The translations under genes and the position numbers were made by a program. Under the pieces are notes generated by a model that saw nothing but the letters and a program-made list of their open reading frames with translations, was not told the origin of the DNA and made no database searches. A DNA stretch of 62,558 bases, counting the filler, from Choristocarpus tenellus KU-1152 (taxonomy: Eukaryota > Protista > Phaeophyceae), in assembly GCA_964200185.2 (NCBI GenBank). It is 11 parts of 11 records of this genome, joined end to end, with 100 filler letters (N's around TTAATTAATTAA, not from the genome) between each part and the next. Parts side by side here need not be neighbours in the genome. Positions count along the whole stretch, not along the records: positions 45,553 to 53,283 come from CAXNAD020005670.1; 10 more parts are not named here. One strand, 5' to 3'. This document shows, in pieces, positions 1-62,558 of this stretch (its first letter is position 1; each line of letters starts with the position of its first letter).

Positions 1-1621
1 GGAGGGGGGGGGCGGGGGGAGGGGGGGGGAGAGGGGGACAGGATAAACAATGAGTCAAATAGCAGGTATAACTGAGTAAAAAAAAATGCTCATGAAGAAG
101 TTAACCAACCCAAGAGAGTAGACAACAGTGCATTGCATCCAACTGCACATCACAGGACGTCAAGGGTACAAAGAGGTTGGACAGGTGGAAACATACGTCC
201 AAGTTGAGGTCCACTCCACTTTACTACCCTTCAATATGTTGGCAGGTTGTAACTTGCCCTGGTCAAGAAAAAGCAGTAACAAGAATAGAAATATTTGCAG
301 CTCTAGAATAAACAAAACAAACCAGTCAGTCCCCAACACACCCAAACCAACTGCACACAACCACCACAGTGGCAACCACGTGGTACCCACGACGACAGTG
401 GCAATTTCGATTGTGAGGACAGCTAGCAGCTGCTACAGCTACAGATAAAAAAAAACACAAGAGATCTGCACACTCGAGTAGCATAGCAAAAATAGACCTT
501 TCAAAGCTTCTACCCTACCTTAGACACTCAGGGCTGTAACATACCTCACAGCTGATTCCAAAAAGGTGTTTAAGCACTCTGTCCATGTTGTCAAAAACCA
601 CCGTTGTCAAACTACAGTCACGTTCTAAATTATTCACCCACTTAGCATAAATTTCTGTGTTATCACACTTTTTCCCACCGAAAACACATACGGTCTTCAG
701 AAAGGTGCTCCAAAATACCATTCCACATTATGGAGCTCTCTCACTACTTTACAGTACCATCAATTCGTATAATTTTAATCAGGCTGGAAGAATGTGCACA
801 GTCTAGCCTGCGAGTCACTCCAGTTCCAACACTTTCAAAACAGGGTTAAGTCCAGGGTTGACTACACATCAAAATTCTTCGTGAGTCCGATCTGCAAGCC
901 GAGCTGGTTCAAAATATTTATGACATATTTATGACATATTTATGACATGGCAGGCGCAGGGCTGTTGAACGTTTCTGTAGTCTAGTAAGTGGACCAGTCA
1001 GAGCCTCAAAAATCCCACATGTATGTATTGTATGTGGGACAATAAGACAACACCGAAGACAATTTGCACCATCCACATTCGATTTTGCTGATGGCAGCAG
1101 GCCTTGCAGTAACTCATGTCTTCTCAAGAGTTTTCGCCCATAAAATTATTGCATTCATATCTGAGTGAGTCAGCCCTGTGCTAAATTTTTCTTACTGGGC
1201 CAGTCCAGAGACACTAAAAACTTTCATCCTGTCTGCTGGCCAGCCTGTTACAATTACTTCACAGTCTGGTTCACGAGCCGGTCTCCAACAAAAGACCCCA
1301 GACTATTACGACATCTTCCACACCGTGTCGCATTCAGTCTCATGGCAGCATCCCACTCTGTCTTGGGACCAACTCCACAGTATTCAATTTCTTATGGAAC
1401 CTACTGCTAACAGTGAATTCAAACTGCTGAGACCTCATCAACTAGACCGCAGAGTATATTGCTAGCCCACAAAAATGTTTAAACCATAGTGTGAGTTGCT
1501 GAATAGCATATAGACATAATGTGTGGATATTTGGAATAAAGCAAACACAGAACATTCCGAAAACAAACCCCACAATTAAATTTCTCCCTCCTACTCATCC
1601 TCCCTTCACACTCATCCGTAC

Positions 1622-3870
1622 CTTAAGCTCCTCGATGTGAGCCTTCTTGCGCCTGCGACTGAGCTGTGCAGATTTCCTGTTTGCTGCCCGCTTCTGAACT
1701 TTCTTCTCCTCCTGTTTCGCATGATCCTCTGCCATGTGGTTTACCAAGTTGGCTTGCTCCAGCTGCTGCTGGACTGCTGTGGATGCATAGTGTAATGAAG
1801 GGGGCGCCATGACTGGTATCCTTCCCACACCACCATGCAACCCCTGTATACCAACCTGCTGGGGAAAGGACATGTGGTGGGCCGGGAGCTGACCTGGCAT
1901 CCTCGACAGAGGAGACATGTCAGTCACGGAGGGTGGAGAGGAATACAGCACAGGTGTAGGAGGGTGTGTAGCACATCCCCCTATCATTGGTGAAGCTGGC
2001 GGCAATGGCCCTGAGGATTTGATTCCGCCATCAGCCCTGTATGTTGCTCGTGGTAATGCAGACACTCCTGCCCCCATGGCCTGTGCCTCCATCACAGGGA
2101 AGTGTGCTGCTACTGGCTGTTTGAATTGTGTCGTAGCCACAGTAGCTGAACCACCAAAAGGCCCCACAGAGCCTGCCACTACTCCAACACTCTTATCCCC
2201 CTCCGACTGTTCCATCTGGGGTGCTGCTTTGCTCCCTGAGGATGAGGTCCCTGTCGATTGTATCCACACTGTGCTGCCTGTGGGTGTAGTCACAGGCTTC
2301 TCCGGATTTGGAGTCCCTGTTTGGGATTCAGTCACCACAGGGGTGGCCATAGCAGCCTGCTGGAAGGGTTGGCCCACGATGTGGGGTGCTGGGAAGGCAG
2401 CGTTACCTTGGGCCGCTCCTGCAGGGGCGTAGCCTTGTGGTATCCGAGGTACCCCAGCATGAATGGCCATATCTGACCAATCCCTCATGTAGCCCGCTCG
2501 TTGGGCCATAGCTGCTGCTGCTGCAAGGTGAGAATGAACATGCTGCATTGGATGCTGCATTCGCACCATGGAGGACAGGGAAGGGTGGGGGGGAAGAGGA
2601 AAATTGCATTGAAATACAGAGCCAGTCTCATGCTGCTCACTCCGTTGCACTTCATAGTGCTGCTCACTGCCCAAGTATTTAATGTTACAAGTGGCTTGTG
2701 TCCTTGGCCATAGTTGACTCTACCTTGGGTTAAGGTCAACCTCTAAGCTTCTATGGATACAGCATTACCACGACTAGCACAAGGAATCAAATATTTTAGG
2801 AAGTGAAGGAAGTGATCATAATGTAAGGTGAGTGGGCAAAGGGGTGGGGTAAGATCCTCTCCAGCACTGCAACCTGAGTTGCACGTATTTGTTGTTGTCG
2901 ACGCTACAGACGAGGTCGAGGCATAGTTTACGGGAAATTTCAGCCCCAACCACGTACCCGACCCTTCAACACAATCCTCTTCGACACAAAAGGTAAACAA
3001 ATATCTGGTGTTTTTGATCGTAGTATGCTCATATGTACCGGACTGTGTGGTTATCACCACAACGACCACAAGTCGCATACCCTCTTAGTCTGTACAACCT
3101 TACTGCAATGGTCGATGTGGGACACTCTTTGTAAGATTTTCTGTGCGCTCACTATTTGATGGCCCGCCGAACACCCATGCGGTACTTGAAGCGATATATC
3201 CACCCCATTCAACCCTGCACCATGTCCATAATGACCAGCATCCCGCGATCCATGTACTGCTTGTTGCATCATATGGGGTGCTCCAGATCCACAAGGGCAA
3301 AACAGATGTTCATACCCGGAGGCCCCAAGTGTCGGGGCTCCGTATCCGCCCACCATCATCAGGGGATCAATATGCTGGCTGAACTGTTGGGAGGACAAGG
3401 GAGGAAAGGGCAAAGAGTGTGAGCATTGATGTCTCAACGAGAAGAAGAATGATGGTAATCTACGTGCTAGATTTTTATAGAAAAAAAGTATATACCTGCG
3501 GGTTGTACTCGGGGTGGTGATGCCCCGGATATAGGGTGGGAGTAGGAACTGTTTGTCGCGTTATTCTGTGCTGCGCCAACCCGTGAGGAGCTGGTGGTCC
3601 GCCTGTGTGAGCCAGATTGTGCTGTGCGACATCCTCTGCAAATGGCCGGGTGTGGTGTTGCGGCAATACATGATGTACCTGGGAAGACTGCAGCTGAGGC
3701 AACACAGCCATGGCTTGGTCCCCAGAGCCCATTGCAATGGCCCCATCATCCTTCACGCCACTCAAGGGAGGACCTGGAGCCTGGGGAACAACATGGTCCG
3801 GCATCGTAATTCTTAATCGAGGTTGGGGTGTATGTGCTGCAGCATCCCCAACGATGGACTTCTCCTTCAT
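1622..3870 (-). CDS. bZIP transcription factor, 5' part (exons ~3870-3496, 3383-~3081, 2554-1622); zipper exons not located
   Basis: Basic region KKVQKRAANRKSAQLSRRRKKAHIEELK (N-x7-R) ends at donor AAG|GTACGG (1622). Long Q/P/H/S-rich N-terminus. Phase-0 junctions: CAG|GTATAT (3496) to caacag|TTC (3383), and a polypyrimidine acceptor before 2554. The exon 2 donor is not resolved. Confidence 0.8.
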
Positions 3871-4434
3871 CGAACCCTTCAACTATCTGTCCGATAGATG
3901 CACCTATATCGTTCACACAACAAATAACCAGGAGCTGAAAGCCTTCGGAATTAACCCCCCACCCACACTTGAAAGTGACTAGATTTCCAGCGCAAAACCT
4001 CTTCCCCAACGCCGTCAGCCTCTTAATATTGAGTAACAGCTACACACGTCCGTCGTCTTTTCTCCCTTGTCAGTCCTGTTATTCCAATCCTTTGTAGGGT
4101 GGTATGCGTTAAGGTTGAAAGACTTGAACACCACAACCAAACAGGGTCTTGCGAATTGAACATTACAGACCGGGGGAAGCACCCAGTTATATTTCCAAGT
4201 GATTTTTGAGGTTCCGAATTTTACCAACCCACCACGTCGAGGAGGTTGAAGATCAACCAGTCTGTTCGACCATCTGCAACTACATGTTCAATTTGGTGTC
4301 ATCATTGAGTCATACTGTTGCTGATGTTCTGTTCAGAAAAATAAACTATGAAAGCAAGTCAAATGCAAAAAGGTGGATCTTGATATTGTCGGAATATTCA
4401 AATGAATTTGGATGTGCGTGATCATCTACTTCCA

Positions 4435-4510
4435 AGTATTTTATTATTATGCCCTCTGACGTTTTGCAGATGTGTCAGGGGGAAACCAATGAAAACTATA
4501 TACATATGTG
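4435..4510 (+). repeat. Hairpin repeat family A (TTATGCCCTCTGAC-N-TTTTGCAGATGTGTCAGGGGGAAACCAATGAAAACTATA)
   Basis: Nearly identical to 11768-11843 and to the reverse complement of 16797-16872; internal inverted repeat CCC(T)CTGAC...GTCAGGGG. Confidence 0.85.
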
Positions 4511-4619
4511 TATATAAAATGTCCTAAACATAAGAATACTATGACATTGCGTGGAAACCACTAATCAGTTACTTCACTATCAAATACTGTACTACTGTCG
4601 TCCTTATCTTCCCATCTAC

Positions 4620-4719
4620 NNNNNNNNNNNNNNNNNNNNNNNNNNNNNNNNNNNNNNNNNNNNTTAATTAATTAANNNNNNNNNNNNNNNNNNNNNNNNN
4701 NNNNNNNNNNNNNNNNNNN
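4620..4719. other. Artificial contig linker (44N-TTAATTAATTAA-44N)
   Basis: Six-frame stop spacer, identical at 10 sites. Confidence 0.97.
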
Positions 4720-4737
4720 CAAAAGGTTTCGTAGCAG

Positions 4738-4868
4738 GTAAAATATATCCATTTGTGGGGCTTGTCATGGATTCCCATTCAAAAAGGGGCCCTAATAAAG
4801 TTTTAGGACATTTACAAAAAGAAACATATGGGCACTTTCCGTGCATCATTTCGGTCAAACCCATCCTC
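4738..4868 (-). mobile_element. Repeat family E terminal fragment (ends ...TCGGTCAAACCCATCCTC)
   Basis: Reverse-complement homologue of 6591-6695 (shared ATTCAAAAAGGGGCCC, TTTCGGTCAAACCCATCCTC). Confidence 0.6.
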
Positions 4869-5474
4869 CATGAAATGGTCCATCCGCCATTATCATGATC
4901 CGCTGTTCTATGTTGTGTGTGAACTTGTGTTGTTTTGTGTACACCACTCACTACTGGTACTACTACTACTACTACTACTACTACTTACTACCAGTACTGC
5001 AAGTACTCCTACCACTACCACCACTCAGATACATAAACTAACAGTCGCGTGCACATTATGGCCGTTCCCTGCAACCAACCGCTATGACATAGATTGTGAA
5101 TCTGTGAAAAATATTGAATGAATGAGGTTGTTGTGGTGGCATTCAGCGCACGTTTTGATCCATTTCCTACCTCATTTTTTTGTGCATTACTTCGCATGCC
5201 CATGTTTTACTGTCGTGGACACCCACTCCCCATGTTGTCCTCCTCCTGTGCTTATGGATGCATGGAGTAGGTTTGTTCAAACACTTGTTACTAGTGCTTA
5301 GAACTTTCTTCTTTAATAGTCTTAATGATGGACATTATTTTTATTTTGTTGTCTACCTCCTTGTGCGGTTGAAGACCATCGAAGGTTCCAGACTTGTTCA
5401 AGAGGGCACTGTACTCTGGCATCACGGCAGAGACAACCAATTGATGATATGTGTACTGTTCTGGTTGTCGTTAT

Positions 5475-5827
5475 TGTGCAATATAGGCTGATAGTCTGTA
5501 TGGTTTATAGATATTTAGTGAACACTACTAGATAACAGGAATGTCGGCTAAGTGGAACAAGTGTCATTGACTTGTGTTCGTGTGATTAAGGTAATGAATT
5601 CGAATCTCAGATGATTGACTTCTTATTACTAGATATTAACGGACTGTTGGAGGGGGTCTGACATAGGATGATTTAACGGCAGGACACGTTTTGATGTGTC
5701 AGCTGATATTGTAATAAATAATAAGAGAGAGCATCTCCCACCACCGAGGACAGTGCTCACTCCGCTAATAAATATATCCTTACCACACAAAGCAAAATAC
5801 TCCACTTGAGTAGCTCTCTTTTGCATA
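5475..5827. mobile_element. Solo-LTR-like element, family C (TGTGCAATA...TTTTGCATA), 5-bp TSD GTTAT
   Basis: GTTAT at 5470-5474 and 5828-5832; homologous end to end with 17403-17803. Confidence 0.8.
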
Positions 5828-6590
5828 GTTATCATCCTATAATATTCAGTCCATTTGTAGTTGGGAGGTCAGGACAACTTTCCCACTACAAAAAAAAACT
5901 GTTTCACCACCCCCCCCCCCCCCTCATTTGTGTCATAAAAGGTGTTACTATTACTATTAGTGATTCTTTGCGATCATTAAATTTCTTCTTCCTGTGAGAT
6001 ACCTCAGATCTTTTTGGTAGCTGCACACATGTCATTTGGGATATGGTGGCCTGTGGGTGTAGTATGTAGATTTATGTGAGGAAGTTTTGCTTATTGTTGT
6101 TCATATTGTTGAACTTGCAGCACAGTTGATTGTTGTAGTTATTCTCAACTTGTATCGGCATAGCCGACAGTGAGTGTTTAACCTTGTGTTCCTTCAACAT
6201 TACTACCATTCCGTACTACCACTGACACTACTACCACTACGAGTTTTTCTATCATTCATTGCTAGTTCTCTACCTGAGTCACTCACTTGTTGTAGTTGTT
6301 CTTTATGCTCTCCTTGTTGCAATCGATTCCTACAAAGAAAATTCCGCTATACTCCCAGCTCATGTAAGGGTTGAACCCCGTTGTGGTTTGGATGCCTTCT
6401 TTTTCCACCAATCTTGGTGTTTCTATCCCCTTCCTTCTCTGTCTTCTGCTGGGGTGTGATCACATAGTCTGGAGTAAACTGCCTATGGACATCATACTGT
6501 TGGAATGTATACTGCATGGGTTTGGAGCATCCTGGTCTCTGGGGCTTCGCCAAGCCATCTCCAACCCCTGAACAGTGAATTTTAAGAATT

Positions 6591-6695
6591 GAGGATGGGT
6601 TTGACCGAAAATGGTGCGAAAAGAGTACCGATGTTTTTTTTTGCAAATGTTGCGGTACTTTTTTTGGGCCCCTTTTTGAATTGGATATATTTTTG
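6591..6695 (+). mobile_element. Repeat family E terminal fragment (starts GAGGATGGGTTTGACCGAAA)
   Basis: Inverted homologue of 4738-4868; GAG terminus. The other end was not found. Confidence 0.6.
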
Positions 6696-7249
6696 TTCGA
6701 AAATATTTCGGTGCTTGTGGAGGGCACCGCTACGATTTGGAAGCGACCTTGACCAAGCCAATCGTATAGAGACAAATGGCCCCCCCCGAGGAGAGCCGGT
6801 AACGGTTTTGGTATTCTTATAATATATGTATGGTACACTACATATTGTATTATACAGTAGATACATACTTCTATTAGTTACAAATATTTTTTCAAGTGTT
6901 ACGTGGTTTGTACGCGTAAGGGATTAGTGTAATAGGTCACATCCACTACAAAAAAAAAAAGTTCACAAAGAACGAATAGATGTTTCACTCTAGACATACA
7001 TGAAAAGCTTGTACTTCGTATATATTTTTGGTGTTAATTGCTGTTATTATCATGTAGTTTTGGCACGCTTAGAAAGATGGAAGGTTCATCGCATGCATTC
7101 AAACCCTACAACCTCCAGCCTCTAGCTATCATTGCCAACAGTCACAAAGGAGTTACTATGTTAAGAAGATCTCGTGATCATCTTTCATGTTAGAGGCGGT
7201 ACTTATGTACGTAGCAGCCAATCTTCATACCAGAGGCGGTGTCAACCTA

Positions 7250-7349
7250 NNNNNNNNNNNNNNNNNNNNNNNNNNNNNNNNNNNNNNNNNNNNTTAATTA
7301 ATTAANNNNNNNNNNNNNNNNNNNNNNNNNNNNNNNNNNNNNNNNNNNN
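7250..7349. other. Artificial contig linker
   Basis: 44N-TTAATTAATTAA-44N. Confidence 0.97.
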
Positions 7350-7677
7350 CCATCATCGCATCAACTTCTTCAAGAGTGGTGCAATAATACTCCCCACCAA
7401 GCACACGCTGACATATCTACACACAACCCAAACACCGGAGTACTATCAAACGACTAACTACATCACGACCGTAATAAAAAAAACACTCCGGTTTTCACAC
7501 TGACAACCCAACCCCTATTGGAAAAAAAACAACTACAAATTTTATCTACCTGTAAACACACACAAACACCAACAACAAAATAAGAAGAAAAAAAAAATAT
7601 CCCCAAGCGCAGCAGCAAGCCCAGTCCATCAACCCGTCGAAACAGTGTCATTTCGGGGACACTAACCCCAAAGATCC

Positions 7678-10600
7678 TTATGCCCCCCCCTTCAACATGG
7701 TTGTCTTAGCAAGACGGGCCCTTCTAATATTTACCATACCAGGCCTCTTGTGCGCCGCACAAAACACAGCCCTGCAATCTCCATCATTGCCAAAAGACGG
7801 CTGGCGGGGGCAGTCCTCTTGCTCACAGCTACGGTTCTTGATGTCCCTCATAGAGGGACTCTTGTGGGCAACACAGAAAGTTGCTCGGGTATCTCCGGCA
7901 TGACCATAGACAGGATTGCGTCCACATCCGCCTGGGTGACGACATCGTGGAGCCTTGACATTCACCATGCCTGGGAGCTTGTGAGCAGCACAGTAGTGGG
8001 CTCGGCGGTTGCTGTCCAGGCCAAAGTTGGGGTGGCGATTGCAGCCTAGCAAGAAGGGCAAAGAGTGGGGTGTTCCAGTGAGTGAGGCGTGCGGTGACAT
8101 GGGTGTGTATTATTCGGAGCGAGTGTCACTTTGGATTGGTTTTCGAGGGAGCAAACAAGTAGTATTTCCCTTGTCATACATATCATGAGATGGTGTTTAG
8201 GCTGTGGGGTGGTGGGGGTGGGGATTGGAGTGGGAGCACCGCTGAATGATATGAGATAGTTAGATGCAGAAAAAGGTGTTTGCCATTCCCATCGTAGTCT
8301 CAGTCCTGATTGGGCAAGGAATCCAGGACTTGGTTTGTGCTTTCTGCATCTGAGTTTGCTCTGGAGTGTAAGCTCCCTCTCAATAGTGAAGGGACAAAAA
8401 AAGGTGTATTTTATGAAGTATCATGCTGAGTCTGAAGCACTTCCCATACACATTCAAAAGTGTCCATGACAGTTGGAAGACCGGGAACCTCAACAGGATT
8501 ATTATATCTTCTTAAACATCTCGACCCAACTTTCTCGAGGAATGTCTGCACATCTTTCCAGATTCAACACCCCCGATATAATGTATCAGGTACAGGACAA
8601 TTTCATATCTGTGCGCGTTTACTCAGTCAATGAAGTCAGTTACAAGTGTTTACACAAAACCTTTTCCGGAAGGAAGCAGGATTTCAGACAGGGCAAGCGC
8701 TTCTTCACCCGGGGACTTTTCTCACTCTGCACACACTTGATCCATCATTTCAGGGTATAAGGGCTCTCACCTCCATGCTGGCACCGTCTGCTCCTTATCA
8801 CCCCAGTCTTTCCCTGTGCATTTCGCCTTCCTCCTGATCCTTCATGTTTTGAGAAAGAGCTGTGACTGTTGTCATCTTCCGAGCCTGAGCTTGGGTGCGC
8901 TGCAGGAATGTACCCCAGTTCCGTTGTAGCAGGCCAAGATCGCCTCCGCTTACTGGGGGAGTGGGGGAGCATTGTACTGCCACTAATTGCAGGTGGAGTT
9001 GCAATGGAACAACGCTTCACACCCACAGACACAGTTGGATATACAATGGAGGCCTTTGGATCACCCAGCCAGGTCCTACGTTTTGGAAGTAAGGTTGAGA
9101 TCCCCGCTTTTGGAACCAGCCTCTCCATTGGTTGGCTCTCTGTGACACCAAACCTGAACTGTTGGGAGGGGGTAAGGGATGCTATTCCCCCTGTCCTGCC
9201 TTCACTGGCAATATCAGCTTCTCCGTCAATACTTGCAGCACCTCTACCGATAATAGGCTCAACCTCACCTCCAGTTCCAGAGTTTAGTCCTGTAGTTGGG
9301 ACGCTGGAGGATAGTGGCGGTGGGGGCCAAGGAGACCCTCCCACTACGCCGCCTTTATGTACTCGCTGCGCATCAGCATCCAGGGTAGAAGCAGTGACTT
9401 TCGTGGGTTGGCAGTCCACACCACCAGGGACTGCACCAGCACTTGCACTCTCTGCAACGCGTTGGCACAGGTGAATCTGTCCATCATTGGGAACGTAGAA
9501 ATTGTCCTGCCTAATCCCCATCGCACTTGTCCGGGAGACGTGAGCAGGGCTGGCTTGTCCGCTATTTGTCATACTAGGAACACCGCGATTCCACTCTGCA
9601 CCAGATGACCTTGGAGTATCCTCAAGCTTTATCGAGTAACCCATGGAGCCCCAGCTAAATAGTCGGCCCACTTCACCGAGAAATGGAATTGGCAAAGACG
9701 TACCATGGACAACTTCTTCAAGGGCAGAAACAACAGTGCCATCTTGTCCTGCACAGGCAGACGGACTACCAACATCCTCATTCTTGGAAAGCATGGGGAC
9801 GGGTACAGCTTCGTCGCGTGCCCAGCTCAAGACCTTGTCACACTGTTCCAGCGTTGGAGCAGGGAGGGTTGCAGGGAGTGGAGATCCAGGCCCCTTTAGA
9901 CCATTTACAAATGATCCAAGGAGATCTCGAGCAGAGTTCGAACGCCAATTGAAGAAACTTCGGCCAACTGTGGCCAAACGAGGGGCAGGTTTCAACTCCT
10001 CACAATCGTCTCCGAAATCTTGCTCTTCCATGGCATTTTTCCCACTAACGTCGTTGCGACCATCCACATCCTGATTTTCGTTTATATTCAATGACTCTGT
10101 GCTTTGAATCAAACGGAATGCGTCCACAATGTCGTCAATGTCAGTGGGGCAAATGCTTTCGTTCGCACGGAAGCTTGGCAGCTTTCCAAGCAGAATTTCT
10201 GGAGAATATCTCGTCACGTGGGGTGGCAAACTGTGTAGGAGAGAAAAATGAGGAGGGTACAAGTGACACGATAGTATAGTGTTGAGGACGATCAGGCTGA
10301 AATGGTGAAAGCAAACAAGACTTGTTTCCACCTTCTGAAATATTTTTCTTGTGCACTAATTATAGCAGAATGTGTGGAACCCAACAAAACCTCGAAACCA
10401 CAGCACCTGCGTTACATTTTGGACTTTCTTGCAGGGCTTGTGGGAATCCCCCCACCTGAACTTGCGCACCATCAACATCAAGTAAACACACCAAATGATT
10501 ATCGCATCGCACCTTCCACTCCCAGCAGAAAAATTCCCAACACCTCCCTGAGATTGACGGAGAGAGGGCAATTCCTCCAATGGCATGACCTAAACCATAG

Positions 10601-10773
10601 ATTGCCAAGATTTTTGGGGGGTGGTTCAACAGGTCAGGTACTGTTTGGGGTAATAGAGGAAGTTGAGACAGGGGTGATTCTGGCAAAGAACCTACCAACT
10701 GCCGCATCTCTAAAGACTGATCTCCCTTGGTGAAGCTGACCTCCTCTTCCTTCACAAGAACGCGGCCATCCAT
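7678..10773 (-). CDS. EsV-1-7 cysteine-rich repeat protein with long disordered N-terminus (exons ~10773-~10500?, ~10210-8771, 8045-7678)
   Basis: Joining GGAG|GTGAGA (8771) to gctag|GC (8045), phase 1, gives RRCQHGGCNRHPNFG..YCAAHKLPGMVNVKAPRCRHPGGCGRNPVYG..FCVAHKSPSMRDIKNRSCEQEDCPRQPSFG..FCAAHKRPGMVNI, i.e. three C..C..P.[FY]G..C..HK..M repeats. Stop TAA at 7678-7680. First-exon boundaries are uncertain. Confidence 0.8.
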
Positions 10774-11419
10774 GCGTGTATGTGCGGGTGTTCGACGAAT
10801 AAGGCGGAGTTGGGTAGGTAGTCTTGGCGATTCTTCCCACATTAACCTCCCCTATTGTCTCTCTTTGTCCTTGGTTGATCAACAGGTCATCAAGAGTCAA
10901 AAGAGGCCGTACTTGCTATGTGAAAAGCATCTGATAAATTAATTATTGACCGACCAGCATTGACATCATATATCAAAGACTCGCAAAATAGAGAATAATA
11001 GTACTAATACGTGTAAAATGAAGGAGTAAATTTGATCCTATTCCAATCAGAACCTTCATTGACACATCCTTCGGGTTAATAATAATTAATTCTATCTGTT
11101 GGCTATCTGCAATTGGATGGAGGTGGATGTCTGTGTCCAGACAAAAAATGTAATATTAGAGAAATAACATTAAATTTTGAGGATGGTGAAAGTATGGATT
11201 TTGGAGTGATATCTTTCACATTTACAACAATTGTTGGACGACTCCTTACCATGTTGAATTGGTTTCCCTGAGACATCTGGAACAAGTTAGAGTGTATAAT
11301 AATAATATATATGGTTCAAGTAAACATATAGAGGACTCACCCACCAATCGTATTGTTGCATCTGTACTTATATATATGTATGATCATTAATTTAAGGGAA
11401 GTATGTTTTACATAAACGA

Positions 11420-11843
11420 TAGTATTCATTGCGGTGCCCCCTGACACATCTGCAAAATGTCAGAGGGTATAATAAATAACTAATATTTTATAGGGGTTGC
11501 GATATAGGTTTGGTTCTTCTGGCAGTTCTTTGAAAATGTCAGAGGGAATAAAAATAAATAATTTTGTGACTTTTGAGATAAGTGTTACATATTTAGAGAT
11601 TATTCAGAAATTGAAATAGCGTACTTTTCATTAGTTTTTCCCCTGACACATGTGGAAAATGTCCAACCATATATTATGCCTTTGACAATTTGGAGATTTG
11701 TCAGGGAAAAATTAACAAAAACTATTTACATGTCAGAATAAACCCTAGAAATGTATCACTTGTTACTAGTATTTTATTATTATGCCCTCTGACATTTTGC
11801 TGATGTGTCAGGGGGAAACCAATGAAAACTATATACATATGTG
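11420..11843. repeat. Cluster of five family A hairpin repeats in both orientations
   Basis: Minus-strand copies ~11420-11482, ~11534-11560, ~11620-11663; plus-strand copies ~11672-11725, 11768-11843. Confidence 0.75.
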
Positions 11844-11943
11844 NNNNNNNNNNNNNNNNNNNNNNNNNNNNNNNNNNNNNNNNNNNNTTAATTAATTAAN
11901 NNNNNNNNNNNNNNNNNNNNNNNNNNNNNNNNNNNNNNNNNNN
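11844..11943. other. Artificial contig linker
   Basis: 44N-TTAATTAATTAA-44N. Confidence 0.97.
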
Positions 11944-12266
11944 TTTATTCTTTTCTGATTTTTTTTTATTTGTAGTTGGGGTTGGTAGGTAGTGAAATAG
12001 ACGAGGTTAAAGTTGAGATTACTAAATCCTACCTCAGAGTACTTGACAGTTACAAATACGCCTTCCATGTAATCCATAGTAGTATTTAAAAAACCTCCAG
12101 GTACAAAGCGCATGTTGCAGTCCCAAGAGATGGGATCAAATCAGATCATAGAAGTCACCTAAGAAACGTTATTCCCTCCCTCCTCACAGGCAGGTTCCAC
12201 CAACACAACTACATACATAATCATTAGCAACAACAACAACAACAACAACAACATTACCAGGCTCAC

Positions 12267-14149
12267 CTGTGAAGTAAAAGCCTCCATTAGACTTGTCAAT
12301 GCCACCGGACCTGCCAGATCCAACGCCACCTTTTTCCATTGAGCATTGATACCAGGTCTCCTCTGACACTCCTCCATTGTGAATCCCTCCCCACACACAC
12401 TCAATCTTTTCCCGTACAAAACTAGACAGTGGACAGCGACTAGAGCCAACAAAGTACTGCAGAACACAGCTACAGAGCCTTCCAAGGTGCGCCTGGAGCC
12501 CGGCCAGCGGTGTCCCCTTCGTCCCAACGATATGCCAACAACTGCCCCCTGACACACCCAGCAAGAGAGATAGAGATAGAGAGAGAGAGATAGAGAGAGA
12601 GAGAGGTGGCAGCAGAGGTATGCAAACGGGTCTAGTAAGCATGTTTTTAAACGCTAACCAGACTGGGTGTATACTAGTGGTCTGAGATGACAGAGGAAGG
12701 CGTTTTCTCATGTTCAAATATGGTTCCCTTAACACAACACATCGAGTAGGAATAGACAGGGCTTTTGTGACCTACATATGGTCTAGTGATGCGGATGCCC
12801 CGATAAAGGTCATTGGATACATCGGCATAATACTTGCGATTCATTAGGTCACACTAAATCGCAAAAGAAAAAGGCTGGGAAAGTTCCTGCCCACAAGGCC
12901 ATACATGCCAACTGATGAAAAGGAACTGGGGGTAGAGTGTACCACCGCCTGAACCTGATATGAGGCTGGCGTGAAACCCAACTGATGACAGAAATGACCC
13001 ATGCAACGGAAGGGTCCGTAAGGTTCCTCACATCAAAAGGGGTTTTTCGATGAAGTCAGATGTAGAATCGCCAAAAACATTATATATATATATATATATA
13101 TATGCCATACACTCCAGAGCATGTTCCCACACAGCAATGCTTGATATGGGCAAGAACTATACACAGTCAGCATAGTCTTGAGGGTATCATCAAAAGTGAG
13201 GGCAAGAGATAAATGAGGCACATCGGTGGCAAAAGAATAATGAAGATTCCACACACAGATGAACATATCAGACCTTACAGACTGAACGAGTTCTACAAAA
13301 CTACTATCCACTTCTAGATCAATCAAGGTTTCCCTCAAATCTCATACACTACTTTGAGTCACCCACTCTCCCCTCTCCCCCGCCAACAAGTTCCGTCCTT
13401 TCTAAAAAAGAGCATAACATGCTCCATGCACCAGCAAAACCCCCCCAACTAAGGAGCAATCCCCGTTCATCCTCCCAGTCCAGCACTAATCATCCGACTT
13501 TCTATCTCTTGAGGAAATTCTAAAAAAAGGGATAACTACTCACCATCATGTCCCCCACGCCCAGCACAATGACACCTGAGTACGGTATGACACCCCACTG
13601 TGTCATGTCGCCACCGTAACTGAAATGATGGGTGGAACAAACATAGTGGGTAGAAAGGGCAGGGCAGGGGGTTGCAAACAGGCTGATTGATCCTTGCGCA
13701 GGAACACAAAGAGGAACAAAGCATGGAAATTGAGAAAACCTTGGCAAACGAACACTACTTCACCTCGTCCGCACCATGCCAAAAGTTGATGCAACAACAG
13801 CTCTATTCTTTTGTTCTTTAAAAAAAATGTATTACTGCTGACCAGAAGAGGTACACTATACCACGATACGTCCAACGTCACACACAGAGGTTGGCCTCCT
13901 CAAGCTGAACGCAACTGCCTCTTTCTTAAGGGTTGCTTGCCCTTACCCACTCAGCCACACAGGCAGAGCACACCCTAACAGGAGGTAGAGATGTGTCACC
14001 ACAACACAGCCTCCGTCCCTGTCGTCCAGAAAGTTCTTGAAGTAGTGGGAAATAGGTGAGGCCAGGGGAGGGCAGCCAGTGCACCGAATATACTCTGCCA
14101 CTAGGAGGACGCCCAAGGCCACCCCAAGAGCTAAGGACAAGAATTCAGC
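12267..14149 (-). CDS. DOLK: Dolichol kinase, C-terminal exons (14149-13947, 13619-13544, 12548-12267)
   Basis: Motifs FLDDRDGGCVVVTHLYLLLGCALPVWL, PYSGVIVLGVGDMM|GAVVG, RWPGSRRTLEGSVA, LMEAFTSQ; canonical GT-AG sites with matching phases (2, 0). Confidence 0.92.
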
Positions 14150-14586
14150 CTGTAAGGCGGAGGGGTTGGAGTATTGAGGGGAATTGTGCAGGCAGTGTTG
14201 GCAATGCAGAGGAGACAGCAGATCGATGGCGATGGGGGAAAAGCTTATCCATCCTCACTGCAAAACCAATACCCCAATAAAGTGCTACATTGAAAGTACT
14301 CCAAACTTCGTACTGCAGGGACAAACCGATTTCAGTCCCCAACTGCACACAAGAGAAACACAATCACACAGAAAGATTGCTCAAACCTTCTATTGCACTC
14401 GCCTATCACTGGGCAACCAATCCAGTCCCATCAATCCCTCCCCCCCAACCCATCCAAGAGGTTGCTGACCCTCGACTAGTCCCCACCTCTCCACTCTTAC
14501 TTCCTTTCCTGCACCCCCCCCCCCCCCCCCCAAAAAAAAAAAAAAAAAACAACAAAACAGCTAACAACACAACCCCCCCCACCCCC

Positions 14587-14686
14587 NNNNNNNNNNNNNN
14601 NNNNNNNNNNNNNNNNNNNNNNNNNNNNNNTTAATTAATTAANNNNNNNNNNNNNNNNNNNNNNNNNNNNNNNNNNNNNNNNNNNN
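14587..14686. other. Artificial contig linker
   Basis: 44N-TTAATTAATTAA-44N. Confidence 0.97.
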
Positions 14687-15152
14687 CGTATGAGCAGGAC
14701 TGTACGTTAGATCATTGTGGTACAGGATATGGTACACGGAGGATATACTTCCTGCAATCAAGACCAAGATGCCTTGGTTGCAAGGGAAGCACGTTATTGC
14801 TCAGCAGGGCGGTGCAGCCATCTAACTCCCCTGACCTCAATATCATGGACCTGTGCTTCTTCAGGTCTTTGAAATGCCGGTTGATGGGGTGGTGTTTGGG
14901 TACATCGAGGAGATGGTGAAGGTCATTGAGAAACAGTATGAGGAGTGTAATGAAACCACAGTTGAGAGGGCTTGGCAGTTCCTTCTTGTGGTGTACAATC
15001 AAGCACTTAGATACAAAGGGGGTAATGACTTCAGTGTGGAGCACACAGGAGTAAGGAAGAGGAAGTTTTCTGGTGAGCTTGAAAACACGCCAGGGGTAGA
15101 CATGGAGGTTTTTTCTGTGGCGGATAAAATTGTCATGGATGGGGAGAAATAA
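14687..15152 (+). pseudogene. Tc1/mariner (DD39D-like) transposase, 3' fragment with internal deletion
   Basis: Encodes AIKTKMPWLQGKH and QPSNSPDLNIMDLCFFRSLK..YKGGNDF; co-linear with 59160-59670. Confidence 0.85.
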
Positions 15153-15235
15153 TAATAAGACCTAATCCTAACCAGATATTCGTCAAGGATTCCAAATCTT
15201 CTTTCAAGAATGAATTTCATCAACATCTTCAAAGG

Positions 15236-15319
15236 TTACGGACAACACGGATAATAAGTGCACTTTTCCTGGTCATGGGCCAAATGGACACCCTGGTGTA
15301 GACCCAGATACTTTGAGCC
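15236..15319 (+). mobile_element. MITE family B1, right half
   Basis: ...CCAAATGGACACCCTGGTGTAGACCCAGATACTTTGAGCC, matching the 3' half of 31120-31297. Confidence 0.8.
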
Positions 15320-15532
15320 TTTGAGCCGGTCATCAATTGGATGGTCATTTGCCTAGTGGGGGTGCACGCCCCGTCCAATACCCTCCTCTCACAATTCGAT
15401 TGTAAACACGTGCATGGAAATATTACTCGCCCATTTGATAGACTTCTACTCCTATATTCTCTTTTCCATTCACAACACAAGCAAATCTTGATTTTCGGTG
15501 TAGTAAGAAATTTGTTACTCAGTGTTACACTA

Positions 15533-15583
15533 TTTTGACCTCTTGACGTTTTACAGACGTGTCAGGGAAAAGGTCAAACCAAT
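15533..15583 (+). repeat. Diverged family A hairpin copy
   Basis: TTTGACCTCTTGACGTTTTACAGACGTGTCAGGGAAAAGGTCAAACCAAT. Confidence 0.6.
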
Positions 15584-16796
15584 ATCACAAGGATCCCAGA
15601 TAATCTCTACGAGTAAGATCTCCTGTAGACAATGTCACCGACTGAGTAGATGGTGGTGCTGGCGGTGTTGTATTACCTCCGGAGTTAGTTAGTGTTATAC
15701 ACGCATTAGACCTCAGCATCGTCAAGGCCATTTCATCTGGCACAGCCAACCTGCAGTGCAGTCAACATCCCCCACGTTACACACAAAAGGTATACCCTAC
15801 AAGACACATACAAGGTTCGTGATGATTGAGCTCGCCCTGTAGGACACGATAGCCTTAACCCTAACACTAACACCCTACCAGCATCATGACCAGAACAAAA
15901 AGAAAAAAGAACTGTCCTGTGAATACTTTGTCATCAATAAAAGGGGATGTAGGTCATCATCAACAAAGGGAACACTGCATCCAAAGCTGTGCCCGGTTAC
16001 TCTAACCCTAACCCTTGCAATTTCAACACCCACATCAACCCTAACCCTAAACCCAACATCTGGGCGGCGGGCAGTGTGCAACGCACTACAAACTTACAGG
16101 ATTTTTTTTTGCGGGGGGGGGGGCAAAACTTCAACACAAGTCATTTCAATTCCCCAAAGGTTAATACACTAATCGATCACCGCCTTCCACGAAGGGGTCA
16201 GGTCAGACTCGCTTGCAACAAACTGTGTCTGTGACCTGCAATGTCACTAGGCGAACACGCCTCTCTGCAAACATGGACCCCCTCCTCTGGAGCCAGAAAT
16301 TCTCAACAGCAAAGCAGACGACCCCTCTACCGCAAAATCGATCACTGGGAGGCGTGCACCGCTCACTCACTACCTACAAATGACAACAGCCCACAAGCGA
16401 AGCATTGCAAAGCACAGCGGAGGCGTTTTTGGAGGAACACAGCAAAGCAAAAGCGCAGTTCGTCATCACACCAAATTATTGCGCGAGCTTTTCAGATGCA
16501 CATGACTCTCTATTTACATCCAAGGGAGTTCTTTCTTTTTGCTTTTTTTAAAAACATATATTTTATTTTCTGAGTTTTATTTTCTTTCTGGAGGGGAGCA
16601 CCGCCCCATTAAAAAAAAAATTCCCCACATTCCCACAAACCTTGAAATTTGAATATCGATATGATGTTACGGTACACATACACATACACATATATACATA
16701 CATACACATAATATGTATCTACATACCATCAAAAAGTATTTCTTCCACAAGGTCGCATACAGTATGTATATACCACCGACCATGACCGAAAACACA

Positions 16797-16872
16797 ATAG
16801 TTTATATAGTTTTCATTGGTTTCCCCCCTGACACATCTGCAAAATGTCAGAGGGCATAAAAATAAAATAATA
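16797..16872 (-). repeat. Family A hairpin repeat
   Basis: Reverse complement reads TTTTTATGCCCTCTGACATTTTGCAGATGTGTCAGGGGGGAAACCAATGAAAACTATATA. Confidence 0.85.
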
Positions 16873-17402
16873 GTTGAGAAGCTGGCAAAATACCTGCCCC
16901 CTCCCCCCCAAAAAAATAAAAAAAACATTGTAAGCATCCCTTGCACATTTGGGTACAGTGTTTTGCTCCTTCTTGGACAAAATCCAAACTAATATAGACA
17001 ACACCGGATGGAACAATAACAATAATAATAACAATAATAATAATAATTGTATTTCTTTAATTCACGAATTTGAATCTTGAGCGACCCACAAGTTGTGTTC
17101 CGTGCACACACGCCTCCACTAGAACACCCAAATAGGTTTACAACCCGTGCCCTTGCATATAGTACTCCTGACACACCAGTTACAGCTGTTACATCAGTTT
17201 CATCAAAAACAGCTCCAAAAGCCCCTTCTACATGCGACAGCCACACCTGTGTCTGTGTTTGATTTGTATGTGTGTTTTTGATTTCTCGTGCCCTAGGTTC
17301 AAACAATGACCTATCAATCTACATTCACGGAGGAAGTGTCTAACCTATGACCACTGGTGAAATAAGTAACATTTTATGCTCCCCCAATAATGATATATAT
17401 AT

Positions 17403-17803
17403 TGTGCAATATAGACTGATAGTCTATATGGCTTATACGCATTTAGTGAACACCATTAGACAACAGGAATGTTGGCTAAGTGGAACAAGTGTCATAGACT
17501 TCTGTTCGTGTGTGTGACGTAATGAGTTCGAATCTCAGATGTTCGTTTACTTATTACTTGATGTAAGTGAACTGTTGGAGGAGTTCTGAATTAGTACTAG
17601 CTACACAGAATAAGTGACATAGTACGACGTAACGGCAGGACACGTTTTGATGTGTCAGCTGATGAGTCAGCTGATATATGAACAAGCAATAAGATAAAAA
17701 GAGAGAGCACCTCCCACCACCGAGAGCTGTGCTCACTCCGCTAATAAACATATCCATACCACACAAATCAAAATACTCTACTTGAGTAGTTCTCTTTTGC
17801 ATA
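17403..17803. mobile_element. Solo-LTR-like element, family C, second copy (TSD TATAT)
   Basis: Same TGTGCAATATAG...TCTCTTTTGCATA ends as 5475-5827; flanked by TATAT inside an AT microsatellite. Confidence 0.78.
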
Positions 17804-17821
17804 TATATATATTTGTCTGTG

Positions 17822-17879
<58 letters not shown>

Positions 17880-18049
17880 CAACGCCTTACTCGACACTAT
17901 GAACAACTGCCCTTCACTCCATCATGACAACAACATCAACAACACCAAGACGACCCAAACAAATGAGCAGTAGAACGTGAATATCCCTAACCCTTACAAT
18001 AGTAGTACCGCTCGCCCCCACCACAAAAAAATCAAAAATCAACATCATA

Positions 18050-18080
<31 letters not shown>

Positions 18081-18264
18081 TCATTGTCATTGTCATCGGA
18101 TGGGAACTACAACAATACAAGCAAGGGGAAATGGGGTCTTTGCTCAGAGCGGAGCCCATGGCACAGACATTGAATATGATTCATCCATGGATATCGTAAG
18201 ATACAAGGTGTTCTGTCACAAATTTAAAAAAAGAAACAGAAACACATAGCAAAACCTCCCTTGC

Positions 18265-18409
18265 CTGGGTGAGGTTGAGTGAGAGGAGGACCAGCTTACA
18301 GGTGGAGCGTAAGTCCGCCAGCCTTACCCCCAAGGTCTGCACTGGCTCAAACAGCAATGCCAGGGCAGACTCATTGAAACCCTCCAAGAATGCTACGTCC
18401 TTCACATGG
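18265..18409 (-). CDS. CPSF1: Cleavage and polyadenylation specificity factor 160 kDa subunit, single internal exon
   Basis: HVKDVAFLEGFNESALALLFEPVQTLGVRLADLRSTCKLVLLSLNLTQ matches the recalled CPSF160 segment (D..FL.G..EP....L.EP.QT...R....TC....SLN.TQ). Acceptor ttgctag at 18410; probable donor CAG|GCAAGG. Confidence 0.8.
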
Positions 18410-19154
18410 CTAGCAATGTATGGTGCGGCAGGTGGGGAGGGGGGGGAGGGTGCACAGGTGTCAAGCAAGTTTTGAGAAGAGGGAGTCATTTGTGGAAGAA
18501 AAAAAAAAGTGTCTCAAAAATATATATTTTTAAAACTCTAAAAATAAAAAAAGCGGTCCATATGAGAGAGTTTGGCGCAAGCTCCACCTTTTTGCCCTAT
18601 AGTGTTTACTACGATATATACGCATATACATACGCATACACATACACGTAAGTAACCTTATTTTTCTAGCAACAAGTGCCAAGGAGGAGTAAGCACATAT
18701 ACATAAGTAAATACTTCAAGAAGCACCAAGCAATATTTTCGTCTAGAGAGAGAGAGGAGAGTCTAGTTTTTTGTTTGTTTGTTTTTTTTCTTGACGAAAT
18801 TCGAATTGAAAAGATTTTTTTAAATATTTTTTGCTGATTTATTTTTTTGCTTCAATTTTTTTTGTATTAAGTGGTAGTTTTTCCGAGGAAGAAGGGAGGA
18901 AGGAAGGAAAGAAGGAAAGAAGGAACATTTATATATATATATATATATATTCTTTTACTGTTGTACCGATTGTACTGCGAAAACTGCGATGGATGGATGG
19001 ATGGATGGATGGATGGATGGATGGATTGAGGTCAAGGGCGGGCACTGTCGAGTCGCCTTGGGTAACATGATATCGACCCACCCACCGACTCCTTACCATT
19101 GATGGACACCCACTCCGTTATCTACAGGGTATAAGTAACTCTTGCTCGTGGATG

Positions 19155-19173
19155 GGCTCAAAGTATCAGGGGG

Positions 19174-19208
<35 letters not shown>

Positions 19209-19278
19209 CCATTCGGGAGCGGGGGGGGGGGGGGGGGGGGGGGGGGGGAGAGGGGGGGGGGCGCGGGATCCGAAAAAA
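19155..19278 (+). mobile_element. MITE family B1, left end running into poly-G and contig end
   Basis: GGCTCAAAGTATCAGGGGG...GTCCATTCGGG. Confidence 0.65.
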
Positions 19279-19378
19279 NNNNNNNNNNNNNNNNNNNNNN
19301 NNNNNNNNNNNNNNNNNNNNNNTTAATTAATTAANNNNNNNNNNNNNNNNNNNNNNNNNNNNNNNNNNNNNNNNNNNN
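19279..19378. other. Artificial contig linker
   Basis: 44N-TTAATTAATTAA-44N. Confidence 0.97.
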
Positions 19379-19705
19379 GTGTATGTCTCTGGTAATAAGG
19401 GCGGTCATTGGAAGGGGGGGAGGAGGGGGGGAATGTGTTGATGTTGATGTTCGTGTTCTACCCTAACCCTTCATCAAAGTGGAATATAGCCAGTTCAGAC
19501 ACCATTATGTTACTTCCACATGTAATATACCCTCTTGGAATACTCAGAAAAATAATGTAATTAGTGTAATTAATGTACCAGTACTATTTATTCGATCTAT
19601 CAGAAAAATTTCTTTCCAACAGAATACAACCTACAAAAAAATAAATAAAAGAGCCGTAACTTTGAAAACACACACACACATTAGTTGTACACACACATTA
19701 GTTGT

Positions 19706-19736
<31 letters not shown>

Positions 19737-20027
19737 AACATTTTGTCAGATCTCCACCACACCACCTCAACACCTAACTCTATTCCCAGCACATACTCAG
19801 CAAAAATAAAAATGAAATATTCACACACATGCAAAAATAAAAATAAAAAATAAAAATAAAAGCGGGGGCCTGTACAGGCAAGGCTCGAGCATCGCCCCAA
19901 TGTAAAAAAACAAACGCCTTCCGCCAGGGAGGGACACTCCAAAGGTTGGCGTTACCTACCCACCCACACATGCGCTGCAAGACCTTTTATTTTTATTTTT
20001 TATACACTCTCTCGGAATAGTGTTAAA

Positions 20028-20069
<42 letters not shown>

Positions 20070-20187
20070 AATGACCACAATGTGTACACACACACAGGGT
20101 TAGGGTTAGCAGCTCCACACGCTTACCTTTTTTTTTTTAAACAAACAAACATCAAAGAGTACTCTTATTGGTAACCACGCGTGAGCG

Positions 20188-20214
20188 ACCCTAACCCTAA
20201 CCCTAACCCTAACC
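20188..20214 (+). repeat. Interstitial telomere-type (CCCTAA)n
   Basis: (CCCTAA)4; shorter copies near 15855, 16002, 16038, 20097 (reverse), 24848, 58202. Confidence 0.6.
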
Positions 20215-20599
20215 ATACACACGAGGTCAACTTAGCTAACCCTAGTCACGCTAGTTCTTTGCAAAAGAAGTAGAGGAGCGGAAGCCAGCCATGTTGAATG
20301 TTTTTTTTTACAGCAGGTCCGAGTAACAAAATAATAAAACAATAAAAATAATAAAAATTGGTGTATGACTCCGAATCTTTCTTTTTAAAATCATAAAACA
20401 ATAAAATAATAAAAATTGGTGTATGACTCCGAATCTTTCTTTTTAAAATAATAAAATAATAAAACAATCTCAATGCACCCACATACGCAGGAAGAGATCC
20501 TCGATTGAGACCACCGACAAAGGCGGTTGGTAGGACGTGATCGACAAGGACAAAGCACTCATCGCTTTGGACAATACAACAGTAGCAACACGATCACTA

Positions 20600-20849
20600 G
20601 TATTTTTATTATCATCATCATCATCATTATTATTATTATTATCATTGTCAGTATTATTAACAGTATCTTTAAGATCAGTATTATTATTATTATTATCAGT
20701 ACGATTATCATTATCGCTACTATTATCATTGTCAGTATTATTAACACTATCTTTAAGATCAGTATTATTATTTTATTTTTTTTATTTTATTATTATCATA
20801 ATTATTACTACGGCTATCATTGTCAGTATTATTATCACCACTATCACCA

Positions 20850-20880
<31 letters not shown>

Positions 20881-20882
20881 AA
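20600..20882. repeat. ATT/ATC microsatellite with a duplicated ~87-nt block
   Basis: TATTATCATTGTCAGTATTATTAACA.TATCTTTAAGATCAGTATTATTA occurs twice. Confidence 0.85.
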
Positions 20883-21130
20883 CTAGCGTTGGAGAGAGAT
20901 CACCCACAAAAAAAACAACTTGAGATTCACTTCTTGGCCCTCACGCTACCCAACTCTTACCACTGACGCAACTCAATCACCAGAGTGCACTTTTTCCCCG
21001 AGAGAAATATCTCAATATATGTCAGTATATTGAGATATATTGAGATAAACTGACATACACTGAAAAAAGAACACAAAATAATAATAATAACAAAAACCCA
21101 AGTGATCTGTCCACCCACACCTCTCCTTAC

Positions 21131-24100
21131 CTCCGCTCTCTTCGGGCCCTGTACATGTCCTCCCCAGACCTGTATGACTCAACAAGAGACCCCTTCACCT
21201 TCGCCCCTGACCTAGCTGCCAGGTCGTCAAGATCCGCTAGCTGCACCAATGACAGAGGGCGACGTGTGGTGGGTTCCTGCCAGGACAAGAGAGGAGAGGA
21301 CAAAACAATAACAGGATAGGACAGGACAGGACAGGAAAGGACAGAACAGGAGAGGTTATGGAGGAGGGCTCAGATCTAAAGACAGAACAAGACTAGCTCA
21401 CCCCAAAATATATATATATATATGAGGTGTGTCTGTGTGTGTGCGTGTGTATTTTTTTACTATTTTATTTTTTTGTTGAAACTGTTGAAAATAAAAAATA
21501 AAATGAAAAGTCAATGCTTTTGAGTAGTGTCGCAAATACTTCAACGTGTACGCTCAATCTTCTTTAAAAAAAAAAAAAAAGAGACAAAAGAGTATGCATT
21601 TCACACGTCTCAAATACTTCGCCAACGGTAGGTGCTAGTTCATACTACACCATACTATCCGCGAGAAACACTTGTAGATTCTTAATTCACTCCCATGCCC
21701 AAAACAAATATATATCAAATATCTATATCTATCTTCCACCGAGTTGTCTTATGCACGCACACTCCCTTACTGTATTTTATTTCATTTTATTTTATATTGT
21801 TGGAATAAATATAGTTATAACAAGAAAAAATATACATATCTACCAGAAATAAGTGATGGTACAAGCCAAAAAAATACATGAGGGTATGAACACATAAGCT
21901 GAGCATCTAATGCTCCACTCCCAGGTTCACATTACAGAAGTGTACTCTCAACCCTTCCATCATCTACGTACCTATGTTCACTATATATATATATACCTCC
22001 CGATATGTCACAGATGTTGCACGAGAGGGAGATAAGATTCAGAACAATAAAAAACAGAATGATATATATATATATTCATATATATGTATGAATATTGCAC
22101 TAAAGGAGGATAACCACTGGTACTATTATTATTATTATTCTTAAAATAAATAAATAAGAGAACCTCGTAGTTAAAGAAATAGATTTATCTCCTATCGTTC
22201 AAAAGGAAACCCTATTGTACTGATATGTATTTATTTTTATTAGTAGTAGTATTGCATATCAATTACGATATTTTTTATTGAATATCAAAGAGGGAACAAA
22301 TAAAAACAATAAAATATGGTAACACTCAGAAGGGGGGAAAAAAAATCCAATGTTTTAAGGAGGTCACACACCCCACCCACCCAATAAAAATACGAATGTA
22401 TTATACATACAGGCATGTATAATACATGCAGGCATGTATAATACATACGGGCATGTATTATACATACAGACATGTATAATACATACAGGCATGTATAATA
22501 CATACAGGCATGTGTAATACATACAGGCATGTATAATACACACAGGCATGTATAATACATACAGACATGTATAATACATACAGGCATGTATAATACACAC
22601 AGGCATGTATAATACATACAGACATGTATAATACATACAGACATGTATAATACATACAGACATGTATGAACGTATAAACCTACGTAGACCTGTGAATGCG
22701 TTGGTTCAACAGCCTTGCTTCACATATAAACGCCAGCTGTTCATAAAAAACCTCAACGGCGAGAAGTTCGGCAGCGACAGATCGATAGCCTTTGGTCATA
22801 CAAACGACAATTACTCATTAAAAATAAAAAATAAAACTCAACTGCAAGAAGCTTGGCAGTTAGTTGGAACAATCTTTCAATATGCACATTTCTATCCTTT
22901 GTACTTTCAATCGATGAGCTTCACCAACACCACTTTGCAAACACTTCCCCCATCCCCCACCTCCATATAGGTATGAATGTACACATAAAATTGTAGGTAT
23001 GCATACGAATCAGCCCGGCATATGCGGAAGACTTTGGGTATGGAGACCCCCCCCCCCCGGGGTGATCCATCTTATCGGATACCCTCTCCCATACGACAGG
23101 AGATCGATCGCATGAGAGCAATGGACACGGTACAACACGATCAATCGAGGTAGGAAGGACACGCCTGACCCAGGTGGCAAGGTACAGCACAGCTCCATCC
23201 AACACACACACAACACACAACACAAAAAAAAGCTGTAAGCCCTCTACGACCCTCACTGCATTTTTTTTTTTAACATTTTTTTTGAAAAAAAATATCACTT
23301 TTTATTTTGACGCTACTGATCCACCAATTTTTTTCTTCTCTTTTATTTATATATTCATTTTTTTATTTTTTTTTTACTGTTGGCGGTTTGAGGGGTGTAG
23401 TGAGTGTAGTGTGGTGTGAGTCAGTCATATCAGTGGAGATATCCTATCGGGAGAGTCAACACAATTTCAAGACAACACATCTTTTCGTTTTGATTTTGAT
23501 TTTTTTTAACAGACGACACAGGTACACATCTTCCAAAGGGGGCCGGGCCACAAGAGAGAGAGAGAGGGGGGGGGGGGGGGGGGGAGAGGGGGGGGGCGGG
23601 GGGGGGGGGGGGGGGTGGGTGTGGGGGCAAGCAAGAGAGTCGGTTTTGTCGTTTCCACTCCTTTTGACCAAACCTGCTATCGTACACCTTGACCAAACAT
23701 GATTCACAGGCAGACAAACACTTAACAGTTATTGGAGTGATGTCACTTAAGAGTTATTGGAGTGATGATGTCACTCAAGAGTTATTGGAGTGATGATGTC
23801 ACTACTGTGACCTTTCTCGTGTAAGGGTGAATACTCCTGAAAAAAAGAGGAATAGGTTGGGACCTAAACAGTAAACCTGCAACTTCTCAACCTTTCCGTG
23901 TAGCAATTGTACATGAAGGTGGACATGTGGGAGGATGTAAGAACAATAAAAAAAAGGCAGGAGACGCCTGAATGCCGGAGGACTCTCCAACCTATACATG
24001 TATCAGGGCAGCAGCAGGACCATACACCAGAGAGGTATCTCTTACACCTTACACCAGGGAGGCATTGTTCGTAGCTGTTACAGTTCAAGGAGAGTTACAA

Positions 24101-27100
24101 TCACTATTTTTAATGCCTGTATCGGTTATAATTTATTATTATATTTCTTATCACTTGGTTGTTCGGTGTCAAAACCACTCTATCAATATCAATATCAATA
24201 TCAATATATATATGTGTGTGTGTGTGTGTTGTATAACATAGGAAGGCATTATCCCTTGCTTCTTAGTACTGTACTGCAATTGTTGTGTTCATCATTGTAC
24301 ACACGTACTCTCTTCTCGGATGTACCTCTTCTCATATGTATCTTCTCTTGTCTAATGACATCTCGAGATCATACTGCGCACAACATTTTTTTTTAATATA
24401 AAGATATAAATATAAAGATATAAATATAAAGATATAAATATAAATATAAATATAACACCGTTGCTGCCGTAAGATCATGTGACAAATTCCCTTTCAACCC
24501 CCCCCCTGCCACAATGCCCTCTTAATCCACAATCATGAACAACACGAACAATAGTAGACCATCTCAGGAGTGACAGAAGACATTGCTCGAGGCAGTGGAA
24601 AGAGAGCACAAAATACCCAAAAAAAAATCACAGACGGGGGGGGGGGGAAATGAGAGGCAACGGCTACATTTCACTGCATACCTCAAACTGTGTGCCCCTT
24701 TGGGTAAGGCAGTTATAACAACATATTATGGCACCACCCACTGAATTTTCAGGAGAAATTGCCACTACCACAAACCAAGCACTGGGAGGTTGGTAGAAGA
24801 TTTGATGGACAATGCAAGGTACACGTCTAATACAACCAAAATTACAACCCTAACCCTCACCAGAACATCACGGTCAGTCGACGACAGCGCTCCGGTACTG
24901 AGCACAATACCCACCTGAAAATCTCCAGACTCTAGGAGGTAAAGCACGAGTGACTCTACATTGTACGTCACCACCACATCAGCAAATCGCCCTTTCCCTG
25001 GACTGCCCTTGAACCCCTTTCCTCCTCCTCCCCCACCCCCAGTCCTTCCAGCATTCCTCTCGCAGCCTTCAACAGGCTTCTCCTCAGGATCTGTCCCAGC
25101 CTCGGTTGGCCTAAAGTCCCATGTCCACGAACCAAGCTCCTCGAGGGTGATAGGGTCACGGGGCTGCTCAGCTTCTGATGCCACAGGCACAGACCGAAGC
25201 TGCTTCATCCCCTGCAACAGCAGTTCAAATGGTGTAGCCATGGCCCCCATCAGCACATCCACGGTGGATACAAGTGGACATCCACAGTGGATACAAGTGG
25301 TACAAGTGGACATCCACAGTGGATACAAGTGGTACAAGTGGACATCCAGAGTGGATACAAGTGGTACAAGCGGCGCACCGTGAGGGATACAGAAAGAAAC
25401 TTCAGCAAGGGTAGGAGATGAATGAGTCGTACATTGCTCAGTCCACAAGGCCCAAGCCTCGTGCCCATTGAGCATATCTAAGGCATTCGTCGCTACAAAC
25501 AGAACCTCCCCCGTCGGCCCACTGTCGTCTCTTCGCAGCTCTACCTCTGTCAAACGAGGGTACATCCTGGCCAGTTTCAAATGGTGAGGGGATAGGGGGG
25601 GGGGGATCTACTCAAAAAAGGGCGCACAACAGCAGCTTTGTAACAGTTTCTTGTATTGCCAGGAGAAGATATCAGAAACCCTTGTTGAATCGAGCCACAG
25701 GTGTAGCCCCGCTTTTGATTTTCTGTTCCATACCTTCTTGGCAAGATTGCAAACGCCTGGAAAATGCGAAATTAAGTGCGCATGCATGAGAGGAAGTGAC
25801 AATTCCAGCTTAGCCCTGGAGCGTCATTTTGACTGCACAGCAGCTTCTGCCTCAGGATCAACTCACCTTCCCAGTCTGAGACCTGAGGTTTACACCCTTT
25901 GAAATCGGATGGGGGCTCCCTTGTTTCACCAGCTGTACATGGGTTGTCCTCCTCTGAAAAGGGTTGGGGTTGCGTTGGTGATGAACTAAATGCTGCTGCT
26001 GCTGTTGCTGCTGCTGGCGTTGTTCTTGGGCAGCCTCATGAAGGCGGTAGATCCTGCCATGAAGCAGGGAAAGGTACCATGGTAGGGGAAGCAAAATGCG
26101 GTGCAACATAGGAGATGGAAAGTCGATCAGGGTCACCTCAGGTTGATATCGTACATAGATCACGATTCAAATATCACGGCAAATTGAAACGATGGGAACG
26201 ATTTTCAAAGGAAATGCGATAGACCAAGCTTACCCGTGCAAGTTGTTGCCATGGACATTACAAGAATACTACCGAAACATATTATCAAAACCTTAACGCC
26301 ATGTATGGCTCCACCATAGCCTACCTTCAAAGATGCAGCTCTCACAACTTGTCAAGGTCACAGACAAAGCTGAAGCGACAGGCCACTCAGACAATGTCAC
26401 AAAAAACTATAGATCAGAATGATGCTAGGGTGCTTGCGCCTTCACTACTTGTAATCCTTCGAGTCAAAACGAATTTGATGGGTCGCCTAGCTAGGGGTGA
26501 CGTTACGAAAGATGGAAAGGTTATCATAGTGCTTGCAAGCGCAAGCTCGGAGCCAGCACAAAGCATGTGCAGTCGAGGTCAGAATCCCAAGAGTGACATT
26601 TTGTAAGAGAGCCAAGCATAATGGCAAAAATTTCCGCCTCAATTTTGTGAAAAGCACGGGCGGCCACTCATCTCCCCCTTATAATAGACACTCGCGTATG
26701 AGCTCACCGGTCTGCCATTAGTATCTCAGCATATTCCTCCCGTGTGATCCTACCCCCTTGCAACATATCAGTAGCTAATGCAGACACGCCAGCGTTTAGC
26801 GGCCCATCAGGTGTAAGGACCTGGGCAGTCGCTTTGTAGGAGCAGGGTTTGCACCTGTCAACCGCAACAACACCAAAGACAACAAGGGTGAGATCCAGTG
26901 AGTATGGACATTGTCCCAATCACATAGCATAGTCTTGTTCGATTCAGTCTACTTTATGAGTAGGCCCACGTTGAGAAGGATGGCAGAACCCCTTCAAACA
27001 GATTCAGGTTGAGGTCAAACAAACTAAGAATGACTCGAATACTCATGGGCAGTATTAGGGAGGGACGAACAGGCATGGCTTCTTACCACGCTGATGCACA

Positions 27101-27220
27101 CCCGAGGCCTCGAAGCCGCCTTCGACGTTTCTCATGCCTACTCCGAGGACGACCTACCACATCCTGACCAACAATACCACGGCATCCGTTACCACTCTCG
27201 CCATGCTGGCTTTGACGCAT
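21131..27220 (-). CDS. Hypothetical protein with SHOCT-like motif, polyQ and degenerate U-box-like domain (exons 27220-27087, 26854-26708, 26053-25867, 25212-24915, 21276-21131; 3' end not located)
   Basis: Five GT-AG exons with consistent phases (2, 2, 0, 0) give MRQSQHG..ASAW|CKPC..MLQGGRITREEYAEILMADR|IYRLHEAAQEQRQQQ..TGK|GMKQ..RDPITLEELG..VTYNVESLVLYLLESGDFQ|EPTTRRPLSLVQLADLDDLA. Confidence 0.75.
22396..22667. repeat. 20-bp minisatellite (ATGTATAATACATACAG[GA]C) x~13
   Basis: Direct head-to-tail units with no spacers. Confidence 0.95.
23727..23803. repeat. Tandem repeat AGTTATTGGAGTGAT(GAT)GTCACT x3
   Basis: Three adjacent units. Confidence 0.85.
25256..25370. repeat. Intronic minisatellite built from GTGGATACAAGTGGTACAAGTGGACATCCA
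   Basis: ~30-bp units x~4 inside the inferred intron 25866-25213. Confidence 0.85.
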
Positions 27221-30059
27221 CCTTCCCAGACACACTTCTTTGAACGTAAAGCAATTTTGGTAGACAGATACCCGCGTCTGCAGTTTCAAGAGTTGAGGAG
27301 AAGGACCGAGGACCTTACTGTAAGTTGTCAACATTCATTAGCACTGCCCACAAAACACCTACTGACAGATCCCAATCATAGTCAAACGTTGTGCAGAGGG
27401 ATGTCCGATCCTTTCAATCACCATACGACATACTTGCGCTATGTTAAGTACCTGTAGTGTCGGGTGTGAGTGGCAGTATATGAACACCCGACCAACCCCT
27501 AAGTTGACCTTCTAATTCCAAGCCTACAACTTGCAACACATACAGATGTGGATGGTTGTGCCTGGGGGTAAAGAAGTACACGCACCACACACCGTCAATC
27601 GCGCTCTAAAGGTCAAGTTGGTAGAATAGGGGTTGCGGAGTGATATTTTTTGTCCATCTCAACCCTTTGAACGTTCTTCTGTCCTTCAACACAATTTTTC
27701 AATGTGTTTTGGTTCGGGTTTCGTTGAATTATTCGATTATTAGTCGACAGTTGATTGATTGGATGAGCACTATTGAGTGATTCTGTAGAAGTTGTCCATT
27801 TTCTCCACTCTTCTTCCACAATATCTTGAAGGTAATAATAATAAATTCCAAGGTATTTTTTGCATTTAAAAGACAATGGATATGTTTAATCTGTTGTGAT
27901 AGGATTAAAGATGGAGAGTTTGGCTACTATTCTGAGGAGCTTCGTTATTGGTTTTTGGTGTACTGGTTGGTCTTACATGTAGGATTTACTTGAAGTATAT
28001 ATAGAAGAGGAAAAAGACATCATATGACAACATTGGTACTTAGTAGTGAATATAATAGCGGATAAGAATTTATGTGTATATATTATTACATATTACATTT
28101 ATGTCTTAAACTTAGCTTTTTTGCGATGGAGACTATCTAGGAAAAACATGGTAATACTACTACACACTACTTTCCTGATCTGTCTCTGTATGTAAACGGT
28201 GTATTATTATCGGTTCATTTTCCTGTACATTGCTTATTGGTTTTATAATATTCTAATCTATCCAAGTATTTTGTTTAGAAATTATTCGAACCTGTTCCTC
28301 AACAGATTTTTTTTGAGGGAATCTCCTTTACGTTGTCCAAAATGTCAAAACATCGACACTCTTTACCATTTATGTTGTAAAAGTAACTTATCCTCCAACT
28401 CTCTCGTCTATCCCTGGGACCCTGTGTATACTGATCATCCCTGTTGTTCAATGGTAAAATGCACAGTAGTGTTTTCTACATTATTACAGAGCTTGGAGAA
28501 CCTTTCTTGGTTTGAACCAGCACGAAGGACTGCCACTGACTGGAAGAGTTTTGGGGGTAGAATTGATTACTATTTTTTCTACACGACGAGTTATAGCCAC
28601 TCCACCTTAGGGAGCCCCAAATAAATCCATTTGATCTTCCTGGGTACCTACTCTATACTTATGGCTCCTTCCTCATTGTTTCGATCTGCACGATATCTCC
28701 ACTTTTAAACAGGCTGTCCTTTAACATCTACCTCACTCAACCACAGGTGCCTCATCACACATATATTTCACTTCTCCAATGGCAAACCCAGCAAATAGCG
28801 TTCGTTCTTGTCAGTCTCCCATTATTTTCCCCTGGCTTAGCGCACCTTCTCCCTCAAGCCATCATGTCTGCTACCCCTGATAATAAAGCCGAACTTGTGG
28901 CTATAATATTGTCGTCTCACAACGGAAAGTACTTGTTCCTCCACATTCAATGGTCAACCATACCATGCGTTCAAGGTATTTATGTCAGTCCCTGTCTCGG
29001 TTCTTTCTGTACCTCAATCAAATATAGATGTAAACAATGAAAGTGAGAGAATCCCAACATATTTGATGGGATTTCCAATATGGACCATCTGCTATCCTCA
29101 TTATTTGTCTACAGCCTTGTGGATTAGAGTTACATATTCCATAAGACTGTGTGGGAGTGTATGTATCTTGGAGGCCCTGCTTTGGCTCTTCATACCAGAG
29201 AGAATACTCAGCTCACCACATGGGACTGACGTTGACTCCTGGGATCATCGTTTTGTCGACTTCTTGGGACGTCCTTCCTCGACTCCTCACAATCTCCACT
29301 TCTCTCGAATTGTGGGGAAAGGGTCTCCATCATCGCATCTGTGACTCGGACATCACATCCTCCGCGAGGAAAAGACTTGCGATTACGCGTGAGGACATTT
29401 TGTTAAGGTCCCACCAATGGCGTGGCCTCGAGATCGTGGCTTCGGGGTCTCTCTTTACGGCCTTGGGGGGATGTAAGAGTGTGGGCCGCCTTACTGTGTC
29501 TACCAGATCGCATCCATGGGCTGTGCTCCAGAACACAGCTTCAGGGTCTCCCTCTAACGAGGAGAAGATCTCGAGATTATGCATTGGGGTACGGGAAGTT
29601 TTACTGTTGTGTGTTCTTTGTGTCTCAATTTTCTGTAGAGTAGGTTCCACATATCCACATACTTTCATCGTCCTTTCATGCCCTCCCTCACCCTTTAATC
29701 GCATTCTCCTGTGTTCAATCGCTGCTTTCAGGTGCAGAAGTAACCAGCAGTCGATCAGTCACTACTCAGGCGCAGACTCGCGCTGTCAGCTATTCCAGGA
29801 GGGTGGAAGGTGGCTAAGGGAACACAAGATGACCATCCTGTTCCAAAGGTACCCCTATCAAGTAGGCGTGACACATGGAGAAAGGAAATAAACTGGATAC
29901 TCGGGCTGAGTGCCTCGAGAAGGAGACAAAAGAAGGGCAGGACAAGTTAGAGATTTCCAGTATGCAGGAACAGTGAACAAGAGTATAATGGAGCAAAAGG
30001 GGGGGGGAGAGGTTGTTAGATACGGATGAGTGAACCGCAACACCCTACTGGATTCAGCT

Positions 30060-30285
30060 ACGGGAGGGTCTTCTATGACAGTATCCTATTTCTGTATCGT
30101 TGTGTGACATACTACTTTTGCAGTCGGTACTTATTTGTCTTCATAGTTCGGAAGGGGCAGAGCCTTTCTATGATAGAACCTATTTCTGTGCCATTGTAGT
30201 TTTGTGTCTATATTAATTTGTCTTCGTAGTTGTGGAGGGGGAGAGACCTTCCATGGTCCAGTACCCTATTTCGATGTGGCTGCGA
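30060..30285. repeat. Diverged ~85-bp tandem triplication
   Basis: Recurring ATTTGTCTTCRTAGTT..GGA.GGGG.AGA.C.TT..ATG..AG.A.CCTATTTC blocks. Confidence 0.65.
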
Positions 30286-31119
30286 GATTGGTGTAGGAAA
30301 TTTCTCTTGAGCATTAATACAAATGGAGAGTGAGTGCCATGAGTTGCGAGTGTCACACTAGCATGTCTATCTTTTGTCAGAGCAAACGTTGCAAGGGGGT
30401 TTTCCTACAAGTTTCCTCCTATTATGCTGGATCCCCAACGCTGCCTACTGATATATAGAAGGACCTGGAAGTGACATTCATCTCATTTCTGCTAAGTTCA
30501 TTAAATGATAAGGAAAGACAATTTAATTCCTTGTCCGATTGCGTGTTCTTCGCATTGAAGCAGTTATGCTTTATGCTGGGGAGGCATATATCACAAGCGA
30601 TGGGTTTTAATGGTGGTTCCATAAACACCAATATGACCTTGAAGTCCTAGATTTTAAATGTTATGGTTCTTGACAATTTATTTTTCATTTAGTCATTGTC
30701 AGACCATTCGTTGCCCGTATCATGTTTGTCTCATTCCTTTTTCTATACTCAACCAAATAATCATAAAGTGAACAATCAAAGAGAGAGATCCAGCATATTT
30801 GATTGTGTTTTCATAATGGCACCATCTGCGCCTCATCAAGGGACCACAGGCTTGTGGACTGGACCTACATATCCCATCACAGTAAGCTGTGGGAGGTTTT
30901 GTGTAAAGAACCATGGTGAGTACTATTAACAGCACTCACCACCCGCCATAGTACAAGGTAAGATGTCCTCTTGCTAGGCAAGTAATTTTCATTTTCATAA
31001 CTGCATACGGTCATAGAGACTACAGACACAAATAAGAGCCTCACATGATACTTTGCAAGAGTTAGGAGAGGAAGGAGATGGAATCCTCAAAGGAACCACA
31101 TTCTTAAGAGCGTGGAGAC

Positions 31120-31297
31120 GGCTCAAAGTATCTGGGGTGCGTGGCGGCTGTCCATTTGGGGTAAAAAATTGTATGTCCCAATTTTTTGTGATTTGGTTAC
31201 AGACGTCGGGTGGATAATCTAAGTGCACTTTTCCTGGTTTTGGCCCAAATGGACACCCTGGCGTAGACCGCCCCCGCCCCCCCAGACACTTTGGGTC
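31120..31297 (+). mobile_element. MITE family B1, complete, 4-bp TSD AGAC
   Basis: AGAC|GGCTCAAAGTATCTGGG...CCCAGACACTTTGGGTC|AGAC; inner inverted GTCCATTTGGG/CCCAAATGGAC. Confidence 0.9.
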
Positions 31298-31551
31298 AGA
31301 CACATGGTGGGACTATGACGTGAAGATAATACTTATTATTCGTAGGTGGGCAGGCAATAGGTGCGCATACTTTTGGAAGAACATGAACACTGATTAACAA
31401 AATAAACTACTTCTAGAATACAGAAATTACTAATCAACAATCTATGGAGCTCCACAAATGAATATCATGTTGTCTCTTCCAATTATCTACCAATATATGA
31501 AGTTCCATATTTTAATCTGCGCAAGTATTACGTTCCAAGATTCTGTGAAAC

Positions 31552-31953
31552 TGTCCTCGTCCTTCTGGATTAGTGGTCGGTTATGGAACCTGTTCGCTGC
31601 ATGAATTTCAAGGGCTTGAACCTAACCAACACCAACCTTGTTTTCATTCATATCTGGTCTTGGTTATCCCAAGTCCATGTGCCAAGCACTGGTGAATTTA
31701 TGTCCACCTGTACTATCCTATTTGTCGCTATAATACAATGACAAAAACGCTGGACCAACAACGTGGGAATGCTTAATTTTCGATCATCAACATCGAGTTG
31801 AAGCAGATCCAGCACAAGATTCGACGGAGGGGATGGAGCGACCATTGGTGGGATGGCTGAACTGAACCCATGAGAATCAAGGCACGAACAGAGCCAGTGC
31901 AATTACTGTCATGGTGCAACAGTTTGACATGGTGCAACAGTTTGATATGGTAC
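31552..31953 (+). mobile_element. Repeat family D (possible tRNA-derived SINE), copy 1
   Basis: Co-linear with ~37679-38045 (GTCCATGTGCCAAGC, ACAAAAACGC, TCCAGCACAAGATTCGA, AAGGCAC, GTCATGGTGC); 18-bp tandem tail. The SINE identity is inferred. Confidence 0.5.
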
Positions 31954-31962
31954 TTGAGTGTA

Positions 31963-32080
31963 GGCTCAAAGTATCTGGGGGGGGTGGCGGCTGTCCATTT
32001 AGGCCCAAATTTTTCATGTCGCGATTTTTGGGTGATTTGGTTCCATACGTTGGATGGATAATGAAAGTGTACTTTTCCTG
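31963..32080 (+). mobile_element. MITE family B1, truncated by contig end
   Basis: GGCTCAAAGTATCTGGGGGGGGTGGCGGCTGTCCATTT... Confidence 0.85.
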
Positions 32081-32180
32081 NNNNNNNNNNNNNNNNNNNN
32101 NNNNNNNNNNNNNNNNNNNNNNNNTTAATTAATTAANNNNNNNNNNNNNNNNNNNNNNNNNNNNNNNNNNNNNNNNNNNN
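32081..32180. other. Artificial contig linker
   Basis: 44N-TTAATTAATTAA-44N. Confidence 0.97.
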
Positions 32181-32237
32181 CATGAAAAAATTGACCCCAA
32201 ATGGACAGCCGCCACCCCCTCCCAGATACTTTGAGCT
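32181..32237 (-). mobile_element. MITE family B1 end at contig start
   Basis: CCCCAAATGGACAGCCGCCACCCCCTCCCAGATACTTTGAGCT. Confidence 0.85.
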
Positions 32238-33330
32238 CCAAATTTTCCATCTCTTTTGCTGTGTGCTCTCTAAATTTCTGCCTACAGTGAGTCCATGTAT
32301 TAATGGAGATGATACTTATCCAGCCAACACCGGTGTTGCTCCAGTAGGGATCACCCCGGGATTGTTGACTGGTGTAGTTGATCCCAACTATTTGCTGTAC
32401 TCCCCTGTCCCATGCTCAATGCAATGCATTGATGAGGGAGGGGGGGAACGTTTGCTTGAGTGGAGTGCCAAAAGGTGGGGTATAAAACATGAATATAGGG
32501 AGCTTGGGGGATGATGACTATTCTTTCTTGATTATCCCAGCTTTAACCCATAACCAATGATGAAAAATGACAAGAATAAGGGAAGGACAACATTGGACCG
32601 GAATAGAATGGGGGTGATTAGGCATGGATTTCTGGCTTTGGATTGGCATTTGGATTAGCCTTTTTTCCTGAATCATAACCACTGCATTGACATTGCACTT
32701 GGGTCGTTCAATTCCCTAATCAATAATCCTCAAGAGTGCTCTGTTTTATGTACAAAGTGACATACACAAACGTGTCACCCAATATGCTTATCTTGCATAT
32801 ATAAGATGTTACCATCCAGTGGATGTCTCCTCCTGAAAATTTCATTTTGATACCACTCAAAAAATTAGAGTTGTTGGGGTATGCACAGAATATGCATTCT
32901 GAGAGTAGTAGCATATTCAGATGAGCACAAAATTATAATAAACACTCTATGCAGCTTTTCAATGCTCCACACTGTATGAAGTCCAAGAATCTTGTCATGT
33001 GCTTTGGTTATATGGAGATGATGACTTGTGCGAGTGGCTAGAATGATTCCTGAGGAATTTGTTGATCTTGCAAGGGGGGAAAAGAAAAAAAATAAATCCA
33101 CACTGATGAAAGTATTTCTTACTCTATAGCCCCCATAACTTGGGTGAAGACCCCAGCACCTTTTGATATGCGTCCATATCCAAACTTGCCCTTAGTAGAA
33201 ACTGTACCCTCAATTTTATCCTATCCCCGATCCCTCCATCCCTCCAGCTTAGCACAGATAATGCTTCATCAAATTCTTTCTTGCCTACTCTCTTCTAATC
33301 CTACTTGTTCATATGGGTAATATCGTTCAG

Positions 33331-33793
33331 TAAAAGTCCTGGAAAGTCCAGTAAATTAGGTCCAAGGAGCATCAATTCCTGGGGGAGTTGGGCCGTTGAC
33401 AGTGAGGGCGAAGGTGAACAGGGCCCCAAGAATGCCAGAGGAGAAAGACCAGTGCATCATACGGATGGAGGTTCTCTCAAGTTGTATCAACAGCAGCAAC
33501 ATCAACTTCAACATCAGCTTCAAAATCAACTGCAACCACGACAGATGGAGATGAGGGAGAAAATACAAAAACATCAGGTTCACCTGGTCAATGCACGTAC
33601 AGCAATTATGTCAGAAGCATTGGGGGGTACGGATGGTGCTGACTTGCCGGATGAACTAAGCCTTAATGAAAGCTCTGAGGAGACTGATGACTGGGAAGAG
33701 GAGATCAATGAGAGCAGCACAAGCTCTGACAGGGACAGCTGTATGGAAGTGGACGATGTTACCAACAACTTAGACTCTGCCCTTCCAAATGAG
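33331..33793 (+). CDS. Probable internal exon of an unknown protein (Q-rich, then acidic/Ser-rich)
   Basis: Open frame bounded by ttcag| and GAG|GTATGG; no recognisable domain. Confidence 0.5.
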
Positions 33794-34791
33794 GTATGGA
33801 TGCAGAGGGATGGGAGATATGCAACTTGTCAGACAAGGTCAGGGAGACAGGGAAGATTGTACAGAAGTGGTGGGTACCTGTTTTAGTAAAGTTTGATGTG
33901 GTATGAAATGAGGTGAGCTTGGAGCACTTAATGATGTTACAAACACTTACCAAGTGTGTAAACATTTCCATATTGTCAAGAGACGCTCGGCACCTAACCC
34001 CAATGTACATCAACCTTGACCCTTAAGCTAGGGAAATTCCTTGACAGCAATCTATACCTTGCCCTTAACCCAAATGTTATTACTGTAGATACGAAACTTC
34101 AGAAAAGAATCAAGAATTAAAGTTGGAAGGTCTATTACATTCTTTATATTCCTGTCTGAAATAATACGGAAGCTGGGATAAAACCAACGACAATTCAGGA
34201 GTAAATGGTAATCTCCCCCCTACCCTGACCAAAGCTAGTGCTATGTATACAACAGTGTGGATGGGGTAGGAAGATGTCAAGCAGCTGTGCATCGCACCAA
34301 ACCGAAGAATGTAGTAAAAGTGGCCGTGTTGTGCTGAGATTAACAAGGAGTCAAGTTGGTCTATTTAATATCAAATGCAGCGTAGGGCGCAGCAACAATG
34401 GCGAGCAGAACTGATGTTTCACGATGACTTGAAATGCTTTAATGGAAAAAGTACTACTCACCATGTTAGAGTAATCTTGCTGCCCAAATCTCTACTGCTA
34501 TACTGAAAGGGTTTGCAGAGTTTTTTCAGGTCCAAAGACACTGCAATTCTGTAGTATTTGTTAAAAGGAACAAAGACACTACACCAGTAGCCCATAATAT
34601 CTCATTTAACGGATCGATCTTCTGCGAAGGCATCAAACAAAATACTGATGTGTAAAACATGAAGAAAAAATGGGGACTGTGGCATAAGTTACGTGGAGCT
34701 CTTTTGTGTACTCAGCGTTCTTGTACCTTTAATGAAAGAGTGACTTGCTCTCTCTATCTCTCTTCAGCACCTATAGTATCATCTGCACTAT

Positions 34792-35052
34792 GAGGCAAAC
34801 CAATTGAGTGGTAGGCAAGGTTGCTTGTTAAGGTATCCGAGAAGGACCAAAAGACTCGATTTTGTACCATTTCAGAAAGAACCCTTTGCTCAATTCTGGT
34901 GTCACTATGTATGTGGAAAGGGGGAACATCAATTTAGTTCTCGCTATTGTGCACATAAAGCAATGAAAAATAGGGCATTGCACTGGGTAAAAAAGGTGGC
35001 TTAGAATGTAAAAGGGCCCAAATACCTGCCTATCTCTCAATTGGTTTGACTC
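34792..35052. mobile_element. MITE family F, 26-bp imperfect TIRs, 4-bp TSD CTAT
   Basis: CTAT|GAGGCAAACCAATTGAGTGGTAGGCA...TGCCTATCTCTCAATTGGTTTGACTC|CTAT. Confidence 0.85.
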
Positions 35053-35766
35053 CTATGCAGCATTAGACTGAGTACTTAATACTCAAGTTATCTTTTGTTC
35101 AACAAAACTTCAGTGGGATATAATCTTGGATCTATATTGGTGGCATGTTTATATATATAGTGAGATATTAGACGAAACACAGGGTCCTCGACGTTGTGAA
35201 GGGTAAGGGGCTACTTGCTACTTTCTGTGAAGTCTTCTAAATCGATATACAGCAAATGAATAGGAAACTACTTGCAATAATGTAAGAATGGAGCACTCAA
35301 GGTTTTTCTTAGTGTGATGTGAGCTTCATGTCATAAGGTTAGAAGGGCAATGTGTATGTTTGTGTTGAGTGGCATACAAAAATGCCCCCCTCGAGCACGG
35401 GTGTGAGTGCGTTTCACAACTCTCAGGGTATTATCTCACACACTTCATTTCCTATGCAGGAGTATAGAGTCATTATTTAATTCATGGTCCAAACCTATGA
35501 CCAAACCCACCCCACCAAGAATCTGCGCCTTTTTGAACAGATGCTTCCACAAGGCTGCTGCTGGATTTCATGACGCAAACAATACCTGAATCAAAATTTT
35601 GGTTTATCTATCCAAAGTGCCAAGTGTCTCAGAGAAAATGATCAGAACTGCCAATGTTATTGTTGCAATTTGAAGATCGTGAAGTAGTACTCTGTCTGAG
35701 TGGATGTATCACAAGCCTCAACTGACTTTTTTTTTTCTGGTGGAGATTTATTCTGCATTCAAAGGA

Positions 35767-35784
35767 GGGTCAAAGTATCTGGGG
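35767..35784 (+). mobile_element. MITE family B1 left TIR at contig end
   Basis: GGGTCAAAGTATCTGGGG. Confidence 0.65.
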
Positions 35785-35884
35785 NNNNNNNNNNNNNNNN
35801 NNNNNNNNNNNNNNNNNNNNNNNNNNNNTTAATTAATTAANNNNNNNNNNNNNNNNNNNNNNNNNNNNNNNNNNNNNNNNNNNN
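35785..35884. other. Artificial contig linker
   Basis: 44N-TTAATTAATTAA-44N. Confidence 0.97.
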
Positions 35885-36860
35885 CATCCAACCACCTGTT
35901 TATGGTGCTCATACTATAATTCAGCCCCTTGGCAGCCATCTTCATTGTCACCTGACACAATATGGATGACCAATTATCGGAGTTGATACTATTTTTTACA
36001 GCCATCTTGGTCGGTATGAGCTCCAAAGGCCTACCACTACGTGCCGCCGCCCCTAGGTTAAGCGTGTGGCCACGGATGAGCTGATCAGACACATCCTCCC
36101 AGAGCCCTCGCATGTAACCCTCCGATACTCCAAACTCCGCTGTGAGGGCCTGTCCAACGTGTCGTGGCAGTTTATGCTCACCAGGGACCATCACGAGGGT
36201 GTGCCGCACTGCAACGCAACCCTGGCATTCAGTGACACTTGGGCACCCTTCTTACGCGGAGTGGTTGACGGGGGGGTTGCCATGCTGATATTCTAACCCT
36301 GGACGTGCCCAGTTCTGTGTTGAAATATTCCACACTGGACCCGCAGTTAAGGTGATGAACCGTGTGCATTGGTAGAGGACAATAACTAGCTTGGTGTGAA
36401 TACATAAATCTACTTGTTACAAGGAGCTTGTGGTCTCAATTCCACTGACTGAACTTGTGGGGTGAGACAGGTGTAGACTACCATGTGGGATTTGCAATGT
36501 CCACATGGATAATGGGAAAGGAATACATCACTGTATCGTATGTACGTTGGGTAGAGCTCAACTGAAATATATGGAAACACATATCTGGATCTACCTTTCC
36601 TATTCTACTCCACTGGTGGTGTCTATAGTGTATCAACAGCACTATCCATGAACATTCTGGTCTCAAAATCACCCAAAAGACTCCTACCTTGACGGCTTGA
36701 AGCACCTGGAGTTTATACCTGATGATCCTCGACCCCCACCTTTTCTGAAAGCTGAGATTGCTAACCCGATTTCATTTTGTGGGGTTATCATCCGATTCAG
36801 CGCCGTTCTCGCTCGGTGAGCCCAGATGTTGCGCGGCACAGACTTATGACTCAGAGCCAG
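35885..36860 (-). mobile_element. Mariner element, 5' half, interrupted by a solo LTR
   Basis: Reverse homologue of 58127-58770 (MVPGEHKLPRHVG.ALTAEFG..GLNYS.STINRWLD); degenerate TIR at ~36835-36860 followed by TA. Confidence 0.85.
36318..36654. mobile_element. Solo LTR (TGTT...AACA), 5-bp TSD TTCTG, nested in mariner
   Basis: TTCTG at 36313-36317 and 36655-36659; the segment is absent from the 58127 mariner copy. Confidence 0.85.
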
Positions 36861-37678
36861 TAAAATAATATCCTTGACTCAAGCACGACAAGGTGTCATC
36901 AGATCTCTCCTTGGTCATAAAATGTAAGATGTGTCTCATAGCATGAGGAGGCCCTTTCATGAGGTCAGAATAGTTGAACTGTAGATCAAAGTCACCCTCC
37001 AAGATTAATTCATTCATCAAGAATATGTGAAGATAGTAACATCGACTGTGGAGTACATCACTACTACCCCCACTACTAATCCACGTTGCTTCAAATTGAT
37101 TGCCCTGAACAGTGTGTCTTTTGGGTAAGTGCTCAGCCACACCCATGATGTGAGTGTCCTATTTGGGTGTTGTCCTTGGACTTGGAGGATTTGAAATGGG
37201 AATCCAAAGCCAGATGATTGATGTTACTGCATTGATCAATGTGTAAGAAATACACAAGAACAAAAAGCAGCAATCCCAAGCCGCTAGCTAGCCTTCACAT
37301 ATCCACAGAAGAAGCTCTGCAGATTGCCACAAAAATGTCTTTAAAACTTTGAAGGTGTTATGAAACTGGTGCAGGGAATCTGGAACCCACACAGCAATAC
37401 ACAATGGATGCTGATTAGGCCACACAAAGAAAACTCTTGTAGAGATAAAGACAAAAAGGTAGACTAGGAGTGGTTGCTAAACAATCAATTTGATCGAGGA
37501 TGCATTCTATGACCTTATTCTCCCCACCAAAGAAGACAGATAAGAGCAAAACTAATGCTGTTAGCAAGCAACTCCATGAAACACACACTATCCTCTATCC
37601 ACCAGATCACATTTCTTCACAAGCTATGTGTACGTTCCTCATGAAGCCCTCCTTAAACACTCAGTACATGCATACAGA

Positions 37679-38045
37679 GTGTCCTCATTTCTCAGCATTT
37701 CATGGAAGCTGCAGTCTCCATGATTTTGTTGGGTTCAAACCCCGTTGACACCAGAATTGTCTTCAGGGAAATCTGGTCTGATTGTCCGAGGTCCATGTGC
37801 CAAGCCCTCATTATTGCACACCTTCACTATTCTATCCGCCACTATACCACAAAAACGCCAAACCGAAAACTAGTGGATAGGTTTCATTGTCAAACAACAC
37901 CAACGCCTGTCCAGCACAAGATTCGAGGGAGGAGGTGGAACAATCAGTGTCGTCAGGATGTCTAAACTCAACACACGAGAAGCAAGGCACAAATAGAGGC
38001 AGTACAAATAGTCATGGTGCTACAACCGATAAATACAATGGTAGC
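37679..38045 (+). mobile_element. Repeat family D (possible tRNA-derived SINE), copy 2
   Basis: B-box/T-arm-like GGGTTCAAACCCC followed by GTTGACACCA at ~37731-37753; homologous to 31552-31953. Confidence 0.5.
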
Positions 38046-39073
38046 TAGAATGAGAAATAGTGGAGTGTGCAGTGCCTCTAACCAGGAGTCTGGATAGTCC
38101 CAAAACTGAAGTGAAAACAATATTAATAATTGTAATAATAAGAAATAGTCTAAAAATATAAATCTATACGTAAGTACGTATCTATGGGGCCTAACACATT
38201 TGATAAGGTATTACTATCAATGTGATGGCCTAATTTGACAGAAAGGAACAGTACACAATGATGTCAAATTGAAACCTTCGTGACTGTTCTCAAGTTATGA
38301 ATCGATTGAGTTCAACAATAGATAGCTGAGATGACGACATGGGCAGGCCTATGTAGACAACTTCAGTACCGCAGGTAGTAGGGTTTCAACAACTTCAAAC
38401 TACTACGAAGTAGGAGAGATAATAGGATAGAGATCTGGCAAATGCAAACTGCCACAAATCAGGAGGAGGGGCCTGTGCAATAGTTCACAGACTATGGGAA
38501 ACATATCAAGTTTCACCCCACAACCTGAAGTTCTCAAACTCGTTTGTCCTAGCTCTCGGTTTTGAGAACCTACAATGGTTGATCTCATATTCATCAATGA
38601 CCGCATCAAGCAGGTGTGGTACCTGAAATCATAGGTGGAGTGATGGGCAGAAAGTGGACAAGGTCAGTCATCATTAGACTCTCAAATTACACAGATAGGG
38701 GGACAAGTCTTGAAAAGAGGAATACACAACAACTGATGTTAAACCCCACATATAACATCAAGTCAATACTAGCCACACCATTACCCTTAAACCTACCCTA
38801 CTCTCTCAGATTCGAATTAAACAAGAGGCACCCAGGTTTTGTTCATATTGCATAGTCAGTGATTTTTTCATGTTTTGCAATTCACCCATATTTCCAAGGA
38901 TGAAGTTATCAGATTGACTTGAGAGTGTTTTTCTAATTGAAATTTTTCACAGAACACAAAAAAATTCCAACACGCAGTTGTTTAATAAGCCGAATTTTGA
39001 AAATTTGTCAGTATCGATAAAATACAAGCCAGGGCACCTCTTGTTTACTTCGCCTCTCAACCACCAAGAGTAG

Positions 39074-39254
39074 GGTTCAAAGTATCTGGGGGGGTGTGGC
39101 GGCTGTCCATTTGGGGTCAACTTTTTCATGTCGCAATTTTTGGGAAGATTTTGTTGCATAACATCGGATGGATAATGTAAGCGCACCTTTTCTGGTTTTG
39201 GTTCAAATGGACACCCTGGTGTAGACAAAAAAAAAACCACAGATATTTTGTGTC
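39074..39254 (+). mobile_element. MITE family B1, full length, right TIR decayed
   Basis: GGTTCAAAGTATCTGGG...CAGATATTTTGTGTC; no clean TSD. Confidence 0.85.
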
Positions 39255-39439
39255 CAGTGCTAGCTTACAATATTTCAATGAGTCAATTAGTTCACTATTT
39301 TCTTGCAGTACAAACTCTGCATGTAAACTCCGATCCAATGGAGTACTCCATAGGGACACTAAACTTTCTTAGCATTCTGGTTGATATCCATGAAATGTCT
39401 TGAGTCAAAATACTAAGGATTTTGGCAAAGTGAATCAGG

Positions 39440-39615
39440 TTAGAGTTTACCCTCTTTTTGGCTCATTTTCTTAGCACGGAAGTATAGGGACCCCCTCAAA
39501 AGACTTTCCCTGATGCTGCTGACTGCCTCGGTAGCTGGCCTGGTCATCACGACTTGATTGCGCCGTCTCTCGTGCACATGCACTCTGTAAACTATGCCAA
39601 AGCTGGGCTGGCAAT

Positions 39616-39672
<57 letters not shown>

Positions 39673-41878
39673 CCCTTGAGTTTAGGCACACACTTCATTC
39701 TGGCAACAGTTACACCTATCAACAGTCTCGCTCATAGGAAGAACTACACATGTCATCATTAATCTCTAGATGGCTGGTATTGGGCAAGGCATGCATGCCA
39801 GGACGAAAGGATCAACTACACACCTTCAGCATGGCAATAGGATTCACCATTCGTACCTTTCATCCCACTACCCTTACACAGTGCCCAAAGAACTCAAACC
39901 AGTTGTATGCACAGAACGTTTTCCTACACAATTCTTCGAGTCCAACAAAAGTACAGTATCCCGAGACTCTTACCCTTGTCTTGGGCACAAGGAGAGGCAG
40001 GACATCAGTCTTGATCAGACTCACAACCTTCACAAGTGCTGCATCATAACGGCGCTGCAATTCGTACCCAGTGACCTACCAATAGCAGGTAGGTTGAGAG
40101 AATTGAGGAAAGTTACAGGTCTGTTGTGGACATGTTTCCGCTACTATTGCAAGGTAGGCATTCCCAAGATAGGAGTAACCACTCTAGTCACTCCCCGAGG
40201 CGTAGGTAGACATCACAACTGATACTTCACATGATGGTATCCACAAGGTGCCAGACAACAGCAGAGCATAATCCAGCATTCATCAACTCGATTCCTTTAT
40301 TGCTCTTACAATTGTTGATCTGTTGCAACAATTACCGTTGTAGACTCTTGGGGCATAGGTGTTTCTACCCATACAAAAAGACCAGGATTATGGTACAGCA
40401 TCACCCAGTCATCTCCATTGGTACAACACAAGGGCACTAAATGGATGAGTTAGCACTTTATCAAAACTAGAGAGCTAAGCAGTGATCGCTTGTAACACCT
40501 TCATGAAAAAGGGCTTAACAGAGTTCATCACCAAGAAGAGCCCGTGTGGGAGATAGAAATCCATGACCAATACAACAACTGCATCACATTACCCAGTTTG
40601 ATATCCACATGGCCCCAGATTAGTCACTTGTATACAATAGCAGAAGCTCTCACTTTGTAACAATAAAAAACAGAATTCTATCCAATGGTAACAACAAAAC
40701 AATCAACATAAATTCGATTGGCCATACCCCACCCATCCACTCGTACATTGCATGTATCATCTACCCTGCTCACCATCAAGAACCCTTCCAACACAGGGCC
40801 AGTTGGGAGTGGCAGGGGGGACCCTTTCTCAATGTATGTTCCAAGTGCATTGATGAAACGTGCCAGCCATCGCCATCCTTCTGCCAAGGGCATGGGATGC
40901 TCTGAAGGTGAAGAGCCTCCTCCCCCAGGAGGAGTCTGGTCAACACAAGGCAGATGAGAGCACCAGTGGGGAGATAGGGACTAGGTTAGAGACAAAAAAT
41001 GTCATGACCTAACAATACCACTCTGTGCACATCATTCTGGCGAATTGCTTTCATCAATATCCAGGACATTTAAGGAAAGGGTTTCCTTGAAGAAAGGGTA
41101 TCTTTGTTGGTAAATTGGAACTCTTTTAGGGCGACCTTTCACGCTTGTGCTGGTAATTTTGTTCTAGGCTCTGAAAAGGAATGAAAACATGGAAAAATAT
41201 TTATGGTGTAAACAAGCCGCCAAGAGGCTCTTCGATGTCAGCAACACTTGGTGCATACTGTGAATAGGGATCTTGACACTAAGTGGTATGACAAAGGAGA
41301 AAAATCAAATTACCTTGCAACATGCTGTTGCATAGTAAAGGAAAAGGGTCCAAAGTTTGCCCTTGCAATTTTTACTCAAAATCTGGTTCCGCATCAGTGC
41401 TATCATAGTAGTATTAACAATAGTCTTGGGATATAGTGGCTATTGTAACATGGTAAGGTGGAGTACCACTACCAAGGCTCAACAACAGCCCTCTCCCCCT
41501 GTTGCAACTTGAAGTGACCTTTCACCCTCTGAGACTCGAAGAAGGCCTGGCATAACAGCTCATGTTACCACTGGCAAATCACCCAGCATATTGTTCACGC
41601 ACACAAGACAAAGAAATTGTCGGAGTAAGCACTCATCCCATTTCCAACTCCCCAAGCCTCCTACCTCTAGCCTTGTGAACCCCTCCCCTCCAACAATACA
41701 ACAACCCCAGCACATACGCGCCTGCATTATGGCACCCATGAGCACAATGAGGGATTTCATTCGCTTTGTAAAAGCCTCAGGGTCTTCCCCGCTTGCCATT
41801 CCGAATGCTGCCATGACCTCTTCATCACTCTTGCCAGTGGTGTCAAATGACAATATTGGCACTGCACTTGGACATCTC
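39440..41878 (-). CDS. GLE1: mRNA export factor GLE1, C-terminal exons (41878-41722, 40935-40774, 40075-39974, ~39607-39440)
   Basis: RCPSAVP..SDEEVMAAFG..EDPEAFTKRMKSLIVLMGAIMQ|..HPMPLAEGWRWLARFIN..TGPVLEGFLM|VTGYELQRRYDAALVKVVSLIKTDVLP..EGKL*, the characteristic GLE1 C-terminal motif order. The last exon is less certain. Confidence 0.88.
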
Positions 41879-44501
41879 CTGCACACAAAAATACCACCAT
41901 AATGGGATTGTCACAGAGTTTTAGACAGGGAAAGGGTGGAGGGTTGTTACTGATACCCAGGTTCAAGAAACTACCATGCAAGATATCCATTAAACATATT
42001 TAATTATTTTTGATCAACTGATGCTCCCATGTTGTTTCTACACCAATGTGTAACTTTTCTTCCACTCCGTAACACCTCTGTAGCAATACCTTTTGTCAAG
42101 TATATCTGTGGTACCAGTCCAAGACATGTGGATGACCGCCGAGGCACCATCAGTGACAAGGCAGACACCATTGTCAAAGTCGGGAGATTGATCCAACATA
42201 CACAATTGTGTCCCTAAAAAGTACCTACAACAGCTCCATGATTCAAGAGATGCACCAACTAATTGGCCTCAGGAAACAGGGGCTCAAGGTCTAAACACTT
42301 TACATCATCCTGTACAGGTCTGTCTTACAAATGGATGCCAAGCGACTCCCTCAAGATCTTGGGTGTTTGGGGAGTTCTTAGGATGCAAAAGAAGCCATGG
42401 GGCTAGGAGATGAATTGGTAGACTGACCACAACATATGGTTGGTGAGGGCGTGCACAAAACCAAAGACTGCACCAAAGCTTTGGGGTAGTTGGAGTCTGG
42501 CATTTCATAGACAACTGAAGCAAAGCAATAATTGCCAATCTCACAATCTGCAACACTAAAGTGGACACAACCACCAACACAACCTTGCTGGTGCTAGCTA
42601 AGTCCAATATTGGATCTGGAATATGATGCCACATCTTGTGGATTCGATTTTTGGTCGTAAAAAGATTCCTTCCTGAACTGTTTTATTGTCTCCTTCGGAG
42701 CTCTCAAGCTTAGAATATTTTTCTGTCAAATAGTCACTGTTCTGCGCCTGGATGGATCCCTCTGAGTGCTCCCTGTCCCAGTTGGTGATGGTGTTTGCTG
42801 TAAAGTGCCACCACTAAATAGGAGTATTCCCCTTGCATTATCAAGGGCCTACACCCTTGGCATGTCTCAAGTGTTTCGTATTCTTCCTCTACTCTCCTTT
42901 TCTTCTGTCTACATATCCCTCCTCTGATGTTACCTTTCTGATCACACATCTTTTAGATCTGACAAAACTTTGTGTTAAAAGTAGTTCTAAAAATATGGCA
43001 GTAAGGCTATCAGTAAAAGTGGCACGTGATTTTGAACTTACGGTTAAATATATTTTGCTTGTCTTCATACTCTCAAGTACATTTGGGGCTGTGCAAAAAA
43101 TTGGCATGAATATCATGACAGTGGTTGCTAGAGCTGCGTTTATGACCACATTGTGTGTAGTGGAAGACTGGAGTTACATTCCTCACCTCACACACTAGGA
43201 TCAAAATTAGTTCCTGGAAAAAATATCGGTGTGGTCACCACCTACATGGAATTTTTGACATCATGGATCCAAGTGGGGACGACAAAATGAAGAGACTGTG
43301 CTTTGAACACTACAGTCAAAAGGGAGGAAGAGCGATGAAATCAACTCTTTGTTATGTCTGTCACTTACTTGCATCCTACTCAAAACGTCATTCCACAAAA
43401 AAAAAGTTACAGCTTTCCGGCAGGGGGTCGGCTTTGTGGGTCACTGCTGTCGGACACTATTGGGGGAGTGTCAAACCCATCATCACAAAACGGAAGGGGA
43501 AGCAAAAGGCAACATCAAGTTAAACTGAGAAAGAGATCAAACTATTAATTTTGACCCAGAAATGCAAAATAGTAGTAGACCTCATAGGTGAAATGCAGAT
43601 TGATCAAGACATGCAACCAAGTGATACATTCCTTGGGTTCTTGTCAGGTTAGAAGTGGCTACACCTAGAAGAGCAGTATGATGTGTGAAGTTGAGGCCTT
43701 AACTGCAGGACCTCAGAGATGACCTAATGGAGTATGCAAATTGTGCTGCGAGCACAGCTAGTGAGACTGATGAGTGAGGTGAATTTTCATTATACAAGGC
43801 CAAGACACGGAGCAGTGATGCCAATGGAGGGTCGGGTTGTTCTCCTCCTCACGTTGAAGTGGCACAAAATATTCCTGGGCTGGAAACAAATGCTGCAGAG
43901 AGTGGAATAGAGGATGTCCGAGTACCACTGCACAGGGCAAAAACAAAGCTTGTAGAGTCTCAAGTGCCCTGGTGCAGACCAATATGAGACAGCTTCACGA
44001 CTGGTGTGTGTAATGTTACCTCTGTTCTGTATACCAACAAACTTCACAATGTCAAACTGCAGGGACATGACTTCATGCCCCAAATAACATCGCAAGTCAT
44101 CAGCAACACACAGAATACACCAGGTAAAAACAATTTCTTTCTGAGTCTTTTTTGTAAAGCTTTAGGGGAGGTCAGATCATAAAATGACAAGCACATCAAC
44201 TGTGAAATAATGTGCATCAAAATATGGCGGTTCAATGTTAATATATCAAAAGTGGGACCATGACTGCACTAGTACCAAAAAGCAAAAAGATGTATCATCG
44301 ATGATCACTCCATTCAACTTGACAACCGCACTAAATTAAATCTAAAGAACATAAAATGTATTTGGTTCTGTCTTCCAGATTGTTCCAATAGACTTGATAG
44401 GAACATGACATATTCTTACGTCATATTTCCCATGTTTTTCTCTTTTACTCCCCGTGTCACTGGGAAAAGGATGCGAACTAAAGAACCAACGCCTCGAAAA
44501 G

Positions 44502-44602
44502 AAGTACTGTATACTTCACAAAAGTACTGCATACTTCACAAAAGTACTGCATACTTCACAAAAGTACTGCATACTTCACAAAAGAAGTACTGCATACTTC
44601 AC
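44502..44602. repeat. 20-bp minisatellite (AAGTACTGCATACTTCACAA) x5
   Basis: Head-to-tail units, no spacers. Confidence 0.92.
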
Positions 44603-45437
44603 GGCAAAATTAAAATACTACACAGGATATTAAGACATCATTGAAATCAATAAGTGCTTACATGAGCGGGGTAACGTGGTAATTCCTGCGCACAGGCAAA
44701 GGAGACTGAGGACAATGACAAAGGAAGATATTCAGAGGGGGGGGGTGCCATTTCGGACTTTACATCGCTCCTAGCAACTTCATGAGCACAACGTTTTCAC
44801 ACACCGAGTGTGCTCACAAACCACAATAAAAATAGTTGTGAGCTCCAATATTATCAGAATGGTACGAGTCAATCTGATGGGTAAGCCCTTTCACATGAGC
44901 AGAACAAAGGCAAGGAAGACAAAGGGTGTTACCTTAACAGTGGCAACATAAAACGGAGGTAAAGGTTTAGTATATCACCCAGCAGGAGAAAAGAAGTGTG
45001 TCTTGGAAAAAAAAACGACCAAATCCTTTGAGTCAAGGGCTATACGTGGGCAGGAGACAGCAAAATGTAGCTACAGCCTTGATCTCTGTGGCAAATGGAA
45101 ATTAAGGGAACTGGCAGACGAGCGGTGGCAGGGGGGCACCCGAGTGTGTTACAGTAGGTCAGGGCCTAAAGTAATCCATGAAAAAGTGGTGATACCTTAA
45201 CTGTTGCTGTAGGCAGGGGGCACTTGGCGATGGCGGAATGGATGGCTATCCGAGAAAGGTGCCTGAATGAGATGCACATGACTCATGCTGCATTAGGGGG
45301 ACACCTGCATGCACTGAAGTGGGAAATGGTGAGCTGGTTGCCGCTTGAGTCTGAAAATCAAACTCTCTTCTTCAAGGAGGGAACCACCCACATGTTCAAC
45401 GTGGACAAGAGCCAACAGTTATCCTTGTACCAATTAC

Positions 45438-45452
45438 GGATCAAAGTATCTG
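45438..45452 (+). mobile_element. MITE family B left TIR at contig end
   Basis: GGATCAAAGTATCTG. Confidence 0.5.
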
Positions 45453-45552
45453 NNNNNNNNNNNNNNNNNNNNNNNNNNNNNNNNNNNNNNNNNNNNTTAA
45501 TTAATTAANNNNNNNNNNNNNNNNNNNNNNNNNNNNNNNNNNNNNNNNNNNN
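45453..45552. other. Artificial contig linker
   Basis: 44N-TTAATTAATTAA-44N. Confidence 0.97.
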
Positions 45553-48500
45553 GGGGGGTATATGGGTCGTGCACAATACCCCCACCTGGGCCACGATCAA
45601 CATATCCCCCCCCCTCCCCACCAATGCCACCTCCACCAGAGTTCTGCCCCCCAGAAATGCCCTGAACCCTGCCCATGTGGTCACCCTCATAACCAGCATA
45701 CCTACCACTGCCAGTGCTGGCTCTGGCACCGCCCACAACATCACCTCTTCCACCATAAGGAACTCCGACAGGGGTATCTGCACCACCTACTCTACTACCA
45801 GGACCAGGGCCAGGGCTAGGGCCATAACCACCTGCAGGGTGGGGAGCAGGCGCAACTGGTTCTACGTTTCCCCCCCTCTCATAACCACCACTCCCACCAC
45901 GTCCACTGTAGTTCTGGCTAAAGTTGCCTTCAGCTGCTGGGCCTCTAGATACATCACGTGTCCGGTGCTGGTATTGTTGAGGGGCACCGACTCCTCTCTG
46001 TGCAGGTCCTTGGCCCCCACCATTGCCCCTGCCTGGAGTGCCCCCACCATTGAAACCACCACCCCTGGGAACATTTCTTTCATACTGACTACTGTTGGGG
46101 CCACCGCGATAATCACCGGTGGAACCCTCCCTGTGCCCACTGGGTCCCCCTCGGGATACTCCATAATCAGTCTCTGCTGGACCAACCGGCCGTCTCTCAA
46201 TGCCTCCACCACCCCTACCCGCATAGGCAGGACCTATGCCGCCAGTGCCCACACCCTCACCTCTATACCCGGCTGCGAAGTCCTCATCACCATCATCAAG
46301 GAAAGGGTTTACTTCCCCTCGGAAGGCTCGGCCGCCTTCATCGTCCCCTCGATACATGCCCGCACCACCCCCCCGGTGACCCTCACCAGGATTACTGCCA
46401 CTGTATCTACTACCACCACTGTAGCGCTGCCGACCCTCTCCCCGTCCTACATCACCAATATCACGGCCACCAGACATACCGAGACCTCGTCCTACGTCTC
46501 TCCTAGGAGAGGTTCCATCATCCAGGTAAGAAGGCACATCCTGGCCACTACCCCTGGGTCTACCGCTGCCACTGTAGCCTGACCGAGGACCACTTCTTGG
46601 CCCAGCAACACTGCCTGGTCTCCGGTCATCCAATGGGCCTGACTGCCTACGTTCCATGGGACCGTCTTCGATGTCATACCTGGGGTCTAGGCCATCACCG
46701 CTCATGCCCCTGGCCCCACTCCCACGATGGGGGGGGGCACCCCGTCGGGAGAGAGTCCTGCCAGGCTCGTTGTAGATGCTTTCACCTGGATTTTCTCATA
46801 TAAATGAACAGGATAAAGTCAAACAGTATTTAAGAGGCAGAGTAGGCATTTACAATCAGAGGGCAGAAGGAAGAAAAAAACAATCGGTAGAAATAACACG
46901 AGGGAGATTCTTATCATTCATGCCAAAGACTGAAGACCAAAGTTATTATTGTTTTAATTAAGATTCCCAAAATTACAGGTCCAGGCTTCACTCCCACACA
47001 AAGCACCAGAAAGAGAAGTCTCTTGTAACTAAAATTGCTTCCTTGACCACTTCCAAGAATATACGCAGATGTACCCTCCCAGCAACAGGGCTATCTCGAC
47101 TCTAACTCCACCGTGAGAGTTCCAACAATAATTGAGCATTCGATGCAACTTCACACAATACAAACACCCCACTCACCTCTGACCCCACCTCCATAATGCT
47201 GGTCAGAATACCCATCCTCATATCCACCATCGGGGCCATATACATCATCACCATAGTCCTCATATCCTCTGGGACTAGCACCCAGCTTCTGCTCTGAACC
47301 AGGGCTATAACGTGCTGAGGTGCGACCTTGGCTCCCCATACCATTCCCCCCACCCCTGTAGCCAGAACCACGCCCGCCCCTACCACCACCACGACCACCC
47401 CTGCCGCCACTGGAGGAACGGATAATTAAGGGAGAGGCAGTGCTACCTAGGCCATCTTCTGCATACCCTGCACCAGTTGGTGAGATGGGGAGGGTTATTC
47501 TTCTCACAATTTGGAAGAAAAAATAAAATCTCCTTTTGAACAAATGCAGGAATGCATTGCATTGACACATAACAAAAAGGACAAATTGATCTTTACATAG
47601 GAGCGTCATTTGCATATGAGAGTAACACAAATGCACTAACTTGATCAAAATTTACATAAAGTTGAACTTAGCAAAGGTCATAGATACATCTTGCAGTTTA
47701 TATGAATAGACCAAAGTAGTGCAGGGCAACACTTGAGGAGGGTGGAGCTTCACAAAAATAGTTGGCAATTCACTGATGAGGAATTCCCAAGCAGTGAGGA
47801 ACGGGTTTATGCCTTGGTTTCTCCCAGCAGGCACAATTCTGCCTCTGCAAGAACGGAGACCACATTTTGGACAGACTTTGCAACCGTAACAGCCTGGTAC
47901 GAAGCTTGGGTGTGGTTACTAAATTTACACCTCTAAGGAATAAAATTTGAGAAACATACACATGATATGAGACAACACAGTGCAGGACAAAGGAAACAGA
48001 TAGGTGCACCAAATTATGACAACAAGATCGTAGGTTGAAACTGAATATGGCGCAAGTTTCCCCTCTCAACTCTGGCTCACCCTGTCCCCTTTCATGAAGG
48101 TCGGCAATACCACGATACATGGCACTACCCCTTCCTTTGCCACCCATGTGGTGAGACTCTCTTCCTCCATAGCTGCGGTTTACAGGCATCGGGGCAGCCA
48201 TGGGCTGACCGGGGCCAACCACGCTGTTCCCGCCACGACCCAAGTTGTACCCGCTGTCGTAACCGCGCCCTGATCCACGACCTTCTATTGCACGATTACC
48301 ACGACCGGGACCACGGCCACCGATATTGCCACGTCCAGTCCCACGTCCACCACGGCCTCGACCAGAGCGGGGACTCAACCCAGGAGAGAAGTGTTCTCTG
48401 CCTCCGCCAGGGTCGGAGCGTACATCCATATCGTTCCCAGTCATGAGAGGCTTTCGAGAGTTTTGAGTCTCCCCACGATCAATTGCGTTATTTACCTGAA

Positions 48501-49068
48501 GCTCACGGCCGTGGAACTCGCGGCCGTTGAACTGGGCAATGGCTCGATCGGCTCCTTGCTGATTCTCAAAAGTAACGAAGGCGATTCCCCGTGGGGTGCC
48601 GTCTCTCTGTTTAATGATGCGATGCCAGACAATATTCCCACACGTACTGAATGATTGTACAAGGACATCCTCCGTAACTTTGTAGTGTAGATTACCTATA
48701 AAGAGCTTCACTTGTCCAGGTTCAGTGGGGGGAGGCGCGTTGTCTGGATGCGACCTTGCACTCTTGTCACTGTGATGTAGAGGCACGGGGAGGGAAGCAT
48801 TTGCATGTCCTGAGAATATGAATACTACGGAAACATTGGCATGACGAAGGCTATGGAATCTAGCTAGGAATGTTTACGACGACTCAGGGTAATCGGAGAC
48901 TCACTGTTTCTCATCGAGAGATGCCGTTCTTGGGCGCTTTCTGTCCTCTCGCCCAGGTGTACCGCCGTTTCTCTTTGCATTCACACCATTATTTGGAGGT
49001 CCTCCCTTCATCTGTACATTTTGGGGGGATGAGTCACTTTTGTTCACCACCCCACAATTGTAGCGCAT
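45553..49068 (-). CDS. RRM-domain, RGG/Gly-Tyr-rich RNA-binding protein (exons ~49068-48905, 48769-48081, 47467-47177, 46785-45553; 3' end cut by contig)
   Basis: RNP2 LFIGNL and RNP1 RGIAFVTF, then A..A..FNGREFHGRELQVNNA; GT-AG junctions with consistent phases (2, 1, 1); more than 600 aa of RGG/GY low-complexity tail. The start codon is uncertain. Confidence 0.88.
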
Positions 49069-49601
49069 CTCCCGCCACCCGATACCTTCAGATGAGTATT
49101 ACTCTGCTAAAAAACTTAGGCATACCTCAACCCATAAAAACAGCTTACCATCGAAGTAACACTAGCCTGCAGACTGTCCATACACTGAACAAGTTCCTGG
49201 AAGAGACTTTCCTCCAAACTGCACTCTTTGCCTCCAATTCTTCCTCAGTTCTGTTTAATGTGTTCCTTGGACTTCACATAGGGAAGTGAGGCAGAAAAGG
49301 CCTTCCAAACAAAGATAAAAACTTTTAAAATCGGACTAAAGCGCAACAACAACCAGGAAGAGGATTTCGCTGCCCAAAATAGATCAACACAATCCCAGGG
49401 CTTCATCCCCATAGGTTAAGTGCCCTTATCCTTTTTATTTCACCAATGATTACATTTTCAAAGTCTATCATCTCGTTCTCAGCTTGAGCCTTCCTGAACC
49501 CAATCTCAACTCCCTCAGGCAATCCAACCCTCACAGGTCCCCCCATTTCCACCCCTCACCCAACATTGCCACACTCCTTCCCTACCCTTAGCAACTCAAT
49601 C

Positions 49602-52600
49602 ATGTCTACCCTTCTGAGTACGGACATTAAGTGGGAAAAACCTTCCACCAAGAGGTTTGCTCCACCAGGAGGCAAGACCAGTATATCGCTCGGAAACTAC
49701 AGCGAAGATCCACTTCGTACACCCACGAAGGGCTCGCCGCCCGCGCCAGTTCAAGCTTCCCCCATAGCATCCCCACCCACATTCAAAGCGAGTGCAATCA
49801 GCTCGTCGAAAACGCCGTCGAGCTCGTTGCTTGTTGGAATCGCGGTCCAGGGGACAGAGCCTGTCCGGATCGCCACTCGCACTGCCTTGTCGCGCATGGG
49901 GGCCGAGGTTGTGCTCTACGAGGTGTCGGATCCACTGCAGTTGCCCTTCGCTGCCCAGTGCCTGATTTCCGATGTAGGAGTGTCAGCAGTGATAGCGATC
50001 GGATCCCTTACGGACTTCATTGCGCAATACGACTGGGGTGCAAAAGAGGTAGCCCAGGCCTTAGTACAGAGCTTGCTCCATCTTTCGCTAGCTCAGTCCG
50101 TTCCCGTCGTCAATGGCCTGTGCTTCAAACAGCACACTGCTGCGGAAGTGGCCTTGCTTGGTGGGAGACTTGCATCTGGGGCCATCAGCTTGTCGGACAT
50201 GAAGTCGAAGAAGGTGCCTTACTCCATCGGTAAGACCAACGAAATCTTCTTGCCATTAGATCAACGAACAGCCGATCGAGTCAAACTGTGCAATCCAGAT
50301 AAGAGTGCAATATAGAATCATTTGACACACAATACATTTGAACCTTCTTTCAGTCCAAGTGTTAGAGACCGAACGAGTATGATTTTTGAAATTGAGAAAT
50401 GTTTCTTACATTTAAAGTGTAACCATACTTGTGCATCCACCTGTGGAAATAGGACATGAACCAATTCATGCACTGAAATTGAACTAGGGCTAGATGGTTG
50501 TGTTGTATGAGATTATGCAATGTACATGAAAGTGGTGCCAACCTCATCGTCCTTCAACTTTGTTTCCCTTCTATGAAAATCATTGTTGCGCGTGCTTGAT
50601 CAACGATACCAATATCCTTACCCCCCCTTGGGCCCTCATGGAAAATATCCTCTTTATCAAAGGGGGGCCTTCTATGCCCCCAGTCATGAATTCTCCAAGG
50701 AGTGTTGCAGGGAAAAAGAGTGCTCCTGTTGAAAGAAATATGATGCATTCACGTAAAGGCAGCACTGTGTTTGAGGCGCCAAGAACAGTTCCTCAGGACC
50801 TGACATCGCTTATGCTGGGCCTGCGCACATCACTCAATAACCATGGAGCCAAGTGAGTTTCTTGTTTGTAGTTGTTGTACGGAAAATGCGAGATTACTTG
50901 ATACTTTTTTAACAGAGAAGTTGAAACATTTTACTAAACTTTTCCTCCCAGGTGCTAGCATTGCACCTTCCATGTTATATTTGCACAAAGGAGCAAGCTA
51001 AGTAGTACGTCATAGGAGACATTTGGCTAATGAGAGTGGTGCTAATGACTGTTGTATAAACACCTCATGTCACACGTGCCTTACACTAACAACATCATGC
51101 TACAGTAGTCAATGTTTTAACAACTCATTCTCTATTTTCTGATATGGAGTTGAGTCAAAGTATCTGGGGGGGGAGGGGGTGGTTTGTGAGGGGGCGTCTG
51201 TTTTGGTCAAGCAACTCTTTTTTTTGCCTACATTTCAAATCCGACACGTGCGACCAAATCACACAAGAATGTGAAAATCGAAGAAAGGGTGAAAAACAGA
51301 CGCCGACACCCCCCCCCCCAGATACTTTGACCCAGTTTGAAACAGTGCAACTATTTCCGCTCAGACATTTTTCCACCGAAAAATTTCAAGCTACATGAGA
51401 TATTTTTTCTTATATGTTCACAGTTATAAGCCAGATCTATTGTGAACATGAAAGTTTGTTCATTCAATAATCCCATGGGACTTCTCAAACAAATGATGGA
51501 GTTGCAGGAATATTTCAAGCAAGCAACAGTTGCAGTTTTTGTTTGCATGTATTTCCGGATATAAATCTTAGACTATATTCTATAACAAATTATATGATGT
51601 GTTACTTCAGTGTATGCAGTATTTTGTACTGCATAGTATCAATATAGGTGAGCTTGAAGGCTGCGAGAGGGTTGGGGGGTTGATCATAGAGTTTAAATTG
51701 AATGACTTCATGTACCACAACTATGCCTATCAATGTTGAAGAAGGGTTACATTTAAAATATATTTAACTTGAGCACCTAACTCCTAATGGTATTTTTGAG
51801 GGCTTGACCAAGTATCAGAGCAATGTCTGTACAGAATTCTTGCTCTGATTGCATCCACTTCCTACATATGGCTTGTATGCATAAGGACCAACAGGTTGAT
51901 GTACGGATAGTTTTTTCAAGGCTTGTTGGCATACATTGTTGATTCCTTCCCATATTCTCCCCGTCAGGGAGTACTCACTCACACATGTCCAACATCCAGA
52001 TTGTGAAGTCCACCCAATCGTTCTCCAGTTTTTGTTTATTCTTTGATTCCTCTTGTGCTGTTGAGTCTAGGCTACTGTCACAGGTTGAGCCCCATTTTGG
52101 GGGGGGCAGTGAGGATATGTAAGGTTGGACACACTTATGACTATCATGAGTATGATGTCTTGCACATATTAAGATTTTGTAATAATGCATATATGCATTA
52201 TGCCTGTATTGTTACTTGGGTGGATCCCAGGTTCACAGATTTCTATGTATGTTGGAGGCCAAACAGGAAAAGCCATACTAGTATTGATGTATTACACGTA
52301 TATATTGAGTTCTTCATGATGATGTGTAGACCAACTGTGGATGGACAGATTGCAAAGCAGAGGTGCCAGATGTCAAATGGGATATGAGATAGAAATCGTA
52401 CCAAACCCTCTTCCCCTTTCTCCCACTTAGGGGTGAGGGGGAGGGGTGAGGGGGTGTTTCCTGCTGCCTGTGAGACCAATTCCAAATGGGTATGGAATGT
52501 CAAGAAATGACAGCATAAGCTATGGCAGAATGGTGGAACACACACTTGATATGAAACTCTCCCCATGTTCTGTCCAAATTTTTTGCCGTGTTTTTTTTTT

Positions 52601-53162
52601 AGAGTTTCCACAAACCTTTGGCACTTCATAACTGTGCAACTTGCATTGGTTCTTCTCCTTGTTCCTCCTAAATTTGAAAATACTACATACTCCTCTGACA
52701 TCCTCTCCATCCTCTCCCTCTCCCTCCCTACACATACACACGCAAACACAAACACACACACACAAGAATAGAATATTTGAACATACTTTAAGGTACTAGT
52801 TAATGAGTACAATGTTGCTTTAACAGTTACAAAAGTATGTCTCTTCTTCCTTTCCCACAATTGTACAGGAAAAGGTGAGGGCCCCCCCCCCCCCCCCCCC
52901 CTAATATTTCTGTTCAGCGTGTTATTATTATGTCCCTTTTCTTTCAACATTGGCAGTGTGCGTGTGAATGTTTGTGATAAAATTGTGACAGGGGAATATT
53001 TGGACTGGCACGCAAGTTCCGGATTGGTGACGCCGACGGCAGTGGTGAAATTGACTTCCATGAGTTCCAGGTCTGCATGCGAGATACGCACATGGGTTGG
53101 ACGGAAGACGAGCTCAAGAATGTCTTTGAACTCTTCGACGATGATCACACTGGCTCTATTAG
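49602..53162 (+). CDS. Fusion protein: PPGG (SPIRAL1/Jupiter-like) motif + degenerate lumazine-synthase fold + calcyphosin-like EF-hands (exons 49602-50229, 50663-50852, 52992-53162; 3' end cut by contig)
   Basis: PSTKRFAPPGGKTSISLG; LLVGIAV..ALSRMG..VSDPLQLPFAA..SAVIAIG..QYDW..VPVVNG (RibH pattern); LRTSLNNHGAK|GIFGLARKFRIGDADGSGEIDFHEF..ELKNVFELFDDDHTGSI. Junctions G|GTAAGA to aaag|GG (phase 1) and AA|GTGAGT to gacag|G (phase 2) keep the frame. Confidence 0.82.
51152..51333. mobile_element. MITE family B (diverged interior), intronic, 4-bp TSD AGTT
   Basis: AGTT|GAGTCAAAGTATCTGGGG...CCCCAGATACTTTGACCC|AGTT. Confidence 0.9.
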
Positions 53163-53283
53163 GTACGTAGTGTTGTGTTCGGGAAGGGGGGGGGGGGGGG
53201 GGGGGGGGGGGAAAGAGTTAGGTGGAAGGGAAGAGCAAACGGCGAAAGCACAGGCACCCCCGAACGCAACTGGCGGTCCTGTT

Positions 53284-53383
53284 NNNNNNNNNNNNNNNNN
53301 NNNNNNNNNNNNNNNNNNNNNNNNNNNTTAATTAATTAANNNNNNNNNNNNNNNNNNNNNNNNNNNNNNNNNNNNNNNNNNNN
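53284..53383. other. Artificial contig linker
   Basis: 44N-TTAATTAATTAA-44N. Confidence 0.97.
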
Positions 53384-53670
53384 TGCACATTTATGCCCTG
53401 CGTTGGATTGCTTGCTTGAATAATTAGTGCGGTCGGTGGAGTCGTTTGACTGTCGATGGTGGAGGTGGTAGAAAAAAATAGTAGTTACGAAGTAGTTTTT
53501 TTCGGGGCGGCGTTTCATCGTGTCAATATGGACGGTTGACTGACTGAGAAGTATTATTTTCCCACATTATTAAATTATTTATCAATTATTGCTATCGTCG
53601 CCAAGTAGAAGAAGCTGTGCAAATTACCTTGGGAGGTAATGCTATTTGTTAGTAGTGAAGATAAGAAGGT

Positions 53671-53929
53671 GAGCCAAAGCATCTTAGAGGGTAGAGCCGC
53701 GTCCATTTGGGGGTCAAAATCCAATGTTACGATTTTGATGTAATGTTGGCTATCGTGTTTGTTAGGAAGTGTCAATATCTATGTTTCCGATACACCTTTT
53801 CATAATATATACATTTTACCTACCCCTAAACATTTTGGAGTAGGAAAATGTCATAAAAGGACCCATGGGAAGCCAAATCTCAAATGGACAAACAGGGCAA
53901 AACTCATACCCTCTAAGATACTTTCACTC
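53671..53929 (+). mobile_element. MITE family B2 (~259 bp)
   Basis: GAGCCAAAGCATCTTAGAGGGTA...TACCCTCTAAGATACTTTCACTC; homologous to 54489-54747 and 55257-55514; TSD not preserved. Confidence 0.88.
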
Positions 53930-54488
53930 ACTAGTCATCAAGGATGCATGCCAAACATTCTCACACAGTCGATCACAAGACATGATGTATGCTATGAGGA
54001 GCTGAAAAGGGAAAATAGTCAACAATAACGCCATGTGGAACATTTTTCGCATAGCTGATCGCAAGACCTGATATAAGCTACAAGGAGCTGAAACGGGCAA
54101 TAGTCTCATCATCGTCATACCAACAAAATGGACCTGCAGTTTCAACAACAATGGGAAGCTGGAGACTAAGGAGGTTGGGGATATGGTACTAACGACAACG
54201 AGCAAGAACTTGATAAAAGGGTGATACTTCATTATGTACTTTTGGTACCTGGTATACCATGCCGAATATTGAGCACTGGGACCCTCTGACAAGATGACGG
54301 AGACAATCGAGGCAATGCAGCCGGTGCTGCAACTGTGACCAAACCTGCGCCAGATGGAATTGGAATAGTCGTCGCCATACTTGTCCCTGAGGGGCATGCC
54401 CATTGATTGGAGACACCAAGATTCTTGCTTACAGAGTGAGAAAAGCAATCGCTGTACTTGCCACAAGGGGAGCAGGATATCAGCAGGA

Positions 54489-54747
54489 GAGTGGAAGTAT
54501 CTTAGAGGGTATGAGTTTTGTCCTGTTTGTCCATTTGGGGCTTGGCTTCCCATGTTTTTTTTAAAGACATTTTCCTAATCCAAAATGTTTCGAAGTAGGT
54601 AAATTCTATACGTTACGAAAAGGTATGTCCAGGACATGGATATTGACACTTCCTAACAAATACGAGGGCAAAAATTACATCATAATCGCAACATTGAATT
54701 TTGACCCCCAAACGGACGCGGCTCTATCCTCTAAGATACTTTGACTC
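54489..54747 (-). mobile_element. MITE family B2, inverted, inside Copia
   Basis: AGGA|GAGTGGAAGTATCTTAGAGGG...CCTCTAAGATACTTTGACTC|TGGA (TSD 3/4 match). Confidence 0.88.
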
Positions 54748-55256
54748 TGGAGCAATAGCTAAGCCTCCACCAGAGGGAGAAGGAGCAGCTATACCTCAGG
54801 TGTTTGCTGCGATAGGACACCTCCACAACCCCCCACTCGCCTGTAAGAGGCCTAGAGTTAAGCTTCCAACTTCTGAAGGGGAAGGAGCTAAGCAACCAAC
54901 CCTGGTAGGGTGAGGCGTTGCTCTTTCCAAGGTGGTTGTCACAATGGCAGACGTTGATGACTCTTGTAGGGAAGGCAGCCTGGTGAGGCAGGTTGTCGGC
55001 AAAGGGCTGCCTGCATAAGACTGGTAAGTCTGGGGTGTAAGTACTACCTACTCCTGACCATCCAGAACCATCTTCTATATCAGAGGCACTCGCAGATCCT
55101 GATTTATGAGAATAACAAGCGGCGATGGAGAAGATGGAGCGATAATGATGAAGGGAACATTCATCGAGGGAGAAAATCTGTCGAGACTAAGTCCGAATTT
55201 ATGATAAAGTCAATGGCCAAGGGGACCATCGAACGGTTCAAAGCCTGGTTAGTGGC

Positions 55257-55514
55257 GATTCAAAGTATCTCAGAGGGTACAGCCGTGTCCATTTGGGGGC
55301 CAAAATCCAATGTTGCGATTTTGATGAAATTTTGGCTATCGTATTTGTTACGAAATGTCATTATCCTTGTTCGGACACACCTTTTCATAACATACACACT
55401 TTAACTACTTCGAAACATATTGGAGTAGGTAAAATGTCATTAGAAAAATGCGGGAAGCCAAGCTCCAAACGGACAAACAGGGCAGAAATCGTACCCTCTA
55501 AATTACTTTCACTC
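55257..55514 (+). mobile_element. MITE family B2 inside the Copia RT, TSD TGGC
   Basis: TGGC|GATTCAAAGTATCTCAGAGGG...ACTTTCACTC|TGGC; removing it restores LVAQG in frame. Confidence 0.93.
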
Positions 55515-56400
55515 TGGCACAGGGCTTAACTCAACGAGAGGGTGTGGAATACTTTAACACGTCCAGCCCAGTGAATGAAATAATTAGGGCAGTGCTGATG
55601 ACAGCAGCAGCTCTGTGAGAGAACTAGATTGTACTGTTTTATCACCTCGCAGGTGGCACTGGTAGGGACTGCAACATGTACTGCGTCATGTTACAGGCTC
55701 CACTGATATGGGGATACACTGTCCCACCAAAGGAGAGAGAGACAGCAAAGGGCTCATAGGGTATGGGGACTCGAACTGGGTCAATGATCCTGTATCAAGA
55801 CGATGTGTCACAGGAAATCTATTCCTATTATTCAATGGAAGAATGAAAAACCGTGTGAGTATCTGACGGGCAAAACCTTCAACTATGAAAAGCTTTGGAC
55901 CTGGGGGAGCGATTGCTACGTCCCATGATAATCCCTGCTACGTCCACCTTCAAAGTTTCACACGCACACCAAGCGAGGGATTATCATGGGACATGATTGT
56001 GCATCACTGTGATGGTACATCTGGCTTTCTTAAGTCAAGTTGGTGACCTCAGCCCAAGTGACGTTTGAGCTAAATGAGCACACCATGGACTTCATGAGGG
56101 AGTGTGCAGAATAAGATACAAAATATGGTAATATGTAACCGAGAGCATTCAGGACCATTCAGACAGGCACAGTGTTGACAAGGTTGTAGATGAATTTCGT
56201 TCTGACTATGGATGTATATATTTTTGAAGGTTTGAGAGTTCCAGCAACCTTCCGTTGCCCACAATCTCATGGGGGAGTGTACGAAAATAGGGCGACCGTA
56301 AGGTGTACCATGTTTTGTGTACGTGAGATTATGGCAATGAATTAAGTCTATGTGATGTAACTAACGAGATAGTATATCCTGATTATGTATGGGGGTTATG

Positions 56401-56445
56401 GGCCCCACATGGACAGCCGGCCCCTCCCCCCAGATACTTTGAGCC
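56401..56445 (-). mobile_element. MITE family B1 terminal fragment
   Basis: ATGGACAGCCGGCCCCTCCCCCCAGATACTTTGAGCC. Confidence 0.7.
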
Positions 56446-56765
56446 ATTGGTGTAAAAGGTTTGGTTACGTCATGGAATCAGAGGATCCTGTCTATAAATC
56501 TGTTGTCAGCAACATTCTAGATCAAAAGGAACCCCCCCCCAAGCTGACCAATTTCCCGGACTACCACAAATGGAGGTAGTGCGAGTTCATTGTCATTGCA
56601 TATACTTAGTATATATGTGTGGACTATCTCAGGGTGCTGACAAGTTCAGATTTGATCATCATAGGTGAGTGTTCCCGTCCACAACTTCTTTCCGATGGGC
56701 TTGATGAGGCTGGTATTTACATGGATAATTTGACATGCTAATTGTATCCAACCTTCTGATGGTTT

Positions 56766-56846
56766 GGCTCAAAGTATTTGGGGGGGGGGGGGGGGGTGGG
56801 TTTCCATTTGTGGCCCATTTTTCCATGGCGCGTGTTTGTGGGATTT
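56766..56846 (+). mobile_element. MITE family B1, truncated by contig end
   Basis: GGCTCAAAGTATTTGGGG..TCCATTTG. Confidence 0.7.
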
Positions 56847-56946
56847 NNNNNNNNNNNNNNNNNNNNNNNNNNNNNNNNNNNNNNNNNNNNTTAATTAATT
56901 AANNNNNNNNNNNNNNNNNNNNNNNNNNNNNNNNNNNNNNNNNNNN
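56847..56946. other. Artificial contig linker
   Basis: 44N-TTAATTAATTAA-44N. Confidence 0.97.
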
Positions 56947-58049
56947 CCCCCCCCCCCCCCCCCCCACCCCCCCCCCCCCCCCCCCCCCCCCCCCTCACCC
57001 CATCACTACCCCAACGGAAATTTGTTATTTTTTTTCGGTTGATGCACCCTGACCAATCAGTGCAAGCGTCGCCGGCGCCGTTTCAATGTACAGTGTAAGG
57101 AGAAGGGTCATGAACAGAAGGGGGTCAAGGCTACCCTGAGGTACTTTGAGTGCACTAACTGCCACAGGAGATGTTCCTCCACTGAGCGCGCTGGTCCTCA
57201 GACTGGTTGCGAAAACTGTGGGAAGCACAACGCCTGGCAGAGGTGTGGTGCACACAGCGGAAAGGGTCCGGCCACCGGACAACGCGACAAGCGCTTCGTG
57301 GCTGCCCTGTCTGAGGTGATTGGAAAAAATATCATAGAAATGGAGGAGTTGTATGTAGGTGTGTGTGTGTGTGTGTAATGTCACTGAGGTATGAGGTTTG
57401 TTGTTGTGGAATATGTAAGATTCAATTGTATGAGTACCATAAGTTCGAATCTTGTGGTTCAACCCTGGGGATGAGCATTGTGATTAAGGCGCTCGGTGCC
57501 GTCTTGAATTGAGCTATAGAGACGGGAGGGTGTGTACGTAGGAGAGAAAACGGAAAGGTATGTACTGGGCAACGTAACACTCAAGATTGTGTTATGCCTG
57601 TAACACTGGAGACGAAAACGTAAGTAACGCAGAGTACTTAATGTTTTGTGAAGTGTTACAACACAGAGTGTTAACATAGTGTTGTCTGAGGTGTGCCATA
57701 GTGATTGTCAGGGTGTTTATTGGTTAAGAGGAGGGGGAATAGTTGCAAATATCCATGGGTTGGCATCTGGCAACAACTTGGTCAGCATAACACTCGGCGC
57801 TGTTATCTCCATAGCACAAAGTTATCCCACGCTGTGTATAGTGTTAAAGGACTAGCTCTCGTGGTTGAAGGAGGTAGTCTCATTGTCGTTGTTGGATACT
57901 TGTCTATATTTTATTTTTGTCATACTTCTCCATATTCAGTTATTCTAAAAAAGAATGAGATGTTTCATATTTTTTTATTGAGAGGTTTGTCACTGGTCTC
58001 TGCGACTTTTTTTAACCCTAACCCTTTTTGTCCGCACGGTAGAATAAAT

Positions 58050-58102
58050 TTTGCCCTCTTGAAATTTTGCAGATGTGATGTGTCAGGGGGAAAACCAATG
58101 AA
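58050..58102 (+). repeat. Diverged family A hairpin copy
   Basis: TTTGCCCTCTTGAAATTTTGCAGATGTGATGTGTCAGGGGGAAAACCAATGAA. Confidence 0.7.
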
Positions 58103-58126
58103 GTAAGTATTGTTAATTGTGTACTA

Positions 58127-59710
58127 CTACCTCTGTGCCGCAAGTTTGTGCCACCAAACGTCTGAAATCGCCCAGCAACAACGGTGCCGAATCGGACGAT
58201 AACCCTAACCCTAACCCCATAGAATGAAATAGGGTTGACAATCTCGGCTTTCAGAAAAGGTGGGGGTCGAGGATCATCAGGTACAAACTCCAGGTACTTC
58301 AAGTCGTCAAAGTAGGGGCCTTTTTGGGGGGATTTTGAGGCCAGAACTGGGGAGGGTCAGAACGCCGGCATGGCAACCCGCGTCGACCCCCTCACTTAGG
58401 AAGGGTGCCCAAGTGTCCCTGAATACTAGGGTTGCGCTCGCAGTGTGGCAAGCCCTCACGATGGTCCCTGGTGAGCATAAACTGCCACGACATGTTGGGC
58501 CGGCCCTCACAGCGGAGTTTGGAGGGTCCAAGCGTTTGCATGCAAGGGGTCTGGGAGGACGTCGCCGATCAGCTCTCTGCCCATGGCCACACGCTTGACC
58601 TAGGCGTGGTGGCATGTAGTGGGCAGCCGTTGGAGCTCACACCAACCAAGATGGCCACAATACATAGTATCAACTTCAATAATTGGTCATCCACAGTGCA
58701 TCAGGTGACATTGAAGATGGCCGCAAAGGGGCTGAATTATAGCACGAGCACCATAAACAGGTGGTTGGATGGTATGGGGGGCATGTCAAATCGCCACTGG
58801 ATCAAACCCAAGGTTAAATCGTAGCAAAAGGTATGGAGAACGGACTTTGTTTGCGAACAAGTGGACCCGAAACGTGGTGGTGTGTACACCTCCATGACGA
58901 ACACGATCCATGTGGATGAAACCTGGTTTTACATTATGGCTGATGGTAAAGGGTTAGGGTAATATGCCGCATGAGGATACTAGTGGCCTTCCAGGGTTCC
59001 CCGCTGTGGAGCACAAGAGTCATCTCCCCTAAACCATGATAAGAGTGATCATTGCACCCAGATTCGACTCACAGCTTTGACTGAAAGCTTGGTGTTTGGC
59101 GTGTGTGCGCACCAAAAACGGCAGACAGGACAAGCAAGAAACATAAAAAGGGGGATCTGTATGTGCAGGACTGTACTTTAGACCATTTGTGGTACAGGAA
59201 GTGGTACACGGAGGAGTTACCGCCTGCAATCAAGACCAAGATGCCTTGATTGCAGGGGAAGCATGTTGTCGTTCAGCAAGACAGTGCCACCCCCCACACA
59301 TGGGCAAGGGCAACTAAGAAATTTTGTCAGGGGCATGGAAGCCCGAGGGGTGGCCGATTAGGCTTGTGACGCAGCCATCTAACTCCCCTAACCTCAACAT
59401 CATGGACCTGCGCTTCTTGAGGTCTTTGAAGTGCCAGGTGATGGGGGAACGGTTTGGGTCTGTCGAGGAGATGGCGAAGGTCATTAAGAAACAGTATGAG
59501 GAGTAGGATGAAACCACACTTGAGAGGGCTTGGCAGCTCCTTTTTGTGGTGTACAATCAAGTACTTAGATACAAAGGGAGGAATGACTTCAGTGTGGAGC
59601 ACACAGGGGTAAGGAAGGGACAGTTGTCTGGTGAGTTTGAAAACACACCGGAGGTAGACATGGAGGCTTTTTAGGGGTTTTGTTTTGATTTGCTACAAAC
59701 TCTGAGGTAA
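58127..59710 (+). mobile_element. Near full-length, pseudogenised Tc1/mariner (DD39D-like) element
   Basis: Left end TA|CTACCTCTGTGCCGCAAGTTTGTGCC; catalytic motifs HVDETWF (~58909), QQDSATPH (~59274), QPSNSPNLNIMDL (~59371-59410); several frameshifts and stops; decayed right TIR ~59692-59710. Confidence 0.88.
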
Positions 59711-60310
59711 GTGCACACATACCCCTCTCTCTCTCAGGGCCAATCTCGAATCCTCTAGATCATCCCTAGTACATGTGCATATATGTTACACCTATACAGT
59801 CACATGTGACAATAACCTCAAACCGTGGGATTTCCAACACCCTTGTAGGCATTTTACAATGCGTTGTACTCCTGGAGTATGAGATTTGTTCTCATAGTGT
59901 GTGTGAACTCTTCCATGTGCTGTACAGCATGTATGCTTGTAATGCAATTTTAACCTTTTTTTTAAAGAGGTGAGGTGTCTCTTGTGATTAGGTTCTGATG
60001 ATTTGAACAATATACTGTGCTCATACGCTACCAAAAAAGATGATGCCTTAGCAAACTCGTATTTGGCACACAGTACAAACCACTTGATTGCATGACACTC
60101 ACTCGCTTGTCTACAAAACAAGTTCGTTTGACAGCCTCCCTTCCCTTTCCTTCCCTATGTTTACCTTGTCAATATTCTTGAAATCTCAGTGGACAGACCA
60201 GAGAGATCTCAGCCTTGCTGCCACAGATTGCAGGTAAAAGCCACAAAAACTCCGAAAGCAAGCTTTGGTGCCATGGGATATCTTTCTTCTTGAGATGCAG
60301 TTGTTTTTTG

Positions 60311-60484
60311 TGGTCGAAGTTTCTTGGAGGGGTGGCGGCTGTCCATTCGGGGCTCATTTTTCCATGTTGAGATGTTTGGGTGATTTGGTTGCATGCGTCG
60401 GATGGGTAATGTAAGTGTACATTTACGGGTCTGGGTCCAAATGGACATCGTGGTGTAGATCCCCCCCCCAAGATACTTTGTGCC
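60311..60484 (+). mobile_element. MITE family B1, full length, diverged
   Basis: GGTCGAAGTTTCTTGG..GGCGGCTGTCCATTCGGG...CCAAATGGACATCGTGGTGTAGATCCCC..AGATACTTTGTGCC. Confidence 0.85.
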
Positions 60485-62558
60485 TTTTCTGAACACTTTT
60501 CAACACATAGTTTTTCGACTATTGTATGGTTGTGTTCCGTATACAGCATGAATGATTTTGTCTTACTGATATTGAACTCCATGATAGAATGACAATATTG
60601 TGCTGAGAGAGTCCACTTCTTTTGCAACCCTACATGAGTAATAGTTAAAACTCAACTCCTTTTTAATCCAGATATGAAAGGATCCAAAGGGAAAGACAAG
60701 TTCACTGCGCTATGCATATGCCATGTGGCTGCTGGGATGTCAGTTTCAGGGGAATTGTCATGGAACAACTTTACTACTACTCATGTGGGCAATGCCAGTC
60801 AGCACAGGCGACCTTTTGTAGACCAAGCTCAGTCTATGATGAAACGATTAAAGCAACTGAGGATGCAATAAAGGGCAAGGAGGCCCATGTATTATCGTGT
60901 CCCCTTTCTTTGCAGTCAAGAGGTGGACATATATGTATGCTGTATTCTGCATTTCCGAGGGGTACACTCCATAGGGTATTTAAGTTTATCGTGAAGCAAA
61001 TTTCAGCGGTAGTTGACGACACCATTATTATTGTACAGTGGAGTAGTTAGAATGATGTGCTTTTTTTTTTGTGGTAAAGCTCTAGTACAGAAAGTCATGC
61101 AGAGTGCATGATGCGAAACTTTGGGTGTTCTATTTGCGGTGTGAATCTTGCCTTTCACGTGATGCTACGGCCTCTGTCACCTACTCCTTGAATATCATTT
61201 TTGTAATGGAAATATACTGTGATAAAGAAGGGAGGCATCTATGTCCCTCTCTCTCCAATGGTATACATTCCTCATGACATCTTGTAAGAGGGCTCACAGG
61301 GGGCTTTGTTCGCCAGCAAAATGATGGTGTGTGCACTACTTGCATGTCCTCGGCAGAACATGGACGGCAGGCTAAAGCCCCCCACACGCAATTTCTGGCA
61401 CTCGAGCTTGGATCTACTGGGGGTACCTCCCCTAAACTGAGGAGGTGGTGTCACATTGTCTCTCCATTCTCTTCCTCCTGTGGATCTTCCCCCTCCCCTT
61501 TTATCTGAAGAACCTGTCTGCCTGTTTCCATCTGTTCACATCTCTACCATTTTTTATTTTTTATTATCTCTTTCATTAATTCCTTCGATTTGCGAAGTGT
61601 AATACGACTACTATTATGTTAAGTGCGATATGAATCTTGTGATTCTGTGGCGGTGTGGTTCACTCAGACAAGGGTGGTGAAGAGAATCACCGTCCGAGAT
61701 GGACCAAGATGAACCGTAACGGAGAGGACAAGGTTAAAGTTGGACAAGTGGAAGACTGGAAGGACTTGGAGAAAATGTGGAGCAGTGATAATCTTATGAG
61801 AGGGGAATCATGACAAACGTCAAGACGTGACAACAAACAGAATCTTTGATGTGTGGTATCTCTGATTGCAGGGATATGTAACTGGCGGGATTATTGGTTT
61901 CTTGCACAAAATTCCCCTCCTCGATTATTTGGAAAATTCTCCACCGGAATAGGAAATTCCTGACAAGGAAACTTCAATCGGTATAACGGTATATGACATA
62001 CGGCAATAACAGTATAACAACAGACAAACTTGCTTTCTACAGTGTTGGCAGTCGCCTCCTGCATCAACTTTATCGTGCCAAAACTTTGATTGACAACAAT
62101 TTTTCATGAACATTGGTTCGTTGTAATCGCATCAGCATGCTTGACCTTAACTGATGGGTCTCGGTTGGTCAACTTACAGTAATCGTGAGAAATACGGGAC
62201 CATACTTAGATCAAGTAGTTCGCGCGAACCGCGCATTTAAGGATGAGATTGACGCCTGATGAGTTCATCTTCACCTGGAGAACATGCGCATTGTTGTCTC
62301 TCCATTCTCTTTCCATTATTTCCCGTTTATGTGATGTTGTCACCTGCTGGCTAAGGCTTACTCGTGGGGACCCAGGCCTCTGAACCGGACAATCCATGCC
62401 AAGTCGAATTAGATATTCTGAAGGTGCGGGCCTCCTGTGAGACTTAAATGTCTTGTACACCCTGTCCAATTTCACGCACTCCATGCCTTCTCATTGGAAT
62501 ATATCTGGTGGTAAGCAATACTCAACCTGAAGAACCTCTCCACAATTACTCTGGACAG

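What the first reader, a model, noticed from the sequence alone, without database searches (positions are those of the whole stretch)
49602..53162. Three-part fusion: microtubule-type PPGG motif + dead lumazine-synthase fold + calcyphosin EF-hands
Seen: three exons splice in frame into one protein. It has (i) PSTKRFAPPGGKTSISLG at 49641-49694, (ii) a ~125-aa segment at ~49827-50207 that follows the RibH pattern element by element (LLVGIAV / TALSRMG / VSDPLQLPFAA / SAVIAIG / QYDW / VPVVNG versus B. subtilis RibH LKIGIVV / DALLRHG / VPGAFEIPFAA / DAIITLG / HYDY / VPVIFG, recalled from memory), and (iii) HGAKGIFGLARKFRIGDADGSGEIDFHE..FELFDDDHTGSI. Established: PPGG-x-S/T-S/I motifs mark the microtubule-associated SPIRAL1 and Jupiter/HN1 families; lumazine synthases form pentamers or icosahedral shells; GxxGIxGLxRxF followed by EF-hands is the calcyphosin N-terminus. 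The RibH active-site elements look lost: no RFN/Phe22 loop, VPG to VSD, no RGxT phosphate loop, His88 to Gln, no obvious Arg127. Inference: a riboflavin-pathway enzyme fold reused as an oligomeric, Ca2+-switched scaffold that cross-links microtubules, possibly in the flagellum. A more speculative option is that it holds a flavin or lumazine pigment, since brown-algal posterior flagella show flavin autofluorescence. The six-frame ORF track splits this gene into three unrelated ORFs, so it is easy to miss. I cannot say whether the architecture is already catalogued in other stramenopiles.
Basis: partly seen in the sequence, partly recalled or inferred. Interest (0 to 1): 0.85.

Follow-up and report, generated by a model that had tools for sequence, protein, structure and literature searches.

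The report
Dead lumazine-synthase domain in microtubule protein
A brown-alga gene joins a short microtubule-binding motif, a catalytically dead copy of a riboflavin-pathway enzyme and a calcium-binding module whose closest solved relatives sit inside ciliary microtubules; the family is conserved in several stramenopile lineages (ochrophyte algae and Phytophthora), and I found no paper on it.

Summary
The piece is a Choristocarpus tenellus contig. A deposited partial protein (CAM9556008.1) equals the three-exon product.

- **Exon 1:** it has a PPGGKTSISLG motif that nearly matches the minimal microtubule-binding peptide of human JPT2. It also has a lumazine-synthase (LS) domain: Pfam PF00885 above its threshold, family profile against solved LS E 4e-14, and an AF2 model (pLDDT 92.6) whose top 50 Foldseek hits are all LS-fold chains (natural or engineered LS, archaeal riboflavin synthase).
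- **Dead enzyme:** the Phe22, phosphate-loop/His88 and Arg127 equivalents are not conserved, so it is a pseudoenzyme.
- **Exons 2-3:** they start a calcyphosin module. The gene runs off the piece.
- **Full-length orthologues** (Ectocarpus, Tribonema, Octactis, Phytophthora; 510-570 aa) add a C-terminal extension and a second PGG motif. Their calcyphosin half best matches luminal microtubule proteins (CAPSL, RIB22, RIB57, DMIP20/21).

My reading is a Ca2+-binding, multivalent microtubule protein of the flagellar apparatus, probably luminal, with the LS domain as an oligomerisation hub (self-association model 0.69, best control 0.02). Localisation, oligomeric state and function are inferred. The flavin-pigment idea has no support.

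The parts
49602..50229 (+). Exon 1 (codons 1-209 plus one base): N-terminal motif region, low-complexity spacer, LS-like domain.
   Evidence: Translation. The N-terminus MSTLLSTD aligns with the family N-termini. X3 contig 49591-50230 has depth 776.
49641..49694 (+). PSTKRFAPPGGKTSISLG, a PPGGK-x-S type putative tubulin-binding motif.
   Evidence: T16, P22, G23 and G24 are invariant and P21 nearly invariant across 15 family members. Compare the minimal microtubule-binding peptide of JPT2, LNPPGGKSSISFY (PMC12773733).
49827..50207 (+). Lumazine-synthase-like domain (residues 76-202), without the catalytic residues.
   Evidence: PF00885 E 2.8e-7, above the gathering score. Family profile against solved LS, E 4e-14. 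AF2 pLDDT 92.6. All top 50 Foldseek hits carry the LS fold, TM about 0.64-0.81. Residue table.
50230..50662 (+). Intron 1 (GT..AG, 433 nt).
   Evidence: Joint in an X3 contig, depth 639 against intron depth 11.5.
50663..50852 (+). Exon 2: disordered Pro/Ser-rich linker, then the first helix of the calcyphosin module (DLTSLMLGLRTSLNNHGAK).
   Evidence: Translation. The Ectocarpus orthologue aligns with CAPSL from this helix onward. The linker is disordered in the AF2 model of the orthologue.
50853..52991 (+). Intron 2 (GT..AG, 2139 nt); contains a MITE-like repeat.
   Evidence: X3 contig bridges 50852/52992 with 171 and 191 letters on the two sides.
52992..53162 (+). Exon 3: GIFGLARKFRI, EF-hand 1 (loop at 53029-53064) and the first half of EF-hand 2 (from 53137).
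   Evidence: Pfam EF-hand_1 E 1.1e-10. Canonical loop DADGSGEIDFHE.
53163..53283 (+). Start of intron 3 (GTACGT donor), running to the edge of the piece. About 220 codons of the gene are missing.
   Evidence: The X3 contig ends exactly at 53162. Orthologues continue as ..(S/D)Y(D/E)EF.., while read-through gives unrelated residues. Full-length orthologues are 510-570 aa.

Best explanation
The gene encodes the Choristocarpus orthologue of a protein family found in several stramenopile lineages; I found no paper on it.

**Domain order in full-length members**
1. N-terminal PPGGK(S/T)SIS(F/L)G motif.
2. Disordered spacer.
3. Lumazine-synthase-like pseudoenzyme domain.
4. Disordered linker.
5. Calcyphosin/CAPSL-type EF-hand module.
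6. A roughly 60-aa C-terminal extension, also found in the trypanosomatid inner protein DMIP21.
7. A terminal PGG-x-S-x-L-x-(L/F)-G motif.

**Shown here**
- The splicing.
- Homology and fold of each module.
- Loss of the LS catalytic residues.
- The family's occurrence in brown algae, Phaeothamnion, Tribonema, Mallomonas, Octactis and Phytophthora.

**Inferred**
- The protein binds microtubules of the flagellar apparatus, most likely from the lumen. The two terminal motifs would contact beta-tubulin as proposed for JPT2, and the calcyphosin module would contact alpha-tubulin as CAPSL does.
- The LS-like domain makes no lumazine. It serves as a ring-forming oligomerisation hub that multiplies the tubulin-binding elements, much as tandem PPGG repeats do in other proteins found in the same search.
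- Canonical EF loops make Ca2+ binding likely.
For: - **Splice junctions** appear in RNA-like contigs, and the deposited protein P0001 is identical to the spliced product.
- **LS homology:** PF00885 is above the gathering score in the window protein and in four of the five orthologues tested. The fifth, the Mallomonas short form P0006, scores 22.7 against the 26.7 cutoff. The profile hits solved LS over its full length at E 4e-14. The AF2 and Foldseek results show the LS fold.
- **Loss of enzyme features:** TIGR00114 scores 19.5 against its 84.6 cutoff. The Phe22, RGxTxH88 and Arg127 equivalents are variable or absent.
- **Self-association model of the LS-like domain:** score 0.69, best of 3 controls 0.02. 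The runs share at least 87% of contacts and partner pLDDT is at least 83. The mark was reached by 21 of 30 proteins solved as pairs of one chain and 0 of 23 solved as single chains. The job used four copies, while the calibration used two. The interface uses helix alpha-3, as in LS rings.
- **Calcyphosin half of the Ectocarpus orthologue against solved structures:** CAPSL 2.6e-38, RIB22 1.5e-36, RIB57 3e-35, human calcyphosin 1.4e-32, DMIP20 3.5e-22, DMIP21 1.8e-18.
- **C-terminal extension:** it matches DMIP21 and the 9e2g EF-hand protein.
- **Literature:** CAPSL is a luminal alpha-tubulin binder (bioRxiv 10.64898/2026.06.11.731632). RIB22 is an A-tubule inner protein. The DMIPs are doublet inner proteins (PMC7617938). 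The PPGGK*S motif of JPT2 is necessary for microtubule localisation, and a 13-residue peptide containing it localises to microtubules (PMC12773733).
- **Distribution:** as far as I know, all named taxa that carry the family make flagellated cells.
Against: - There are no localisation, proteome or binding data for any family member. The flagellar link rests on homology and on the taxa that carry the family.
- The look-ups in flagellar-gene supplements found nothing. Those searches went by name only.
- The predicted interface is not more conserved than the rest of the domain (permutation p 0.28). The complex score may come from the model's memory of LS pentamers.
- Pfam's JUPITER model gives no hit, and no named JPT or SPIRAL1 protein was recovered with the motif-only relatives. 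The motif link is therefore a resemblance, not shown homology.
- Plant SPIRAL1 and fly Jupiter, which carry similar motifs, act on cytoplasmic microtubules (from my own knowledge).
- A pentameric hub inside a microtubule lumen has no precedent that I know of.
Confidence: 0.55

Rival explanations
1. It is a regulator of cytoplasmic microtubules (cortical, spindle or plus-end) of the SPIRAL1/Jupiter type. It binds the outer lattice or the ends rather than acting as a flagellar or luminal protein. The LS-like domain still serves as a scaffold.
For: The PPGG motifs at both termini mirror the two-motif layout I recall for SPIRAL1. Small proteins with only the N- and C-terminal motifs exist among the search hits (P0030, P0031). 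A short form without calcyphosin exists in Mallomonas. Expression in run X3 is high, and that run is not known to come from zoids.
Against: The calcyphosin half has its best solved matches in axonemal inner proteins. The C-terminal extension is shared with DMIP21. JPT2's own motif is reported as luminal.
Confidence: 0.25
2. It is a Ca2+ sensor or signalling protein with no direct microtubule binding. The PPGG motifs and the LS-like domain would serve other partners.
For: Canonical EF-hand loops. Human calcyphosin was first described as a signalling phosphoprotein (from my own knowledge).
Against: The motif is strictly conserved and matches a tested microtubule-binding peptide. CAPSL binds microtubules directly in vitro.
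Confidence: 0.1
3. The LS-like domain holds a flavin or lumazine chromophore and contributes to the green autofluorescence of the posterior flagellum.
For: The S. pombe LS was solved with bound riboflavin (PDB 1kyv title). Several carrier lineages (brown algae, xanthophytes, synurophytes) have autofluorescent flagella, as far as I recall.
Against: The position of the stacking aromatic (Phe22 in B. subtilis) is Gly/Ser/Glu/Ala and is not conserved. The ribityl and phosphate loops are replaced. The family is present with the same architecture in Phytophthora, which is non-photosynthetic.
Confidence: 0.05
4. It is an active, Ca2+-regulated lumazine synthase.
For: The PF00885 hit is above the gathering score. 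JGI names one short-form relative a DMRL synthase.
Against: TIGR00114 scores 19.5 against an 84.6 cutoff. The Phe22, His88 and Arg127 equivalents and the phosphate loop are missing across the family.
Confidence: 0.03

Closest known systems
CAPSL / calcyphosin (human CAPS, PDB 3e3r; CAPSL, PDB 11yj)
   Same: The C-terminal half of the Ectocarpus orthologue aligns end to end with them, from the pre-EF helix and the G-I-x-G-L-x-R-x-F-R segment through the EF-hands (E 2.6e-38 and 1.4e-32). CAPSL is a luminal binder of alpha-tubulin.
   Different: CAPS and CAPSL are about 200-aa single-module proteins. Here the module is preceded by a PPGG motif and an LS-like domain, and is followed by an extra domain and a second motif. 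Only the first ~80 residues of the module lie in this piece.
Tetrahymena RIB22/RIB57/RIB35/CFAP161A and trypanosomatid DMIP20/DMIP21 (doublet microtubule inner proteins)
   Same: They carry calcyphosin-type modules, in several cases fused to other domains. DMIP21 and the 9e2g EF-hand protein also share the C-terminal extension.
   Different: None of them matched the LS-like or PPGG region in the PDB searches made here. The position of the stramenopile protein in the axoneme is unknown.
JPT2/HN1L, JPT1/HN1, Drosophila Jupiter; plant SPIRAL1
   Same: A PPGG-K-x-S-I-S-(F/L) type motif, present at both ends of the full-length family members. In JPT2 a 13-residue peptide with this motif localises to microtubules.
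   Different: There is no detectable homology outside the motif: no Pfam JUPITER hit and no named JPT or SPR1 protein among the relatives of the motif-only proteins. Those proteins are small and disordered, with no folded domains.
6,7-dimethyl-8-ribityllumazine synthase (RibH; e.g. B. subtilis 1rvv, Brucella 1xn1/1t13)
   Same: Same fold and detectable homology over the whole domain. The predicted ring-type self-association uses helix alpha-3.
   Different: The catalytic and substrate-binding residues are not conserved. It scores far below the equivalog cutoff. It is embedded in a multidomain eukaryotic protein.
Archaeal pentameric riboflavin synthase (PDB 2b98/2b99)
   Same: It is a precedent for the LS fold being reused for another role.
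   Different: It is still an enzyme of the riboflavin pathway. Here no enzymatic role is expected.

Membership tests
Lumazine synthase (PF00885 / RibH) | Sequence match to the family model above the curated threshold | tested here: met
   PF00885 at 31 bits against 26.7 for the window protein. Four orthologues score 29-45 bits; the Mallomonas short form P0006 scores 22.7, below the cutoff. The family profile hits solved LS at E 4e-14.
Lumazine synthase (PF00885 / RibH) | Flavodoxin-like LS fold | tested here: met
   AF2 pLDDT 92.6. All top 50 Foldseek PDB hits are LS-fold chains (natural or engineered LS, archaeal riboflavin synthase), TM about 0.64-0.81. The atlas hit is a PF00885 cluster, TM 0.76.
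Lumazine synthase (PF00885 / RibH) | Equivalog-level score (same function) | tested here: not met
   TIGR00114 at 19.5 bits against a cutoff of 84.6; NF009084 at 16.7 against 160.
Lumazine synthase (PF00885 / RibH) | Substrate and catalytic residues (B. subtilis Phe22, the Gly-Ala-Thr phosphate loop, His88, Arg127) | tested here: not met
   Mapped through the 1rvv alignment onto 25 family members. None is conserved. By the profile register, His88 corresponds to Gly in Choristocarpus, Cys in other brown algae and Gln in Phytophthora.
Lumazine synthase (PF00885 / RibH) | Pentameric (or higher) assembly | tested here: inconclusive
   The four-copy model gives 0.69 against a best control of 0.02, as a ring using helix alpha-3. 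This may be memory of LS pentamers, a pentamer could not be requested, and the interface is not extra-conserved.
Calcyphosin / CAPSL | Full-length homology including the pre-EF helix and the G-I-x-G-L-x-R-x-F-R segment | tested here: met
   Ectocarpus orthologue against CAPSL 2.6e-38 and CAPS 1.4e-32, aligned end to end. The window fragment aligns in register with CAPSL residues 29-96 (E 4.7e-9) but scores no better than generic EF-hand proteins.
Calcyphosin / CAPSL | Four EF-hands in one module | not testable with these tools
   Only EF-hand 1 and half of EF-hand 2 lie before the edge of the piece at 53283. A loop-pattern scan found three EF-type loops in Ectocarpus, P0008 and P. infestans, and two in Tribonema and Octactis.
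Calcyphosin / CAPSL | Binding to the luminal face of alpha-tubulin | not testable with these tools
   Known for CAPSL.
Jupiter/HN1 (JPT) and SPIRAL1 | PPGG-K-x-S microtubule-binding motif | tested here: met
   APPGGKTSISLG at 49659-49694. It is invariant across the family. Compare JPT2 LNPPGGKSSISFY.
Jupiter/HN1 (JPT) and SPIRAL1 | Family-level sequence homology beyond the motif | tested here: not met
   No Pfam JUPITER hit at E up to 10. The 50 relatives of the motif-only protein P0030 carry no family name.

The most novel reading that the evidence does not exclude
The LS-like domain forms a pentameric hub that sits in the lumen of flagellar, transition-zone or basal-body microtubules. Through its ~45-aa flexible linkers it tethers five wall-bound CAPSL-like modules and ten PPGG motifs. 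That would be a new architecture for a microtubule inner protein. To my knowledge it would also be the first structural, non-enzymatic use of the lumazine-synthase fold in a eukaryotic cytoskeleton.
Probability: 0.2. Interest if true: 0.85.

Novelty: new variant of a known kind. Interest (0 to 1): 0.66.

Why it matters
**Pseudoenzyme.** Lumazine synthase is known as an enzyme and as an engineered nanocage. A naturally dead copy built into a cytoskeletal, Ca2+-binding protein would be a clear case of pseudoenzyme co-option.

**Microtubule inner proteins.** The family joins two modules that recent work places inside microtubules: the PPGGK*S motif of JPT2 and calcyphosin-like proteins such as CAPSL. 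It is therefore a ready-made candidate for a stramenopile-specific inner protein. I know of no high-resolution axoneme structure from this group.

**Testability.** It is conserved in Phytophthora, whose zoospores spread crop disease and which can be transformed, and in Ectocarpus. The hypothesis can be tested directly in both.

Tried and rejected

- The word-indexed search with the N-terminal 200 aa of the Tribonema protein found only 3 proteins.
- The ESM Atlas feature search gave no usable hit.
- Pfam gave nothing for the C-terminal extension.

**Literature**
- No paper links calcyphosin with lumazine synthase.
- No paper cites the accessions CBN74096, D8LDM0, D0ND90, XP_002902877 or PHYSODRAFT_317860.
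- Name searches in the supplements of the brown-algal genome paper and of the oomycete flagellar-gene paper found nothing. These went by name only, so they are not evidence of absence.

**Tests that did not help**
- Interface-versus-rest conservation did not support the oligomer (p 0.28).
- The search from the motif-only protein P0030 recovered 50 unnamed relatives and no named JPT or SPIRAL1 protein.

**Rejected readings**
- A transcript ending at the read-through stop at 50315: intron 1 depth is about 1.5% of exon depth.

**Could not be done**
- A check for a separate canonical ribH in this genome. Only this 7.7-kb piece is available, and no eukaryotic genome collection is searchable here.
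Full report
**What is in the sequence.** The piece (45553-53283) is eukaryotic, with GC-richer exons and AT-richer introns.
- An ORF starts at ATG 49602 and runs to a GT donor at 50230.
- A second coding stretch runs from 50663, just after an AG, to a GTGAGT donor at 50853.
- A third runs from 52992, after an AG, to a GTACGT donor at 53163.
- I translated and searched these exon by exon, by reference.
- The exhaustive protein search returned a deposited protein that equals the three-exon product. It is P0001 = CAM9556008.1, 'unnamed protein product, partial [Choristocarpus tenellus]', 331 aa, on a 7731-bp contig, which is the size of this piece. I used that stored protein where a whole product was needed.

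**Splicing.** Three public runs hold the stretch.
- X1 and X2 have flat depth (about 15 and 7) and no exon joints, so they behave as DNA.
- X3 has depth of about 776 on exon 1, about 758 on exons 2 and 3, and 0-11 in the introns. It carries contigs joined at 50229/50663 and 50852/52992, both GT..AG.
- The second joint is bridged by 171 and 191 letters. The first has only 28 letters on its shorter side, just under the tool's 31-letter rule. The contig ends (49591-50230 and 50662-50852) and the depth step agree with it.
- Intron-1 retention is about 1.5% of exon depth, so a product ending at the read-through stop at 50315 is minor.
- The run is not labelled as RNA. That it is RNA is my inference from its behaviour.

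**The N-terminal motif.** Residues 14-31 read PSTKRFAPPGGKTSISLG.
- In an alignment of 15 relatives, T16, P22, G23 and G24 are invariant and P21 nearly so. The first residues (MSTL-x-S-x-D) are also shared.
- Full-length relatives end with a second copy of the motif, for example ..QAPGGKSNLVLG in Tribonema and ..GPGGNSSLVLG in Ectocarpus.
- The same search also returned proteins made of the two terminal motifs only (105-118 aa) and proteins with four to seven tandem copies.
- In human JPT2 the PPGGK*S repeats are needed for microtubule localisation. The 13-residue C-terminal peptide LNPPGGKSSISFY localises to microtubules, and the authors place JPT2 in the lumen near the taxane site (PMC12773733).
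- The likeness stops at the motif. Pfam's JUPITER model gives no hit, and no named JPT or SPIRAL1 protein appeared among the motif-only relatives.

**The lumazine-synthase-like domain.** Several independent lines show that residues 76-202 are a true LS homologue.
- Exon 1 hits PF00885 at E 2.8e-7, 31 bits, above the 26.7-bit gathering score.
- Four orthologues do the same at 29-45 bits. In P. infestans the match covers model positions 2-137 of 139. The Mallomonas short form P0006 falls just below the cutoff at 22.7 bits.
- A profile of 25 family domains (A2) matches solved lumazine synthases over their whole length, best E 4.3e-14. All but one of the 50 significant hits are LS-fold proteins: natural or engineered LS and archaeal riboflavin synthase.
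- The AF2 model has pLDDT 92.6 with the expected beta-alpha order.
- All top 50 Foldseek matches in the PDB are LS-fold chains, TM about 0.64-0.81. The atlas match is a PF00885 cluster.

**The domain is not an ordinary enzyme.**
- NCBI's equivalog model scores 19.5 bits against a cutoff of 84.6.
- The printed alignment to B. subtilis LS (1rvv) reproduces the usual numbering (Phe22, His88, Arg127). I used it to read the corresponding columns in all 25 sequences.
  - The Arg21-Phe22-Asn23 turn is Gln-Gly-Thr here, and elsewhere Glu/Ser/Ala/Asp.
  - Val-Pro-Gly-Ala-Phe-Glu becomes Val-Ser-Asp-Pro-Leu-Gln.
  - The Ile-Arg-Gly-Ala-Thr-Thr-His phosphate loop is replaced by short acidic or variable stretches.
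  - Arg127 is Glu/Asp/Ala in brown algae. Phytophthora has an Arg one column away.
QYDW against HYDY is probably not.
  - The pairwise alignment to the Aquifex LS did pair the Gln with His88.
  - The profile alignment and the model's helix alpha-3 place His88 opposite Gly146 of P0001.
  - The other brown algae read DAHWCSKE there, and Choristocarpus has a private three-residue insertion.
  - Either way, the catalytic His is gone.

**Self-association.** A four-copy model of the domain gave a score of 0.69 (runs 0.71, 0.67, 0.69), with the best of 3 controls at 0.02.
- The runs share at least 87% of contacts, and partner pLDDT is at least 83.
- The mark was reached by 21 of 30 proteins solved as pairs of one chain and 0 of 23 solved as single chains.
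- The calibration used two copies, not four, and its counts are for microbes.
- The contacts form a closed ring through helix alpha-3 and the alpha-2 region, as in LS rings.
- The tool warns that such a pass may be memory of solved LS pentamers.
- The interface columns are not more conserved than the rest (p 0.28).
- I therefore treat oligomerisation as likely but unproven.

**The calcyphosin half.** Exon 2 codes for a Pro/Ser-rich linker and a helix. Exon 3 codes for GIFGLARKFRI, a canonical EF loop (DADGSGEIDFHE) and the start of a second loop.
- On this fragment alone, CAPSL aligns in register (E 4.7e-9) but scores no better than centrin or calmodulin.
- The full-length Ectocarpus orthologue settles the assignment. 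Residues 225-551 match CAPSL (11yj) at 2.6e-38, Tetrahymena RIB22 at 1.5e-36 and RIB57 at 3e-35, and human calcyphosin (3e3r) at 1.4e-32.
- They also match DMIP20 at 3.5e-22, DMIP21 at 1.8e-18, and RIB35 and CFAP161A.
- About 60 residues after the calcyphosin module (RRVL-x-x-(H/R)-x-DG..EE(I/V)K..QG(I/L)) match the 9e2g EF-hand protein and DMIP21. They have no Pfam family.
- CAPSL is reported as the main luminal protein of mammalian transition-zone doublets. It binds alpha-tubulin 1:1 and also does so in vitro (bioRxiv 10.64898/2026.06.11.731632).
- RIB22 is an A-tubule inner protein that depends on RIB72A. The DMIPs are trypanosomatid doublet inner proteins (PMC7617938).

**The family.**
- Long form (510-570 aa): Ectocarpus (CBN74096.1, 'conserved unknown protein'), Pylaiella, Cladosiphon, Nemacystus, Tribonema minus, Octactis speculum and many Phytophthora species, including the P. 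infestans 'calcyphosin-like protein'.
- A fragment comes from Phaeothamnion.
- Short form (260-290 aa): motif, LS-like domain, motif, with no calcyphosin. It occurs in Mallomonas and in unnamed metagenomic proteins.
- The AF2 model of the Ectocarpus protein shows beads on a string.
  - Disordered: residues 1-78, 209-251 and 499-551.
  - Folded: the LS-like domain (85-206) and the calcyphosin module (257-440).
  - Lower confidence: a small domain at 454-499.
- I found no paper on the family.

**How it most likely works.**
- *Shown:* one spliced gene, the three modules, loss of the catalytic residues, and conservation in ochrophyte algae and Phytophthora.
- *Inferred:* the protein binds microtubules through two kinds of element whose nearest studied relatives act on the luminal face. 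The dead LS domain multiplies them by forming a ring, which is an alternative to the tandem PPGG repeats seen in other hits of the same search. The EF-hands bind Ca2+.
- My odds are roughly as follows.

| Claim | Odds |
|---|---|
| Non-enzymatic LS domain | 0.9 |
| Microtubule binding | 0.65 |
| Flagellar apparatus | 0.55 |
| Luminal location | 0.4 |
| Ring oligomer | 0.5 |

- The main rival is a cytoplasmic SPIRAL1-like role.
- The flavin-pigment and active-enzyme readings are unlikely, for the reasons given above.

**Verdict.** The functional reading is partly supported and shifts from 'external cross-linker' towards 'microtubule inner protein with an oligomerisation hub'. The architecture is already present, unnamed, in databases, so the novelty lies in recognising it and in the testable hypothesis. 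It is a new variant of the calcyphosin-type microtubule proteins.

Noticed in passing
window 51151-51334 (intron 2): A MITE-like element of about 184 bp with 26-nt terminal inverted repeats (92% complementary), plus an inner 12-nt inverted pair. The summed contig depth there is enormous (up to about 130,000 against about 15 around it), and many loose ends run into other sequence. It looks like a very abundant dispersed repeat of this genome.
   Followed up: partly
window 52735-52765, 52881-52902, 53187-53212: An AC-rich microsatellite, a C run of about 22 nt and a G run of about 26 nt flank exon 3. The C run produces spurious joints to the MITE's C-rich end in the laid contigs. The G run probably explains why the assembly contig ends soon after.
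   Followed up: no
window 47770-48786, minus strand (and 47151-47648, minus strand): The upstream neighbour on the opposite strand codes for an RRM protein (PF00076, E 2.7e-19) with RGG repeats. A further Arg/Gly-rich ORF downstream of it may be another exon of the same gene.
   Followed up: partly
window 45553-46705, minus strand: A long Gly/Arg/Pro-rich ORF is cut by the edge of the piece. It has no Pfam family and looks like a low-complexity protein of unknown kind.
   Followed up: partly
window 53163-53168: The deposited protein P0001 ends in ..GSIRY, which reads through the GTACGT donor. Orthologues read ..(S/D)Y(D/E)EF.. at that point, and the RNA-like contig stops at 53162. The last two residues of the deposited model are therefore probably intronic.
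   Followed up: partly
P0064:436-499 (Ectocarpus orthologue); also P0049, P0008, Phytophthora proteins: A small conserved domain with no Pfam family follows the calcyphosin module (RRVL-x-x-(H/R)-x-DG..EE(I/V)K..QG(I/L)). It is shared with the trypanosomatid inner protein DMIP21 and a 9e2g/9e5c EF-hand protein.
   Followed up: partly
P0030, P0031 (105-118 aa); P0005, P0013, P0014, P0019, P0025, P0027 and others: A large unnamed protist family of small proteins carries the same N-terminal and C-terminal PPGG motifs. Other proteins carry three to seven tandem PPGG repeats. None has any annotation.
   Followed up: partly
P0006, P0010 (Mallomonas), P0032, P0035, P0045: A short form of the family has the motif, the LS-like domain and the motif, with no calcyphosin module. 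JGI names one of them (P0045) a DMRL synthase, which is probably a misannotation.
   Followed up: partly
run X3: This run has no recorded library type but behaves as RNA on this gene: a high exon-to-intron depth ratio and spliced contigs.
   Followed up: no
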